Shown here in pieces: positions 1 through 64,000 of a DNA stretch of 64,000 nucleotides; position 1 is the stretch's first letter; each line of letters starts with the position of its first letter. Origin of the DNA: an uncultured Rivularia sp. (lineage in GTDB: Bacteria; Cyanobacteriota; Cyanobacteriia; Cyanobacteriales; Nostocaceae). A program made the translations under genes and the position numbers. The stretch is taken from NCBI GenBank assembly GCA_963665115.1, contig OY762007.1, positions 4,480,001 through 4,544,000 on the forward strand. Reading direction: 5' to 3'. The notes beneath the pieces were generated by a model, which worked only from the letters and a program-made list of their open reading frames with translations, had not been told where the DNA came from and did no database searches.

Positions 1-280
1 TATTTCTATTTTAAAAAATGTTTTACAACTGCTATGACCTGTTCTTTTATAAGCAATTATAATGAATAAAATTAACAGTATTGTTCTTATAAGTCGAATT
101 TATCTTAATAATTATAAGTGTCAGAGAAAAAAATGGTTTCCTTTTAAAAAGAAAACCATCGTAAACGTGCAAAACAGCTATATTTTCTATTTCTACTACC
201 TAACCACATTAGTTTTTATTGGTTTGTAGTGAGGATTTTAATCCTCTGAAGGGGAGAGTCAATTTTACTACGAACCTTTA

Positions 281-592
281 TTATCGAGTATTGCGTTCGC
301 AAACTAAAACTTCTGCAAGTGATTCTGGTAAATCGCTAAGATCGGTATATCCTTCACAACCGCGAATAGGCGAGGCAAATGTATAGTTAGGGTCGCATTC
401 TGCGGTATCGTAAACTTGGAAGTACCACCGATCGGGAAAACCAGATACAGCAACTTCGATAATATACCAACTTTGACCAATGAGGCGACAATCAATGACT
501 GTAAACCAGTCTCTATATTCGTCTGCGATGTTCCATTCGTTAAGAATAAATTCTACAGCAATTTTCTCTGCCTCATTCGCCGTCAATTGCAT
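281..592 (-). CDS. conserved hypothetical protein (103 aa)
   Basis: ATG ORF directly downstream of the 595..849 ORF; acidic/aromatic composition; no recognisable motif. Confidence 0.7.
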   Translation of the reverse strand: MQLTANEAEKIAVEFILNEWNIADEYRDWFTVIDCRLIGQSWYIIEVAVSGFPDRWYFQVYDTAECDPNYTFASPIRGCEGYTDLSDLPESLAEVLVCERNTR

Positions 593-594
593 TT

Positions 595-849
595 TTACTC
601 CTTATTTGTAACTTCAGGGTAAAATCCTAATTCTTTGGATAATTCTTTGGCAACGTGGATTAAAAACTTTGCACCTTCTTCATTTCCGTTATGTGCAAAT
701 GATGTTGCAACCTGCATAATTGATTTGATTAAATCCGCATCTACTAACTCAGAATTAGCTTGAATCAGTTCGGGTTCCTTACCATTTTCACATTTTAATA
801 ATTGGTCTATCAAACTATAGTATTGATTCTGACGTTCTTCTGAAGACAT
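595..849 (-). CDS. small helical protein resembling the N-terminal module of cyanobacterial TPR-CHAT proteins
   Basis: MSSEERQNQYYSLIDQLLKCENGKEPELIQANSELVDADL...; start moved to ATG 849 to avoid overlap with the upstream gene. Confidence 0.65.
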   Translation of the reverse strand: MSSEERQNQYYSLIDQLLKCENGKEPELIQANSELVDADLIKSIMQVATSFAHNGNEEGAKFLIHVAKELSKELGFYPEVTNKE

Positions 850-866
850 AATTTTTTTTAGATTTA

Positions 867-1286
867 CTACTTTTCGAGACTTTGCTGCCATAATTTTTCC
901 AACATTTCTACTTGCTGTTGAAAAAGGTTAGCGCGATAAACTAAATATCTATCGTAAAGATAAATTGCTGTTCCAATACAGAATGGTACAAATAAAAAAA
1001 TCCATCTCCATGAATTACGAATTTGATATTTATCTGATAAATTTAGCTTTTTTTCGTTTGAATTTAGATGCAGCTTTGAATAATCGTTATTTATAAGAGA
1101 ACTAGTTTGTAGCGAAGACGCAGAATATTCATTATTGATAGTTTGGCTATAAGAAATATTCTGCTGCGTTTTGACAAACTCTAAATGCTTTTCCCATACC
1201 ACACCAAATACTGTAGCCGCTGGTAAGAGTAAGGCTAAAGTAATTAAACAAACAGCACATACATTGACAAGCTTTGAATTCATCAT
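867..1286 (-). CDS. hypothetical membrane protein (two hydrophobic helices)
   Basis: N-terminal and C-terminal hydrophobic segments in a 139-aa ORF. Confidence 0.65.
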   Translation of the reverse strand: MMNSKLVNVCAVCLITLALLLPAATVFGVVWEKHLEFVKTQQNISYSQTINNEYSASSLQTSSLINNDYSKLHLNSNEKKLNLSDKYQIRNSWRWIFLFVPFCIGTAIYLYDRYLVYRANLFQQQVEMLEKLWQQSLEK

Positions 1287-2140
1287 GGCTTTTATTTCTT
1301 ACATCACACGAAGCCAGTGAAAAGTATGCCTATAGCAATAATTTGTAGACTTTTGTAAATCCTATAAATTAATTAATATAATTGCGTTCGCCCAAGAAGA
1401 TTATCAACGTAAAGGGGGCTTAGCAATACAGAATCCGGCTTTAAATAGAGGATTTTAAGAAGCCCCCCCGAAAAAACGGGGGGGTAGAGGGGAATCTCTG
1501 CGTAAATCCTATACAAGTTATATCAGTCAGCAAATGAGTAATCACTCAAGGCGATCGCCCTTGAATTTATTAAACTAATTACGGTTGTACTCAAATACCT
1601 GTAATCCAATCATAATAACGATTTAATATTTTTTTTGGGTACGGGTTCTGGTATTTTAAGGTAGGGGTGCTGGTACTCATGAAGTGAGGTTCTAGCATTT
1701 TTGTACTCACTATTCATTAAATAACTAGACATTTAAAATGCTGCAATTTCTTTGTAGTCGGGAATTTTGATAGTTATGTTTTAACCTAAAATATAGATAT
1801 GTATTGGTTTTTACAGAACTTCTGATAATATTTAATTAATCAAAACTTGAATTAATCGCATATAGCACTCCTTAATGTTGAAGTAAGAATTTAGAAACCC
1901 GATTTTTTTAAAAAACTGGGTTTTTAGTGTTTCAACTTGTTGAAAATAATGTAGGATTACTATAGATACTTTGTTTTGTTATAAAGTTTTTCAAAAATTT
2001 TGGTACGATGATAGAAAAAATGTGAAAATATTTAGGTTTTTGCTTTAAACTTCTTAATATAAAAATTATCCAAAAGTATAAGATCAATAATTTATTTATA
2101 GATAAATAATTAGTAATCAATTCACAAAGGGTAGCAAGAA

Positions 2141-3101
2141 ATGCGAATAGCCAGTGATGTCACACAACTTATCGGTAGAACTCCATTAGTTGAATTAAAT
2201 AAAATTCCTCAAGAAGCAGGATGTCTCGCCAGAATTGTGGTGAAACTAGAAGGAATGAACCCCGCAGCTTCGGTAAAAGATCGTATTGCTGCGAATATGG
2301 TTAAAACAGCACAAGAACAAGGTTTAATTAAACCTGGAAAAAGCATTTTAGTGGAACCAACATCCGGTAATACGGGAATTGGATTGGCTATGGTGGCTGC
2401 TGCACTTGGCTATAAATTGATTTTGACAATGCCTGAAAGCATGAGTTTAGAAAGACGAGCCATGCTTAAAGCTTATGGTGCGAGTTTGGAATTAACCCCA
2501 GCCCAAGGAGGAATGCGCGGGGCAATTTCTAAAGCCGAAGAAATCGTGGCTAATACGGAAAATGCCTTTATGTTGCAGCAATTCCAAAATCCAGCCAATC
2601 CCCAAATTCATCGCGAAACTACCGCAGAAGAGATTTGGGAAGATACGGATGGAGAAGTTGATTTTCTGATTGCTGGTGTTGGTACTGGTGGAACAATTAC
2701 CGGAATTGCCGAAGCAATCAAAGAGCGCAAACCCAGTTTTCAAGTAGTTGCGGTAGAACCTAAAAACAGTCCCGTCTTGGGTGGTGGACAAGCGGGGGCC
2801 ACATAAAATTCAAGGTATAGGTGCCGGATTTATCCCAGATGTTCTACGTAAAGATTTGATTGATGAAATAGTTACCGTCACCGATGAAGAATCAATGGCG
2901 ATGGGAAGACGTTTGGCGAAAGAGGAAGGAATATTATCTGGTATTTCCTCCGGTGCGGCATTATGTGCGGCGATTGAAATAGGTAAGCGCCCAGAAAATA
3001 AAGGACGCTTGATTGTGATGATTCAGCCTTCCTTTGGGGAAAGATATTTGAGTACCCCGATGTTCCAAGATTTAGGTAAAGAAGTTGCTACGGTTGGGTA
3101 A
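2141..3101 (+). CDS. cysK: cysteine synthase A; apparent +1 frameshift at G run 2794-2798
   Basis: SVKDR PLP lysine motif, [15 protein letters not shown], then [11 protein letters not shown] in the next frame. Confidence 0.95.
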
Positions 3102-3433
3102 GTAAACCATATTTTGACCTCTCTCCAAACCTCTCTTTTAGTAGGAGAGAGGCTTTGACTAGTTTGTAGCTTGTAGGTTGTAGGTTGGGTTAGACACGAA
3201 AATAAATGAGTTTATTAAGATAACTTAAATTCCGAAGTGTCGTAACCCAACATTTTTTACGATCAATTCAATATACTTGCATTATCTACAAATCACGATC
3301 TTGGTTATGCGGAAATTGAAATTAAGATGCGCTGAAGCGCTACTACGAACCTTTAACAAGCAAAAAAAATCTCCCATCAAGGGAGAAAATGAAGTCTATT
3401 AGAAAATGATATTAATCAAAAAGTCTTTTTGAA

Positions 3434-4618
3434 TTAAACTAATTCGATATTTGAAGATTTGCGCTTGCGTTTTAATGAAGAAGCAACCAAGCCGCTTACC
3501 GCAACTAAGCCTAAAATAGAACCAGATTCGGGTACTTTTCTTTTGACTGTCTTTACTTTTTTGTCTACTAAAAATGAAACATCATCGATTCCATTTGTAC
3601 CCTTACTATAGTAAGAAACCGTGATTTGCTCACCTGCAACCACATCTAACTCACGTTCATACTCAGTCCAAGAAGTATCGGTTGAATAAATAACCTCATT
3701 CAAAAGGCTTCCTGATTCCGTACCATCTATTTTTACACGCATTCCAGACCAATCACTCATGTTAAAGGTAGCATAATCGAAGGAAAATAATGCATTTGTT
3801 TCAATATTTTCTGCAAGTGTAAAAGTCTGACTAATACCCGCCGCGTCCGATGTGCTATGCCCTGCGAAAAAATTACCAGTTCCTAAACCATCAGTACCCA
3901 TGGTATCTACATTACTGTATCCTTGTTGCTTTAACCAAGAATGACGGGTATAAGCGTCACTAACTTCCCAGTCTGAATACTGTAACTGATAAGATGCATA
4001 ATCATATCTACCATTTCCATTTTGACCTCGAAGATTACTTCTTGTCTCTTCAAATTCACCATTGCTAATCATATTAAAAGATGTCGCATGGGCTTGTCCT
4101 TGAAGTGCGCCAAAACCCACAACTAAACCAACGGTGGCAATTCCTAAGTTTTTAACAAAACCACTGACAGCAGCTAAATCCAAGGTAGAAGTAGGCTTAT
4201 CACCAAAATCTGTAACTCTTCGATCGCAGAAATCATTTTTCAATTGAGTATTTTGATTAAAACTGCCATCAGGTGTTATTAGCTTGTTAAGCTTCTCCTG
4301 TTTAATCTTTATCTCATTTTGTATACATATTTTTTCCTGAAGAAGTCGATTTTGCTCCTTGTTGTTTCCGTTATTTTTAGCTTCTAGAATTTGTGTATTT
4401 ATATTTCTTGTATCTTTCTGAAATTTTGAAATTTCTTTTTTAAGTTTTTGAGATTCTTCAATGCCATTGTCTAAAAATTGATTATCCTCAGTTGCTACAC
4501 CAACATTTACTTGATCAAAGTCTACGGTTGTTGATTTTAATGCTTGAGCGGGATTTGCAACAGCTTTTACAGCAGTAGCTGATAATCCATGAGTATTTAA
4601 GGACTTACTAAATGTCAT
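3434..4618 (-). CDS. PEP-CTERM (cyanoexosortase-type) surface protein with long N-terminal extension
   Basis: C-terminal VPESGSILGL-TM-KRKRK; internal signal-like segment ending QAHA. Confidence 0.8.
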   Translation of the reverse strand: MTFSKSLNTHGLSATAVKAVANPAQALKSTTVDFDQVNVGVATEDNQFLDNGIEESQKLKKEISKFQKDTRNINTQILEAKNNGNNKEQNRLLQEKICIQNEIKIKQEKLNKLITPDGSFNQNTQLKNDFCDRRVTDFGDKPTSTLDLAAVSGFVKNLGIATVGLVVGFGALQGQAHATSFNMISNGEFEETRSNLRGQNGNGRYDYASYQLQYSDWEVSDAYTRHSWLKQQGYSNVDTMGTDGLGTGNFFAGHSTSDAAGISQTFTLAENIETNALFSFDYATFNMSDWSGMRVKIDGTESGSLLNEVIYSTDTSWTEYERELDVVAGEQITVSYYSKGTNGIDDVSFLVDKKVKTVKRKVPESGSILGLVAVSGLVASSLKRKRKSSNIELV

Positions 4619-4960
4619 TTATTTAAAACCTTCTCTTTAATGTGCATACTAATCTATTACTTAATCAGTTATAAGTGTTTTAATTCGTAAATAGGTTAGG
4701 GAGGAATGAACAATTGTTCAAAGTTATAGATATTTCAATTGAAGCTAAAGTAAAGGTGCTAGGTTTAAATACTAATATTAAAGTAGATGTGACCAAACTT
4801 ATCTAAGTATTTAAGGTTAACCAAGCTAATGCATAATATTATCTAAGTGATATCAGTTAGTAGAGATTGTTTTATCAAAGAAAAAACCCCTTTATGAGGG
4901 GTGGATAAGGAGATTACAAAAGCGATTTTGTTAAAAAACTTTGTTATAAATCAGTTTGGT

Positions 4961-5845
4961 TTATTTAGACGAGCGTTTGCGTTTAATTGAAGCTACAGCA
5001 ACGCTTCCGAAGATTAAGCTCAATATCGAAGTTGGTTCTGGTACTTTTTTCTTAATTGTGCGTTCGTAATCTAAATAAGTCACCGCTCCACTTCCAGGTA
5101 AGGTGATATCAAGCTGTTTAATATTTTGTGAAAAATCAAATTCGTATTCTCTGAGGGAGTTATTACCTTTGAGAGCTTTACCTCGCCAATCTTTACTCAA
5201 CAAAGTAACCATCGGATCTTTTTCGTCAGCATCTTCTCCGAACTTAAACTGTTGAGTAGTATTATCCAGGAAAGTGAAGTTGAATATAGGTACACCGGGG
5301 TCATCAAAATCTAATAAACCTATATTATTAAAATCAACACCTTTTTCATCGGTAAAATTGAATGAAATCACACCTCCTCCAGCTTGATCGTCTGGTGCGT
5401 TTTTATTTTCTTGAATTATCAATACTTTTCCTTGCTCGGGAGAATCGTATTTAATCAACTTATTATTACTTGCTCTGTATTTACCTTTCCCGGTTGCTAA
5501 ATCTGGGTCATCACCAGTACAAATATTAGTAAATCCATTCTTCGATACACCTTGCCGCTTACCGTTGGCTTTAGCTCTACAGTTACTTTCGTACAGCCAT
5601 AATTCCTTAACACTCGAATCCATTTCTAAACCATAGTCGGCCCAAAGATTATCAAGTTTAGGGCCACCTGTTAAAGGATTTTTACCAACACCAACCTGTT
5701 CGTCGAAATCAACAACCACATCTTTGTGAACTTCTACATATTCATTTTTCATACTTGCTGCTTGTGCGGAGTTATTTCCGAAAGTGCCTGACGCAGCAAT
5801 TAAAGTTCCGGCAGATAAAATTGATAATTTCTTTAAATTTAGCAT
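4961..5845 (-). CDS. PEP-CTERM sorting-domain protein
   Basis: Signal peptide ending AQA; C-terminal VPEPTSIL-TM-KRKR. Confidence 0.9.
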   Translation of the reverse strand: MLNLKKLSILSAGTLIAASGTFGNNSAQAASMKNEYVEVHKDVVVDFDEQVGVGKNPLTGGPKLDNLWADYGLEMDSSVKELWLYESNCRAKANGKRQGVSKNGFTNICTGDDPDLATGKGKYRASNNKLIKYDSPEQGKVLIIQENKNAPDDQAGGGVISFNFTDEKGVDFNNIGLLDFDDPGVPIFNFTFLDNTTQQFKFGEDADEKDPMVTLLSKDWRGKALKGNNSLREYEFDFSQNIKQLDITLPGSGAVTYLDYERTIKKKVPEPTSILSLIFGSVAVASIKRKRSSK

Positions 5846-6116
5846 CCTGTTTTTTTATCTCGAAGGTGAATAAGTTAATTAGATTTGTTTTTCTATATCA
5901 GTGATAAGTGATTTCAACTGTCAGTAGTTAAACTGACAGCAAATCTTCTATCAATAAGTAAGTAGATTTGTTTGAAGTTATGATGAGCTTTCTCAGTGTT
6001 AGTACTGACTAATATGCTGAAAGCTGCTTTTGTCATGGGTATTGATAAAAGATTCTCCGGTTTGTAGTCAGGACTTTAGTCCTCAAGGAAGAAGGGCTAA
6101 AGCCCTGACTACGAAG

Positions 6117-7268
6117 CTATGATGAACGAAATAACACTCTTCCGGGGAAAATTTCGTCGTTGATTTTGGCGTAAACTCGCAGACAAGCGGAAACTTCTCC
6201 GGGTATACCTCCGCTTTCTATTTGTAAGTCGTCTTTTGAAAAGGGGTAAACATCTGCATAGGTTCCCCATAAAGGACGAATCTGGACGCTTATTCCTGCT
6301 TGACGCGCTTGTTGTGCTGCTGTTTCTAAAGTGCGACGTGCCTCTTGTTGCAATTTTCCCCACCAGGAAAAGCGATCGACGCATGGTAAATAAGTTAATG
6401 AATGTATCGCTTCGTCTAAGTCAAGTCTGGCACGCAAGCTTGTTAATCTATCAGTATTAAAAGTTACCTTAGCCCTGTGGAAGCGTTCTATAAGAGCGGC
6501 GATATACTTAGGTTTATCCGTTGAGTTTAGCGAGCGAACGCCGAATCTATCCACACTTCTTAAAGCATGGTATAAATGCGGGTCTTGTTCGATAAATTTA
6601 AGATATATAGAAACAATGGCGGCAAGGATATCAAGTTCGCTACCGCTTCTTTGAGTTTGTAGTCGCTCGTCAAAATTAGTTGTATTGGAAAAGCACAATC
6701 CTGAAGCTTGAATATTATCTTTTAAACCTGAGTAGATATGTTGGGGAGTCGGAAATGGAAGCTGCTGTAAAGAAACTTTATCTTCCGTTGCACCTAGTAT
6801 AATTGCTTGGTTGAGAATTTGCGATCGCGCTATCTGAGCTTGTTTTTCAGGTACCCGCAAAAGCAGTCGCTGCATTTCATTCCAAAGTTGAGCATCATCA
6901 GTACCGTGAAACTGATATTCGCCGATGTACTGCGATAGTTCTTTGTTAGAAACTAAATTTTGAGTAATTGGTTTGAGTTTAACCTGGGTAAGAGTTTGCG
7001 GTAATTGTGGTTTGTTCTCAAGTTGCTTTGATACTGGCTCTAAGATATCTTCCCAGGTGGGAATTTCCTCTGTATTATTACTTTGATTTTGAGCTTCTAA
7101 AATTACATTTAATTCTTGCAAAAGTTGCCGACAAGCATCGCTTCCAGGGTCAGAAACTTCTGTTTTCAAAGCTTCTTGTAACTCGGTTCGCAATCCTAAT
7201 AGTTTTAACCGCAGTAACCAAGCTAACTTTGAATCTTGAGTATTTAGTAGTTTTTTAAAGTTGGGCAT
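6117..7268 (-). CDS. hypothetical protein (383 aa)
   Basis: Long ATG ORF; helical N-terminus and beta-rich C-terminus (GEVSACLRVYAKINDEIFPGRVLF). Confidence 0.75.
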   Translation of the reverse strand: MPNFKKLLNTQDSKLAWLLRLKLLGLRTELQEALKTEVSDPGSDACRQLLQELNVILEAQNQSNNTEEIPTWEDILEPVSKQLENKPQLPQTLTQVKLKPITQNLVSNKELSQYIGEYQFHGTDDAQLWNEMQRLLLRVPEKQAQIARSQILNQAIILGATEDKVSLQQLPFPTPQHIYSGLKDNIQASGLCFSNTTNFDERLQTQRSGSELDILAAIVSIYLKFIEQDPHLYHALRSVDRFGVRSLNSTDKPKYIAALIERFHRAKVTFNTDRLTSLRARLDLDEAIHSLTYLPCVDRFSWWGKLQQEARRTLETAAQQARQAGISVQIRPLWGTYADVYPFSKDDLQIESGGIPGEVSACLRVYAKINDEIFPGRVLFRSS

Positions 7269-7501
7269 GGGAAATTGGGCATTGAGAATAGGTTTGAATT
7301 TTTTTATGTTTATTTTAATTTCTCACTTACTAACTAATTGATGAGTCAATTCTCATATTTACAAGTATGATATGCGGTTACAGAGATAATTTTGATAAAA
7401 AACTGAAGAAATTTTTCCGTAAATGCTAGCCAAAATAGATATTTGATTTAGAATATGTGAACTGTTTCAATAATATTACTGTTATCAAAGCAGTCAATAA
7501 T

Positions 7502-8671
7502 ATGAAAATTATACGCTTAGTTTGTACAATATTAGTTTGGATTACTGTAGTAAAAACGACACAAGCTACTGCAACTCCAATAAAGCAGAATGAAGAATCG
7601 ATAAAAAGCTTTGCTCAATGGTGCAATCAGAAATTAACTTTACCCAAAGATACGAAGCATACAGTTGAGGTTTTGTTAAAAAAAGCTGCTACTCAAGATT
7701 GCGTAAAAGCCGAGAAAAAGTTGAAAAAACTAACTAAACTCAATCTTGGTGAAAATCAGATCCGCGATTTGTCACCACTTGCCCGATTAACTAATTTAAG
7801 TTGGCTTCAGCTTAATGGAAATGAAATTAGCAATATTAAGCCGCTTGCTGAGTTGACTAATTTGAACGTACTTATGCTTGATAATAATAAAATTAGCGAC
7901 ATTAAACCTATTGCTAAATTGACTAATCTGACAGCAATTGTACTTATAAATAATCAAATCAGCGACATAAAACCCCTTTCTAAATTAACTAATTTAAATT
8001 TGCTTAATTTGAGTAAAAATAAAGTTAGCGACATTACACCTCTTACTAAGTTGCCTAATTTGACTCAACTTTTCCTAGGAGGGAATAAAATTAGCGACAT
8101 TAAACCTCTTGGTGGATTGACTAATTTGAATACGCTTAGGCTTGGGGGAAATCAGGTGGGTGACATCGAACCCCTTTCTAAATTGACTAATTTGAATTCG
8201 CTCTATCTTAGTAAAAATAAAATTAGCGACATTAAGCCTCTTTCCCGGTTGACTAAAGTGCCTGTACTTCACCTTAAAGGAAATAAAATTAGCGACTTAT
8301 CGCCGCTTGCTGAATTGACTAATTTGGATTGGCTCGATCTTGATGAAAATCAAATTAGCGATCTATCACCCCTTGCTGGGTTGACAAATTTGAATACGCT
8401 TAGGCTTAATGAAAATCAAATTAGCGATACTAAGCCTCTTACTAAGTTGCCTAATTTGACTGTACTTTACCTTAATAAAAATCAAATTAGCGATACTAAG
8501 CCTCTTGCAGCATTGAATAAGTTAATTTGGCTTGAGCTTGAAGAAAATCAAATAGGCAATATCAAACCTCTTACTCAATTAACTAATTTAACAAAACTTA
8601 GGCTTCGGGAAAATCAGATTAAAAACGCAACTTGTCCCATTAAGCCAGAATCTATATGTGAGTTTCAATAG
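7502..8671 (+). CDS. secreted internalin-like leucine-rich repeat protein
   Basis: Signal peptide, cysteine-containing cap (FAQWC...QDC), about 14 22-residue repeats LxxLxLxxNxISDIxPLxxL. Confidence 0.92.
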   Translation: MKIIRLVCTILVWITVVKTTQATATPIKQNEESIKSFAQWCNQKLTLPKDTKHTVEVLLKKAATQDCVKAEKKLKKLTKLNLGENQIRDLSPLARLTNLSWLQLNGNEISNIKPLAELTNLNVLMLDNNKISDIKPIAKLTNLTAIVLINNQISDIKPLSKLTNLNLLNLSKNKVSDITPLTKLPNLTQLFLGGNKISDIKPLGGLTNLNTLRLGGNQVGDIEPLSKLTNLNSLYLSKNKISDIKPLSRLTKVPVLHLKGNKISDLSPLAELTNLDWLDLDENQISDLSPLAGLTNLNTLRLNENQISDTKPLTKLPNLTVLYLNKNQISDTKPLAALNKLIWLELEENQIGNIKPLTQLTNLTKLRLRENQIKNATCPIKPESICEFQ

Positions 8672-8700
8672 CTTTTCTATTTTGCTTTTTTTATAAATTC

Positions 8701-9715
8701 CTAATCCTTAAACCTAAATTTTACTAATACGGGTAAATGATCTGAAGCTTGCTTCACTTCATCAACTATTCTCCATTCGCTTACTTCTATATTATTAGGA
8801 GTATAAAAAACGTAATCTAATTTGACTTTAGGTTTATCCGATGGAAAAGTAGCAATTTCGGGATTATTTAACGCTTCTGGTGGTAAAGCCGATTTAATTG
8901 AAGCAGTTTTTAATAAAATATCAACAGTTGGTTGTGGATTTTCTGGTATTGGAGGAACGGTACTATTAAAATCACCTACTAACAATACCGGATGTTCATC
9001 AACGTATTCTGAGAGCAGCTTTTGAATATATTCAGTTTGTTTCTTTCGGGTTGGTGCGTCAAAGGCTTCTAAATGTACGTTTATTAAAATAACGGAACGA
9101 TTATTAACTTTAATTTCGCTTACCTGTGCGACTCTATCTAAATAAAAAGCGTTGTAAAAAAAAGGTTTGCTAGCAACTTTATCTAATACAATACGTTTAT
9201 TATTAGTGATGGGATAGCGACTTAATACAGCTTGTGCCGATAATATTCTCCTAAAATGAGCGGAAAATGGAAAGTAGGGAAATGGTACGTAAGTTTTATC
9301 CCAATTAATTGTTATTGCTGCTTGATTAAAAGAAAGCGCTTTTGCTAATTCAGAAACTTGATTAACTTTAAAAGAACGTTTGGAACCTAAATCAATTTCT
9401 TGAAAACCGATAAAATCAGGATTAAGTGGTTTGAGCGCATCGATAACAGTTTTTAAATTCTCATCAAACAGCTTTTTCTCTCTATCGACAGCTAGATTGT
9501 TAGTTAATCCAGAAAGATAACCGAGATTGTAAGTAATTAGCGTAAATTCATCTTTATTAGTTGGTGCAAAAGTTGGGTAATCTACAATTTCCGCATACTT
9601 GTTACGGGGATAAGCGTTAGAAACTAGCCCAAAAATAGAAGATAAATACAGCGAATATTACCACCCCTAAAATGGTTCCGCCAATTTTGAGTAAAGTTGG
9701 GAGAAGATTTTCCAT
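8701..9715 (-). CDS. endonuclease/exonuclease/phosphatase (EEP) family protein with N-terminal membrane anchor; apparent +1 frameshift near 9621
   Basis: Manual translation: MENLLPTLLKIGG...TM; TYNLGYL, GFQEID, VHL, GDFN, LDYVF, SDHLP motifs. Confidence 0.85.
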
Positions 9716-9994
9716 TTAATCAATTCTTAAAAGTTTATCCCCAAATATTGTTGGTGAATTATTCTTATCAATAATCTTGAAAGCAGTACACCAGTAGCGA
9801 ATAGAGCGCACCATATTTTTACCAACACCTAAACGTACAGGAGCATCATCCTGCAAGACAATTCCTGGTTTTTTGTAACTGCATCAAATCCTTTTTTTCA
9901 ACCAGCCAAAACGACGGTGAAAAGTTTCATGATTTGCGAAAACTGGATTTACTGGATTCTCAAGATGTTTAAAATTTATAGAAGTTTGAATCAT
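9716..9994 (-). pseudogene. truncated DUF4007 (SspB-like) fragment
   Basis: Manual translation FANHETFHRRFGWLKKGFDA...QDDAPVRLGVGKNMVRSIRYWC; internal stop/indels; ends after about 90 codons. Confidence 0.75.
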
Positions 9995-10230
9995 GCATGA
10001 CAAGACGGATATAATAGCAACCATCTTGGATATTATGACTCAAAGGTGACAATATTTAATTATTCAAATTTGAAATTATTTAAATTAAATGATTTTGACA
10101 AGACTTTTCGATTAATAACTGTGCATTGCGCTAACATCACAACACACCCTACAAAAATCTAAACCCACGCAAACGGGTTTTGCTCGTGTAGATGCGGTTG
10201 AAACCGCCAAATTCACCTAAAAATTAAAAA

Positions 10231-10303
10231 TGGACGATACTGGACTCGAACCAGTGACGTCCTGCTTGTAAGGCAGGCGCTCTACCAACTGAGCTAATCG
10301 TCC
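10231..10303 (-). tRNA. trnV: tRNA-Val(TAC)
   Basis: GGACGATTAGCTCAGTTGGTAGAGCG...CCTGC-CTTACAA-GCAGG...GGTTCGAGTCC...ATCGTCCA cloverleaf; CCA not encoded. Confidence 0.97.
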
Positions 10304-10630
10304 TTGTTGGCTCACTAGAAAATAAATATAGCAAACTTTTTTGTATAAAGCTAGTCTTTTGCAAACTTTTTTTTAAGATAATTTTCCTCATCGCTTGAAA
10401 CCCGCTCCGTACCTGAGATAATTCCCAAATAGTTTGGTAACAACTGGGATGGACATTCAGTGAGGTCTGAGTGTACCTTGTATCATGTCAGCTTATTAGT
10501 TATGATTCGGGCGTTAGAGAAACCCCAGCCTTCCACAGAGGGGACATTTAATTTATTTATAGGCTTTGTTCGTTGGTAATTGCCAATACTCAATTCCCTA
10601 TGCCCAATTCCCCATTCGCTAATTTTTATT

Positions 10631-11240
10631 ATGCCCTCCGGTCAAACTCACGATCGCATTACAATTTGGGCTTTACCATTTATTGCTGGTGTCGCTTTTT
10701 GGCAGACTCACAGCAGCAGCATCACTTTGATAATTGCTAGTGGGTTTATGTTTGGGGGATTAATGTTTGGCCCCGACTTAGACATTTATTCAATTCAGTT
10801 TCAACGCTGGGGTTACTTGCGCTTTATCTGGCTTCCGTATCAGAAAAGTCTTCGTCATCGTTCCTTTTTATCCCACGGCCCCGTTAATTGGAACAACCGT
10901 GCGGGTACTCTATTTGTGCGGCTTAATTACAGTCGCAGTAATTATTATTTTATTTATTGCCGAGAAATTATTAAATATGACTTTGAGTTGGCACGAAGTT
11001 GTTAAACATCTTTTGGATATCATCAATCTTCACAAAACGGAATTTCTCGCGTTGTTTGTGGGATTGGAACTAGGTGCAATGAGTCATTCCATAAGTGACT
11101 GGTCAAATTCCGCTTACAAGCGTTTTAAAAGAAAAGGTTTCGCGAGCTTACTACCCAAGAAGAAGCCAAAAAAACGTAAACCTATGACCAAATCCACCAC
11201 AACTCGTAGGAGCAAATCTAATGTTAAAAGGAGGAAGTAG
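10631..11240 (+). CDS. DUF2227 family putative metal-binding membrane protein; apparent +1 frameshift near 10885
   Basis: MPSGQTHDRIT, FGPDLD, HRSFLSHGP(V)IGT, GAMSHSISD. Confidence 0.85.
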
Positions 11241-11370
11241 GATGGGAAGATTGGGGAGGGGGTAGAAGGGGTAGAAAAACTTTAAATTCTTAACTACTTA
11301 TTACTTGCTACTCACTACTCTTTACTCTTTACTAACTCCTAACTGTTCACTGATAACTGTTGACTGATTA

Positions 11371-12174
11371 ATGGATACTTTAACGGCTTTGCAGGAATTG
11401 ATTGATGTGGTTGCGAAATTGCGATCGCCAGATGGTGGGTGTCCTTGGGATTTGGAACAAACGCCGGAAACTTTGACTCCTTATGCGATTGAGGAGGCTT
11501 ATGAGGTCGCTGATGCTATTAAAAGCGGCGATAAAAATCATGTTGCTGAGGAATTGGGGGATTTACTTTTACAGGTTGTGATGCAAGCGCAACTCTTTGG
11601 CGAATCTGGAGATTTTACGCTTAAGGAAGTCGCTGAAGGTATTACTCAAAAGTTGATTCGTCGTCATCCTCATGTTTTTGGTGATGTTTCGGTACAAAAT
11701 GTTGATGAGGTAAACCAAAACTGGGACGAAATTAAAGCTGCGGAGAAAGGCGAATCAATAGAGGAAAGTCAAAAACTTGTCAATAAGCTTAGTGGTTATA
11801 CTCGTAAATTACCGCCATTAATGGCGACGATGAAAATTTCTAAAAAAGCTGCTGATGTTGGTTTTGAATGGGATGATATCGATGGTGTCTGGGAAAAGTA
11901 TGAGGAAGAATTAGGCGAATTTAAACAGGCTTTAGCTGAGGAATCACCAGAAAGACAGCAAGAGGAATTAGGCGATTTACTATTTAGCGTTCTTCAATTA
12001 GCGCGATGGAATAATTTAGATCCAAGCGAAGCTTTGCAAGGGACAAATAAACGATTTATTCAACGATTTCAAAAGATGGAAGCTTTCGCCAAACGTCCGC
12101 TTTCGGAATATAGGTTGTTAGAGTTGGAAGCGCTTTGGCAGCAAGCTAAGAAGGAGTTGAAGGGTAATGGGTAA
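11371..12174 (+). CDS. mazG: nucleoside triphosphate pyrophosphohydrolase MazG
   Basis: GCPWD, EEAYE, EELGDLL twice, RRHPHVF. Confidence 0.95.
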   Translation: MDTLTALQELIDVVAKLRSPDGGCPWDLEQTPETLTPYAIEEAYEVADAIKSGDKNHVAEELGDLLLQVVMQAQLFGESGDFTLKEVAEGITQKLIRRHPHVFGDVSVQNVDEVNQNWDEIKAAEKGESIEESQKLVNKLSGYTRKLPPLMATMKISKKAADVGFEWDDIDGVWEKYEEELGEFKQALAEESPERQQEELGDLLFSVLQLARWNNLDPSEALQGTNKRFIQRFQKMEAFAKRPLSEYRLLELEALWQQAKKELKGNG

Positions 12175-12211
12175 TTGGTAATTGGTAATTGATAATTGGT
12201 AATTACCCACC

Positions 12212-12622
12212 CTACGGTGATTTATAACTCGCAACTCTCAAAATCAATTCCCCTTCTTCGGGATTCTTACTAAAGATAAATGCTCCTGTCTCCTTCTCTC
12301 TTCTTGATAAAAATTCTATTTGCTGTTCCCCTGTTTCCTCGACTTTTCCGTTAAGACGCAATTCAGCTATAACCTGCACGGAAGCTGCTGTTTCTCCTCC
12401 TTTATTAACTACCTCAAAAGGGATGTAATATTGTCCGTTGATTTTTCGTAGGGGTTGATTATTGGTAATAATAAGAAGAGGTGGTTGCTGCGACGGTTGT
12501 TTTATCCAAGTGAAGCTTACTAAACCTATAACTCCGATAAGTATTGATGACGCGACGCTAAATGTTACCCATTCGGCAGTTGTTCGTTTTTGCTGTTGCT
12601 TGTTTTCTAAAGGTTGATTCAT
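12212..12622 (-). CDS. TIGR02588-family protein
   Basis: AEWVTF-TM; NKGGETAASVQV; ETGAFIF; coupled to the upstream TIGR02587-like gene. Confidence 0.8.
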   Translation of the reverse strand: MNQPLENKQQQKRTTAEWVTFSVASSILIGVIGLVSFTWIKQPSQQPPLLIITNNQPLRKINGQYYIPFEVVNKGGETAASVQVIAELRLNGKVEETGEQQIEFLSRREKETGAFIFSKNPEEGELILRVASYKSP

Positions 12623-13536
12623 ATTGCTAATCTTCCCGCAGCACCACCAATAGTTGTTGGCAATCCTAATATGATGCTATGTTCCAACCAAATTGTCCAA
12701 GGATCGTTCCAAGACAATTTTTGAAAAAACCACAGCATTATGGCTGCTACGATTAACGATACTAAATAGCAAATCATAGTTTCGCTAAAGGGTTGTTGAA
12801 ATATACCTTTATGTTTTCTGCGTTTTTCTTGTGCTGAGAAACCCGCTTGAAATACTATTGCGTAGGAAATTAATACAGAAGTTGCAATAATTGCTAAAAG
12901 CCAAGGCTCGGATACTGCTGCTGCAAGCTTTGCAATTTCATCGGTTGGGGCAATGTTAAAACCTATGACTATTGCACCGATCAAGGTTGCACTTAAATCG
13001 GTAAAAGTCGGGTTATTCTCCGCTGAATCATCTTGTCTGCTGGTTCTATTGTCAGGTGAATTAGTACCGTTTTCGCCTAATAATTGATTGGCTAATGCAA
13101 CACCCAAACTAAACGGTACGCTTTCATAAACAGTTTTACCCAATGCTTCTTTAAGGGAAACTCCAGGTGATAATTCTTGCAACAGCAACAGCATAAAAGC
13201 AGAACAAATTAAGCCAATTCCCATTGCTTCTACTGTTTCTGTAATTGCTTGGTAGCGACGATTGAAACGTTTGGGTTTACGAAAACCCTCAGTACGCATA
13301 AGAAGATAAACAACGATAAATGTTAATACCAGTGCTATCAACATCATCTGTGGTGTTGCCGATGAACCTATCCACCATACTTCCATCGTGTAAAGCAAGG
13401 GAATACCGAATAAAAAACCACCACATCCGCCTCTAACGATGTCATTAATCTCACTTCTCCAGATATTTTTCTGATGTTTTGCCAATTGCTTGTTTCTGGA
13501 TTTGCCGCAGATTCTTCTTAGCGAATTAAATTTCAT
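12619..13536 (-). CDS. TIGR02587 (DUF2391) family membrane protein
   Basis: GGFLFGIPLLYTMEVWWIG, NIAPTDEI, IGGAAGRLAI. Confidence 0.85.
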   Translation of the reverse strand: MKFNSLRRICGKSRNKQLAKHQKNIWRSEINDIVRGGCGGFLFGIPLLYTMEVWWIGSSATPQMMLIALVLTFIVVYLLMRTEGFRKPKRFNRRYQAITETVEAMGIGLICSAFMLLLLQELSPGVSLKEALGKTVYESVPFSLGVALANQLLGENGTNSPDNRTSRQDDSAENNPTFTDLSATLIGAIVIGFNIAPTDEIAKLAAAVSEPWLLAIIATSVLISYAIVFQAGFSAQEKRRKHKGIFQQPFSETMICYLVSLIVAAIMLWFFQKLSWNDPWTIWLEHSIILGLPTTIGGAAGRLAI

Positions 13537-13963
13537 CTGCTACATCTTTTATTTTTTTTTAATCGTTTGATGTTGTCGCTTCTAAACTACAACTACTATG
13601 AATCCAAAACTTTAAGTTAAGAAAAATTTATTAAGCGATTATATTCATATTATCATTAATAGTCGTTGCTCAAACTCTAAATATGTTTAACGCAAAGAAA
13701 TCTTACTGCTTGGTAAAAGTAGCTTTTAAGCATTAACAAATAGTTGAAATCGGTTTAATGTATTTGCCTTGATAATTTTTAAAGTTAACAAATAAACTTT
13801 TATTGGTAAAAAAGCTGTTTATTGCCTTTGCGATCAACTAAGCATATTTTATGTTGAGCACAGTTAATACATAACCGATAATTGGTAATTGGTAATTGAT
13901 AATTGGTAATTGATAAATCTGTAACCCGCTTTCTTTCAAAAATACCGTCTTTATTAATCGTTA

Positions 13964-14443
13964 CTAGCTTTTTAGGGATTTTATATCTTCTTTATATTCG
14001 ACAATTCCACCTCCATCACCAGTCTTTTCGGCTTTTACCGAATAATCAAATGGGTAAATAACATGACCCCTTCCTGATGAATCATTTCCAAAAATATAAG
14101 TAGTTGTAGGAGTGTTACAAGTTCCATGTAACCCCAAACCTTTTTCCGTATCAACTTTTAGTTTGTTACAGTATTTAGAAATATCCTTGTTATCAAACCC
14201 TTGAATATTAATTTCTGCTAATTCAAAAGTATCAGATGTATATGTATACCAGCCATTAAGAGTTTTTCCTTCCTGAGAACCAGAAGCTACATTAACCTTA
14301 AAATCTACTTTTTTATTCGGATTATTAATAGTAGTATCAGGATTACTTTGCTCTTGTGCTTTCTCACAGCCAAAGGATAAACTAATAACACAAATAGCTA
14401 TAACAGTAGTTGCCAAATTTTTTGATAGTTTGAAGTTTAACAT
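13964..14443 (-). CDS. hypothetical lipoprotein
   Basis: Signal peptide with lipobox-like SFGC. Confidence 0.65.
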   Translation of the reverse strand: MLNFKLSKNLATTVIAICVISLSFGCEKAQEQSNPDTTINNPNKKVDFKVNVASGSQEGKTLNGWYTYTSDTFELAEINIQGFDNKDISKYCNKLKVDTEKGLGLHGTCNTPTTTYIFGNDSSGRGHVIYPFDYSVKAEKTGDGGGIVEYKEDIKSLKS

Positions 14444-14489
14444 GATTGTAATTTATAAGATTAAATTTGTTAGATTTGAACAATCATAT

Positions 14490-14972
14490 TTAATAGCCAT
14501 ACTCACGAATTTTACTTAGCTCGAACCAAGTGCGATCACCAACTATTCCGTCTGCAACTAATCCAGTACGCTGTTGCAAATCTTTGATAGCGTTTTCGGT
14601 AACAATACCAAAATATCCGGTAATTGCAGATTGAAAGAAACCCGACCACAACAGCCTTTCTTGAATTTTTTCCACTAATTCACCTTCACTTCGTTTTTGT
14701 AATATAGGCATATCTACTGGGGCACCTTTATATAAACATTGCCAAGTATTTTCATCAACTATCCCGTCTTCGGCTAAAAACATCCAGTAATCGAAGCAGT
14801 TAACAGCGGCTGTAGTTTGAGGCCCAAATATACCATCAACTTTACCGAAGTAGCACCGCCAATGCTTTAAGAATTGTTGTAATTCTGTTACTGTTTCCCC
14901 TGTAGAACCTTGCTTTAATATAGGTTTATTAAATTGAACTCCAGCAGTCTGATAGTTGGAAGTAGAAGTCAT
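14490..14972 (-). CDS. peptidoglycan-binding domain protein (two PG_binding_1 repeats)
   Basis: LKQGSTGETVTELQ..DGIFGPQT; LVADGIVGDRTW. Confidence 0.85.
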   Translation of the reverse strand: MTSTSNYQTAGVQFNKPILKQGSTGETVTELQQFLKHWRCYFGKVDGIFGPQTTAAVNCFDYWMFLAEDGIVDENTWQCLYKGAPVDMPILQKRSEGELVEKIQERLLWSGFFQSAITGYFGIVTENAIKDLQQRTGLVADGIVGDRTWFELSKIREYGY

Positions 14973-15411
14973 GATATTTGTCACTTGTGGTTGATTAGTT
15001 GATGTCAGTTCTGCTGTATCTTATGCCGACAGCTTAAATATAAAATATAAAAAAAATTGTGATTTTAATCGGCAAGTTGTTCATCGGTTGTGGTTTCACA
15101 GTTTGCGAAAATGTCAACTGAAATTCAATTTAGCGTCCTGAAAATAAACCGTATCCTTTGATTGAGTGTTAACTGCTAACTGTAAAAAATATTTATTTCG
15201 ACATGGAAGGCTACAGAAGCGAGTTTGAGCATTCCGGATAGAGAGTACAATATTTTGAAAGAGAAAAAATACCTATTTATATGATATAGCGCTAATCAAC
15301 CATTACTTTCGAGTCATTAAAAACATTTATCTTTCATATTTCATACTTCATTCTTAATATTTCCCGTTCGCAGTTACGATAAAAGATAAGACTGCGTTTT
15401 TGGGTACTACC

Positions 15412-16719
15412 ATGACAGTTCTCACTTATAATTCCGATTTAATACTGACTGCTAAACAAACTCGACTTGCAGCTATGAAACTAGCGGTTTTATCTAGCGC
15501 TGCAAAAAATGAAGCTATTGAAGCGATCGCCACTGCCTTGGAATCAGCACGAGATGAAATAATTCAAGCAAATATTACAGATTGTGAAGCTGCTGAAAAT
15601 GAGGGAATTGCCAAGCCACTTTACAAGCGCTTGCAGTTGGACGAACATAAATTAAGAGATAATATTGTCGGGGTAAGGGATATAGGTAAACTTTCCGACC
15701 CTGTTGGTAGCATTCAGATTCACCGTAAACTAGATACTGGTTTGATTCTCAAGCGCGTAAGTTGTCCTTTGGGAGTTTTAGGGATAATTTTTGAAGCACG
15801 TCCGGAAGCGGCCATTCAAATAGCAACTCTTGCGATAAAATCGGGTAATGGTGTAATCCTCAAAGGTGGAAAAGAAGCGATTCGTTCTTGTGAAGCGATA
15901 GTTAAGGCTATTAAACGAGGATTATCTCAAACTACAGTCGATCCGGATGCGGTACAGTTATTAACTACAAGAGAAGAAACTTTAGAACTTTTGAAGTTAG
16001 ATAAATATGTAGACTTGATTATTCCCAGAGGTTCTAATTCTTTTGTACAGTTTGTCCAGCAAAATACAACGATTCCGGTATTGGGACACGCTGACGGAAT
16101 TTGTCATCTATATATTGATAAAGCCGCAGATATCCACAAAGCGGTAAATATTGCAGTAGATTCAAAAACTCACTATCCAGCAGCTTGCAATGCAATCGAA
16201 ACATTGCTGGTTCATCAAGAGATTGCATCAACTTTTCTACCGCAAGTAGCAGAAGCATTACAGAAATTAAACGTAGAATTGCGCGGAGACGAAGCAACTC
16301 AATCGATTTTATCCAACATAGTACCTGCAACAGAAGAAGATTGGGAAACAGAATACAGCGATTTAATTTTGTCAATCAAAATTGTTGATTCTTTACCCGA
16401 AGCTATAACCCATATCAACGAATACGGTTCCAAACATACCGATGCAATAGTCACAGAAGATATAGAAGCAGCAGAAAACTTTTCGTCCTTAGTGGATGCA
16501 GCAGGAGTCTACCATAATTGTTCCACCCGTTTTGCAGACGGTTTCCGCTACGGCTTCGGCGCAGAAGTTGGAATCAGCACCCAAAAGATACCACCTCGCG
16601 GGCCAGTTGGTTTAGAAGGCTTAGTAACCTATAAATATAAAATGACAGGCAACGGTCATGTAGCGAGCAGTTATACGGGAGAAGATGCAAAGCCGTTTTT
16701 GCATAAAGATTTATTATAG
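15412..16719 (+). CDS. proA: glutamate-5-semialdehyde dehydrogenase
   Basis: [48 protein letters not shown]. Confidence 0.96.
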
Positions 16720-17139
16720 TTAGGAGTCAGGAATTAGGAGTTAGGAATTATTCAATGCCCAATCCCCAATGCCCTATGCCCCATACCCAATTACCAATTA
16801 AGAAAGAAAAAGGCGAGAAATAAGTGAAATTACTCTTACTTCCCGCTTCAAACATCACCTTGAGCATATTTTCGATTGACAGACTTTGATAGTTTTTTCA
16901 GCACCCTGAACTAAGCTAAGTAGACTTATTAATTTGAATAATAGATCGGAAAAACTCTTACCTGTTGCCACTTTGGCAAAGCGATATTAATTTAACGATA
17001 AAGAGCAGGTGTAGAAAGTGTAGCGAGGCATAATTGCGTGAAATACTCACATCCTGCTGACATTAGAATGTAGGTTTTGAATGAGAGAGGGAGATGGGGA
17101 GACAAGGGGACAAGAATTTTCATCTCATAATCTCCTTAT

Positions 17140-17200
17140 CCAATTACCAATTACCAATTACCAATTACCAATTACCAATTACCAATTACCAATTACCAAT
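17140..17200 (+). repeat. STRR heptamer array (CCAATTA)n
   Basis: About 8-9 tandem copies upstream of psbA. Confidence 0.9.
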
Positions 17201-17264
17201 TCTGAAATTGTTCGCTGATAACAGAAACTAATGAGTCGTATAAGACAAACTTTCTTAAAAAAGC

Positions 17265-17293
17265 TTTACAAAACGTAAAATATGCTCTAATGT
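17265..17293 (+). promoter_or_regulatory. psbA sigma70-type promoter
   Basis: TTTACA-17 nt-TAATGT, about 60 nt upstream of the psbA ATG. Confidence 0.7.
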
Positions 17294-17353
17294 ATAAATA
17301 TAGGTAAGCAAAACAGCTTACACATACATAAAACAAACGCAATTATCCGAACC

Positions 17354-18436
17354 ATGACAACCACATTACAAAGACGCGAGAGCGCCAGTGCGTGGGAACA
17401 GTTCTGCGGATGGATCACCAGCACCAACAACCGTTTATACATCGGTTGGTTTGGTATGTTGATGATTCCTACCCTCTTAGCTGCTACCACCTGTTTCATC
17501 ATCGCATTCGTTGCAGCACCTCCTGTAGACATCGATGGTATCCGCGAGCCTGTTGCAGGTTCGTTGATCTACGGAAACAACATCATCTCCGGTGCTGTTG
17601 TTCCTTCTTCTAACGCTATTGGTTTGCACTTCTACCCAATTTGGGAAGCAGCTTCTCTAGATGAGTGGTTGTATAACGGTGGTCCTTACCAGTTGGTATG
17701 TTTCCACTTCCTAATTGGTGTATTTTGCTACTTAGGTCGTGAGTGGGAATTATCTTACCGCTTGGGTATGCGTCCTTGGATCTGTGTTGCATTCAGTGCT
17801 CCAGTAGCAGCAGCAACCGCAGTATTCTTGATCTACCCAATTGGACAAGGTTCTTTCTCTGACGGTATGCCTTTAGGTATTTCTGGTACCTTTAACTTCA
17901 TGTTCGTGTTCCAAGCTGAACACAACATTTTGATGCACCCCTTCCACCAGTTAGGTGTTGCAGGTGTATTCGGTGGTTCCTTGTTCAGTGCAATGCACGG
18001 TTCTTTGGTAACTTCGAGCTTGGTACGTGAAACAACCGAAACCGAGTCTCAGAACTACGGTTACAAATTCGGTCAAGAAGAAGAAACCTACAACATCGTA
18101 GCTGCACACGGTTACTTTGGTCGTTTGATCTTCCAATACGCTTCCTTCAACAACAGCCGTAGTTTGCACTTCTTCTTAGCAGCATGGCCTGTAGTCGGAA
18201 TCTGGTTCACCGCTTTGGGAATCAGCACAATGGCGTTCAACTTGAACGGTTTCAACTTCAACCAGTCTGTAATTGATTCTAGTGGTAGAGTTGTAAACAC
18301 CTGGGCTGATGTATTGAACAGAGCTAATTTGGGTATGGAAGTAATGCACGAAAGAAATGCACACAACTTCCCACTTGATTTGGCTGCTGGCGAAACCGCT
18401 CCTGTAGCAATCAGCGCTCCCGCAATCAACGGTTAA
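17354..18436 (+). CDS. psbA: photosystem II D1 protein (Glu130 form)
   Basis: Full-length 360-aa D1; YLGREWEL; D170, E189, H332, E333, D342 and A344 ligands intact. Confidence 0.99.
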
Positions 18437-18489
18437 AAATTTAATATTGTAGAAACGTGGAGACGTAATGTATTACGTCTCTACATCAT

Positions 18490-18524
18490 AAAAACGCCTT
18501 CCGAGCAATCGGGAGGCGTTTTTT
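18490..18524 (+). terminator. rho-independent terminator of psbA
   Basis: AAAAACGCCTTCCG-AGCAAT-CGGGAGGCGTTTTTT. Confidence 0.85.
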
Positions 18525-18652
18525 GCTGTCTAAATTTTCATTTGCGATTAGCCTTCATCATTACATCGGATAAAAACCGCAGAGGGCACAGAGGGCGTTG
18601 AGGAAAGAAGTAAAGAGAGATCGGTACTTTTAGAGCGGGATAGGAGAGTAAT

Positions 18653-20074
18653 TCAAGTTAATGCTTTTAACAATGCCTGTAATTTAAGTTGGATTTCTGC
18701 AAATTCTTTTTCTGGGTCTGAACCGGGTACAATACCAGCACCAGCATAAAGCAGGGATGATTGACTGTTGTTGTCGATTAGTGCGGAACGAATTCCGACG
18801 ACAAATTCACAGTTACCTTCGGAATCTATCCAACCTAAAGGTGCTGCATATAAACCCCTTTCAAAACTTTCATAACGGCGAATTTCCTGACAAGCAACTT
18901 CGGGTGCAACACCGGCTACTGCTGGTGTCGGATGCAGTTGAGCAACTATTTGCAAGGGATGCACGTTGCGAGGAACTTTTGCGGCGATGGGTGTCCACAA
19001 GTGCTGAATATTTGATAGCTGTCGCAATCTGGGTGTTGAAACTTGAGGTAATAAGCCTAAACTGAGCAACTTTTGAGTTATAAAATCAATTACTAAGGAA
19101 TGTTCGTGTCTTTCTTTGTCGCTGCTGAGTAAGATATTGGCTATTTTTGCGTCTTCTGCTGGTGTTTTCCCCCTAGCTGCGCTTCCAGCTAAAGCATCGG
19201 TGGTTAATTTTTGATTATGAATGGCAATCAATGTTTCTGGAGAAGCACCAATAAAGTTTTGTCCTTTGCCATTGCTTGTAGAAAATATACAGCAATTAGG
19301 ATGTAGCTGTCGGAGATTATTTAATGATTTAAATAAGTTTAATGGAGCGATCGATTGAATATTAAGAGCATCCGCTAAGACAATTTTACTATAATGACCT
19401 TTACTAATATCTTCTAAAGCCGATAATACCGATCTTTTGAATTTACTAGATTTGGTAATCGAGCTTTTAATAAACTTAGGTTTAGAATCATTTAAGCTAA
19501 TAAATTCATATTTTAAATTATTAATATCTGCAATTTTAGCCCATAAACTTTGTAAATAATTTTCTATATTTAAATCTCCATCAATTTGAATATTTGCCCT
19601 TAATACACAGCGTTCGTCTTTACGAGTAACTTGCCATTTAGGTAAAAAAATGGTACCTGGAGAAAAAGGATAGTTTTGTTGAAGATTTGTATCAAAAAAA
19701 CTAAAGCTGCAAAAAAATGCTGGATTCGTAAAAAAATTATTTACATTGCAAAAATTAATGATTTTGCTGAGATTGTATTTTATGAACTTCTCAGCATCAG
19801 AAAAACGTCCTTTGCCTTCAACTTCAAATTTTGTTACCGCACCAATCGCAGCAATAGCTTGTTTTTTGCTGGGGCTTTCCCAGTAGAAATTAAGCCGATC
19901 TAATGTAGCTAGTTTCTGGAAGACAACCAGAGGATCTACCGAGTCAATTTCTAAGGCAATACTAGCTATTTGCGTGCAATTATTCTTAATACAATATGCT
20001 CGTTTTTTTACAAGAAATTGGTATAGCCCCTTATGGTATACAAGAAACTCGGCAGAACATGGTGAAACTGTCAT
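18653..20074 (-). CDS. menF: isochorismate synthase
   Basis: GASPE, ALAGS, KERHEH, LHPTPAVAG, GIRSA, YAGAGIV; located in the men cluster. Confidence 0.93.
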   Translation of the reverse strand: MTVSPCSAEFLVYHKGLYQFLVKKRAYCIKNNCTQIASIALEIDSVDPLVVFQKLATLDRLNFYWESPSKKQAIAAIGAVTKFEVEGKGRFSDAEKFIKYNLSKIINFCNVNNFFTNPAFFCSFSFFDTNLQQNYPFSPGTIFLPKWQVTRKDERCVLRANIQIDGDLNIENYLQSLWAKIADINNLKYEFISLNDSKPKFIKSSITKSSKFKRSVLSALEDISKGHYSKIVLADALNIQSIAPLNLFKSLNNLRQLHPNCCIFSTSNGKGQNFIGASPETLIAIHNQKLTTDALAGSAARGKTPAEDAKIANILLSSDKERHEHSLVIDFITQKLLSLGLLPQVSTPRLRQLSNIQHLWTPIAAKVPRNVHPLQIVAQLHPTPAVAGVAPEVACQEIRRYESFERGLYAAPLGWIDSEGNCEFVVGIRSALIDNNSQSSLLYAGAGIVPGSDPEKEFAEIQLKLQALLKALT

Positions 20075-20379
20075 GGATCTATAAATAGTAAATTTTTTTG
20101 AAGTTCTCTTCCTAAAGCATCATGAATCGTGGTCGTATTTCTACAGGTAGCACATTCAGACGCTGTTTTGCCAGCTAACCAAGGAGGCTCATCAACCTTA
20201 ATGGTAAAAACCTCCTTAACTGCTTCGAGTGTAGATTTTACAGGAGCTTTCGCTCGAAATACAGCCCTGTTGGACAAGGGATGTAGCAAAGAGGGATAAC
20301 TGACAAAATAACAGCTATGAGGGGTGCGCTTGCGGCTTTTTGCCGGTAGAAAATTTGGCAATTTCATTGATTGCGACTG

Positions 20380-20604
20380 GTCACTGACTCAACCCTTAAG
20401 GGATTGAGCTTGCAAAGAACAAACTTTGCAACGCAAGCAGCGACTAGCCCAGTGAGCCTAATCTCGGTAAACACTTCCGAATGCTTCCCCAGTTCGGACA
20501 CATTGTAAGACTATTTGTTTAGTCGTTGGGTAAAGCCAAGTCATCTTAGATTAGGTGGGCGAGGGGACTATTACGGGTTTGCTGATTCCTGGGATTATAT
20601 CCAT
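20380..20604 (+). ncRNA. omega-RNA/HEARO scaffold (guide would be the flank at about 20360-20379)
   Basis: GCTTGCAAAG..CTTTGCAACGCAAGC; GACTAGCCCA; CACTTCCGAATGCTTCCCCAGTTCGGA; TGGGCGAGGGGAC (TCCCC/GGGGA pseudoknot); ends at GGATTATATCCAT where iscB normally begins. Confidence 0.78.
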
Positions 20605-20712
20605 TTAAAAATCAGCCCTTCAAAACACAAAGTCCACGGCAAATAAATTTGCTCGTGTCGCTTCCCTCCCAGGGCTAAAACCTGAGAGTTTCTCGCTTTC
20701 CGCGTGTTTCTT
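20380..20712 (+). mobile_element. non-autonomous IS200/IS605 (IscB-type) element: omega/HEARO RNA with iscB ORF deleted
   Basis: Starts GTCA with subterminal hairpin CTCAACCCT-TA-AGGGATTGAG; HEARO-like core; distal hairpin CTCCCAGG-GCTAAAA-CCTGAGAG; immediately followed by ATGA. Confidence 0.8.
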
Positions 20713-21609
20713 ATGACTACAAAGCTGATTTTATATCCCAACATAAAGCTATGGATGGCGGCAATTAAACCGCCAATGTATTGCGTTGCGATTATGCCGA
20801 TTTGGGTAGGAACTGCTGTGGCTTTTGCAGAAACAAAAGTGCTTCATGCAGGAGTTTTTTGCACGTTTTTAGCTGCTGCCATTTTGATTCTCGCTTGGGA
20901 AAATTTGAGCAATGATGTGTTCGATTCCGATACGGGAATTGATATTAATAAACATCATTCTTTAGTAAATTTGACGGGCAATAGACAATTAATTTTTTGG
21001 CTGGGAAATTGCTTTCTAAGTCTGGGATTGCTGGGAATACTAGCAATTAGTTGGTGGCAACAAGACTTAACTTTAATTGGAATAATTTTACTGTGTTGCG
21101 GTTTAGGATATCTTTATCAAGGACCTCCTTTCCGTTTAGGCTATCAAGGATTAGGGGAAATACTTTGCTTTTTCGCCTTTGGTCCTTTGGGAGTAGCAGC
21201 AGGATATTACAGTCAAACTCAAAGTTGGTCTTTAACGAGTTTGGCGGCTTCGTTAATCGTTGGTATTGCCACAACTTTGATATTATTTTGTTCCCACTTT
21301 CATCAAGTAAAAGACGATTTAGCAGCAGGAAAACTTTCGCCAATTGTTCGTTTGGGAACTCAGAAAGGTTCTTATGTTTTAAACTGGTTAACTGGCAGTA
21401 TTTACGCGCTGATATTGATATTTATACTTTGCGGAATTTTTCCCTTATGGACGCTTTTAAGCTGGTTTAGTTTACCTTTTGCTGCAAAACTATGTAACCA
21501 CGTCGCGCAAAATCACAACCAACCCCTTAAGGTAGATAACTCCAAATTTATTGCGATCGCAGTTCAATTTTGGTCTTGTTTGCTATTAGGATTGGGGTTT
21601 GTTTTATGA
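20713..21609 (+). CDS. menA: 1,4-dihydroxy-2-naphthoate phytyltransferase
   Basis: WMAAIKPPMY, NDVFDSDTGID, YQGPPFRLGY; start at ATG 20713 (MTTK). Confidence 0.93.
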   Translation: MTTKLILYPNIKLWMAAIKPPMYCVAIMPIWVGTAVAFAETKVLHAGVFCTFLAAAILILAWENLSNDVFDSDTGIDINKHHSLVNLTGNRQLIFWLGNCFLSLGLLGILAISWWQQDLTLIGIILLCCGLGYLYQGPPFRLGYQGLGEILCFFAFGPLGVAAGYYSQTQSWSLTSLAASLIVGIATTLILFCSHFHQVKDDLAAGKLSPIVRLGTQKGSYVLNWLTGSIYALILIFILCGIFPLWTLLSWFSLPFAAKLCNHVAQNHNQPLKVDNSKFIAIAVQFWSCLLLGLGFVL

Positions 21610-21821
21610 GCCAGGGAGTTGGGAGTAGTGAGTAGTGAGTAGTGAGTTAGGAGTTGTAAAAGGTAATGGGTAATGGGCAATAGGTAATGGGTAATGGGTA
21701 AATTTGGGATGCTCCCGGTAAATATCTCAAAGAAATAACGATTAATCTTCTTACCTCTCCTTTTCTCCTTGTCACCTTGTTTTCCCCCTCTTCCCTTCTC
21801 TTTCTCGATTCAAAAATAAAT

Positions 21822-22814
21822 ATGTACCAATTTGAATTTCGCCCTTATCGTCGCAAATTCGCAACTCCTTTAAATACATCTCACGGTATTTGGGAAAGTC
21901 GGGATGGTGTTATTCTTCGTCTTCACAATGAAACTGGGAAAGTGGGATGGGGAGAAATTGCTCCGATTAGCTGGTTTGGTTCGGAAACTGTCCAACAAGC
22001 GGTTTCATTTTGTCGCCAATTATCAAACGAAATTAGCGATGAAGAGATTTTTTCGATTCCCGATAGATTGCCTACTTGCCAATTTGGGTTTGAGTCAGCA
22101 CGAGAAATGATAGAACAAAATAATTCTTCTGCTTCTTTGGTTTCTCAAAATCTCACTAAGAGCGTTTTATTACCTGCTGGAAAAGCAGCTTTAAGTCAAT
22201 GGCGAAATGTATGGGATATTGGTTCTCATAGTTTCAAATGGAAAATCGGCGTTTATCCCGTTGCAGAAGAAACATTTATTTTTGATTTACTTGCTGGAGA
22301 ATTACCTGCTTTTACAAAACTCCGGTTGGATGCGAATGCTGGGTTAAACTACCGCGAAGCTGAAATTTGGCTGCAAAAATGTGATGATATCAATATAAAT
22401 AATGATATTGATTTAGAAATCGAATTCATTGAACAACCGCTTTCAGTCGAGAGGTTTCCAGAAATGTTGGAATTGAGTCGTAACTACACCACGAAAATAG
22501 CCTTAGATGAATCTGTAGCTACACTCGAACAACTTCAAAGCTGTTATCGAAACGGTTGGCGAGGAATTTTCGTTATCAAAGCCGGTATCATCGGCTCCCC
22601 ATCACGCTTACGCGAATTTTGTCTTACTCATAAAATTGATACTGTATTTTCATCAGTTTTTGAAACCAGTATTGGCAGAGAAGCAGCATTATCATTAGCC
22701 GCAGAATTATCGCAACAAAAAAGAGCGGTTGGTTTTGGTGTCAATCATTTCTTTACTGAAAATGAGCAAATTTGTTTGGATAATTTATGGAAGAATACTT
22801 CACATATTTTGTAA
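21822..22814 (+). CDS. menC: o-succinylbenzoate synthase
   Basis: FKWKIG, LRLDANAG, FIEQPL, IALDESV. Confidence 0.92.
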   Translation: MYQFEFRPYRRKFATPLNTSHGIWESRDGVILRLHNETGKVGWGEIAPISWFGSETVQQAVSFCRQLSNEISDEEIFSIPDRLPTCQFGFESAREMIEQNNSSASLVSQNLTKSVLLPAGKAALSQWRNVWDIGSHSFKWKIGVYPVAEETFIFDLLAGELPAFTKLRLDANAGLNYREAEIWLQKCDDININNDIDLEIEFIEQPLSVERFPEMLELSRNYTTKIALDESVATLEQLQSCYRNGWRGIFVIKAGIIGSPSRLREFCLTHKIDTVFSSVFETSIGREAALSLAAELSQQKRAVGFGVNHFFTENEQICLDNLWKNTSHIL

Positions 22815-24274
22815 ATAATGACTGTTTAATTTGCGAAGATAGTCATTTATTAACTGAGTTAATCGAAAAATTTGATTTAGATATTATTAAGTTCAAACAA
22901 GAGTATTCTTATTTACCGAAAATTATTTTAAACGAACGTCGATCGGTATATTTTTTAGCTAGTTTTATTGCAGCTTGTAAAGCAAATTGCCCCGTTTTTT
23001 TATGCAATCCCGATTGGGGAAAACAAGAATGGCAGCAAGTATTTGATTTAGTCAAACCAGATATTCCCAATCCCCAATCCCCAATCCCCAATCCCCCATC
23101 CCCAATCCCCAATCCCCAATCCCCACACATCATGATTCCTACGGGTGGATCGTCGGGTAAAATAAAATTCGCCGTTCATACTTGGGATACTTTGGCGGCT
23201 TCGGTAAAAGGATTTCAAGAATATTTTGCAGTTAATAAAATTAATTCTTTCTGTGTTTTGCCGCTGTATCATGTTAGCGGTTTAATGCAGTTTATGCGCT
23301 GTTTTCTAACTGGTGGAAAGTTAGTTAATTTACCTTTTAAAAAGCTTGAATTAGGTCAAGTAGATAATTTTGAAAACTTAATTGATAATATTGATTTTTT
23401 TATATCTTTAGTTCCTACTCAATTAGAACGTTTATTGCAAAAACCAGATTTAACTCAATGGCTGAGTAAATTCCAAACTGTACTTTTAGGAGGTGCCCCT
23501 GCTTGGGATGAATTATTACATAAAGCCAGATTTCATCGTATCAGAGTAGCCCCCACCTACGGAATGACAGAAACAGCTTCTCAAATTGCGACTATGAAAC
23601 CAGAAGATTTTTTAATAGGTAAAGTTGGTTGCGGTAAAGTTCTTCCTCATGCAACAGTACAAATTCGCGGCGAAAAAGGAAAGAATTTACAAATTAATCG
23701 TGTCGGAAGTATCAATATTCAAGCCGAATCATTAGCTCTTGGTTATTATCCTCTTAGTGGTGCAACACAAACTTGTTTGCAAATAGATGATTTAGCTTTT
23801 TTAGACGAACAAGGTTATCTAAACATTGTCGGCAGAAATAGCGACAAAATAATTACTGGTGGAGAAAACGTTTATCCCGCAGAAGTTGAAGCTGCAATTA
23901 GAGCAACCGGGATGGTGGCTGATGTTTGTGTAATTGGTATAGCCAATCGAGATTGGGGACAAGTTGTAACGGCTATTTATGTAGAAAAATCAGATGTTGA
24001 TTATCAAGTGGGCAAGATGTCCGCAATACGGCAAGATAAAGACGAAATAATACCAATTCAAGCTTTACTTAAGCAGAGAATAAGTAACTATAAAATTCCT
24101 AAAAATTGGATTTGTGTTGAGTCGTTACCTCGTAATTCTCAAGGTAAAATTAATCGGCAAAAGCTTTATGATATTGCTATGGAATGGGAAGAATTGTCCG
24201 CACAATCGCCCTCACCCTCGAAGGGTGGGGCTATCGGGGACAAAGCCCCACCTGCGTGGGCTGAATCGAGATGA
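22787..24274 (+). CDS. menE: o-succinylbenzoate-CoA ligase, carrying in-frame repeat insertions
   Basis: PTGGSSGKIK, YGMTETASQ, GRNSDKIITGGENV, PRNSQGKI. Confidence 0.92.
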   Translation: MEEYFTYFVNNDCLICEDSHLLTELIEKFDLDIIKFKQEYSYLPKIILNERRSVYFLASFIAACKANCPVFLCNPDWGKQEWQQVFDLVKPDIPNPQSPIPNPPSPIPNPQSPHIMIPTGGSSGKIKFAVHTWDTLAASVKGFQEYFAVNKINSFCVLPLYHVSGLMQFMRCFLTGGKLVNLPFKKLELGQVDNFENLIDNIDFFISLVPTQLERLLQKPDLTQWLSKFQTVLLGGAPAWDELLHKARFHRIRVAPTYGMTETASQIATMKPEDFLIGKVGCGKVLPHATVQIRGEKGKNLQINRVGSINIQAESLALGYYPLSGATQTCLQIDDLAFLDEQGYLNIVGRNSDKIITGGENVYPAEVEAAIRATGMVADVCVIGIANRDWGQVVTAIYVEKSDVDYQVGKMSAIRQDKDEIIPIQALLKQRISNYKIPKNWICVESLPRNSQGKINRQKLYDIAMEWEELSAQSPSPSKGGAIGDKAPPAWAESR

Positions 24275-24346
24275 ATTAGAATGTGATATCTATGATTCAA
24301 AAACGCTTGCTTAATTTTAGGTAAGCGTTGAGGGGAGTATTTTTTC

Positions 24347-24751
24347 CTAACGTAACCTCTCCAAACATTTCACAATTTCTGCTGACAATCCAATCTTTTT
24401 TCTGCTTGCTGCATCAATACAAACATGACGAGTCATCGCTTTAGCTGCAAGCTTATCGTTAATAGAAATTTGATAATCAATTTCAAACTGCTCGGTGCGG
24501 ATTCTTAAAGGAGTCAAGCTAACAAATAATTTATCGCCGCAATACATTGGGCGCATAAAATCAACATCAGCGTGAATGATGGGAAAAGCAGTAGTTGGAT
24601 TTGTAAAAAATTGCTTGATGTCAATTCCTAATGATTCTAAAGCTGCTTCGTAAGCTTCATGGCATATAGCTAAAACATTCGCAAAATAAACTACACCAGC
24701 AGCATCGGTATCTTGAAAGCGAATCGTGCGATTGTATGTGAAAGACATCAT
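24347..24751 (-). CDS. 1,4-dihydroxy-2-naphthoyl-CoA thioesterase (4HBT hotdog family)
   Basis: [15 protein letters not shown]; adjacent to menE. Confidence 0.88.
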
Positions 24752-24874
24752 CGAATAGGTAATGGGTAATAGGTAATGGGTAATAGGTGATGGGTAATGG
24801 GTAATAGATAATTTAACTTTTACTTCTTACTTCTTTCCTTCTACCTATGCCCCATGCCCTATGCCCTATTCCCA

Positions 24875-25966
24875 TCAATTCCAATTATAAATATCTTCCG
24901 AGTTGGGATTAACATAAGGATGTTCTAAATCTATTGACTTCCAAGCAAAGTGCTGACAAATAATGTTTAATTTTTCTTCGGGTGAATCGATGTCTTTTTC
25001 CCAAGCTTCAAATAAAGCATTTGCAATAATTTGACAGCGATTTACACCGAAGCTCTGCTTGTTAAGGGGTTTTTCTAAAGGTTGTTCGGCTAAACTCAAG
25101 CCTGGTGCTAAATATTTGGCGAATAATGGTGTTTCTGGCTGAAAATAAGCTTGACTCTCTGCGTAAATACCCTTAAGCAATTCTTTGATGGCGGGGTAAT
25201 CCTGACGTTGAAAATTAAGTATTCCCGAATCATAACGATCGCAACCTAATGGATGATGCGGAACTTGAAAGTTAAAGGGTATTTCAACGGCGTTTAATTT
25301 CTCTGTCAAACTATTCATTAAAGCAACGGCACCTTGGGGATCTAAGTTGAAAAATATACTTACAACTTCTAATTCACTCCAGGCATTTTGTAGATCGTCC
25401 TGTTGCTGTTTACCTAAGTTACTCATCGCTAAATAGAAGCCGTTATTTAAACGATTTTTTGGTAGTCGGATATTAATTAAGTCATCAACTCTACTAGATA
25501 ATGCGTCTGGTTCTAAATAATTCTCTTCAACGTGTAATGTTAAACCATCTTTGGTTACAGCCAAACTTCCATCGGGTTCTTGCCGCAAAACCCGCCAGCC
25601 AGCATCTAAGTAACCCGTTCCATGATTATGTTGGTGTAATTGATTATAAAACTGCCAATCGATTTCAAATACACAATTGTTCTCTAAATCTTGATGTAAT
25701 AGAAGATTAGGATTAGTGGTATTTGCGGCTAAAACACTTTGCAGCGAGTTGTTGTAATAAATACCGTATAAGAAGTTTCGCAGCAGTAAAGTCAGATATT
25801 TGTCTTGTAATGCTGTAGAACTTTTCTCAAGTGTTTCTGCCATCAACCCAGGCAAACTAAAAGGTTGATAGTCCAGGTGATAAATGGAAAATTTGGATTC
25901 TATTTCAATCTGACTGGCAATTTGTAAGAAAGTCTTTGATAAAGATGTTTTAGAAGAAGCTATCAT
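24875..25966 (-). CDS. HopA1-like family protein (putative phospho-Ser/Thr lyase partner, LanY/TvaD-like)
   Basis: NHGTGYLDAGWRVL, DRYDSGILNF, LAPGLSLAEQP, SFGVNRCQIIA. Confidence 0.8.
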   Translation of the reverse strand: MIASSKTSLSKTFLQIASQIEIESKFSIYHLDYQPFSLPGLMAETLEKSSTALQDKYLTLLLRNFLYGIYYNNSLQSVLAANTTNPNLLLHQDLENNCVFEIDWQFYNQLHQHNHGTGYLDAGWRVLRQEPDGSLAVTKDGLTLHVEENYLEPDALSSRVDDLINIRLPKNRLNNGFYLAMSNLGKQQQDDLQNAWSELEVVSIFFNLDPQGAVALMNSLTEKLNAVEIPFNFQVPHHPLGCDRYDSGILNFQRQDYPAIKELLKGIYAESQAYFQPETPLFAKYLAPGLSLAEQPLEKPLNKQSFGVNRCQIIANALFEAWEKDIDSPEEKLNIICQHFAWKSIDLEHPYVNPNSEDIYNWN

Positions 25967-26024
25967 GGTGGTTTTATCGAAATTTATGAATTATAAGTTA
26001 TGAAAAATAAATGCAACCCTCGAT

Positions 26025-26071
26025 AGAAAAGAAAAGTTAACAGCAACCATTTTTGACTGGTTACTGTTAAC
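26025..26071 (-). terminator. intergenic hairpin plus U-tract between the kinase and HopA1-like genes
   Basis: Minus strand GTTAACAGTAACCA-loop-TGGTTGCTGTTAAC-TTTTCTTTTCT. Confidence 0.65.
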
Positions 26072-26102
26072 TGCTTACTGGTAAATGCTTACTGCGAAAT
26101 AA

Positions 26103-27345
26103 TTAACACCCACGCAGGCGGGTTTTTTCGTAGAAGAGGGGAATTAAATTATTCTCCTTCCCAGCTACGGAAACTTTGGCGGTTTTTACAAATGGTTTGA
26201 GAATTTGTAATTCTGATTTACCAAAAATGTCTATTACATATTCGGGAGTTCTAGTTAAGATATTTTTAGCGAATTCTAGAGCGATTAAACTAGTATGATG
26301 CAAGTTTTGCTGGCTGTTAATCTTATCTTGAATTTGATTGATTAATGCTAAACCGGCAAATTTGACAATCGACTGAATGAAATCTTTACGGTACTCTAAA
26401 ATCATCGGGAAAGCTTTAAGATAAGCTTCTGTTAAAGCCAACATTGAAGGTTGAACAATCTCCAGCGGAATAGCCGCTAATTCCAGAGACTCTTCTAAAT
26501 CCAAAGTGGAATCTACAACTAAACTTTCTAACCAGATTTTTAAGTAACCAGCTAGCAAAGTTCCCAAATCGTAAGCGGGATCTCCCCAACCACAAGCTTC
26601 CCAGTCAATCATCTTGACTTGTGCGTTATCCAAATTGGAACTACGAGAATGTACTAAAACGTTCTCTAGTTTCAAATCGTTGTGAGTTAAACAACAAGGG
26701 TTATACGAAGCAGCTAAATCCGCAATCGCAGATTCTAGAAAGTCGTGACTCTGATAATGAGAATAAAACGAAAGCCCCGCACTGTTAACTTTCCCAAAAA
26801 TAGAGGGTTCTAGGAAATCTACACCCTGTGCCGGATTAAAATACTGATAGCGAATCTGCCCAACTGGAGCAGTAGCCATAAAATCGCGACACTTTTGCCG
26901 TTTAAAAGTTGCACGGTGCAATGCTGCTAAAGTATTACCGATGGAACTTGCTAATTCTGGGGGAAAATATAGGTTATGCCTGTAATAGCTTTCCAACCCT
27001 TGGTATTCCCAAAGGTAATTACGCACGAGGATAGAATTTTCCTCATCGTAATGTACTACTAATGGAGATAACGCTTTTATATTGCCGAGAACAGGTAAAG
27101 ATTCAAGCAACTGGTGAAACAGCCATTCATTGTAGAATTCATGGGGGATACCATTAAATTCTTGGGCTAGTTCTTGTTTTACCAAAAGCTTGCGATCGCC
27201 ACTCTTAGTAACCAGTATATTTAAATTTTTGCGGCTACTACTGTGTGGCAAATCTGCATCGGCGGTTGCGCCATCTTCTGAGCTACTCAGACCCCGCTTC
27301 TTGCAGATACTGGATAACGTTTTGAGAAGACAGTGAAAGTTTCAT
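26103..27345 (-). CDS. APH/choline-kinase-fold phosphotransferase (LanK/TvaC-like); apparent +1 frameshift at C run 27292-27295
   Basis: Reconstructed start MKLSLSSQNVIQYLQEAGL; LLVKQE, THNDLKLENVL, IDWE, GDPAYDLG. Confidence 0.85.
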
Positions 27346-27406
27346 TTATTTGTTACTTCCTTAGATTCCTTTAAAATTAGCTTTTTTTGGTTTTGGCTTT
27401 GATTAT

Positions 27407-27512
27407 GGCAGCAATTCCCAGCGAAGCCCCTTTTTTAGGGAATCTTAAAAAAACGATGACTACGCTTCATTAATATCGTATTCCCCTGACAAATACCTGC
27501 CAAATTGCCACC
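27407..27512 (-). ncRNA. candidate structured 5' leader RNA of the kinase/HopA1 pair
   Basis: 10-bp closing stem and two inner stems that pair fully only on the minus strand through G-U pairs; possible pseudoknot. Confidence 0.45.
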
Positions 27513-28228
27513 TTTATCTTTACTCTGACTTTAAATTTCACTTTTGAAGCATGGTGAAATCTTTAATATTATTCAAGTTTTTTACTTACGCGAATATAGA
27601 AATTTGTGCTTTAACCTTTTAATGCCTGTTCGTTTCCCAAGATTACGTTTTTGAACAGCCGTGCCATTAACAAACATTAATATAATTATCTAGTACAACA
27701 GCTAACACTCACTCAGTACAAGAACTTTTACACACTTTCCGGAAGAATACAATTATTTTTCTTTTGGCGTAGCCTAATAATTCTTTTACGAAACCATCAA
27801 TAGCCCTCTATACCCGAAATTCTAAGCAAAATCATCAACTTTCGACCATTACCCATAGCGACATAACTGCATATATTTCTCATTTCGCAACATTTCTACA
27901 CAATTTACCTGCAACAAAAAACTTGATATTTTAGACTTTTACTGTTATGGAATAAATTCTTAATAAGTTAATCGCAGCTTCATCAAAAACGGCTCATGGC
28001 AATGCTACTCAACAATAAAACATTTATAAATAAACTCAATACCTATAATTATTTGCAATAAGGAATTGATTAAACCTTTCTTGACTCTACGATTAACGAT
28101 TTGAGGGAGTGGGCAGTAGGGAGTAGGGAACAGTTAGTAATGAGTAGGTAAAAAAGTGTTGAGCAGCCCTGTAGAAATAAAAATTACTTGTCACTTTCTA
28201 CTTGCTACTCATTAAAAGCTCTTAACTC

Positions 28229-28564
28229 TTAAGTCTGTGTCTCTTCTTTGAATCTAGGTTGCCATTGAAACTGGCTGAGATTGATTTTTCCTGCTGAATT
28301 AAACTCAATTCCTTCTTCTTCTAGTAAACGCTTTTGTAAATAATCTCCTCCTTCGCGCAAGTTTGAATAGGAAATTTCACCTTTAGCATTAATTACTCGA
28401 TACCAAGGAATATCATTAGAAACTGTATCTACCTGAAACATTGCGTATCCAACCAAACGCGCTTTACCATAAATTCCTGCTAAATCTGCTATTTGCCCAT
28501 AGGTAGCGACTTTACCAGCAGGAATTTGACGAACAGTTTTGTATATGAGATCGTATGTAGACAT
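28229..28564 (-). CDS. alkyltransferase-like protein (ATL/YbaZ, MGMT family)
   Basis: IPAGKVATYGQIA, PWYRVINAKG (Trp in place of the active-site Cys). Confidence 0.9.
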   Translation of the reverse strand: MSTYDLIYKTVRQIPAGKVATYGQIADLAGIYGKARLVGYAMFQVDTVSNDIPWYRVINAKGEISYSNLREGGDYLQKRLLEEEGIEFNSAGKINLSQFQWQPRFKEETQT

Positions 28565-28771
28565 TTTTCAAGAATTATTAATAGTCGATTGCATTAAATA
28601 TGATGGCTTAATTTATTCACTAGCGAGCGAGACGTATGTCTTTCAGACACGCTCCGCTAACGCACTACAAATGTGTTACCCCTCAAAATTAATGTGGCGA
28701 AGTAGGCAAAATAATAGCACTTCATCGCACTGATTCTGAGGGGGAATCAAAATTAATGCCAAAAAACGCAA

Positions 28772-29089
28772 TTAAACAGCAAAAACTAATTGAGAAAACA
28801 TCGCTATTAATGTCATCAATCCTAAAACAACCATCAACCCTGCTGGCATTAATTTACGTGTTTTAGCGAGTCTGATTGCAAAAACAATTACTAAAAGACT
28901 CGTAATAATTACAGCTAAAGTTAAACCCCAACTTTGTCCTTGTAATTGCAGGTAAGCAGCAACCATCAGCAATAAACCGCTGATTGTTCCACTTATCAAA
29001 GAAACTTTGCTGCCTGCACTTTTGTAACCGATGATGCCACCGATAATTGATAAAATACCGTATAAACTAGCGGCTATTATGCTTTGCAT
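28772..29089 (-). CDS. TMEM14 family small membrane protein
   Basis: GGIIGYKSAGSKVSLISG...RKLMPAG. Confidence 0.88.
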   Translation of the reverse strand: MQSIIAASLYGILSIIGGIIGYKSAGSKVSLISGTISGLLLMVAAYLQLQGQSWGLTLAVIITSLLVIVFAIRLAKTRKLMPAGLMVVLGLMTLIAMFSQLVFAV

Positions 29090-29184
29090 TTGTTAAAACC
29101 TGTGTCGATTTCCAACTATTATTCTCAGCGTAGACGGAAAATTAACAATAATATTCTTCCCCATTCCCTATTCCTTACTCCCTA

Positions 29185-30495
29185 ATGAACAATCAAGCGA
29201 TCGAATCAGTTCAATTTCTCCAGCGCCAAGCAGCTTCTCTTTTACTTTACCAGTCTGTGTTTGAAGGGGAAGTAGGTAAAACTTTTCTTAATTTATTGGA
29301 AGCTATACGCTACCCTAATGCTGAAGCACGGGATTGTCTTCAAGCTTACGGTGATTTTTTCAATATTTTGGCTAGTAAAAATCAAAATTGGGAAGAATAT
29401 CTGATTTCTCAAATCTTGATTTCGGAAAATCCTTTTAGCAATCAAGCTCAATTCGATTTACCACCGGCTTTAATTTCAGCAGCTAAACACGATTTACAGG
29501 CTTTGCAGAGCTTTCATGAATGCAGCGTTGCAACTCTTGGTGAATGGGTGCAGTCTGTTGCCCATCTACCGATTTTACCGGTGGTATGGTATGTAGAACA
29601 GCAGAAAATAGAAGCTAACGAACAATTACCCCTAATCGAAAAATTACGAACTTTGTCAGATTGGACTGATGCTGTAGAAGATTTGACAGCGTTTTATCGG
29701 CAATATGGTACGGGGATCTTCGCAGAATATAAAGCTTTTCGCTGGCAGCAGGGAGAATTAGAAGGTATACGCTATCCTGACGGGGTAAAGTTGGATGAAT
29801 TGGTGGCTTATGAGTCTGCAAAAGAAACTTTAATCAAAAATACGGAAATTTTATTGTCAGGGCAGTTAGCATTACACGTTTTACTTTATGGCAGTCGCGG
29901 TTCTGGTAAATCTTCTTTAGTCAAAGCTTTATTAAACGAATATAGCGATCGCAATTTACGCTTGATAGAAGTTGCAAAATCTGAGTTGAAACAACTACCA
30001 AAAATCGTAGAACGCCTACGGAACAAGCCACAAAAATTTATAATATTCGTTGATGACCTTTCCTTCGAGGAAGATGACGATGCTTTCAAAGCCCTTAAAG
30101 TTGTCTTGGAAGGAAGCGTAACCGCAAGACCCATCAACGTTGTAGTCTATGCAACTTCTAATCGTCGTCATTTGATTCGAGAGTTTTTTGCAGACAGACC
30201 TCAACCCAAAGATGCGGATGAAGTTAACTCTTGGGATACGCTACAGGAAAAACTTTCATTTAGCGATCGCTTTGGTTTAACTTTGACTTTTGAACCCGCT
30301 TCTCAATCATGCTATTTACAAATTGTCCGACATTTGGTTAAATCATCTAACATTGAAATTAGTACTGAAGAACTAGAATCTCAGTCTTTGCAATGGGCAA
30401 CTCGTCATAACGGACGTTCCGGAAGAACTGCACGACAATTTGTAGATTTCTTGAGGGCAGAAAAAACAATTGCTCAAAAGGTGGCAGAGAAATAG
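29185..30495 (+). CDS. DUF815 family AAA+ ATPase
   Basis: GSRGSGKS, FVDDLSFE, YATSNRRHL, SFSDRFGL, GRSGRTARQF. Confidence 0.92.
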   Translation: MNNQAIESVQFLQRQAASLLLYQSVFEGEVGKTFLNLLEAIRYPNAEARDCLQAYGDFFNILASKNQNWEEYLISQILISENPFSNQAQFDLPPALISAAKHDLQALQSFHECSVATLGEWVQSVAHLPILPVVWYVEQQKIEANEQLPLIEKLRTLSDWTDAVEDLTAFYRQYGTGIFAEYKAFRWQQGELEGIRYPDGVKLDELVAYESAKETLIKNTEILLSGQLALHVLLYGSRGSGKSSLVKALLNEYSDRNLRLIEVAKSELKQLPKIVERLRNKPQKFIIFVDDLSFEEDDDAFKALKVVLEGSVTARPINVVVYATSNRRHLIREFFADRPQPKDADEVNSWDTLQEKLSFSDRFGLTLTFEPASQSCYLQIVRHLVKSSNIEISTEELESQSLQWATRHNGRSGRTARQFVDFLRAEKTIAQKVAEK

Positions 30496-30658
30496 AAATA
30501 GAAATGTAAATATATATTATTTCTAGGTAGATATATTGACTTATTTGCTAATCTTTTATACTCATGTTTATGTTGAAGAATTAAAACCATTCCATCCTGG
30601 TATTGCGAAATCTTATGTACCTTTTGATACTTAAGCGCCAGATTTTGATAAATGAACT

Positions 30659-31981
30659 ATGCTAAAAACAAGCAACACGCAAGATATGGCCAGCAATCGA
30701 TTTATTATAGGTATAGTTGCCTTTGTAGTGAGCTTTGGGTTGACTTTAGTTTTTACCTGGTGGAATTTTTATAGTGCCATAGTTACAGGTATCATCACTA
30801 TACTTGCTACGTATACGGCGACATTTATTGTAGATAAAAGAGCAGAAAAGAAACGCAGAAATTATGAATCACTGGTAATAGATTCTTTTCATAAGCGAAT
30901 TCATGAACTAGAAAATATACAGCACGGGATTAACTTAGAAGTTCATCAATTAGAAGCTACACATCGTGCTTTGCATACTGAATCGAATCAACTGCAACAT
31001 CAAGTTGGCGATCGCCGCAATCAAAGAGATTCACTCAACCGAGAATTAAGTACCTTTGCGCTTCAGAAGAAACATTTAGAATCGGAAGTTATTCATTTAC
31101 AAAATGAAATAAAGAACATAGAGAAGAAGAAAGAAGAAGCAAACAATTCTTTTACTAATATTGCAGCCGAAAAGCGGCGTTTGGAATTAAATTGCAATGT
31201 ATCAAAATCTGAGATAACTCAATTACACGCAAAAATCGGCGAACTTCTGCAAGAGCAGGAAGAATTAGAAAATAATTTAACTTTATTAAATAGATTAAAG
31301 CCTCAGTTAGAAGAGAAACTATATGAATTGCGGGTACAGGTTCAAGAATTAGAAAGTGAAAATAAAAAGTATCTTGAGTTATCTTCTAGTAGAAACGAAA
31401 AACAAGAAAAACTAAAAGCCGATATAAAATTATTAAAGGCTCAGAAAGCAGAAGAGAGCAAGCAATTAGAACAGTTGCAGGGACAAGCTTCATTACTCCA
31501 AGAAGAAAGAGACGTGTTGCAAAACCAAGTTTGGGAATTACTGCAACAATTAGAAAACCTGAATCCGCAGCCACCTGTTATTCAAGCAGAAGCGGAAGAA
31601 ACAGAAGAATTTCCTTTTGATGAGTTGATAGAAACTATCTCCATTGAGCCAGCGGAGAAAACACCGAGTCAATCGCCAGGTTTATCTAAAGAATGGGCGG
31701 ATTTTTTAGAAAGTTTACCCGAGCATGAAATTCAGGTATTAAAAATTATTTTAAAGCAGGTTAAAGTAAAAAGTGCGATTAAAAAGATAGCCGAAAAAAA
31801 TATTACAATGCCAAATTTGCTAATTGATTCTATCAACGAACGCGCTCAAGATACAATTGGCGAATTAATAATTTCAACAAGTAATGATATTCCTGAAATT
31901 TATGAGGAATATAAAGAGAATGTTCAAAATTTGATTGCGATGTCTGAAGAGGTAGAAAGTCAACAGCCTTCTTCCAAGTGA
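30659..31981 (+). CDS. membrane-anchored coiled-coil protein with C-terminal TerB-C domain (Shango SngA-like)
   Basis: Two N-terminal TM helices, long coiled coil, C-terminal MPNLLIDSINERAQDTIGELII...EIYEEY. Confidence 0.8.
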   Translation: MLKTSNTQDMASNRFIIGIVAFVVSFGLTLVFTWWNFYSAIVTGIITILATYTATFIVDKRAEKKRRNYESLVIDSFHKRIHELENIQHGINLEVHQLEATHRALHTESNQLQHQVGDRRNQRDSLNRELSTFALQKKHLESEVIHLQNEIKNIEKKKEEANNSFTNIAAEKRRLELNCNVSKSEITQLHAKIGELLQEQEELENNLTLLNRLKPQLEEKLYELRVQVQELESENKKYLELSSSRNEKQEKLKADIKLLKAQKAEESKQLEQLQGQASLLQEERDVLQNQVWELLQQLENLNPQPPVIQAEAEETEEFPFDELIETISIEPAEKTPSQSPGLSKEWADFLESLPEHEIQVLKIILKQVKVKSAIKKIAEKNITMPNLLIDSINERAQDTIGELIISTSNDIPEIYEEYKENVQNLIAMSEEVESQQPSSK

Positions 31982-32023
31982 AGGGAGTAGGGAGTAGGGG
32001 AAAATTAATAATAAATAATTTTA

Positions 32024-32145
32024 GTAGGGTGCGTTATGACTTCAGCTTAACGCACCGAAATGTTGATAAGATCGCGAGTTTGCAAAAAAAAATAGATTGT
32101 TTTTACCATCATGGTGCGTTGCGCTCTGCGACAACAAACCCTACA
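32024..32145. repeat. inverted pair of GTAG-type REP-like elements
   Basis: GTAGGGTGCGTTA...TAACGCACC and GGTGCGTTG...ACCCTAC. Confidence 0.6.
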
Positions 32146-32208
32146 ATTATTTAATTTAATAATCCAATAATGCAACCAGATAATTGATAATCCAAAATCT
32201 AAAATCGA

Positions 32209-33538
32209 ATGACAAAGCCTAAAATCTCTAAAAAAGTATCTACTGCTTTAATTAACTCGTTGGCTGCGGGGGTAGTACCCAGGGTTGGATTGGAACATAT
32301 CGCGGTAGGTAGGGAAAAAGAACTAACAAGCCTTTTGCAAAATATCGAGGATGTTGCCCAAGGAGTAGCTGCATTTCGGTTTGTCATTGGTAATTATGGT
32401 TCGGGAAAAAGCTTTATGCTGCAACTTGTTCGCAATCAAGCGATGGAGTTGGGTTTTGTCGTTACTGATGCCGATTTATCTTTAGAAAGACGATTAGCGG
32501 GAAGTAGTAATCAAGGTTTGGCTACTTATCGAGAATTGATGAGTCGTCTTGCTACTAAAACTCGTCCCGATGGTGGTGCTTTTGTTTCGATTTTGGAAGG
32601 ATGGATTAATAAAATTCAGCAGGAAGTAGTTAAAGAAAGCGGAATGAAGCCTAATGACGAGGGATTTGACGATACGGTAGAAAAGAAAATTAGAGAAGTA
32701 GTTCAACAGATAGAAGATTTAGTCCACGGTTTTGATTTTGGTAATGTAATTGTTGCTTATTGGCGCGGATATCGTTTGGATGATGACGATTTAAAAAATG
32801 CAGCATTACAGTGGTTGCGGGGAGAATTTAATACTAAAACCGAAGCCAAAACGGCTTTGGGAGTACGAGTAATTATCGACGATGAAAGTTGGTATGACTA
32901 CGTTAAGTTGTTAGCCAAATTTGTTGCAGAAATTGGCTACAAAGGGCTTTTAGTTTTATTAGATGAAGCAGTGCATTTATATCAGATATCGCCTACAGCA
33001 AGTCGGCAAAAGAACTATAGCAGATTGCTGGCAATTTTTAACGATGTAATGCAGTGTAAAGCCGAACATCTTGGGGTGATCGTCGGTGGAACGGTCAAGT
33101 TTTTAGAAGATCCAAATAGGGGATTATTTTCCGATTCAGCTTGGCGAAGACGTACTAAAGAAAGCCGTTTCGCAGCCAAAGCAGGAGTACAGGAATATAA
33201 TGGGCCCTGCAATCAAGCTTAATCCTTTGAGTGAATCAGAAATTCTAGATTTATTACAAAAATTAGCTGACATTCACGCGCTGAACTACAACTATAAAAA
33301 AGCTTTAACAAATAACGATTTGAAAGAGTTTGTCAAAGAGATTATTAATCGTTTGGGAGCTGAAGCTTTACTGACTCCCGGCGAAATTGTCCGCGATTTT
33401 ATCAGCGTGCTAAATATCTTGCATCAAAATCCGCAAATTACTTTAAGCAAGATAATTCATGATTCCGAATTTAAACCCAGCACGATAAAAGCAAATACAG
33501 AAGTAGATGAAGATGGGGTTGCGGAATTTAGTTTGTAG
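32209..33538 (+). CDS. DUF2791 (BrxD-like) P-loop ATPase (Shango SngB-like); apparent +1 frameshift near 33200
   Basis: SLAAGVVPRVGL, GNYGSGKS, LLDEAV, TPGEIVRDF. Confidence 0.88.
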
Positions 33539-33539
33539 A

Positions 33540-33590
33540 TTGGTAATTGGTAATTGGTAATTGGTAATTGGTAATTGGTAATTGGTAATT
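33540..33590 (+). repeat. STRR heptamer array (TTGGTAA)n
   Basis: About 7 tandem copies. Confidence 0.9.
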
Positions 33591-34071
33591 TTAACGGGCT
33601 GCTTCATAAAAATTAAATATAGTTTATAACTCTATATGAGAATTTATAAACCTAATTTTTTGAAAAAGGCGGGTTATCTAGGCTTCAGATTTTAACAAGC
33701 GATAATTTTTAGTTTTGAAGTATTTTCTGCAACAAAAATAGATAATAAATATGTTCGCTATCGACTTTATTCAAATTTATAGCGAAATACGATTTTATTG
33801 TATAAATGAATAGATTTATATCAAATGATTTAGAAACCTTTTATGATTGCAAAAAAAACAATCATGTCTTGAGTAATTATCTTGATTACCAAGCTTCAAA
33901 AGGGGACTAAATAAGATAGAAAAACTTTATCTGCGAAGGTCAACACAATTAAAGTAATGTGGGTGTAGACTTTTATTTGGGATAAAAAGGTTTAAATACT
34001 TGTCACCCAATGCCCAATGCCCAATTCCCAATTCCCAATTCCCACTTCTAAATTTATAACTCGTAATCTCT

Positions 34072-35754
34072 ATGCAACTTGTTCACGGATTGAATTTTAG
34101 GAACCTGCGCGGAGATTTATTTGGTGGTTTAACTGCTGCAATTGTTGCTTTACCGTTAGCTCTAGCGTTTGGGGTTTCCGTTTCACCGGAAGATGGTGCG
34201 ATTATGGGGCTGTACGGTGCTGTTTTTATCGGCTTTTTTGCAGCATTGTTTGGTGGAACTCCATCTCAAATTTCAGGCCCCACAGGTCCGATGACGGTGG
34301 TAATGGCAACTGTATTTAGTACTTTCGTTAGCAAAGATCCAAATACAGGAGTGGCGATCGCCTTTACCGTGGTGATTATGGGAGGAGCATTTCAAATCCT
34401 TTTCGGATTGCTGCGGCTGGGGAAATATATCACTTTAATTCCTTACACTGTAATTTCTGGCTTTATGTCGGGGATTGGATTTATTATCTTATTTCTGGAA
34501 ATTGGACCGTTTTTTGGACATCAAGGTTCTCCAAATGTCATCGAATCGCTGCAAAAATTTTCTGAATATGTTAGTACTGCTAATCCGGTAGCGGTGGGAT
34601 TGTCTGTTTTAACTTTAGTTATAGTATTTGGTTCCCCTCCAAAAATAAATCGAATTATTCCTTCACCTTTATTAGCGTTGGTAATTTGTACGCTAATTTC
34701 GGTTTTTGTATTTCCCGATAGCGGTATTCCAGTCATCGGAGAAATTCCGATGGGTTTACCCAAACCGCAACTGCCGCGATTGGATTTTAGCCAAATGCGA
34801 ATAATGGTAGAGTATGGTTTGATGTTAGGAACTTTGGGATCTATCGATTCGCTTTTAACTTCCTTAGTTGCGGACAATATTACTCGTACAAATCATGATT
34901 CCGATAAAGAATTAATCGGACAAGGAATCGGTAATGTACTCGCTGGTTTATTCGGGGGATTACCGGGTGCTGGTGCAACAATGCGAACCGTTATTAATGT
35001 CCGTGCCGGTGGAAAAACTCCGATTTCGGGAATGGTTCACGCAATAGTATTATTAGTAATTGTTTTAGGTGCAGGGAAACTAACAGAAAATATTCCTCAC
35101 GCAGTTTTAGCAGGTATTTTAATCAAAGTTGGTATAGATATTATCGATTGGAGTTTCATTAAACGCGCTCATAAAATATCCATGAAGGCTACTGGATTGA
35201 TGTACGCAGTATTATTTCTTACGGTTTTTGTAGATTTAATTACTGCTGTAGCCGTCGGAGTATTTTGTGCCAATCTATTGACTATCAAACGTTTAACCGA
35301 TTTACAAGCTAAAGAAGTTAGAGCAGTAACAAGTCCTGATGGAAATCATCATAAATTGGGTTTGAGTTTAGCAGAAGAACAGATTTTAAGCAGAGGGGAA
35401 GGTCGGATTTTATTATTTCACCTTGGCGGACCAATGAGTTTTGGTGCTGCAAAAGCAATCTCGCAGCAAATGTCGATTGTAGAAAATTATGATGTATTAA
35501 TTTTAGAATTTAATGAAGTACCATATCTTGGGGTAACAGCGACTTTAGCTATAGAAAATATGGTCAAAGAAGCATACGAAAAACGGCGTACTGTGTATCT
35601 AGTAGGTGCCAGCGGTGCAGTAGAAGACAGATTCAGAAGATTGAAAATCTTGCGACGAGTATTAGAACAAAATCCAGTAAATACACGTTTAGAAGCTTTA
35701 GAAAAAGCCATGATTATTGTTAATCAGCGTCGGGTAACATCTAATGAGTTGTGA
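34072..35754 (+). CDS. SulP/SLC26 anion transporter (BicA-like) with STAS domain
   Basis: RGDLFGGLTAAIVALPLALAFG, SGPTGPM, DSLLTS, GAGATMRT. Confidence 0.92.
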   Translation: MQLVHGLNFRNLRGDLFGGLTAAIVALPLALAFGVSVSPEDGAIMGLYGAVFIGFFAALFGGTPSQISGPTGPMTVVMATVFSTFVSKDPNTGVAIAFTVVIMGGAFQILFGLLRLGKYITLIPYTVISGFMSGIGFIILFLEIGPFFGHQGSPNVIESLQKFSEYVSTANPVAVGLSVLTLVIVFGSPPKINRIIPSPLLALVICTLISVFVFPDSGIPVIGEIPMGLPKPQLPRLDFSQMRIMVEYGLMLGTLGSIDSLLTSLVADNITRTNHDSDKELIGQGIGNVLAGLFGGLPGAGATMRTVINVRAGGKTPISGMVHAIVLLVIVLGAGKLTENIPHAVLAGILIKVGIDIIDWSFIKRAHKISMKATGLMYAVLFLTVFVDLITAVAVGVFCANLLTIKRLTDLQAKEVRAVTSPDGNHHKLGLSLAEEQILSRGEGRILLFHLGGPMSFGAAKAISQQMSIVENYDVLILEFNEVPYLGVTATLAIENMVKEAYEKRRTVYLVGASGAVEDRFRRLKILRRVLEQNPVNTRLEALEKAMIIVNQRRVTSNEL

Positions 35755-35807
35755 TGTCTGGTTATTACGGTAATTGTAATCAAATTGATTTGGAAATAAG
35801 ATGTCAT

Positions 35808-36450
35808 TTAATTTCGTATATAGTCTTCATTAATAGCTGCATTTTCTATCTGGTTACGAAATAGATCGAGCATTGCAATTATTTCTGCGTGTAATTCTAT
35901 ATACTCTTCTCGATCGGATATCGAATATTCACCATGTGCAATTTCGTTTCTTTTCTTTAAAAGCTTAGTATCTATTAATACGGACTTTGTAGAGTAGGGT
36001 GAAAAGTCAATTCCTAAAATAATAGTTATTTCTTTTAATATTTCAGAAGAGAGGTTTGATGCAGTAGAAATTATGTCTTTCGGTAGCTCGCATCTTTGAT
36101 TTAATTCGTCTTAAAAAAAATCACAAACAGGTATATATAATGAAGGTTTATTTGTCTCTCTTGCCTCGTTAAGCCTTTCTTTCATTGCTAAAGCTAAAAA
36201 ATTGCTAGAAAGGTCTTTATAGCAAAGTTTTTGCATTCTGACATATTCCAGATAGGAATTTGCTGCTAATTTTACGAAACCTTCCCAATGAGCGTAGAGA
36301 AGACATATTCCACTGCGAATTAAGGCATTGTGTTTAGAAAGAGAAAATTTAGTTTCTACCAATGATTTAACTTCTGAAAGCTCTTTTTTTCGCCAAGCAA
36401 GTTCATTAGATAGTTTATCGCTTAGTTGTTCGGCAGTTTCTGAGCTTCAT
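35808..36450 (-). pseudogene. MAE_28990/MAE_18760-family HEPN nuclease, interrupted (+1 base near the start; in-frame TAA at 36111-36113)
   Basis: LAWRKKEL, LLYAHWEGFVK, TASNLS, RNEIAHG (RxxxxH). Confidence 0.8.
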
Positions 36451-37553
36451 TGGTGAGAAAATACCTCTCTACCAAGAGGAATAAGATATGGTAAACGTCT
36501 TGCTGCATTCACTCCTGCTCCCGACCATTTTTTATAAGTTGAATTTGTCCAAATGTTTTTAATGTTAGAAGAGATTTCGTTCGCTTGAGGTGGGTTTTGA
36601 TAGTTGTATCCAATTCCTAATGCTATGACTTCATATGCTGATAATAAAAAGCCTCCAATAAATCTATCTTGCTCGCGTTTGTATCTCTTAAAGCTATCAT
36701 CACTTAAAGCATCATCAAGAATATCAAATGTTTTTTTAAAAGCTTTTTCTATATGGCTATAATCTAACTTTTTATTAAGAGACATTTCACGCATTCCGTC
36801 TGTAAGGAAAACGCTAACATCTCCACCCAACTGTTTAAGACTTTCCTCATCTTTATCGAAAAGAAGAATAAAACGTAATACTAATTCCATATCATACTGC
36901 TCTTCATAAAGCCTATCGCTTAAGGCAATACAACTTCTAAATGATTCATAATTAGCAAGTGAACCCATCAATTCATATAAATCTTTATTCAACATTAAAA
37001 GAATACAATTTCTTACTTCTTGGGGTGTAGCAATTGCTCCTCCTGTATTCAGTCGCTGAAACAGTTCATATTTAACCATTTCATCACTTTCTTTTTCAAC
37101 GATATTAACTGCTATTTTTGCTCGCTTTATCAATAAACGTTGTGCTTGGTTAAAAGAATTTTCTTTATCGTTTGGATCGTCCCATTTTTTGCCTTCTAAA
37201 GAAGGTAAGTAGGTAGTTTTTTGCAAGGCTACACTTGATTTATTTTGTTGCTCCTCTGTTTTTAAAATACCTACAAATTCATATATCGTTGACAATCTTT
37301 GGACACCATCAACAACATCCCAAACACCATCATCTCTTTGACTAACAAAAATTGGTGGAATTGGTATTCCTAGAAGAATTGACTCTATAAAAGTTGATTT
37401 TTGATGGTCAGACCAACGAAAAATTCTTTGAAAATCTGGATGAATATCAATCTCATTATTTTGATAAAGGCTAATCCACTCACCAATAGACATTGAGTAT
37501 CCATCAGTACGAATTTCTTGCCTTGTTTTGTCAATCTCTTCTTGCAGGTGCAT
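36447..37553 (-). CDS. DUF262 (GmrSD N-terminal/ParB-like) protein
   Basis: PDFQRIFRW, FIESILLGIPIPPIF, VVDGVQRL, FQRLNTGG. Confidence 0.92.
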   Translation of the reverse strand: MHLQEEIDKTRQEIRTDGYSMSIGEWISLYQNNEIDIHPDFQRIFRWSDHQKSTFIESILLGIPIPPIFVSQRDDGVWDVVDGVQRLSTIYEFVGILKTEEQQNKSSVALQKTTYLPSLEGKKWDDPNDKENSFNQAQRLLIKRAKIAVNIVEKESDEMVKYELFQRLNTGGAIATPQEVRNCILLMLNKDLYELMGSLANYESFRSCIALSDRLYEEQYDMELVLRFILLFDKDEESLKQLGGDVSVFLTDGMREMSLNKKLDYSHIEKAFKKTFDILDDALSDDSFKRYKREQDRFIGGFLLSAYEVIALGIGYNYQNPPQANEISSNIKNIWTNSTYKKWSGAGVNAARRLPYLIPLGREVFSHQ

Positions 37554-38089
37554 AATTTTAAATATTATAAAATTCTATTTACTTTACTACTGATTGTTGA
37601 TAGTAACGTCTCGCCATTCTATCGCTATAAATAACTTTTAACTGTTATTTACTTCAGATAATTCAATATTAATTTATGTTGGTTTATTCTGATATTATTA
37701 ATGATTTTCACTACATATTCTGTTTAGATAATTTATAAATAGTAGAGAAATATACAAACTAGTTTATTCAAATATATGACTGGGATAAAAGTAACATATA
37801 CAACTAATTTTGTTCAATTTTAGCATCACCTAAATTTTCATTATACCGTCCTACAGGAGTTTGAAGTTGATATCGTCTTTTCTCAAGTTATACAATTTAA
37901 GTGATTCAACTAGGACTTACTTACCCAACTTTCAAAAGAAATAATTATCCGATTCGTAAAAATTATCTAATTACCAGCCTTTGTATAAGCCTACATATAC
38001 AAAGGCTACTGCTGTAAAAATCCCCACTCTTTTGTGGAAAAGCTAGAATCAAAGTAGGGGTTTTAGACTGTGGAATTTCTGTAAAAAAT

Positions 38090-39499
38090 ATGAACAGTGA
38101 CATTTTAGGTTCCCGTTACTCGATCCAAGAACAACTTGGTAAGAAACCTGGAAGATATACGTATCTAGCGTTAGACGCAGAAACTCAAAATTTAGTCGTC
38201 GTCAAATTGCTTAAATTAGATAGTGATTTTGAATGGGATAGCTTAAAACTGTTTGAACGAGAAGCGCAAATCTTACAAAATTTATCTCATCCAGCAATTC
38301 CGGAATATCTTGATTACTTTGACATTGATTCACCTGAAACCAAGGGTTTTGCTTTAGTTCAAAGTTATATTGATGCAAAATCTTTAGAAGAACAAGTTTC
38401 AAATGGACGCACTTTTAGCGAAGCTGAGTTAAAAGAAATAGCCGAGAAGATTTTAAATATCTTAATTCATTTACACGAACGCAAACCTGCAATTATTCAT
38501 CGAGATATCAAACCCAGCAATATTTTGCTGACAAACCGTTCTGGAAATAGCGCTGGTGAAGTCTATTTAGTAGATTTCGGTTCGGTACAGAATATTACCG
38601 TTGTGGAAAATGGGACTTTAACTGTTGTGGGAACTTATGGTTATATGTCACCAGAACATTTTGGTGGACGTGCTGTTCCCACTTCCGATTTATATAGTTT
38701 GGGAGCAACTTTAATTTATCTTGCTACTGGAATGCATCCAGCGGATTTTCCTCAAAAAGATTTACAAATTCAGTTTGAAGAAAAAACCCAATTAAGTCAG
38801 CATTTTACTCGCTGGTTGAAAAAGGTATTAGAACCCAGTCAAGAAAAAAGATTTCATTCGGCACAAATAGCTTTAGAAGCCTTGCAAAAACCAGAGATAG
38901 TTAATTTTAGCTTTGCCGATGGTGCTGCGATCAAACCAGTTGATACCAAAATTTTATTAAAGAAAGATGTTGATAAAATCCAGATTATTAAGCCAGAAGC
39001 AGGATGGAATTTTGGTTCCTTTGCAAAGTTAGTCAACAATACAATTTCTACTTTCGTAGGACTAGTTTTCATAATGATTTTTAAGTCATTCCCGTTTGTT
39101 GGGTGGCTTATTTCGCTAACGCTTATCTGGTTAGGAGTAGCTAAATGGGCAGATTTTCTATTTGAAATATTTGGAAAAACTCGACTAGTTATAGGTAAGA
39201 AGAGAATTTATTTAAATTATGAAATTTTTGGGTTGAGATTTAAAAAACCTCGTCCATCTTTACGGCAAGATATAATTAAGCTCGAATACACTAATTCTTA
39301 TCTCCAAGAAAATAAAAATTCTAGGGGAAATGTTTCTTACAAAGAAATTTCACCAGCAATTATTATTTGGGCTGGAAATAAACAATATAAACTTACCGGA
39401 ATGACTCAAACCGAACTAGAATGGCTGTTAAAAGAACTGAGTGATAGCTTAGAATTACCTTTCCAACGTCGAATTTTACCTGTAGTTAAATCTGATTAA
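38090..39499 (+). CDS. Hanks-type Ser/Thr protein kinase with C-terminal membrane domain
   Basis: HRDIKPSN, DFG, GTYGYMSPE; two TM helices. Confidence 0.93.
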   Translation: MNSDILGSRYSIQEQLGKKPGRYTYLALDAETQNLVVVKLLKLDSDFEWDSLKLFEREAQILQNLSHPAIPEYLDYFDIDSPETKGFALVQSYIDAKSLEEQVSNGRTFSEAELKEIAEKILNILIHLHERKPAIIHRDIKPSNILLTNRSGNSAGEVYLVDFGSVQNITVVENGTLTVVGTYGYMSPEHFGGRAVPTSDLYSLGATLIYLATGMHPADFPQKDLQIQFEEKTQLSQHFTRWLKKVLEPSQEKRFHSAQIALEALQKPEIVNFSFADGAAIKPVDTKILLKKDVDKIQIIKPEAGWNFGSFAKLVNNTISTFVGLVFIMIFKSFPFVGWLISLTLIWLGVAKWADFLFEIFGKTRLVIGKKRIYLNYEIFGLRFKKPRPSLRQDIIKLEYTNSYLQENKNSRGNVSYKEISPAIIIWAGNKQYKLTGMTQTELEWLLKELSDSLELPFQRRILPVVKSD

Positions 39500-39534
39500 T
39501 TTTGCATTAATAGGGAATAGGGAAGATTAAATTT

Positions 39535-40259
39535 TTACAACTTATAAAAATCAAAATTACCCACCTTTGCAACAACATCGGGATTCTTTGCCAAACGCCC
39601 ATCTTCCATGTATATAATCCGATCGGCGATATCAAGAATGCGGTTATCGTGCGTTACCAGCAAAATCGTGCAGCCTTTCTCCTTCGCAAGACTCTGCATT
39701 AATTCCACCACATCACGCCCAGATTTTTTATCCAATGCTGCGGTAGGTTCATCAGCAAGGACTATTTTTGGTTCAGCAACCAAAGCACGAGCTATAGCAA
39801 CCCGTTGCTTCTGTCCCCCAGATAAATCATCTGGGTAATAATTTACACGGTCGCCCAATCCAACTGCTTCGAGCATTGCAATCGAACGGCTTTTCATTTG
39901 TGCTGTAGAAATACTCTTGTGTACTTCCAAACCCATTCTGACATTTTGCAAAGCCGTTAAACTGCCATGTAAATTGTGCGCTTGGAAGATGTAACCATTA
40001 CTGCGTCTAGCCTGCGTCAACTTGCCCGCATTAGCACCAATAAGTTCTTCACCCAAAACTTTCAAGCTCCCAGATTGTGGCGATCGCAAACCTCCAGCTA
40101 AAGTAAGCAAAGTAGTTTTACCAGAACCAGAAGGGCCCCCGTCATAATGATAATTTCACCAGCATTTATTTCCAAACTGATATCAAATAATACCTGCTTG
40201 CGAAGTTTTCCTTTCCCAAAAAAATGGTCAAGATTTTGAATAGAAATTACAGAAGACAT
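39535..40259 (-). CDS. DevA-family ABC ATPase; apparent frameshift at 40133-40140
   Basis: Reconstructed GPSGSGKTT; LSGGQKQRVAIARAL; DEPT. Confidence 0.9.
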
Positions 40260-40327
40260 AAGAAGAGATAGTGGTTAGTAGTTAGTAGTTAGTGGTTAGG
40301 AGTTGGGAGTTATTGCAATAGATTTGT

Positions 40328-40351
40328 GTAGTGGGAGCATCTTGCTCCCTA
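40328..40351. repeat. GTAG-type REP/SDR-like palindrome family (other copies 41686-41709, 45298-45321, 55691-55714, 55849-55872; degenerate copy 24008-24029)
   Basis: GTAGTGGGAGCATCTTGCTCCCTA and variants in both orientations. Confidence 0.8.
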
Positions 40352-40393
40352 GCAGCAATCTTTTGTTCACTGTTGAATGTTAACTGCTCGCTG

Positions 40394-41575
40394 TTAAAAC
40401 ATATCTGCTGGATCTGCTGACTGAACTTTCCGAGTTGCTATAACTCCAGAAATCGCACACATAATTACAGTTAAAATAAACACCGTAGCTGCTCTACCTA
40501 CAGTCATGGCAATCGGTAAATTTGTGGCTTTTCTTGTTAATTGATAAAGCCCTAAAGGTACTATAGAACCTGGAATAAATCCTAATAAAGCTAAAATCAA
40601 AGCTTCTTCAAATACAACACCTAATAAATATAAATTGCGATAACCCATTGCTTTAAATGTGGCGTATTCTTTCATATGAGCATTTACATCAGTTGAAAGA
40701 ACTTGATAAACAATAATTACCCCAACAATAAATCCCATTGCCGTACCCAAGGTAAAGATAAAACCAACGGGAGATTCTCTCGACCAGAAGTCTATTTCAA
40801 ATTGAATAAATTCTTCGTGGGTAATAACTTTTATGTCGTCAAAATCTCTAAATCTATATTTTAAATCTCTGGCAACTTCTACAGGATCGTAACCTTCTTC
40901 AACCTTAATCAATGCTAAATTAATACTGCTAGCTTGGCGTTTACCGAATAACCTTAAAAAATTATCTCCGCTAGTAATTAAGTTACCATCAGCACCGAAA
41001 GAAGTTCCTAAAAAGAATAGTCCTCTAATATCTACAGTACGTCCTTCAATTTCCGTATTAACAGTTTTTCCTTGCTCAATCTGAGCTATAGCTTCTGTAT
41101 ATTCCCCCTTAGTTCCTTTATCAAATAAGAAAGTATCTGGGAGCTTGAGTAATGGCAATTGTTGCTTTAATTCTGGCAAATCTAAAGCTGGTTCATCCGG
41201 TTCAATTCCTAAAACTTGAATCGAAGTCTCTTGCTTAGTTTGGGGATTTTTCCATTTCACAATACTGACATACATGGGTTCTGCCGATTTTACTCCAGTT
41301 ATATCTTTTGCTTGATACATTCGTCGCCGCGAAAATGTAGATAAACTCTGCATATTTTTCGCTTTGGGACTAATCAAAACAATATCCGTATTCAAAGTCC
41401 GATTAAGACGAGTATTACTACTAAATAAAGCTCCTTGAAAACCGAGCTGCATAAACATCAAAACATCAGCAAAAGCAATACCCGAAATCGCTACTAATAA
41501 CCGACTTTTTTCATGACTTAATTGCAGCCATCCTAAAGGAGTTCGCCGCCGTAACTGTTCAATAAACCCAACCAT
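40394..41575 (-). CDS. devC: DevC-family ABC permease
   Basis: RRTPLGWLQL, GIAFADVLMFMQLGF, EYATFKAMGY, ADPADMF. Confidence 0.92.
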   Translation of the reverse strand: MVGFIEQLRRRTPLGWLQLSHEKSRLLVAISGIAFADVLMFMQLGFQGALFSSNTRLNRTLNTDIVLISPKAKNMQSLSTFSRRRMYQAKDITGVKSAEPMYVSIVKWKNPQTKQETSIQVLGIEPDEPALDLPELKQQLPLLKLPDTFLFDKGTKGEYTEAIAQIEQGKTVNTEIEGRTVDIRGLFFLGTSFGADGNLITSGDNFLRLFGKRQASSINLALIKVEEGYDPVEVARDLKYRFRDFDDIKVITHEEFIQFEIDFWSRESPVGFIFTLGTAMGFIVGVIIVYQVLSTDVNAHMKEYATFKAMGYRNLYLLGVVFEEALILALLGFIPGSIVPLGLYQLTRKATNLPIAMTVGRAATVFILTVIMCAISGVIATRKVQSADPADMF

Positions 41576-41730
41576 AATTTTAGATTTTAGATTTTAGATT
41601 TGAATCGTTTCAATTAAATTACGTAATGCGTTAGTGCAGTCTGCCTGTAAGAAAACTGGGAGTATAATTTATAAGTATTGAGGAATAGCGAGCAAGATGC
41701 TCGCACTACGAATTCTTAATTGATAATTGT

Positions 41731-43035
41731 TCACCGATAGCTGATTTCCACTTCAACCTGCAAATTAGTAAACTTGCTCGCTATCTCGCTTGATTTCTCA
41801 TCCAAATTGATGCGAACTTCTACAACTTTTGCATCAATATTCTCGCTGGGATCGGTATTTATTACGTTTTGACGACGTATTTTTGAACCAATCCAATCCA
41901 CTTCTCCCTGCAATTGTGTTGGCAAAGAATTACTGGTAATAATCGCCTTTTGTCCGACTTTTATTTTACTAATATCTGTTTGATAAACTTCTGCTTCTGC
42001 ATACATCTGGCTGGTTTGCCCAATCTCGACAATCCCATTACTCGAAACCACTTCCCCCGCACGAGTATGTATTTCCAATACCTCACCAGCTTGGGGACTC
42101 CGCACGTAAACTTGCTTCAACTTCTCTTTAGCCTGATTTACCGACGCTACAGCATCCTTAACTTGTGCTTCTGCTGCTTGTACATCTACAGGGCGCACTT
42201 CAGAAACGCTGTCTAATGTAGCTCTGGCTTCGCTAATCTGCTTGCTTCCAGTATTGTTAATCCGTCTCAAAGCAGTCTCGGCTTCGCTGACTCGTTTAAT
42301 TCCTGTCGTTTCAGTTCTTCTAAGAACCGCTTTTGCTTCACTGAGTTGCTTTTGGGCTGTTTCCATTGCCAAACGCTTGCTATCAAAAACCGAACGAGAA
42401 ATAGCACCATCGTTGTACAACTTTTGATAGCGTCGATACTCAGCTTCTGCGTTTCTCAGTTCAGCCTCAATTCTCTCAATAGTCGCCTGTTGCGCCGCAA
42501 TATCACCCTCTAGCTGCGCTTTCAAGCGGATAACTGCATCAGCTTGAGCCGCTCTGTCACCTTCTAACTGAGCCTCCAAACGGGCAACTGTCGCCTTTTG
42601 CGCCGCAATATCGCCGCTTTTCGCTCCCGCTTTCACCTTCGCTAAATTAACTTGAGCAATTTTTACCTGTTGCTCGGCTTTGACAACATCAGCTTGCAGT
42701 CTATCTTTGTTATCGAGAACTGCAATAATTTGTCCAGACTTAATCTTCTCCCCTTCCTTAACCAACAATTGCTCGACTCTACTTTCTTGGTTAGATGTCG
42801 GTGCGGAAACTTTAACAATTTCTCCCTTTGGTTCTAAACTTCCCAAAGCAGTTACTTTTGTAATCTCAGGTACTCTAACCAGAGCTTCTTTTGCTGCATT
42901 AATTTCCGCCCTTTTAAATTGCCTGTAAGTAGTGACACCACCCACAGCAATTGTTGCGGCGATCGCCATTATCAACAGTTGCCGAGAACTAGGTTTAAAC
43001 GAGATATTGTTATTAGCTGCTGTATCGCGCACCAT
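41731..43035 (-). CDS. DevB-family membrane fusion protein
   Basis: VTALGSLEPKGE, coiled coil, AEVYQTDI, DAKVVEV. Confidence 0.92.
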   Translation of the reverse strand: MVRDTAANNNISFKPSSRQLLIMAIAATIAVGGVTTYRQFKRAEINAAKEALVRVPEITKVTALGSLEPKGEIVKVSAPTSNQESRVEQLLVKEGEKIKSGQIIAVLDNKDRLQADVVKAEQQVKIAQVNLAKVKAGAKSGDIAAQKATVARLEAQLEGDRAAQADAVIRLKAQLEGDIAAQQATIERIEAELRNAEAEYRRYQKLYNDGAISRSVFDSKRLAMETAQKQLSEAKAVLRRTETTGIKRVSEAETALRRINNTGSKQISEARATLDSVSEVRPVDVQAAEAQVKDAVASVNQAKEKLKQVYVRSPQAGEVLEIHTRAGEVVSSNGIVEIGQTSQMYAEAEVYQTDISKIKVGQKAIITSNSLPTQLQGEVDWIGSKIRRQNVINTDPSENIDAKVVEVRINLDEKSSEIASKFTNLQVEVEISYR

Positions 43036-43071
43036 TGGGTGCCTCCTGGATACCATAAGGATAAAGAATGA

Positions 43072-43112
43072 ACTAAGCGGTTTAGCTATATTTATAAACT
43101 AAACTGTATAGT
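43072..43112. promoter_or_regulatory. two imperfect palindromes (consensus ACTAAACnGTTTAGT), likely TetR operators
   Basis: ACTAAGCGGTTTAGC at 43072-43086 and ACTAAACTGTATAGT at 43098-43112, in the divergent devB/tetR spacer. Confidence 0.6.
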
Positions 43113-43166
43113 ACAATAACGTCAAGGGGTATCTAACTAAAGAATGAATTTCCGATTTAATTACTT

Positions 43167-43976
43167 ATGAAAGAAACACAATTATCCGAAAAAGCCGAAG
43201 CAATTCTTCAAGGAGCAATAAAAGAATTTTTAGTACACGGCTTTGCAGCTACAACGATGGATGGAGTTGCAGCTACAGCTAAAGTCTCGAAAACTACGGT
43301 ATATAGTTATTTTCAGGATAAGGAAACCTTATTTTTAGCTTTAACTGAGCGATTAACAAAGCAGAGGTATGACAGAGTATTTAATCCCCAGAAAGCTCAA
43401 TCCAGCAAAGAAGAAGTAAGCATTGTGCTGCATCGTTTAGCAAACAGTATGTTAGAAGCGATGATGGGCAATGAAGAAGCGCTAGGATTATTACGGATAA
43501 TTATCGGAGAGTCGGGACGTTTTCCTGAATTAGCAAGGGCTTTCGTCACTATCATTAAAAAATCGGCTTTACAGGATTTAACCCAATTATTCGAGTCTCG
43601 TAGCGAACTCAATTTACCCGATGCAGAAGTCGCAGCCAGAATATACATGGGTACATTTATGCATTTCGTGATGACTAGCGAAGTGCTGCACGGTAAAGAC
43701 ATTATGCCAATCGAACGGGATAGGTTAATAGACAACTTGATTCACCTACTAACCAGCAATCAAAGCAATGCAACTACAAAACATAAATCTTCCCGATGCA
43801 ACCGCAGCGATTCGGGTAAATTCCAGCAAGATTACAAAGCCGAGCAAAAACGCTTGCGCTCCATGAGACTCACAGATACAGCTTGGGAAAAACTAGCTGC
43901 CATCGCCGAATCAAATCAACTCAGTCGCAGCGAAGTTATTGAAATGTTTGCACGGGGAGAAGGATTAGAAAAATAA
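43167..43976 (+). CDS. TetR/AcrR family regulator with extra C-terminal ribbon-helix-helix-like domain
   Basis: N-terminal HTH (GFAATTMDGVA..VSKTTVYSYF), ESGRFPEL, C-terminal RSMRLTDTAWEKL..LSRSEVIE. Confidence 0.88.
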   Translation: MKETQLSEKAEAILQGAIKEFLVHGFAATTMDGVAATAKVSKTTVYSYFQDKETLFLALTERLTKQRYDRVFNPQKAQSSKEEVSIVLHRLANSMLEAMMGNEEALGLLRIIIGESGRFPELARAFVTIIKKSALQDLTQLFESRSELNLPDAEVAARIYMGTFMHFVMTSEVLHGKDIMPIERDRLIDNLIHLLTSNQSNATTKHKSSRCNRSDSGKFQQDYKAEQKRLRSMRLTDTAWEKLAAIAESNQLSRSEVIEMFARGEGLEK

Positions 43977-44158
43977 AGCATTATAAAATGTATATACATG
44001 GAATAAATCTAATTCACCCGAAACTAAAATTATGTATATACACGGCTGTAAATTTACCTGCTGCTATTGCTTATGGTAGATATATTCTATTTTCATGATG
44101 AGCGATTATGCTCAGATGATACTATGGCATCAAAATATAAAAACAGGGGCAAATCAAG

Positions 44159-44911
44159 ATGCTTGCAGAAGAAGATTCTTTGCTCGGACTCGATGATTCT
44201 GCTATTGAAACAAATCGCGATCCTTTGACTGGTGCTATCAGTCTTACTAATGCAGACGGCGATAGCTTCGCTCGCTCCTTCGACGATCGCAATATCTTGC
44301 AGGTAAGTAGTAAAGGAGAAGTTACCGTTCCTACCAGCATCACTACAGTTGAGTTAGGAATTCAAGTAGAAGCAGCAACAGCCGCTGAAGTTCAACAGCA
44401 AGTGGCTCAGCAGGCAACGGCTGTGGTAGATGTGTTAGAAAATCTCGATGTTGAAGAACTTCAAACCACCTCAGTTAGATTGTTTCCAGTCTATAGCTTT
44501 GAAAACGATACTCGAACGTTAACTGGTTTTGAAGGTAGAAACACCCTTTCCTTTGAGTTGCCCAACGAAGAAGCAGGAGCCGCTATAGATGCAGCTATCG
44601 AAGCAGGGGCAAATCTAGTACAAAATATCAGTTTCTCAGCTACAGATGAAGCCTTGCAGCAGGCACGTTTGCAAGCACTCGAACAAGCCGTAGCACAGGC
44701 TCAAACCGAGGCTCAAACAGTTTTTGAGACTTTGAATTTAGTTTCAGAAGAAATAGTTGGCATTGAAATTTTATCAATTGGCGCGTCAAATCCGATTCCC
44801 CAACCCCTCCAATTTGAAGTAAGCGCAGCAAGAGACGCAACAACACCTATAATTGGCAGCAATCAAACAGTAGAAGCGACAGTAGCTTTGGACATTCTTT
44901 ACAGCGAATAG
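44159..44911 (+). CDS. SIMPL (DUF541) domain protein
   Basis: LQVSSKGEVTVP, LQTTSVRLFPVY, IDAAIEAGAN, QTVEATV. Confidence 0.85.
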   Translation: MLAEEDSLLGLDDSAIETNRDPLTGAISLTNADGDSFARSFDDRNILQVSSKGEVTVPTSITTVELGIQVEAATAAEVQQQVAQQATAVVDVLENLDVEELQTTSVRLFPVYSFENDTRTLTGFEGRNTLSFELPNEEAGAAIDAAIEAGANLVQNISFSATDEALQQARLQALEQAVAQAQTEAQTVFETLNLVSEEIVGIEILSIGASNPIPQPLQFEVSAARDATTPIIGSNQTVEATVALDILYSE

Positions 44912-44912
44912 G

Positions 44913-45275
44913 GGATTGGTAATTGGTAATTGGTAATTGGGAATTGGTAATTGGGAATTGGGAATTGGTAATTGGTAATTGGTAATTGGTAATTGGTAAT
45001 TGGGAATTGGTAATTGGGAATTGGTAATTGGTAATTGGTAATTGGTAATTGGTAATTGGTAATTGGTAATTGGTAATTGGTAATTGGTAATTGGTAATTG
45101 GTAATTGGTAATTGGTAATTGGTAATTGGTAATTGGTAATTGGTAATTGGTAATTGGTAATTGGTAATTGGTAATTGGGAGTAGGGCATCGGGAATTGGT
45201 AATTGGTAATTGGTAATTGGTAATTGGTAATTGGTAATTGGTAATTGGTAATTGGTAATTGGTAATTGGTAATTG
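44913..45275 (+). repeat. very long STRR array (GGTAATT/GGGAATT)n, about 50 heptamers
   Basis: Directly visible tandem array between convergent genes. Confidence 0.95.
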
Positions 45276-45368
45276 TTGATTGGGTATTGAGAGCAGCTAG
45301 GGAGCAAGATGCTCCCACTACAAAATGATTTTTTCTACCGCCCTCTCCCCCCTCTCCCCATCACCCCA

Positions 45369-46139
45369 TCACCACGGCAAACGACTGCCATCCCAGGAGA
45401 AAAACTCACCGCTATCTTCTGGTTTAAGGTTAGATATTACACCGAGCAATAAATCAACGGTATGCTCGACGGGGAATAACTTTTCTGGTGGTACATTGCG
45501 CTGAAATGGTTGTGAAAGATTGGTATCTGTAGTACCGGGATGCAAGGTGACAACTATGGTTTTAGGACATCTTCGACTATATTCTATTGCCGTAGTTCTC
45601 ATGAACATATTTAATGCTGCTTTCGATGCTCGATATCCGTACCATCCACCCAAACGGTTGTCGCCGATACTACCTATCTTGGCAGAAATACAGGCAAATA
45701 TATTTTTTTCTTTATGTTTAAATAAAGGCTGTAAATGTTTAGCTAATAAAATTCCCCCGATACTATTTACCTGGAAATAGCGCATTAAATTTTCGGGATT
45801 AATTTGTCGGAGACTTTTTTCGGGCTGTATTTCTCCTTCATGCAAAATTCCCACACAGTTAATTACTAAATGCAGCTTGTCTGTTTCTGCGCTTATCTTC
45901 TCCACCACTGCGGATATTTGGGATTCTTGAGTAATATCCATTGAGAGACAAACTAACTTTTGAGAATATTCGCTTTGTAATGAAATTAATTCGGTAGCAG
46001 AATCAATATTGCGATAAGTCGCGTAAATTTTAGCAATATTATGATCTTGCAATAAAACCTTGACAAAACCCAAACCAATCCCTTGACTAGCACCGACAAT
46101 TAAAGCATTTGCGTTATCAATTTCTTCTATTACTGACAT
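45369..46139 (-). CDS. SDR oxidoreductase (CsgA/C-factor-like)
   Basis: GASQGIG, YGYRASKAALN, LHPGTTDT. Confidence 0.92.
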   Translation of the reverse strand: MSVIEEIDNANALIVGASQGIGLGFVKVLLQDHNIAKIYATYRNIDSATELISLQSEYSQKLVCLSMDITQESQISAVVEKISAETDKLHLVINCVGILHEGEIQPEKSLRQINPENLMRYFQVNSIGGILLAKHLQPLFKHKEKNIFACISAKIGSIGDNRLGGWYGYRASKAALNMFMRTTAIEYSRRCPKTIVVTLHPGTTDTNLSQPFQRNVPPEKLFPVEHTVDLLLGVISNLKPEDSGEFFSWDGSRLPW

Positions 46140-46240
46140 TATCTATAAGAATCCGTTTTGATTTTTAAAATTACTCGTTAGTTAGGGAATTGGGCATTGG
46201 ACATTTGCCATTGGGAATTGTCCCATTAGCATTACCAATC

Positions 46241-46456
46241 CTAATCCTTACTCCAACAGCGCACGCAAAAAGAGAAAACAGATACCACTCCTGCAAGTTC
46301 AATTGCCACTTGAAAAGATGTAGGGCTTAAAGAAAAACCCCAAATTGAAATTAAAGCTCCGATGATAGCGGCTGATATACGAAGAACTTCTTCTTTGATT
46401 TTTATCGCTAGCCAAATAATCGCAAAGCCAATTGTCAAAAATAATAAGTAAGCCAT
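46241..46456 (-). CDS. small hypothetical membrane protein
   Basis: 71-aa hydrophobic ORF co-oriented with the SDR gene. Confidence 0.65.
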   Translation of the reverse strand: MAYLLFLTIGFAIIWLAIKIKEEVLRISAAIIGALISIWGFSLSPTSFQVAIELAGVVSVFSFCVRCWSKD

Positions 46457-46536
46457 TATCTAATAATAAAAAAGCAACATTGAGTAGTAAGTCCGTTATG
46501 GAATAATTATCAAAGCAATATTAAAATATAGACTAA

Positions 46537-46685
46537 TAAGTAGGTAGGCTAGAATAAACAAAACTATGTAACAGAATGTAAAACTATTGAAGTGCTTGTG
46601 ATGATCCACACCTTCGGTGAATGCTTCGTTTCACTCCGTTCCACTCGCAATGACATAGTTATAAATTTTCCCACCCACCTACTTA
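46537..46685. mobile_element. MITE-like element (about 149 bp)
   Basis: Terminal inverted repeats TAAGTAGGTAGG / CCCACCTACTTA; inner AACTATGT / ACATAGTT; no ORF. Confidence 0.7.
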
Positions 46686-46768
46686 TCTCAATTATTTCTA
46701 TAAATTTGGGAAACATATGATTATACCAACTTAGGTACTAGTTTACACAACCTGTATCCAACTATATT

Positions 46769-47618
46769 ATGAAGCGAAACCTTTTATTTAAAGTAGTATT
46801 GGGGATGACTGCTTTGTTAGGGACAACAAGCTGTACTTCTAATAACACCACCCAAGCAGAAGTTAAAACTCAGCAGGAAATCAAGCTTGGTGGTTCGAGT
46901 AGTACTCATACAGCCATAGAGATTTTAGGTAATGCTTACGCAGTTCAAAATCAAAACATTAAATTTACTTTTTTACCCAAAGGTCAATCTGGAAGTGGTA
47001 TTGTTGGGGTAAAAAAAGGATTAAGGGATATTGCTGGTGTCAGTCGCAAACTTAAACCAGAGGAAGATGATGGTTCTGTGATATACAGGCAACTTGCAAC
47101 TGATGGATTAGTGGTAGCAACTCACGAGAGCGTAAAGGGAATAAGTAATTTAACGACACAGCAACTCAAAGCAATTTATAGTGGTGCTGTGACAAATTGG
47201 CAGGAATTAGGTGGCCCCAAACGAGGAGATTGTAGTTTTAGATCGTCCCGAAGACGAGTCTGCTAAGAGGCTATTACGCAAGTACTATTTAGGAAAAGAA
47301 CTAAAAAATGCTCCGAAGGTAGTAATTATGCGTTATGAACCAGAATTAATTAATGCTTTACAAAATACTCCCTATAGTATTGGTGCTTTTTCCCTTGCTT
47401 ACACCATCTCAAATAAATTGCCAGTTAACCGCCTTAGTCTTAATGGTATAGAACCTACTCCAGAAAATATAAAGTCTGGTAAATATAAGATGGTACGTAG
47501 TATTGGGGTTGTTTGGGATAAAAAACCGTCAGAAGCGACTCAGAAATACTTGGATTTTGTCTTTAGCAAAAAAGGAGCCGACATTTTAAATAATTCTGGC
47601 TTTGTACCATCAACTTAG
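46769..47618 (+). CDS. PstS-like (PBP_like_2) substrate-binding lipoprotein; apparent +1 frameshift near 47215
   Basis: Lipobox TTSC; LGGSSST, SGSGI, VSRKLK, IYSGAVTNWQELGG. Confidence 0.85.
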
Positions 47619-47630
47619 AAATACAAGCCG

Positions 47631-49628
47631 ATGTTGAAAAAAGCATATTCAAAACTCCCTTTAAAAACCAAAATTCTTGTACCTTTACTTTTGGTTTTTA
47701 TGAGTATCTGGACGGTAGGAACTGTCGGCTTCGGCTATTTTTTTACTAACCGTCTAGAAGAAAAACTCAAAGCCGAAACAAAGGGAGTTGCTTCTTTAGT
47801 TACTGGTACTTTGGAGCGCGAAAAACAATTACTATTTCTGAAAGCAAGATGGGTTGCTGACTCGAAAGAAGTTTCTCAGTTAGTAGCTAAAAAAGATCGA
47901 TCTGCATTATTAAGAACTTTATTACCTCTGAAGGAATCCTTGCAACTGGATTTAATTCAAATTATAGATACCAGCGGTAAAATACTCGCACGAGCGCGTC
48001 AGCAAAAAATTATTTTGGTTCAGTTTAATAATGCTGAGATTAATCAAGCGGCTAGTATTGGAATAGATTATTTTGATATTATCGCGACAGAAAATAATAC
48101 AGCTTCACTGCTTATCGGTTTAACTTCGGTAAAGTCTACTGAATCAATTTTGGGTGGGGTAATCGTCGGTACTATAATTGATGATGGCTTACTAACTCGC
48201 ATCCGCTCCAATACAGAACCACATCTAGTTACAATCCAAAATAATCAAGTAACTGCATCCACTCTACCCAGTGCTAAAAGTAATTCATGGCAAGCACCTA
48301 CAATCAAATCTCCGCCTCTAAAAGTTAATATTACAGGAAAAAATTATATTGCTTATGCTCTAGAAATCATTGGATTAAATGATGCAAAATCAAAATTAGT
48401 ATTACTCAATCCTGTCGCTGCTTTAGAGCAGAATCAACAGCAAATGTGGATTAGTATCATTATTTATTCAGTTATTGGAGCGACTTTATTTAGCTTAGTT
48501 GTATTCAAAATTATAACTTTTCTTACTAATCGGATTACCTACTTAACTAAAGCTACACAAACAATAGCACGCGGTGACTTCTCTACCTGTATAGATGTCA
48601 ATGGTAATGATGAAATTAGCATTTTAGCTCAAAGCTTTAACTATATGAGCGAGCAAGTAGCTTTGTTGTTAGAAAAGCAGGAAAATATCAATGAGGAATT
48701 AGAAATATCTAATCAAACTTTAGAGCATAGAGTAGAGCTAAGAACTTTAGAGTTAAATGAAAAGAATAAACATATTCAAGCAACTTTGCAAGAATTACAA
48801 CGTACCCAAGCTCAAGTAATTCAAAGCGAGAAAATGTCTTCATTGGGGCAAATGGTTGCAGGTGTAGCCCATGAAATCAATAATCCGGTGAGCTTTGTAC
48901 ATGGTAATCTCGAACCAGCTTGTATTTACGCTCAAGATTTAATTAGAATCATTGAACTTTACCAGAAACATTATCCGAATCCAGTAGAGGAAATAGAAAC
49001 AGAAATCGAAGCGGTTGAACTTGATTTTCTTAAGGAAGATTTCGTAAAACTGCTTGATTCCATGCAAAATGGAACCGAAAGAATTAAAGAAATAGTTTTA
49101 TCCCTACGAAATTTCTCCCGGCTTGATGAAGCTGATTTCAAGCAAGTAGATATTCATGAGGGAATTGATAGCACCCTACTAATTTTACATAACCGTTTGA
49201 AGCCAACATCTAATCATCCGGAGATTGAGGTGATTAAAGAATATTCTTCTTTACCTAAAATAGATTGTTATGCGGGACAATTGAATCAGGTATTTATGAA
49301 TATTTTAGCTAATGCGATCGATGCATTAGATGATGAAATTAATAAAAATCCAACTTTTACCCCTCAAATTCGAGTTTCTACAGAATTATCTGGAAATTAC
49401 AATATTAAAATTCGTATTGCTGATAACGGTTCGGGAATTCCCCCAAAAATTCAGTCTAAATTATTCGATCCTTTCTTTACAACCAAAGAAGTTGGCAAAG
49501 GTACGGGATTGGGTTTATCTATTAGCTATCAAATTATAGTAGATAAACATCACGGGAATTTATCTTGTAATTCCTCACCCGAAACAGGTACAGAATTTAT
49601 TATTGAAATTCCGATTCGTCAGAGTTGA
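47631..49628 (+). CDS. membrane sensor histidine kinase (Cache-like periplasmic domain, HAMP, HisKA, HATPase)
   Basis: AHEINNP, LNQVFMNILANA, DNGSGI, FDPFFTTK, GTGLGLS. Confidence 0.93.
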   Translation: MLKKAYSKLPLKTKILVPLLLVFMSIWTVGTVGFGYFFTNRLEEKLKAETKGVASLVTGTLEREKQLLFLKARWVADSKEVSQLVAKKDRSALLRTLLPLKESLQLDLIQIIDTSGKILARARQQKIILVQFNNAEINQAASIGIDYFDIIATENNTASLLIGLTSVKSTESILGGVIVGTIIDDGLLTRIRSNTEPHLVTIQNNQVTASTLPSAKSNSWQAPTIKSPPLKVNITGKNYIAYALEIIGLNDAKSKLVLLNPVAALEQNQQQMWISIIIYSVIGATLFSLVVFKIITFLTNRITYLTKATQTIARGDFSTCIDVNGNDEISILAQSFNYMSEQVALLLEKQENINEELEISNQTLEHRVELRTLELNEKNKHIQATLQELQRTQAQVIQSEKMSSLGQMVAGVAHEINNPVSFVHGNLEPACIYAQDLIRIIELYQKHYPNPVEEIETEIEAVELDFLKEDFVKLLDSMQNGTERIKEIVLSLRNFSRLDEADFKQVDIHEGIDSTLLILHNRLKPTSNHPEIEVIKEYSSLPKIDCYAGQLNQVFMNILANAIDALDDEINKNPTFTPQIRVSTELSGNYNIKIRIADNGSGIPPKIQSKLFDPFFTTKEVGKGTGLGLSISYQIIVDKHHGNLSCNSSPETGTEFIIEIPIRQS

Positions 49629-49887
49629 TTGCTTAATTTGCAAACCTATATGATTTGTAATAATTTCTGCTGTCAATAAACCTGGGTTTTTTACGAATTT
49701 TCTTCGTTTTTAGGCATTAAATGATATTTTATGAGAGATTTCGGGGGAAAATAAAGCTGTATCTACCAGTTTATTTGACAATAATTTAAGATAATCTTTT
49801 TAATAGGTTCGTAGTAGAGGCTTTAGCCTTCTCTTCCAAGGACTAAAGTTCTTACTAAAAACTTAATTTCAATTCAACAATCAACAT

Positions 49888-51054
49888 CTAAATCATCACG
49901 GTTTGTTTTCGCAAACTTTCAACTGTAGAAATAAAATGTTCTGCAACCGTATTAATTTCTTCAACTGTATTAAATCTTCCGATGCCAAAACGCACGGAAG
50001 CATAAGCTAATTTTTCTGAGTGCCCTAATGCTGTCAAAACGTGAGAAGGTGCGGTACTTATTGACGAACAAGCCGAACCAGAGGAAACTGCCATTATTGG
50101 CTGCAATCCTAATAGTAATGCCGAACCATCAACCCCTTCGACGCTAATATTTAAATTTCCCGATAATCTTTGATTAATATCTCCGTTAAGATGAATTGCT
50201 TTTAATTGAGAAATTTGTTTCCATAAGCTTTGTCTAAGTTCGGTAATAAATTCATTTTCTGTAGCTTGATTTTCTATGGCAATTTCTACAGCTTTACCAA
50301 ATCCAACTATTTGCGGTGTATATAATGTACCCGAGCGGATACCCCGTTCTTGCCCCCCACCATGTTGCTGGGAAGCTAACTTCACTCTTGGATTACGGCG
50401 ACGCACGTACAAGGCTCCGACTCCTTTACAACCGTAGACTTTATGTGCTGTTAATGACATTAAGTCAATATTCATTGCTTGTACGTCTAAAGGTATTTTA
50501 CCTATTGCCTGAGCGCTATCTGAATGAAAAATAATATTGCGTTCCCTACACATTGCACCAATTTCTGCGAGCGGTTGCAAAACCCCTATTTCGTTATTTG
50601 CAGCCATGACTGAAACTAAGATGGTGTCGTTGCGAAAGGCTTTTTCTAAGTCTTCGAGATTAATAATTCCATCTTTTTGTACGGGAAGAAAAGTAATTTC
50701 AAAACCGAGAGTTTTTAAATAGTTACAAGGATCGATGACTGCACTATGTTCGGTTTGTAGGGTAATAATATGTTGCCCTTGAGAAAAATAAGCTTCTGCA
50801 ACGCCTTTAATAGCTAAATTATTTGCTTCCGTAGCACCGCTAGTAAAAATGATTTCTTCGGGGCTTGCATTGATGGCTGTTGCGATAATTTCTCGGGCTT
50901 TTTTTACAGCAGCTTCCGCTTCCCAACCGTAAATATGACTAATACTTGAAGGATTACCAAAGTGTTCGGTAAAGTAAGGTAGCATTGCATTCAATACTCT
51001 TTGATCAACAGGTGTTGTAGAGTGGCAATCGAGGTAGATGGGACGTTGAGACAT
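49888..51054 (-). CDS. IscS/NifS-type cysteine desulfurase
   Basis: IYLDCHSTTP, TSGATEANN, TAHK, SSGSACSS; start at MSQRP (51054). Confidence 0.93.
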   Translation of the reverse strand: MSQRPIYLDCHSTTPVDQRVLNAMLPYFTEHFGNPSSISHIYGWEAEAAVKKAREIIATAINASPEEIIFTSGATEANNLAIKGVAEAYFSQGQHIITLQTEHSAVIDPCNYLKTLGFEITFLPVQKDGIINLEDLEKAFRNDTILVSVMAANNEIGVLQPLAEIGAMCRERNIIFHSDSAQAIGKIPLDVQAMNIDLMSLTAHKVYGCKGVGALYVRRRNPRVKLASQQHGGGQERGIRSGTLYTPQIVGFGKAVEIAIENQATENEFITELRQSLWKQISQLKAIHLNGDINQRLSGNLNISVEGVDGSALLLGLQPIMAVSSGSACSSISTAPSHVLTALGHSEKLAYASVRFGIGRFNTVEEINTVAEHFISTVESLRKQTVMI

Positions 51055-51309
51055 GGGATTCGGGGGAATAGGTAATAGGTAATAGTTAACTCTTGACTGT
51101 TGACTGATAAAGCTGCCCAACTTTTTCAGAATACTCAAAACTTGATATAGTTCGTTTTGCCTTCTGAATAATGTAAATTCATCAGACATTGTTAGTTTCA
51201 AGAAAGTAATTGAAAATTTTCTTCTAGGTAAGCAAGATTTATATTTTGGGCTTGGATAATTTGAACCATTTTATTAAAGCAAGCTACTTTAAAGATGATA
51301 ACTTAAAAC

Positions 51310-52779
51310 TTACTTCTTGATAACTGTAGTCCCAGCCAGCCTATCGTGCAAACCTTGCTTTTTAGAAGTAAACTGAATCATAATAAATCCAATCATTAAG
51401 ATTAAAATTGAAACTAATTTACTCCAATATCTGATATTCGCTTTCATCAAAGATATTTGTTTATCGTGTAAATCGGCGACTTTAACACCTAAAATTAATT
51501 TGCCTAATGTAGCTTTTAATTTAGAACTTTCTAAGCCAGTAAAATAAATCCAATTTATAAGCAAATTTATAATTAAAGAAGCTTTGGCGATCGCTGATAC
51601 ATCAGGAGTTAAAAACAGTAGACTGCCAAGTAACCATCCTGATGCTCCAAACCATCCTCCTGCAATACTTTCTCCAATAAATTCATTATCGAAACCAAGT
51701 GAAGAACTTAAAAAACCACCAACAAAGGTACCTATAATTAATAAAAATATTAAATCAATTGTGTAAGCAAAAAATCGTCTAATAAGACTTGCATAATTAT
51801 CATTTTCTTTAACTGTATTCTGCCTATTAATTATAGTAGATGGTATAACTGATTGTTGATTAACTGATTGGTTAGCTAATTTATGACTATTAATTTCAGT
51901 TAGTCTTTGTGAAATAATTTTAGTATTTTCGGGTCTAAAATTTGGGATATTTTCCATCATTTGGTCGAGCAGCGATGCAAATTCTGGTTTTACACCAAGT
52001 GTGCCTTCTTGCCATTTTAATTCACCAGTTTGTACATTATAAAAATCACCCGGTTCTCTTCCAGTAAGCAGGAAAACAAAAGTACGTCCTAAAGCAAAAA
52101 AGTCTGATTGTTGAATTGCTTGTCCGTGCATTTGTTCGGAAGGGGGACTATAACCAGCAGTCATAATTCCCGTAACTTGTCCTTGAACCTGTTTTGCTAT
52201 ATAAGTTTGCGTCACTTCTCGGGCGCTACCAAAATCAATCAAAGCCAAACGACCATTTGGTCTTAACATAATATTTGATGGCTTGATATCGCGATGAAAA
52301 AAGTTTTGACTGTGGACTTTTTGTAGAATATCAACAACTTCGCTTAACCATTGAATTGCTAATTTTTCATCTATAGGACGTTGTTGTCGTTGTCGAATAT
52401 ATTCCCATAAATCCAAGCCTTCAATTTTTTCCATTATCAAGCAATGAAGCGGTTCGGTACTACTTCTAGAAAAATAGACAAAATAACTGTCGGATTCTAC
52501 TTTCGGAATTCCGGGATGATTTAAAGACTTCAAAACCTCCGCTTCCCGTTGGAACAATTCCACAGCTTTAGGATGGTTATTGATCAAAACTTTCAACACC
52601 TTGTTGGTATTACTTCGGGCTTCATTAACCTCATAAGTTTTACCAAAGCCACCACCACCAAGTTCTTTTGTTACCCGATAACGTCCTTCTAGTAGCAATT
52701 CCGAACCGCAACCAAAGCAAAATAAAGTATTGTCGGGATTTTCTGGCTTCTGACACAGAGGATTAATACAGAGGCTCAT
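51310..52779 (-). CDS. Ser/Thr kinase with 4-Cys prefix and C-terminal RDD domain
   Basis: CINPLC..CFGCG; HRDIKPSN, DFG; RRFFAYTID...LHDRLAGT. Confidence 0.9.
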   Translation of the reverse strand: MSLCINPLCQKPENPDNTLFCFGCGSELLLEGRYRVTKELGGGGFGKTYEVNEARSNTNKVLKVLINNHPKAVELFQREAEVLKSLNHPGIPKVESDSYFVYFSRSSTEPLHCLIMEKIEGLDLWEYIRQRQQRPIDEKLAIQWLSEVVDILQKVHSQNFFHRDIKPSNIMLRPNGRLALIDFGSAREVTQTYIAKQVQGQVTGIMTAGYSPPSEQMHGQAIQQSDFFALGRTFVFLLTGREPGDFYNVQTGELKWQEGTLGVKPEFASLLDQMMENIPNFRPENTKIISQRLTEINSHKLANQSVNQQSVIPSTIINRQNTVKENDNYASLIRRFFAYTIDLIFLLIIGTFVGGFLSSSLGFDNEFIGESIAGGWFGASGWLLGSLLFLTPDVSAIAKASLIINLLINWIYFTGLESSKLKATLGKLILGVKVADLHDKQISLMKANIRYWSKLVSILILMIGFIMIQFTSKKQGLHDRLAGTTVIKK

Positions 52780-52954
52780 TTTTACGGATGGAGTTACAGC
52801 TTTACGTGATAGTTTAACTCCACTCGTATGTCAAGCAAGAGTAATTTTGTACAAGAAGCATGAGGAGACTGTGAAGAGAAGTTAGGAGTTAGGAATTAGG
52901 AGTTAGGAGTTAGAAGTTATTAAGAATAAACCTTTAATTGATAATTGATAACTG

Positions 52955-53656
52955 TTAACTGGATAAAGCCCACTCATACCCTTTTTTCAGTTTTTCTTTC
53001 ACTTGATTTTCAAGAATACTGCCGTGAGCTACAATAACTCTTTCAAAATCCCACTCAAGTAATTTTTGAATTGAATATTTTACTTTTTGTTTTTCTCGTA
53101 TCGCCAATTTTTCTAATATTGAAGGTTCTAGTTTTTTGTAACCTCCAATTAACTTCATAGTTAACTGAGTTATAAAAGGAAAAGTCTCATCAAAATGAAA
53201 AGCTGTATCGGTTAAAATCAAAGTTCGGCTTTCTCTATGAAAAAAAACAATTTCGTTTAATGGGAATGCTCCTTTAAAATCTAAAATTTTAAATCCCTCA
53301 AATAAAAAATATTCAATTTCATCTTGAGTTCCAAGTTTACCTTGAGTAAGAATTCTATCAAATTTTATATCCTGCCGTTTAGATTCTAAACCGGGAGCAG
53401 CAAAAATCTTTGCGTCTGAATAAATAGATTTGAAATTAGATATAGAAAGATGATGGTAAAGATTAGGAGCAATTATAGTCCCAACTTTACCAAGTTCGTT
53501 GATTTTAGTAATAGTTTTTTGATCCGCGTTAATTGGAGAAATCACTACAATTTCACCATTCTCAAGCCGAATAACGGTCATTCTCGTACCAACCTCCAGC
53601 CCCCAATATTTCAATTTTTGTTCGGCAACCCAGATATTTGTATCAACTTGCAACAT
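52955..53656 (-). CDS. DUF4336 domain protein
   Basis: TRMTVIRL, IIAPNLYHH, TLILTD, IVAHG. Confidence 0.85.
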   Translation of the reverse strand: MLQVDTNIWVAEQKLKYWGLEVGTRMTVIRLENGEIVVISPINADQKTITKINELGKVGTIIAPNLYHHLSISNFKSIYSDAKIFAAPGLESKRQDIKFDRILTQGKLGTQDEIEYFLFEGFKILDFKGAFPLNEIVFFHRESRTLILTDTAFHFDETFPFITQLTMKLIGGYKKLEPSILEKLAIREKQKVKYSIQKLLEWDFERVIVAHGSILENQVKEKLKKGYEWALSS

Positions 53657-54027
53657 AGTTAATTACCTATAAGGGAACAAAGGAGAGAGGTGAGAGGACA
53701 AAGGAAGTTAGTAGTTAAAGGTTATAAATACATAACTATTAACTGATTACTGGTAATTGGTAACAAAATCCAGATTACCGCGTTCTTGTCCCGATCAAAT
53801 ATAAGCATACCTGAAGTTTTACCTAAACTCTTATTCTTATTCTTATGCTGCTATTCAATAATTCTTTTTTATACATAAAAAATCTAAATACAAGCTTATC
53901 CTAATGACTGATGGCACGGCTCATTAATGCTCTTAACATATAAAAGACTTTTCTAAACCGTAGATATTGTTACGTAATTTATTGTTCTATCTATTACTAT
54001 TATTAATCTAAGCAAACACTAGTAAAT

Positions 54028-55630
54028 ATGAAAAACCAGCAAAAGAACTTCACCTTTAAGTATTTCAAGCCAGTAAAAGCAGTAATAATAATATTGATGC
54101 TTGTATTTAGCTTGCAGTTTACACATGCAATGGCTCAGTCTAATCAATTTGCTCCTGTAGCTATTGATGGTAAACAACTTTTCCGAGTTAGCGATACTAA
54201 TAGTGAACCCGCAAAAAAAAGGGCTGAATACATTAATCAGATTATTAAAGATGCTGTAGAATCCCAAAAAATCCCAGAAATAAGGGTTAAAGAAGGCGAA
54301 CAATATGCAAGAATAATAGTTGATGGTAAACCTATTACCGTTACAAATAAGGACGTGCTTTCTGCTGAAGATGCTAATAAGCAAGCTTACGTCTGGGCAG
54401 ACACAATTCGTCAAACAATAAACAAAGCCATAGAAGAAAGGAGTGAAAATTTTATTCGTAATACATTAATTTTAAGCTCCATTCTTTTGGTACTAACAAT
54501 AGCGCTTCATTTTGTTTTAGGGAAGGTATGGGAAATATTGCTACGTAATGTTTCTCCACTGGTAACTTCTGAGGATTCATCCGACCAAAATCAACAAAAA
54601 AATAGCTTAAACATACTGTCAAAAGCTACGTTGTTTTTAGCGCGAACGGCACTTTGGGTAGGTGTAGCTCTTTATATTACTAATCTATTTCCTTTAACGC
54701 GAAAATGGAGTTTTGATATTGCCGGTAGTATACAGAAAAGCCTGACTTCACCAATCTTTAAAGACTTTTCAGTTACAGGCATTTTAATCTTAATCGGTTT
54801 ATTTTTAGGGTTAATTGTACTTTCGGGTGCTGTAACTAATATATTGCGATCGCGAATTTTGCGAGTGCTGCGAATCAGTCGAGGAGCGCAAGAAGTTATT
54901 GCAATTGTTTTTAAATATACGTTTATTGGAGTAGGTTCAGTTGTTCTTCTGCAAATCTTCGGAGTTGATTTAAGTTCTTTAGCTATTTTAGCCAGTGCTT
55001 TGGGTGTTGGTATCGGTTTTGGTTTTCAAGACATAGCTAAAAACTTTGGTAGCGGACTTGTATTATTATTTGAAAGACCTATTCAAGCGGGTGATTTTAT
55101 TGAAGTTGCAAACTATATGGGAACTGTAGAAAGTATTGGTGCCCGTAGTGTAACGATTCGTACTTTAGACAGAGTTTCGATAATTGTACCAAACTCGCGT
55201 TTTTTAGAAGACGAAGTAATTAATTGGAGTCATCACAATCCGATTTCTCGGATTCACGTACCAGTAGGAGTTTCTTACAGTGCTGATGTCAAAATAGTAA
55301 AAAAAGCACTTTTAGAAGCAGGAAAAAATCATCCTGAAGTGCTTTCAGTTCCTCAACCCCAAGTATTGTTTAGCGGATTTGGTGACAGTTTCTTTAGATT
55401 TTCAGCTATTAGTATGGATAGACGCACCGAGCCATCAAGTATCTATTAAAAGCGATTTATGTTTCCGAATTGAAGCAAGTTTGAAAGAATATAATATTGA
55501 AATTCCATTCCCACAAAGAGACTTACATTTACGTACCGGAGAATTACCTCTCAAACTTTCACCAGAAATAGAACAAGCCTTATTACGAAATTCAGTACAA
55601 CAAAACGGAAAAAATGGGAATGGGGCATAG
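54028..55630 (+). CDS. MscS-family mechanosensitive channel with periplasmic N-terminal domain; apparent +1 frameshift near 55390
   Basis: GVGIGFGFQDIAKNFGSG, IIVPNS, then SLDFQL...IEIPFPQRDL. Confidence 0.9.
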
Positions 55631-55963
55631 AGAATTGGGAATTAGGGATTGAAAATTGATTTCGCTCTGTTTATTTTTACCAAAGTACCTGTAGTGGGAG
55701 CATCTTGCTCCCTATTCTAAAAAATTAACAAATAAAATATTTTCAGGTATCAGTAAATAATATATTTTCAAATACCAATGAACCAAATATAATCATACAT
55801 CAGCAAATAAAATAATTTCCAATATCAATAAACGACATTCGTAAAGGCTAGCAGGCAAGATGCCCGCACTACAAAAAATAAATATATAACTAAAAAGATA
55901 CCCAATTACCAATTACCAATTACCCATGCCCAATGCCCAATGCCCAATTCCCAATGCCCAATA

Positions 55964-57151
55964 TTAAATTGTCACCGGAGCTTCAATATAAATATTCGGC
56001 TCCTGCATGACAAACTCGATACCAAAATTATTCAATTTTTGAGAAACCTTTTCATTTGCTAAATTTAATAATTGTTTTCTCAATTCAAGAGAATTTTGGT
56101 TTGAACCTAAAAGAAAGAAAGTAATTCTAGCTCTAGTATGTTCTGGTTGTAAATCTTTATCGGTAGTAAGATCGGTCATTGATGCATCAATTTTATCAGT
56201 AATATCAGCGTTCGTTGTATGAGTTGAGTTGAAGTCTTCAAAAACTACTTTTGTGCTATCAGGTTGTACCCCAAAAAGTGATTCCATACTGTCTTCAACT
56301 ACTTGTCTTACTAAAGCCTGTCCTTTATCAAGTAGCTTTTGATTGAAGTCAAGGTATAGCAACACCATGACTTTTTTTCCACGGGTTACATTTTCGATTT
56401 CTACATTGGCTAATATAGAATTAGGTACAATCATCAAAGTACTTTTACCAGAAGAACGAATTTTTGTAGAACGAAATCCGATAGATTCAACTCGTCCATA
56501 AATTTCGGCTCCGTAGCTACTCGATGCCGGTAAATGAATATATTCACCTGTAGTAAAAGGTCTATCTAAATATATAACAATAGTACCTAAAAACTGTTCC
56601 AAAGTTTTTTGCGCTGCAAAAGCAACTGCTAATCCACCAATTCCCAAACCAGTGATTAAACCAACTAAATTGAATCTATCGTTAGCAAAAGCTAAAACAG
56701 CAATAAATCCTATAGTCAGATTAACAATAGTTTCAACAATTAATAGTAAATCGTCAGCTTGATAGCCCAATTTACGAATAATAGTCACACCATATGTTCT
56801 AATTAGTTGCCGAAAAACACCGGAAGCTAAAAAAGCAATGCTGAGGATAACTGCTAATTGGAATACATCCTTTAAAAATTCATAGAAGCCTTTATACTCA
56901 GAAATTAGACCTAAAGATAATAAAATTAAGATTGAAGTACCAGCCCATTTTAAGGCTTGACGGTTTGTATAGATTAATTTTTCATAGATATCAGTTACTT
57001 GTGGAGGCAAGAAACGGTTGACAGCTACTTTAATTAGTAAGGGAGTGTATCTTCCGATAAACAAAGAAGCGATAACGCATAAAACAAATATTTCTAAGTT
57101 GCGGATATCTTCTCTTAATACAAAATCAAGTATTTGATTCATAATTTTCAT
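55964..57151 (-). CDS. MscS-family mechanosensitive channel
   Basis: GLGIGGLAVAFAAQ, DRPF, GRVESIGFRSTKIR. Confidence 0.9.
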   Translation of the reverse strand: MKIMNQILDFVLREDIRNLEIFVLCVIASLFIGRYTPLLIKVAVNRFLPPQVTDIYEKLIYTNRQALKWAGTSILILLSLGLISEYKGFYEFLKDVFQLAVILSIAFLASGVFRQLIRTYGVTIIRKLGYQADDLLLIVETIVNLTIGFIAVLAFANDRFNLVGLITGLGIGGLAVAFAAQKTLEQFLGTIVIYLDRPFTTGEYIHLPASSSYGAEIYGRVESIGFRSTKIRSSGKSTLMIVPNSILANVEIENVTRGKKVMVLLYLDFNQKLLDKGQALVRQVVEDSMESLFGVQPDSTKVVFEDFNSTHTTNADITDKIDASMTDLTTDKDLQPEHTRARITFFLLGSNQNSLELRKQLLNLANEKVSQKLNNFGIEFVMQEPNIYIEAPVTI

Positions 57152-57159
57152 AATTAACT

Positions 57160-58261
57160 CTAAATTGTAACTGGCGCATCTACATAGATAGTTGGTTCTT
57201 CTATATTGAAATCGATACCGTATCCTTTCAACTTCTGATTAATAGTTTGTGTAGCCACATCAAGTAATTGCCGACGCAATTCCATCGATACTTTACCAGA
57301 ACCTAATATGAATAAGCTAACTTGAGCTTGAGTCTTTGGTTCGCTATTTTTATTTAGAGTTCTAAAATCTATACGAGTACTGCGTGAATCAAGTCCGAAA
57401 ATATCTTTTGTACTTGTTAAAACAACCTGTTCGATTAATGCTTGCTCTTTGGGTTCAATTTTACGAGTAAAGTTCAAAGAAAGAATTGAAATTACCTTTT
57501 TAGCACCAGAAAAGTTTTCGATACTCATTTGAGTTAGCGAATTATTCGGAATTACTATCACCGTTCCTTTACCAGAAGTCCTAATTTTTGTAGAAACGCC
57601 ATCCAATAGATTCAACTCGCCCAAATGTACCGTCTGGCAAGCCAATATAATCGTCAATATAAAAGGGATGGTCGATATATAATACGACACCACTAAGAAG
57701 CTGCTCTATTGTTGTTTTAGAAGCGAAAGCAACTGCAACACCACCAATCCCTAAACTAGCTAAGAAACTAAATATATTTATATTATGAGTTTGAGCAAAG
57801 AAAATAAATCCGCCAAAAATAATTGCTAAGTAAGCTGTATACTTTCCTAAATTTAGTAGTTCGCTGTTAGCTTTACGACCGCTTTTTAAAGCAGATTCTA
57901 AAATATATTCATCAATATACTTCCCAAATATGCGAGAAAATAACCAGCAAGCTTCTATAGTTAAAATTAAACTAATGATTTTTTCTATTACTGGATAATC
58001 ATCTAGTACGGGGACAAATAAAGCAACAATCTCCATAAATCCTAATCCGAAAGCAAGTCCAATTAATTGTCTGTAAGGTTGCAATAATTTTTCTGTTTTC
58101 TCACCAGCTTCGGAAGAAACAAACAAACCCAAGCACAACTTAGTTATCTGAGGAAAGACACGACCTGTAAAAAATGCTATAAAGCTAAATACTCCGACAA
58201 TAAATGTTAGTTGAATTTTGGCACTAAAAAAAATATTATTCGACAATAATTCCATCATCAA
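57160..58261 (-). CDS. MscS-family mechanosensitive channel; apparent +1 frameshift near 57594
   Basis: ASLGIGGVAVAFA, GRVESIGWR|STKIRTSGKGT; paralogous to the downstream gene. Confidence 0.88.
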
Positions 58262-58831
58262 AAAATCTCCTATATTTAAGGTATGAGTTACTAGATAAAA
58301 TTACCGATAATCCGCGAAAATCTAAATCATTGCGTCTCTACAACGTCTCAGCATATTCCCACACTTGTTTAAAATTTTACTAATTACTAAAAAAAAGTTT
58401 TGAACTTATAGTGTTTTCTAATACCTTAAACAATTTATTGCTGAAAGCATTGAATAAGTATAACCTGGTCTTTAATACAGTTTTTATAGATAGTCTGCCT
58501 TATTACTAAACCACTATAAAGTATTTTCTAAGTACAAAGCCTTTTTGTCTGCCAACCATATTACTTACCATTAATACTGAAAACATTGATGATAGTCAAA
58601 TTAATTGATACATTTCAACCAAAAAAACAGTGATTAATAATAGTTAAAGTAAAAATAAATACTACTATACTTTTTGATGTTTTACGTATGTGAGGGAAAT
58701 AGAGTTCATAAACTGCCTGTTATGGGCAAAAATTACAGCGTTAAGAAAAAATGTACTTATATGTGACTGCTAATCGAGTTAAAGTATTAAGTGCATCAAC
58801 AATTACCAATTAAGGTTATAGCATCAAAATT

Positions 58832-60998
58832 ATGAGCGATGCATATAATAGACTCGCACCTTTTATCCAGGAATATATTTACAATCATAACTGGACGGAA
58901 TTAAGACCAGTACAAGCCGCTGCTTGCAAGGTTATATTTGATACTAATGCCCATTTATTGGTAGCCGCAGGTACGGCTTCGGGCAAAACGGAAGCAGCTT
59001 TTTTACCTGTTTTAACTCACCTTTACGAAAATCCTTCTAAAACTGTAGGGGCAATTTATATAGGTCCAATTAAAGCATTAATCAACGATCAATTTGAACG
59101 TCTTAACGACTTATTAAGAGAAGCCGATATTCCAGTTTATCATTGGCATGGAGATGTTCCTCAAACTAGAAAAAAGCAGCTTTTAAAAAGCCCGTCGGGT
59201 ATTCTGCAAATAACACCAGAATCTTTTGAAAGTTTATTAATTAATAAGCATGAAGATTTAATTCGTCTTTTCGGTGATGTACGTTTTGTAGTCATCGATG
59301 AAATTCATGCTTTTATGGGTACCGAAAGAGGTTGTCAGATTCTTTGTCAGTTAGAAAGATTGGCAAATTTAACTAAAAATCAGCATCGTAGAATCGGATT
59401 GTCGGCGACTTTAGGCGATTATTCTCTTGCCGAAGACTGGTTAAGTTCCGGTACTGACAAATCAGTAATTACGCCAAAAATTGAGGCAGCAAAGCGACAA
59501 ATTAAATTAGCTTTAGAGCATTTTTATGTTCCGGAAAAAGCCGATGCAGAAATTACTGACTGCGACAAATATATTTTTAATTTAAGTCAATCTCGCAAAT
59601 GTCTTATCTTCGCTAACAATAAATCGCAAACCGAATCTGTAATTGCATCTTTACGTCAAATTGCTGTAAGTGAAAGACAACCAGATATTTATCACGTTCA
59701 TCATGGCAGTATATCGGCTTCACTCCGACAAATTGCCGAAAATGCCATGCGGGAACCCCATCAACCTGCGGTAACAGCTGCAACGTTGACTTTAGAAGTA
59801 GGTGTAGATATTGGCTATTTACAGCGAGTCATTCAGTTAGAATCGCCCTCTTCTGTAGCAAGTTTTTTACAGCGTTTAGGGCGCACCGGGAGAAGGGGAG
59901 AACCTGCCGATATGCGCTTTGTTTGTCCGGAAAAGCAGCCACCTTTAGAAGCACCACTTCCCAAACAAATTCCTTGGCAACTTTTACAGTCAATAGCAAC
60001 AATTCAACTTTATTTAGAAGACAAATGGATTGAACCAATTGAACCCATAAAATACCCATTAAGTCTGCTTTATCATCAAACGATGAGTATTTTGGCAGCA
60101 ACAAAAGAAATCTCACCATCTGCTCTTGCCCAAAAGGTGTTTAACCTATCATCTTTTCAATATATATCTCAAGAAAATTATAAATTATTGCTACGTTATT
60201 TAGTTAGCATTGACCATATCAATAAAACTGATTCAGGTAAATTAATACTTGGTTTAGCAGGTGAGAAAATAGTCAAAAGATTTCAATTTTACGCTGTATT
60301 TCCCGAAACTATTGAGTTTAGCGTTAAACATGATTCAACAGATATCGGTACTATTGTTATAGTGCCAAAAGTCGGTAGCCAATTCGGGTTAGCAGGAAAG
60401 ACCCTGGGAAGTCTTAGACGTAGATTTTTCTAAAAAAACAATATTTGTTAAACAAGTAGAAGGGAAAGCCGGTATATTTTGGCGCGGCGGTAATGGTGCA
60501 ATTCACAGCAAAATATTAGAACGTATGCGTCGCGTTTTATTAGAAGATACAGAGTATGCTTATTTGCAAACAAACGCTAAAAAAAGATTACAAGAAGCAC
60601 GTCAATTGGCTTCAGACTTTGAGTTAGATAAACGCAATATAGTCAAATTAGAAAAAGGGAAATGCTGTATTTTACCTTGGATGGGTACCGTTGCTTACAA
60701 CACTTTCCAGAGATTATTAAACAATTTTTGTCGGGAATCATTAGAAATTAAATCTCTTGGTGGAGTTAATCCTTATTTTATGATACTGAAATTAGGAAAA
60801 GGTAAATTTGAACAACTTAACGACGAAATTTTATCTTTGTGCGAACAACGTATAGTCAACGAACATTTAGTTGCAGATGCAGAAGCACCAGAAATACAAA
60901 AATACGATAAATATATTCCTCATCCATTATTACGAACTGCCTTTGCAAGCGATTATTTGAATATGGAAGAAGTTAGACAGCAAGTTGCGCTTTGGTAG
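58832..60998 (+). CDS. Lhr-like DEAD/DEAH helicase (Shango SngC-like); apparent +1 frameshift near 60402
   Basis: GTASGKTEAAFLP, KALINDQ, DEIH, LSATLG, HHGS, QRLGRTGRRG. Confidence 0.9.
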
Positions 60999-61063
60999 GA
61001 GAGATGGGGAGATGGGGATATATTACTTTTAACAACTAACAACTAACTACTAACAATATTCCC

Positions 61064-62647
61064 ATGTACGATTATGTAATTGTTGGTGCAGGCTCTGCTG
61101 GTTGTGTATTAGCCAATCGTTTGACAGAAAATCCTCAAGTAAAAGTATTGCTTTTGGAAGCTGGTAGCCCGGATAAATCTCTAAAATTTAAAATTCCTGC
61201 GGGTTATCCAGATTTATTTAAAACTAAATATGATTGGGCTTTTTATACAGAAAAACAATCTAATTTGAATAACCGTCAACTTTATTTTCCTCGGGGAAAA
61301 GTTCTTGGTGGAAGTAGTTCAATTAATGCCATGATTTATATTCGAGGCAATTCAGATGACTACGATAACTGGCAGAATTTAGGCAATCAAGGATGGAGTA
61401 GTAAAGAAGTACTTACCTATTTTAAAAAAGCCGAAAACCAATCCAGAGGTGCCAACGAATATCACAATATAAAAGGACTTCTTCATGTTACCGATTTGCG
61501 CGATCGCAATATTCTATCTGAGATTTTTCTCCAAGCAGCAATGCAATTTGGACTAATTCACAACAATGATTTTAATGGAATACAGCAGGAAGGAGTAGGC
61601 TTCTATCAAGTTAATCAAAAACAACAGCAACGTCACAGTGCTGCTACTGCTTATTTAAAACCTGTATTATCTAGAAAAAATTTAACTGTTAAAACTAATT
61701 CGCACGTTACACGTATATTATTCTCAGGAAAGCAAGTTATTGGTTTAATTTATAAAAATATAAATATAAATAAAAATACAGAACATGAAATTAAAATCAA
61801 TAAAGAACTTATACTAAGTGCCGGAGCAATTAATTCTCCTCAATTATTGATGATTTCTGGAATTGGCTGTTCCAAACATCTAAAATCATTGAATATTCCA
61901 GTATTAATGGATTTACCTGGTGTAGGGCAAAATTTACAAGACCATTTATTTGTATCGATTGCCTATAAATGTACAAAGCCAATTACCCTAGCTAATGGCG
62001 ATAAACCACATAATCTTCTCAAGTATTTACTCTTCAAAAAAGGAGCATTAACTTCAAATATAGCTGAAGCTGGCGGGTTTTTAAAAACCGCAGAAAATTT
62101 AAATAATGTTAATCTCCAATTACATTTCGCTCCCGGTTGTTTAATAAATCACGGTTTTACGAAGCGTAAAGAACACGGATTTACTTTATGTCCCACTCTT
62201 CTATATCCTCAAAGTAAAGGTAAAATTACTCTACGCTCAAAAAACCCTTTAGAGCCACCAATTATTCAACCTAACTTTCTTGCAAATAAACAAGATTTAG
62301 AAACTCTATTGGCAGGAGTGAAAATAAGTCGTAAAATTTTACAACAACAAGCATTTGACCAATTTAGAGGAGAAGAAATTGTCCCCGGTTCGCAAATTCA
62401 ATCAAATGAAGATATTGATACTTTTATTCGTAATACCGCAGAAAGTTTATATCATCCAGTCGGAACTTGTAAAATGGGTAATGACTCAATGTCGGTAGTT
62501 AATTCAAAACTACAAGTTCATGGACTAAAAGGACTAAGAGTTGTAGATGCTTCGATAATGCCTAATATCATTGGCGGTAATACAAATGCCCCTACAATTA
62601 TGATTGCTGAAAAAGCTGCCGACACGATCAAATCAATGAACAATTGA
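61064..62647 (+). CDS. GMC family oxidoreductase (choline dehydrogenase-like)
   Basis: GAGSAG, GKVLGGSSSINAM, YHPVGTCKMG, GNTNAPTIMIAEK. Confidence 0.92.
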   Translation: MYDYVIVGAGSAGCVLANRLTENPQVKVLLLEAGSPDKSLKFKIPAGYPDLFKTKYDWAFYTEKQSNLNNRQLYFPRGKVLGGSSSINAMIYIRGNSDDYDNWQNLGNQGWSSKEVLTYFKKAENQSRGANEYHNIKGLLHVTDLRDRNILSEIFLQAAMQFGLIHNNDFNGIQQEGVGFYQVNQKQQQRHSAATAYLKPVLSRKNLTVKTNSHVTRILFSGKQVIGLIYKNININKNTEHEIKINKELILSAGAINSPQLLMISGIGCSKHLKSLNIPVLMDLPGVGQNLQDHLFVSIAYKCTKPITLANGDKPHNLLKYLLFKKGALTSNIAEAGGFLKTAENLNNVNLQLHFAPGCLINHGFTKRKEHGFTLCPTLLYPQSKGKITLRSKNPLEPPIIQPNFLANKQDLETLLAGVKISRKILQQQAFDQFRGEEIVPGSQIQSNEDIDTFIRNTAESLYHPVGTCKMGNDSMSVVNSKLQVHGLKGLRVVDASIMPNIIGGNTNAPTIMIAEKAADTIKSMNN

Positions 62648-62969
62648 CAATTATCAAAATCCGCCTTTTTATATTTAATAAATTCATAACTGAGAATTAA
62701 CCCTGTCTGCGACATAAATAGGTATTATGACTTAAGACAGATGCAAAGCACATATTATTGCTAATGAAATACTTAACAGATAGTAATTCTCATCAATTAA
62801 TTTTAAATTAATTTAGTTTTTCAATTTAAATTAAAGCTAGTTAAAAAAAAAACTGTGATGCTGTGATAATCTTATCTACGAATAGACATAACTAGTTTTT
62901 TAATATACTGTTGCTTTCATATTGATTTTGATACGCTAGGAGTATTGAAGTAATGGGCTTAATTGATTT

Positions 62970-63797
62970 ATGCACTGGTTACTGACCGGACGATTAGCTG
63001 TAGAAAAAATAACAGTTCGGATTCCAGATTTGCCAGCATCGTTAAAAGGCATCCGCATAGTGCAAATGACAGATTTTCACTATGACGGCTTACGTTTATC
63101 AGAGAAAATGTTAGAGAAAGCCATAATTGCTAGCAACGAAGCGGAACCCGATATAGTAGTTCTGACTGGTGATTATGTAACTGACGATCCAAATCCGATC
63201 GATAAATTAGTCCTTCAACTCAAGCATTTACAAAGTCGCTGCGGTACCTATGCAGTGCTTGGCAATCACGATATACATTACGCTCATTCAAAAGCAAAAA
63301 TTACATCTGCTTTTACCAGGGTTGGAATTGAAGTACTCGAAAACGAAATTGCTTATCCGTTAGGAAAAGAATTACCACTAATAGGGCTTGGTGAATTTTG
63401 GTCTACTGATTTTAAGCCAGAATTAGTCATGAACCAGTTAAATCCAGCAAAACCGCGCATAGTTTTATCACATAATCCCGATACCGCCGATATATTACGA
63501 CAGTGGCGAGTAGACTTACAACTATCCGGTCATACCCACGGTGGTCATATTGTAATCCCCGGTATTGGCCCTGCGATCGCAGCTTATAGCAATATTGTTC
63601 GCAGTATGCCCAGAAAATTGCGCCGTAAAATGCCATTTGTAAAAACAGAATTTTTCAAAGTAGTCAGAAATTGGCAATGGGCAAAAGGATTTCATCAAGT
63701 CGGCAGCAATCAACTATACGTTAATCGTGGCTTAGGAACCTATTTACCGGGAAGACTTTTTTGTAACCCAGAAGTCACCGTTATTACCCTGGAGTAG
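62970..63797 (+). CDS. metallophosphoesterase (YkuE-like)
   Basis: DFH, GDY, GNHD, HNPD, GHTHGG. Confidence 0.92.
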   Translation: MHWLLTGRLAVEKITVRIPDLPASLKGIRIVQMTDFHYDGLRLSEKMLEKAIIASNEAEPDIVVLTGDYVTDDPNPIDKLVLQLKHLQSRCGTYAVLGNHDIHYAHSKAKITSAFTRVGIEVLENEIAYPLGKELPLIGLGEFWSTDFKPELVMNQLNPAKPRIVLSHNPDTADILRQWRVDLQLSGHTHGGHIVIPGIGPAIAAYSNIVRSMPRKLRRKMPFVKTEFFKVVRNWQWAKGFHQVGSNQLYVNRGLGTYLPGRLFCNPEVTVITLE

Positions 63798-64000
63798 AAG
63801 GAGGGGGAGAGGTAGGAGAGCGGGAGATGGGGGGACAAGGAGACAAGGAGACAGGGTAGAAATAAAACTCCCAACTACTTACTATTCACAACTCACTCCC
63901 AACTACTCACTACTCTCTACTCACTACTTACTACTCACTCCCAACTCCCAACTACTCACTGCTCGCTGTTCACTGAAAACTGGTGATAGACTAAAAGCGC

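Follow-up and report, generated by a model that had tools for sequence, protein, structure and literature searches.

In an uncultured Rivularia strain, a 333-nt mobile element is inserted cleanly before the vitamin-K1 gene menA and ends exactly at the ATG of this gene. Within the window, i.e. the whole stretch of 64,000 nucleotides analysed, it occupies positions 20380..20712 (plus strand) and belongs to the ORF-less IS200/IS605 elements of the ISC1 type, without a target duplication. Our analysis demonstrates the insertion and its boundaries, the anatomy of its ends, the IsrB-type sequence and structure of its RNA, the existence of a family of such elements and the enrichment of this family at start codons. 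We think it probable that the element is an ORF-less mini-transposon that was placed in trans by TnpA and carries an IsrB-type guide, predicted to be co-transcribed with menA, with which an IsrB encoded elsewhere would nick element-free alleles. The menA insertion by itself is a modest finding. However, stand-alone guides for IsrB would allow one to ask directly if a transposon can be maintained by a nickase in trans. The bias towards start codons, in turn, represents a non-splicing route for sparing the host and implies that mobile DNA has rewritten the leaders of numerous core genes in cyanobacteria.

The insertion before menA and the ends of the element

The gene downstream of the element (20713..21609, plus strand) is intact, heads menA-menC-menE and is identified as menA by a TIGR02235 score of 402 bits (cut-off 225), in agreement with the initial annotation, which had taken the ATG after the element as the menA start. 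It is separated from the divergent gene menF (18653..20074, minus strand) by a conserved non-coding spacer of ~306 nt in addition to the element. We compared 30 menA loci, comprising the one in this genome, 16 same-genus loci with an intact 5' end, 12 loci from other genera and one locus (L022) whose 5' end is missing. None of the 16 same-genus loci that retain their 5' end contains the 333 bp, and no match to the element was detected at any of the 29 other menA loci. The menF-menA spacing is 300-310 nt in 16 of 16 same-genus loci, as opposed to 639 nt in this genome, and amounts to 306 nt at L002, i.e. the spacing of this genome minus the element. Moreover, the sequence GCGACTG is found directly 5' of ATGA in 11 of these 16 loci. 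Given the spacing and the GCGACTG ends in the relatives, the insertion was exact and produced no target duplication. The exact joint of 20379 to 20713 is also present in contigs of runs X1 and X9, along with many strain differences. By contrast, the contigs of X5-X7, which are near-identical to this sequence and may come from the same source, and those of X8, with 14 differences in 2048 nt, contain the element and lack this joint. Together with the absence of any ORF of at least 80 aa from the element in the ORF listing, these results confirm what had been proposed for its coordinates, for its GTCA start and the ATGA that follows it, for its lack of a protein, for the clean insertion at an ATGA start and for the empty site in relatives. 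The menF-menA spacer (20074-20379) is non-coding and ~90% conserved in the 16 congeners, with a nearly invariant stretch at 20074-20160, and has a similar length in other genera. A 98-aa minus-strand ORF in this region (20071-20367) was rejected as a gene, its coding not being conserved.

The ends of the element have the organization expected for TnpA substrates on the minus strand. Its right end (20380..20412) comprises, in minus-strand order, the DNA guide CAAG (20412-20409), a hairpin (20388-20408) and the cleavage motif TGAC (20383-20380). Its left end (20666..20712) is composed of the TCAT flank, the DNA guide GAAA (20692-20689) and a hairpin (20666-20688), so that both of the terminal hairpins described initially are present. 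On the plus strand, the left end is U-rich and now lies directly 5' of the menA start. In IS608, the guide GAAT goes with the site TCAA and the guide AAAG with TTAC, and the first two guide bases pair with site bases 2 and 1, respectively (PMC5934647); our reading of these two published pairs suggests that the fourth bases pair as well. Both ends of the element obey this rule (CAAG/TGAC and GAAA/TCAT). In line with an IS200/IS605 mini-element, it combines a tetranucleotide target without duplication, hairpins with 4-nt guides and occurrence at unrelated sites. The ATGA at its border (20713..20716, plus strand) is at once the TnpA target (TCAT on the opposite strand), the predicted TAM and the menA start codon. 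Insertion would have proceeded by a peel-and-paste reaction of TnpA at TCAT on the bottom strand, with the enzyme acting in trans. This genome contains ten Y1 transposase matches; the six strongest of them include no TnpA that shares the ends and the target of the element. An excision joint is absent from the contigs of the near-identical runs X5-X7, a type of sequence that drops rare variants. A tnpB-only element of the same genome (L322; 5244354, plus strand) shows the same left-end type and an ATGA flank and is not located at a start codon.

A similar architecture has been described for ISC1-1_MA from the cyanobacterium Microcystis, which also begins with 5'-GTCA, targets N|ATGA without duplication and has ends in common with tnpB-only elements (IS605B) (Kapitonov et al. 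2016, PMC4810608). Unlike ISC1-1_MA, the element at menA lacks isrB and carries a dedicated hairpin instead, and start codons are not mentioned in those parts of PMC4810608 that were considered.

The predicted guide RNA and its 3' cassette

The core of the element RNA (20380..20575, plus strand) scores 166 bits with a model of isrB-linked RNAs that was built from 20 of 45 isrB loci, compared with 157 bits for L033, and it is 65-76% identical to 20 isrB-linked cores. The same model gives no match on the iscB locus of this genome (L031) nor on the HEARO locus L032. Four loci (L033, L047, L051 and L053) have a protein-coding gene behind this RNA, in each case an IsrB-like ORF; the proteins of L047 and L053 contain RRXRR and lack HNH, whereas the iscB product at L031 has HNH. 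Judged by these sequence comparisons, the cognate partner of the RNA is IsrB, a nickase without an HNH domain, and not IscB. The initial annotation, which had postulated a guide cassette for IscB in trans, was thus correct with respect to the stand-alone omega/HEARO type but, according to the isrB-linked RNA model, not with respect to the partner. The HEARO-like core it had recognized corresponds to a match with the full Rfam HEARO model (RF02033) at 20380-20574 (44.8 bits; E 6e-8 for 651 bases searched), although the score lies below the Rfam gathering score of 83 and the match is absent from the gathering-threshold scan. The covariance-model check thus succeeded in position and missed the threshold, and the element resembles HEARO in its full-length structural match but differs from it in this score and in having no HNH ORF. 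The iscB locus L031 itself (8172.4-8174.0 kb) contains one intact iscB with RRXRR and HNH in an open frame and a different RNA, a HEARO RNA above the Rfam cut-off; the locus has atypical ends, and its 3' flank reaches the ATG of a long downstream ORF. L032 (8469659-8469896, minus strand), with a HEARO score of 86.8 bits (above cut-off) and no iscB, terminates with a hairpin followed by ATGA, has a tnpB gene ~250 nt further downstream and is possibly a stand-alone IscB-type RNA.

The structure was analysed in 18 ORF-less copies, using a set of 74 pairs that consists of RNAalifold helices and two pseudoknots added by hand. In total, 96.7% of the cells are paired and 38 pairs covary, although the covariation of the core may be inherited from isrB-bearing parents. 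None of 500 shuffles reached this result, in a test that is inflated by relatedness, and slid controls pair at 30-44%. In terms of pair counts, the adaptor pseudoknot (20418-20423 with 20514-20519; helix 4), the nexus pseudoknot (20486-20490 with 20563-20567; helix 8) and the terminal hairpin (helix 10), all on the plus strand, are 95.4%, 100% and 96.8% paired, with two-sided changes at 3, 2 and 2 pairs, respectively. Both pseudoknots of the IsrB omega-RNA are reported to be needed for nicking (Hirano et al. 2022, PMC9581776), and both are intact in this element, the scaffold of which appears suited to working in trans. RNAalifold also proposed that 20563-20576 pairs over a long range with the left end, but this helix hardly shows any two-sided change, competes with the nexus pseudoknot and was discarded. 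Similarly, a Rfam STnc560 match (13 bits, E 2.9) was attributed to chance.

Downstream of the core, the ORF-less elements carry a 3' cassette of their own. As described for IsrB, the terminal hairpin of the omega-RNA holds the isrB Shine-Dalgarno (SD) sequence and binds the PLMP domain (PMC9581776, in the sections covered). Correspondingly, the SL7-like terminal hairpin of protein-bearing elements holds the isrB SD and start codon, and folding indicates that in isrB loci it is closed by the first isrB codons. The ORF-less family has a specific hairpin in its place (20581..20616, plus strand), which keeps the inner loop of the terminal hairpin on a new outer stem and shows two-sided changes at 2 of 7 pairs, in 6 of 18 sequences each. 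It is followed by a covarying subterminal hairpin (20635..20657, plus strand; helices 12-13) that is present also after isrB and before tnpB genes. We identified 10 further full-length matches to the element across 8 of 26 congeners, and a motif derived from the 20581-20616 stem retrieved 63 loci, all titled cyanobacteria. As far as sequence can tell, a covarying hairpin has taken the place of the isrB gene in a widespread family. In a core tree whose isrB sample was centred on one query, the ORF-less cores are interleaved with isrB-linked cores, and their grouping in one clade is rejected (p-AU 0.0003). Because the ORF-less cores do not form one clade, the 3' cassette seems to move between RNA scaffolds. 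In all 13 isrB loci folded (L278-L318, L033), an SD-like motif and the start codon of isrB lie inside the hairpin, and the isrB start hairpin of L033 contains a compensatory change, which fits translational autoregulation.

The predicted guide consists of the final 20 nt of the native menA leader (20360..20379, plus strand). Its role is inferred from the IsrB architecture (PMC9581776) and supports the earlier notion of a flank-derived 5' guide. An RNA transcribed from the menA promoter would have the final ~20 nt of the native leader for its guide, with ATGA serving as the TAM, and cyanobacterial IsrBs are reported to recognize an NTG TAM (PMC9581776). The element shares with the IsrB omega-RNA, as far as described in the parts of PMC9581776 considered, the two pseudoknots, the terminal hairpin region, an NTG-compatible TAM and a 5'-flank guide. 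It differs in its terminal hairpin, which does not continue into an ORF any more. Compared with the empty alleles of nine relatives, the predicted guide has one mismatch in 6 of 9 cases, two and three mismatches in two others and an indel in one. Where an intact isrB is present, nicking could stimulate restoration of the element after excision. In this assembly (one contig; plasmids may be missing), we found no intact isrB, but one frameshifted, truncated copy and one C-terminal remnant, so that homing drive is likely dormant in this genome. An IsrB-like match is found in 20 of 26 congeners, with many full-length sequences whose frames are apparently intact. Of the homing-like drive envisaged initially, the part that stands is a scaffold that looks usable in trans, whereas the drive of this copy is likely dormant given the broken isrB. 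The C-terminal isrB remnant is part of a second mini element (L324; 5756371-5756761, minus strand), whose right end is 94% identical and which runs up to ATGG, where a membrane-protein gene starts.

Alternatively, the element could be an inert remnant, i.e. mobilisable DNA with an inherited RNA fold that is never loaded with protein. In agreement with this possibility, no intact isrB was found in the assembly, the element is single-copy in this genome and related copies there are decayed. We nevertheless regard it as unlikely in view of the near-complete pairing, including the pseudoknots, and of the family-specific covarying hairpin, which lies beyond the TnpA hairpin, at a distance of ~100 nt from the left end.

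Expression of menA behind the element

The initial annotation had suspected that menA, lacking an obvious SD at the element end, might depend on removal or special processing of the element. The predicted duplex with the anti-SD of this genome indeed reaches only -2.0 kcal/mol at the element end. However, the native leader (-1.3 kcal/mol) lacks an SD as well, which makes the missing motif uninformative; among native ATGA starts, 25% of 2393 reach -4 kcal/mol. Moreover, the start region has a predicted openness of 0.42-0.58 in the presence of the element versus 0.29-0.50 in nine empty alleles, i.e. the start should be about as open or more open. These values speak against a need for removal or processing, and no finding in our models requires element removal for menA expression. 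We propose that menA may be translated directly from the U-rich end of the element. At the RNA level, runs X1, X2 and X3 derive from empty-site strains; contigs cannot show expression, and the depth over the element in X1 was left out. Joints that skip the element occur only in the diverged empty-site strains X1, X2, X3 and X9, and they carry many strain differences, which identifies them as empty alleles rather than spliced RNA, whereas X5-X8 hold the element without a joint. There is accordingly no sign of splicing in these contigs, and the Rfam scans of the element region contained no match to a group I or group II intron family. An internal promoter was also dismissed, with one minus-strand promoter-like site (20623-20594) versus 1.1 expected by chance.

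These observations also bear on a scenario in which IscB loads the RNA and drives the element by double-strand breaks, with menA requiring its removal or processing. This genome does contain an open iscB frame encoding RRXRR and HNH, and stand-alone omega-RNAs functioning with IscB are cited in PMC9581776. However, the RNA of the element is of the IsrB type, while that of the iscB locus scores nothing on the isrB-linked model; in addition, the native leader is SD-less, the predicted accessibility of the start is not reduced and skip joints are confined to diverged empty-site strains. We therefore consider this scenario highly improbable and retain the IsrB-type guide as the preferred reading. 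The situation is reminiscent of IStrons (10.1101/2023.11.20.567912, in part), which are also IS605-family elements that are harmless in transcribed host sequence. Unlike IStrons, the element at menA shows no group I intron match and no splice joint, and its harmlessness would stem from its position, not from splicing.

Start codons as docking sites

Location at a start codon is a family-wide pattern and not peculiar to menA. Applying one boundary rule to all classes and merging duplicates, we found 35 of 49 ORF-less elements (71%) at starts, compared with 15 of 36 isrB-bearing (42%) and 29 of 70 tnpB-bearing (41%) elements, the samples being 63 ORF-less loci (6 uncalled), 46 isrB loci (6 uncalled) and the best 80 of 122 tnpB loci (5 uncalled). 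In this genome, only 2746 of 66322 ATGA sites (4%) are called starts, and starts make up 16-24% of those ATGA sites that would not break a gene, a null that comes from one genome with 7290 genes and a simple gene caller. Restricting the count to starts that an N-terminal BLAST match confirms leaves 29 ORF-less, 12 isrB-bearing and 18 tnpB-bearing elements, and an earlier boundary rule placed 36 of 49 ORF-less and 16 of 35 isrB-bearing elements at starts. An independent left-end pattern that did not include the ATG retrieved at least 120 loci, 117 of them followed by ATGA, with 70 of these 117 at starts. The ORF-less class exceeds the tnpB-bearing (p 0.0015) and isrB-bearing (p 0.008) classes, which do not differ from each other (p 1.0), but these p values overstate the case because the sites of related genomes are not independent. 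An SD supplied by the element was rejected as the cause of docking: SD-like ends are common (29-71% depending on the class, versus 25% of native starts), but have no predictive value for docking (70/123 versus 78/140, p 0.9).

The simplest account of this pattern is survivorship. ATGA insertions inside genes would be purged, whereas an insertion at the start leaves the protein intact, and short ORF-less elements may be tolerated there longest, so that starts would become over-represented mainly by survival. Alone, survivorship leaves a 2-4 fold excess of starts over ordinary intergenic sites unexplained, and both an insertion bias and RNA-guided retention are live rivals. Under guided retention, transcription together with the guide, and thus protection from excision, would be confined to copies that lie in a host 5' leader. 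This mechanism would account for the excess of the ORF-less class over both other classes, for the same-strand orientation of the next gene at 10 of 12 non-start ORF-less sites (57% expected) and for the maintained RNA structure. However, isrB-bearing elements equally need a host promoter, yet they match the tnpB baseline, and related genomes contribute sites that partly depend on each other. TnpB elements are not known to need a host promoter for their RNA, and their tnpB gene lies on the opposite strand of the element, so that guide transcription does not explain the shared baseline. Since tnpB elements share this baseline, survivorship is likelier than guide-driven selection, to which we assign a low probability. 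We are equally sceptical that TnpA itself prefers ATGA at gene starts, for instance due to local single-stranded DNA, so that the enrichment arises at insertion. With ~41% or more at starts in all three cargo classes versus a null of 16-24%, such a preference is conceivable, but it leaves the ORF-less excess unexplained, and TCAT is located on the template strand, which by our reasoning is not exposed by transcription R-loops. We regard survivorship as the probable main source of the bias.

Stand-alone omega-RNAs acting in trans and the ATGA target have been published, whereas we found no publication on start-codon docking. The enrichment is not stated in the main-text portions considered of PMC13565253, PMC4810608, PMC9755519, PMC11448079 and 10.1101/2023.11.20.567912, and an earlier remark elsewhere is possible. 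Protein-less omega-RNA elements of the PATE-like type that act in trans are likewise a published idea (Meers et al., 10.1101/2023.03.14.532601; PMC9581776), and the element resembles them as a protein-less IS605-family member carrying a trans-acting guide RNA. The published cases, as far as covered, concern IscB and TnpB, whereas here the RNA is of the IsrB type, has its own 3' cassette and belongs to a family with 71% start docking.

It is tempting to speculate, albeit with considerable reservation, that start codons are a genome-wide safe harbour for ATGA-targeting IS605 elements, and that the ORF-less family has specialised as a parasite of start codons. It would borrow the host promoter and leader as its guide, use a terminal hairpin rebuilt to capture IsrB in trans, swap cassettes by recombination and sometimes turn into a permanent leader, as at ndhA, and IsrB binding could regulate the downstream gene. 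The ndhA start of this genome (L323; ~3528066-3528194, plus strand) carries a family member reduced to its 3' half. Its right end and core are lost, the last bases of the native leader are replaced, and what is left has the appearance of a fixed leader that can no longer be excised. Two variants of such sequence occur at 8 of the 25 ndhA loci compared, out of 26 retrieved (L325-L350), and the other 17 have the native leader. In addition, a group of ORF-less elements of ~370 nt (L105, L132, L151, L156, L159, L161 and similar loci) has the same ends and a different middle; 15 of 19 are located at start codons, and they probably represent a second stand-alone RNA subtype.
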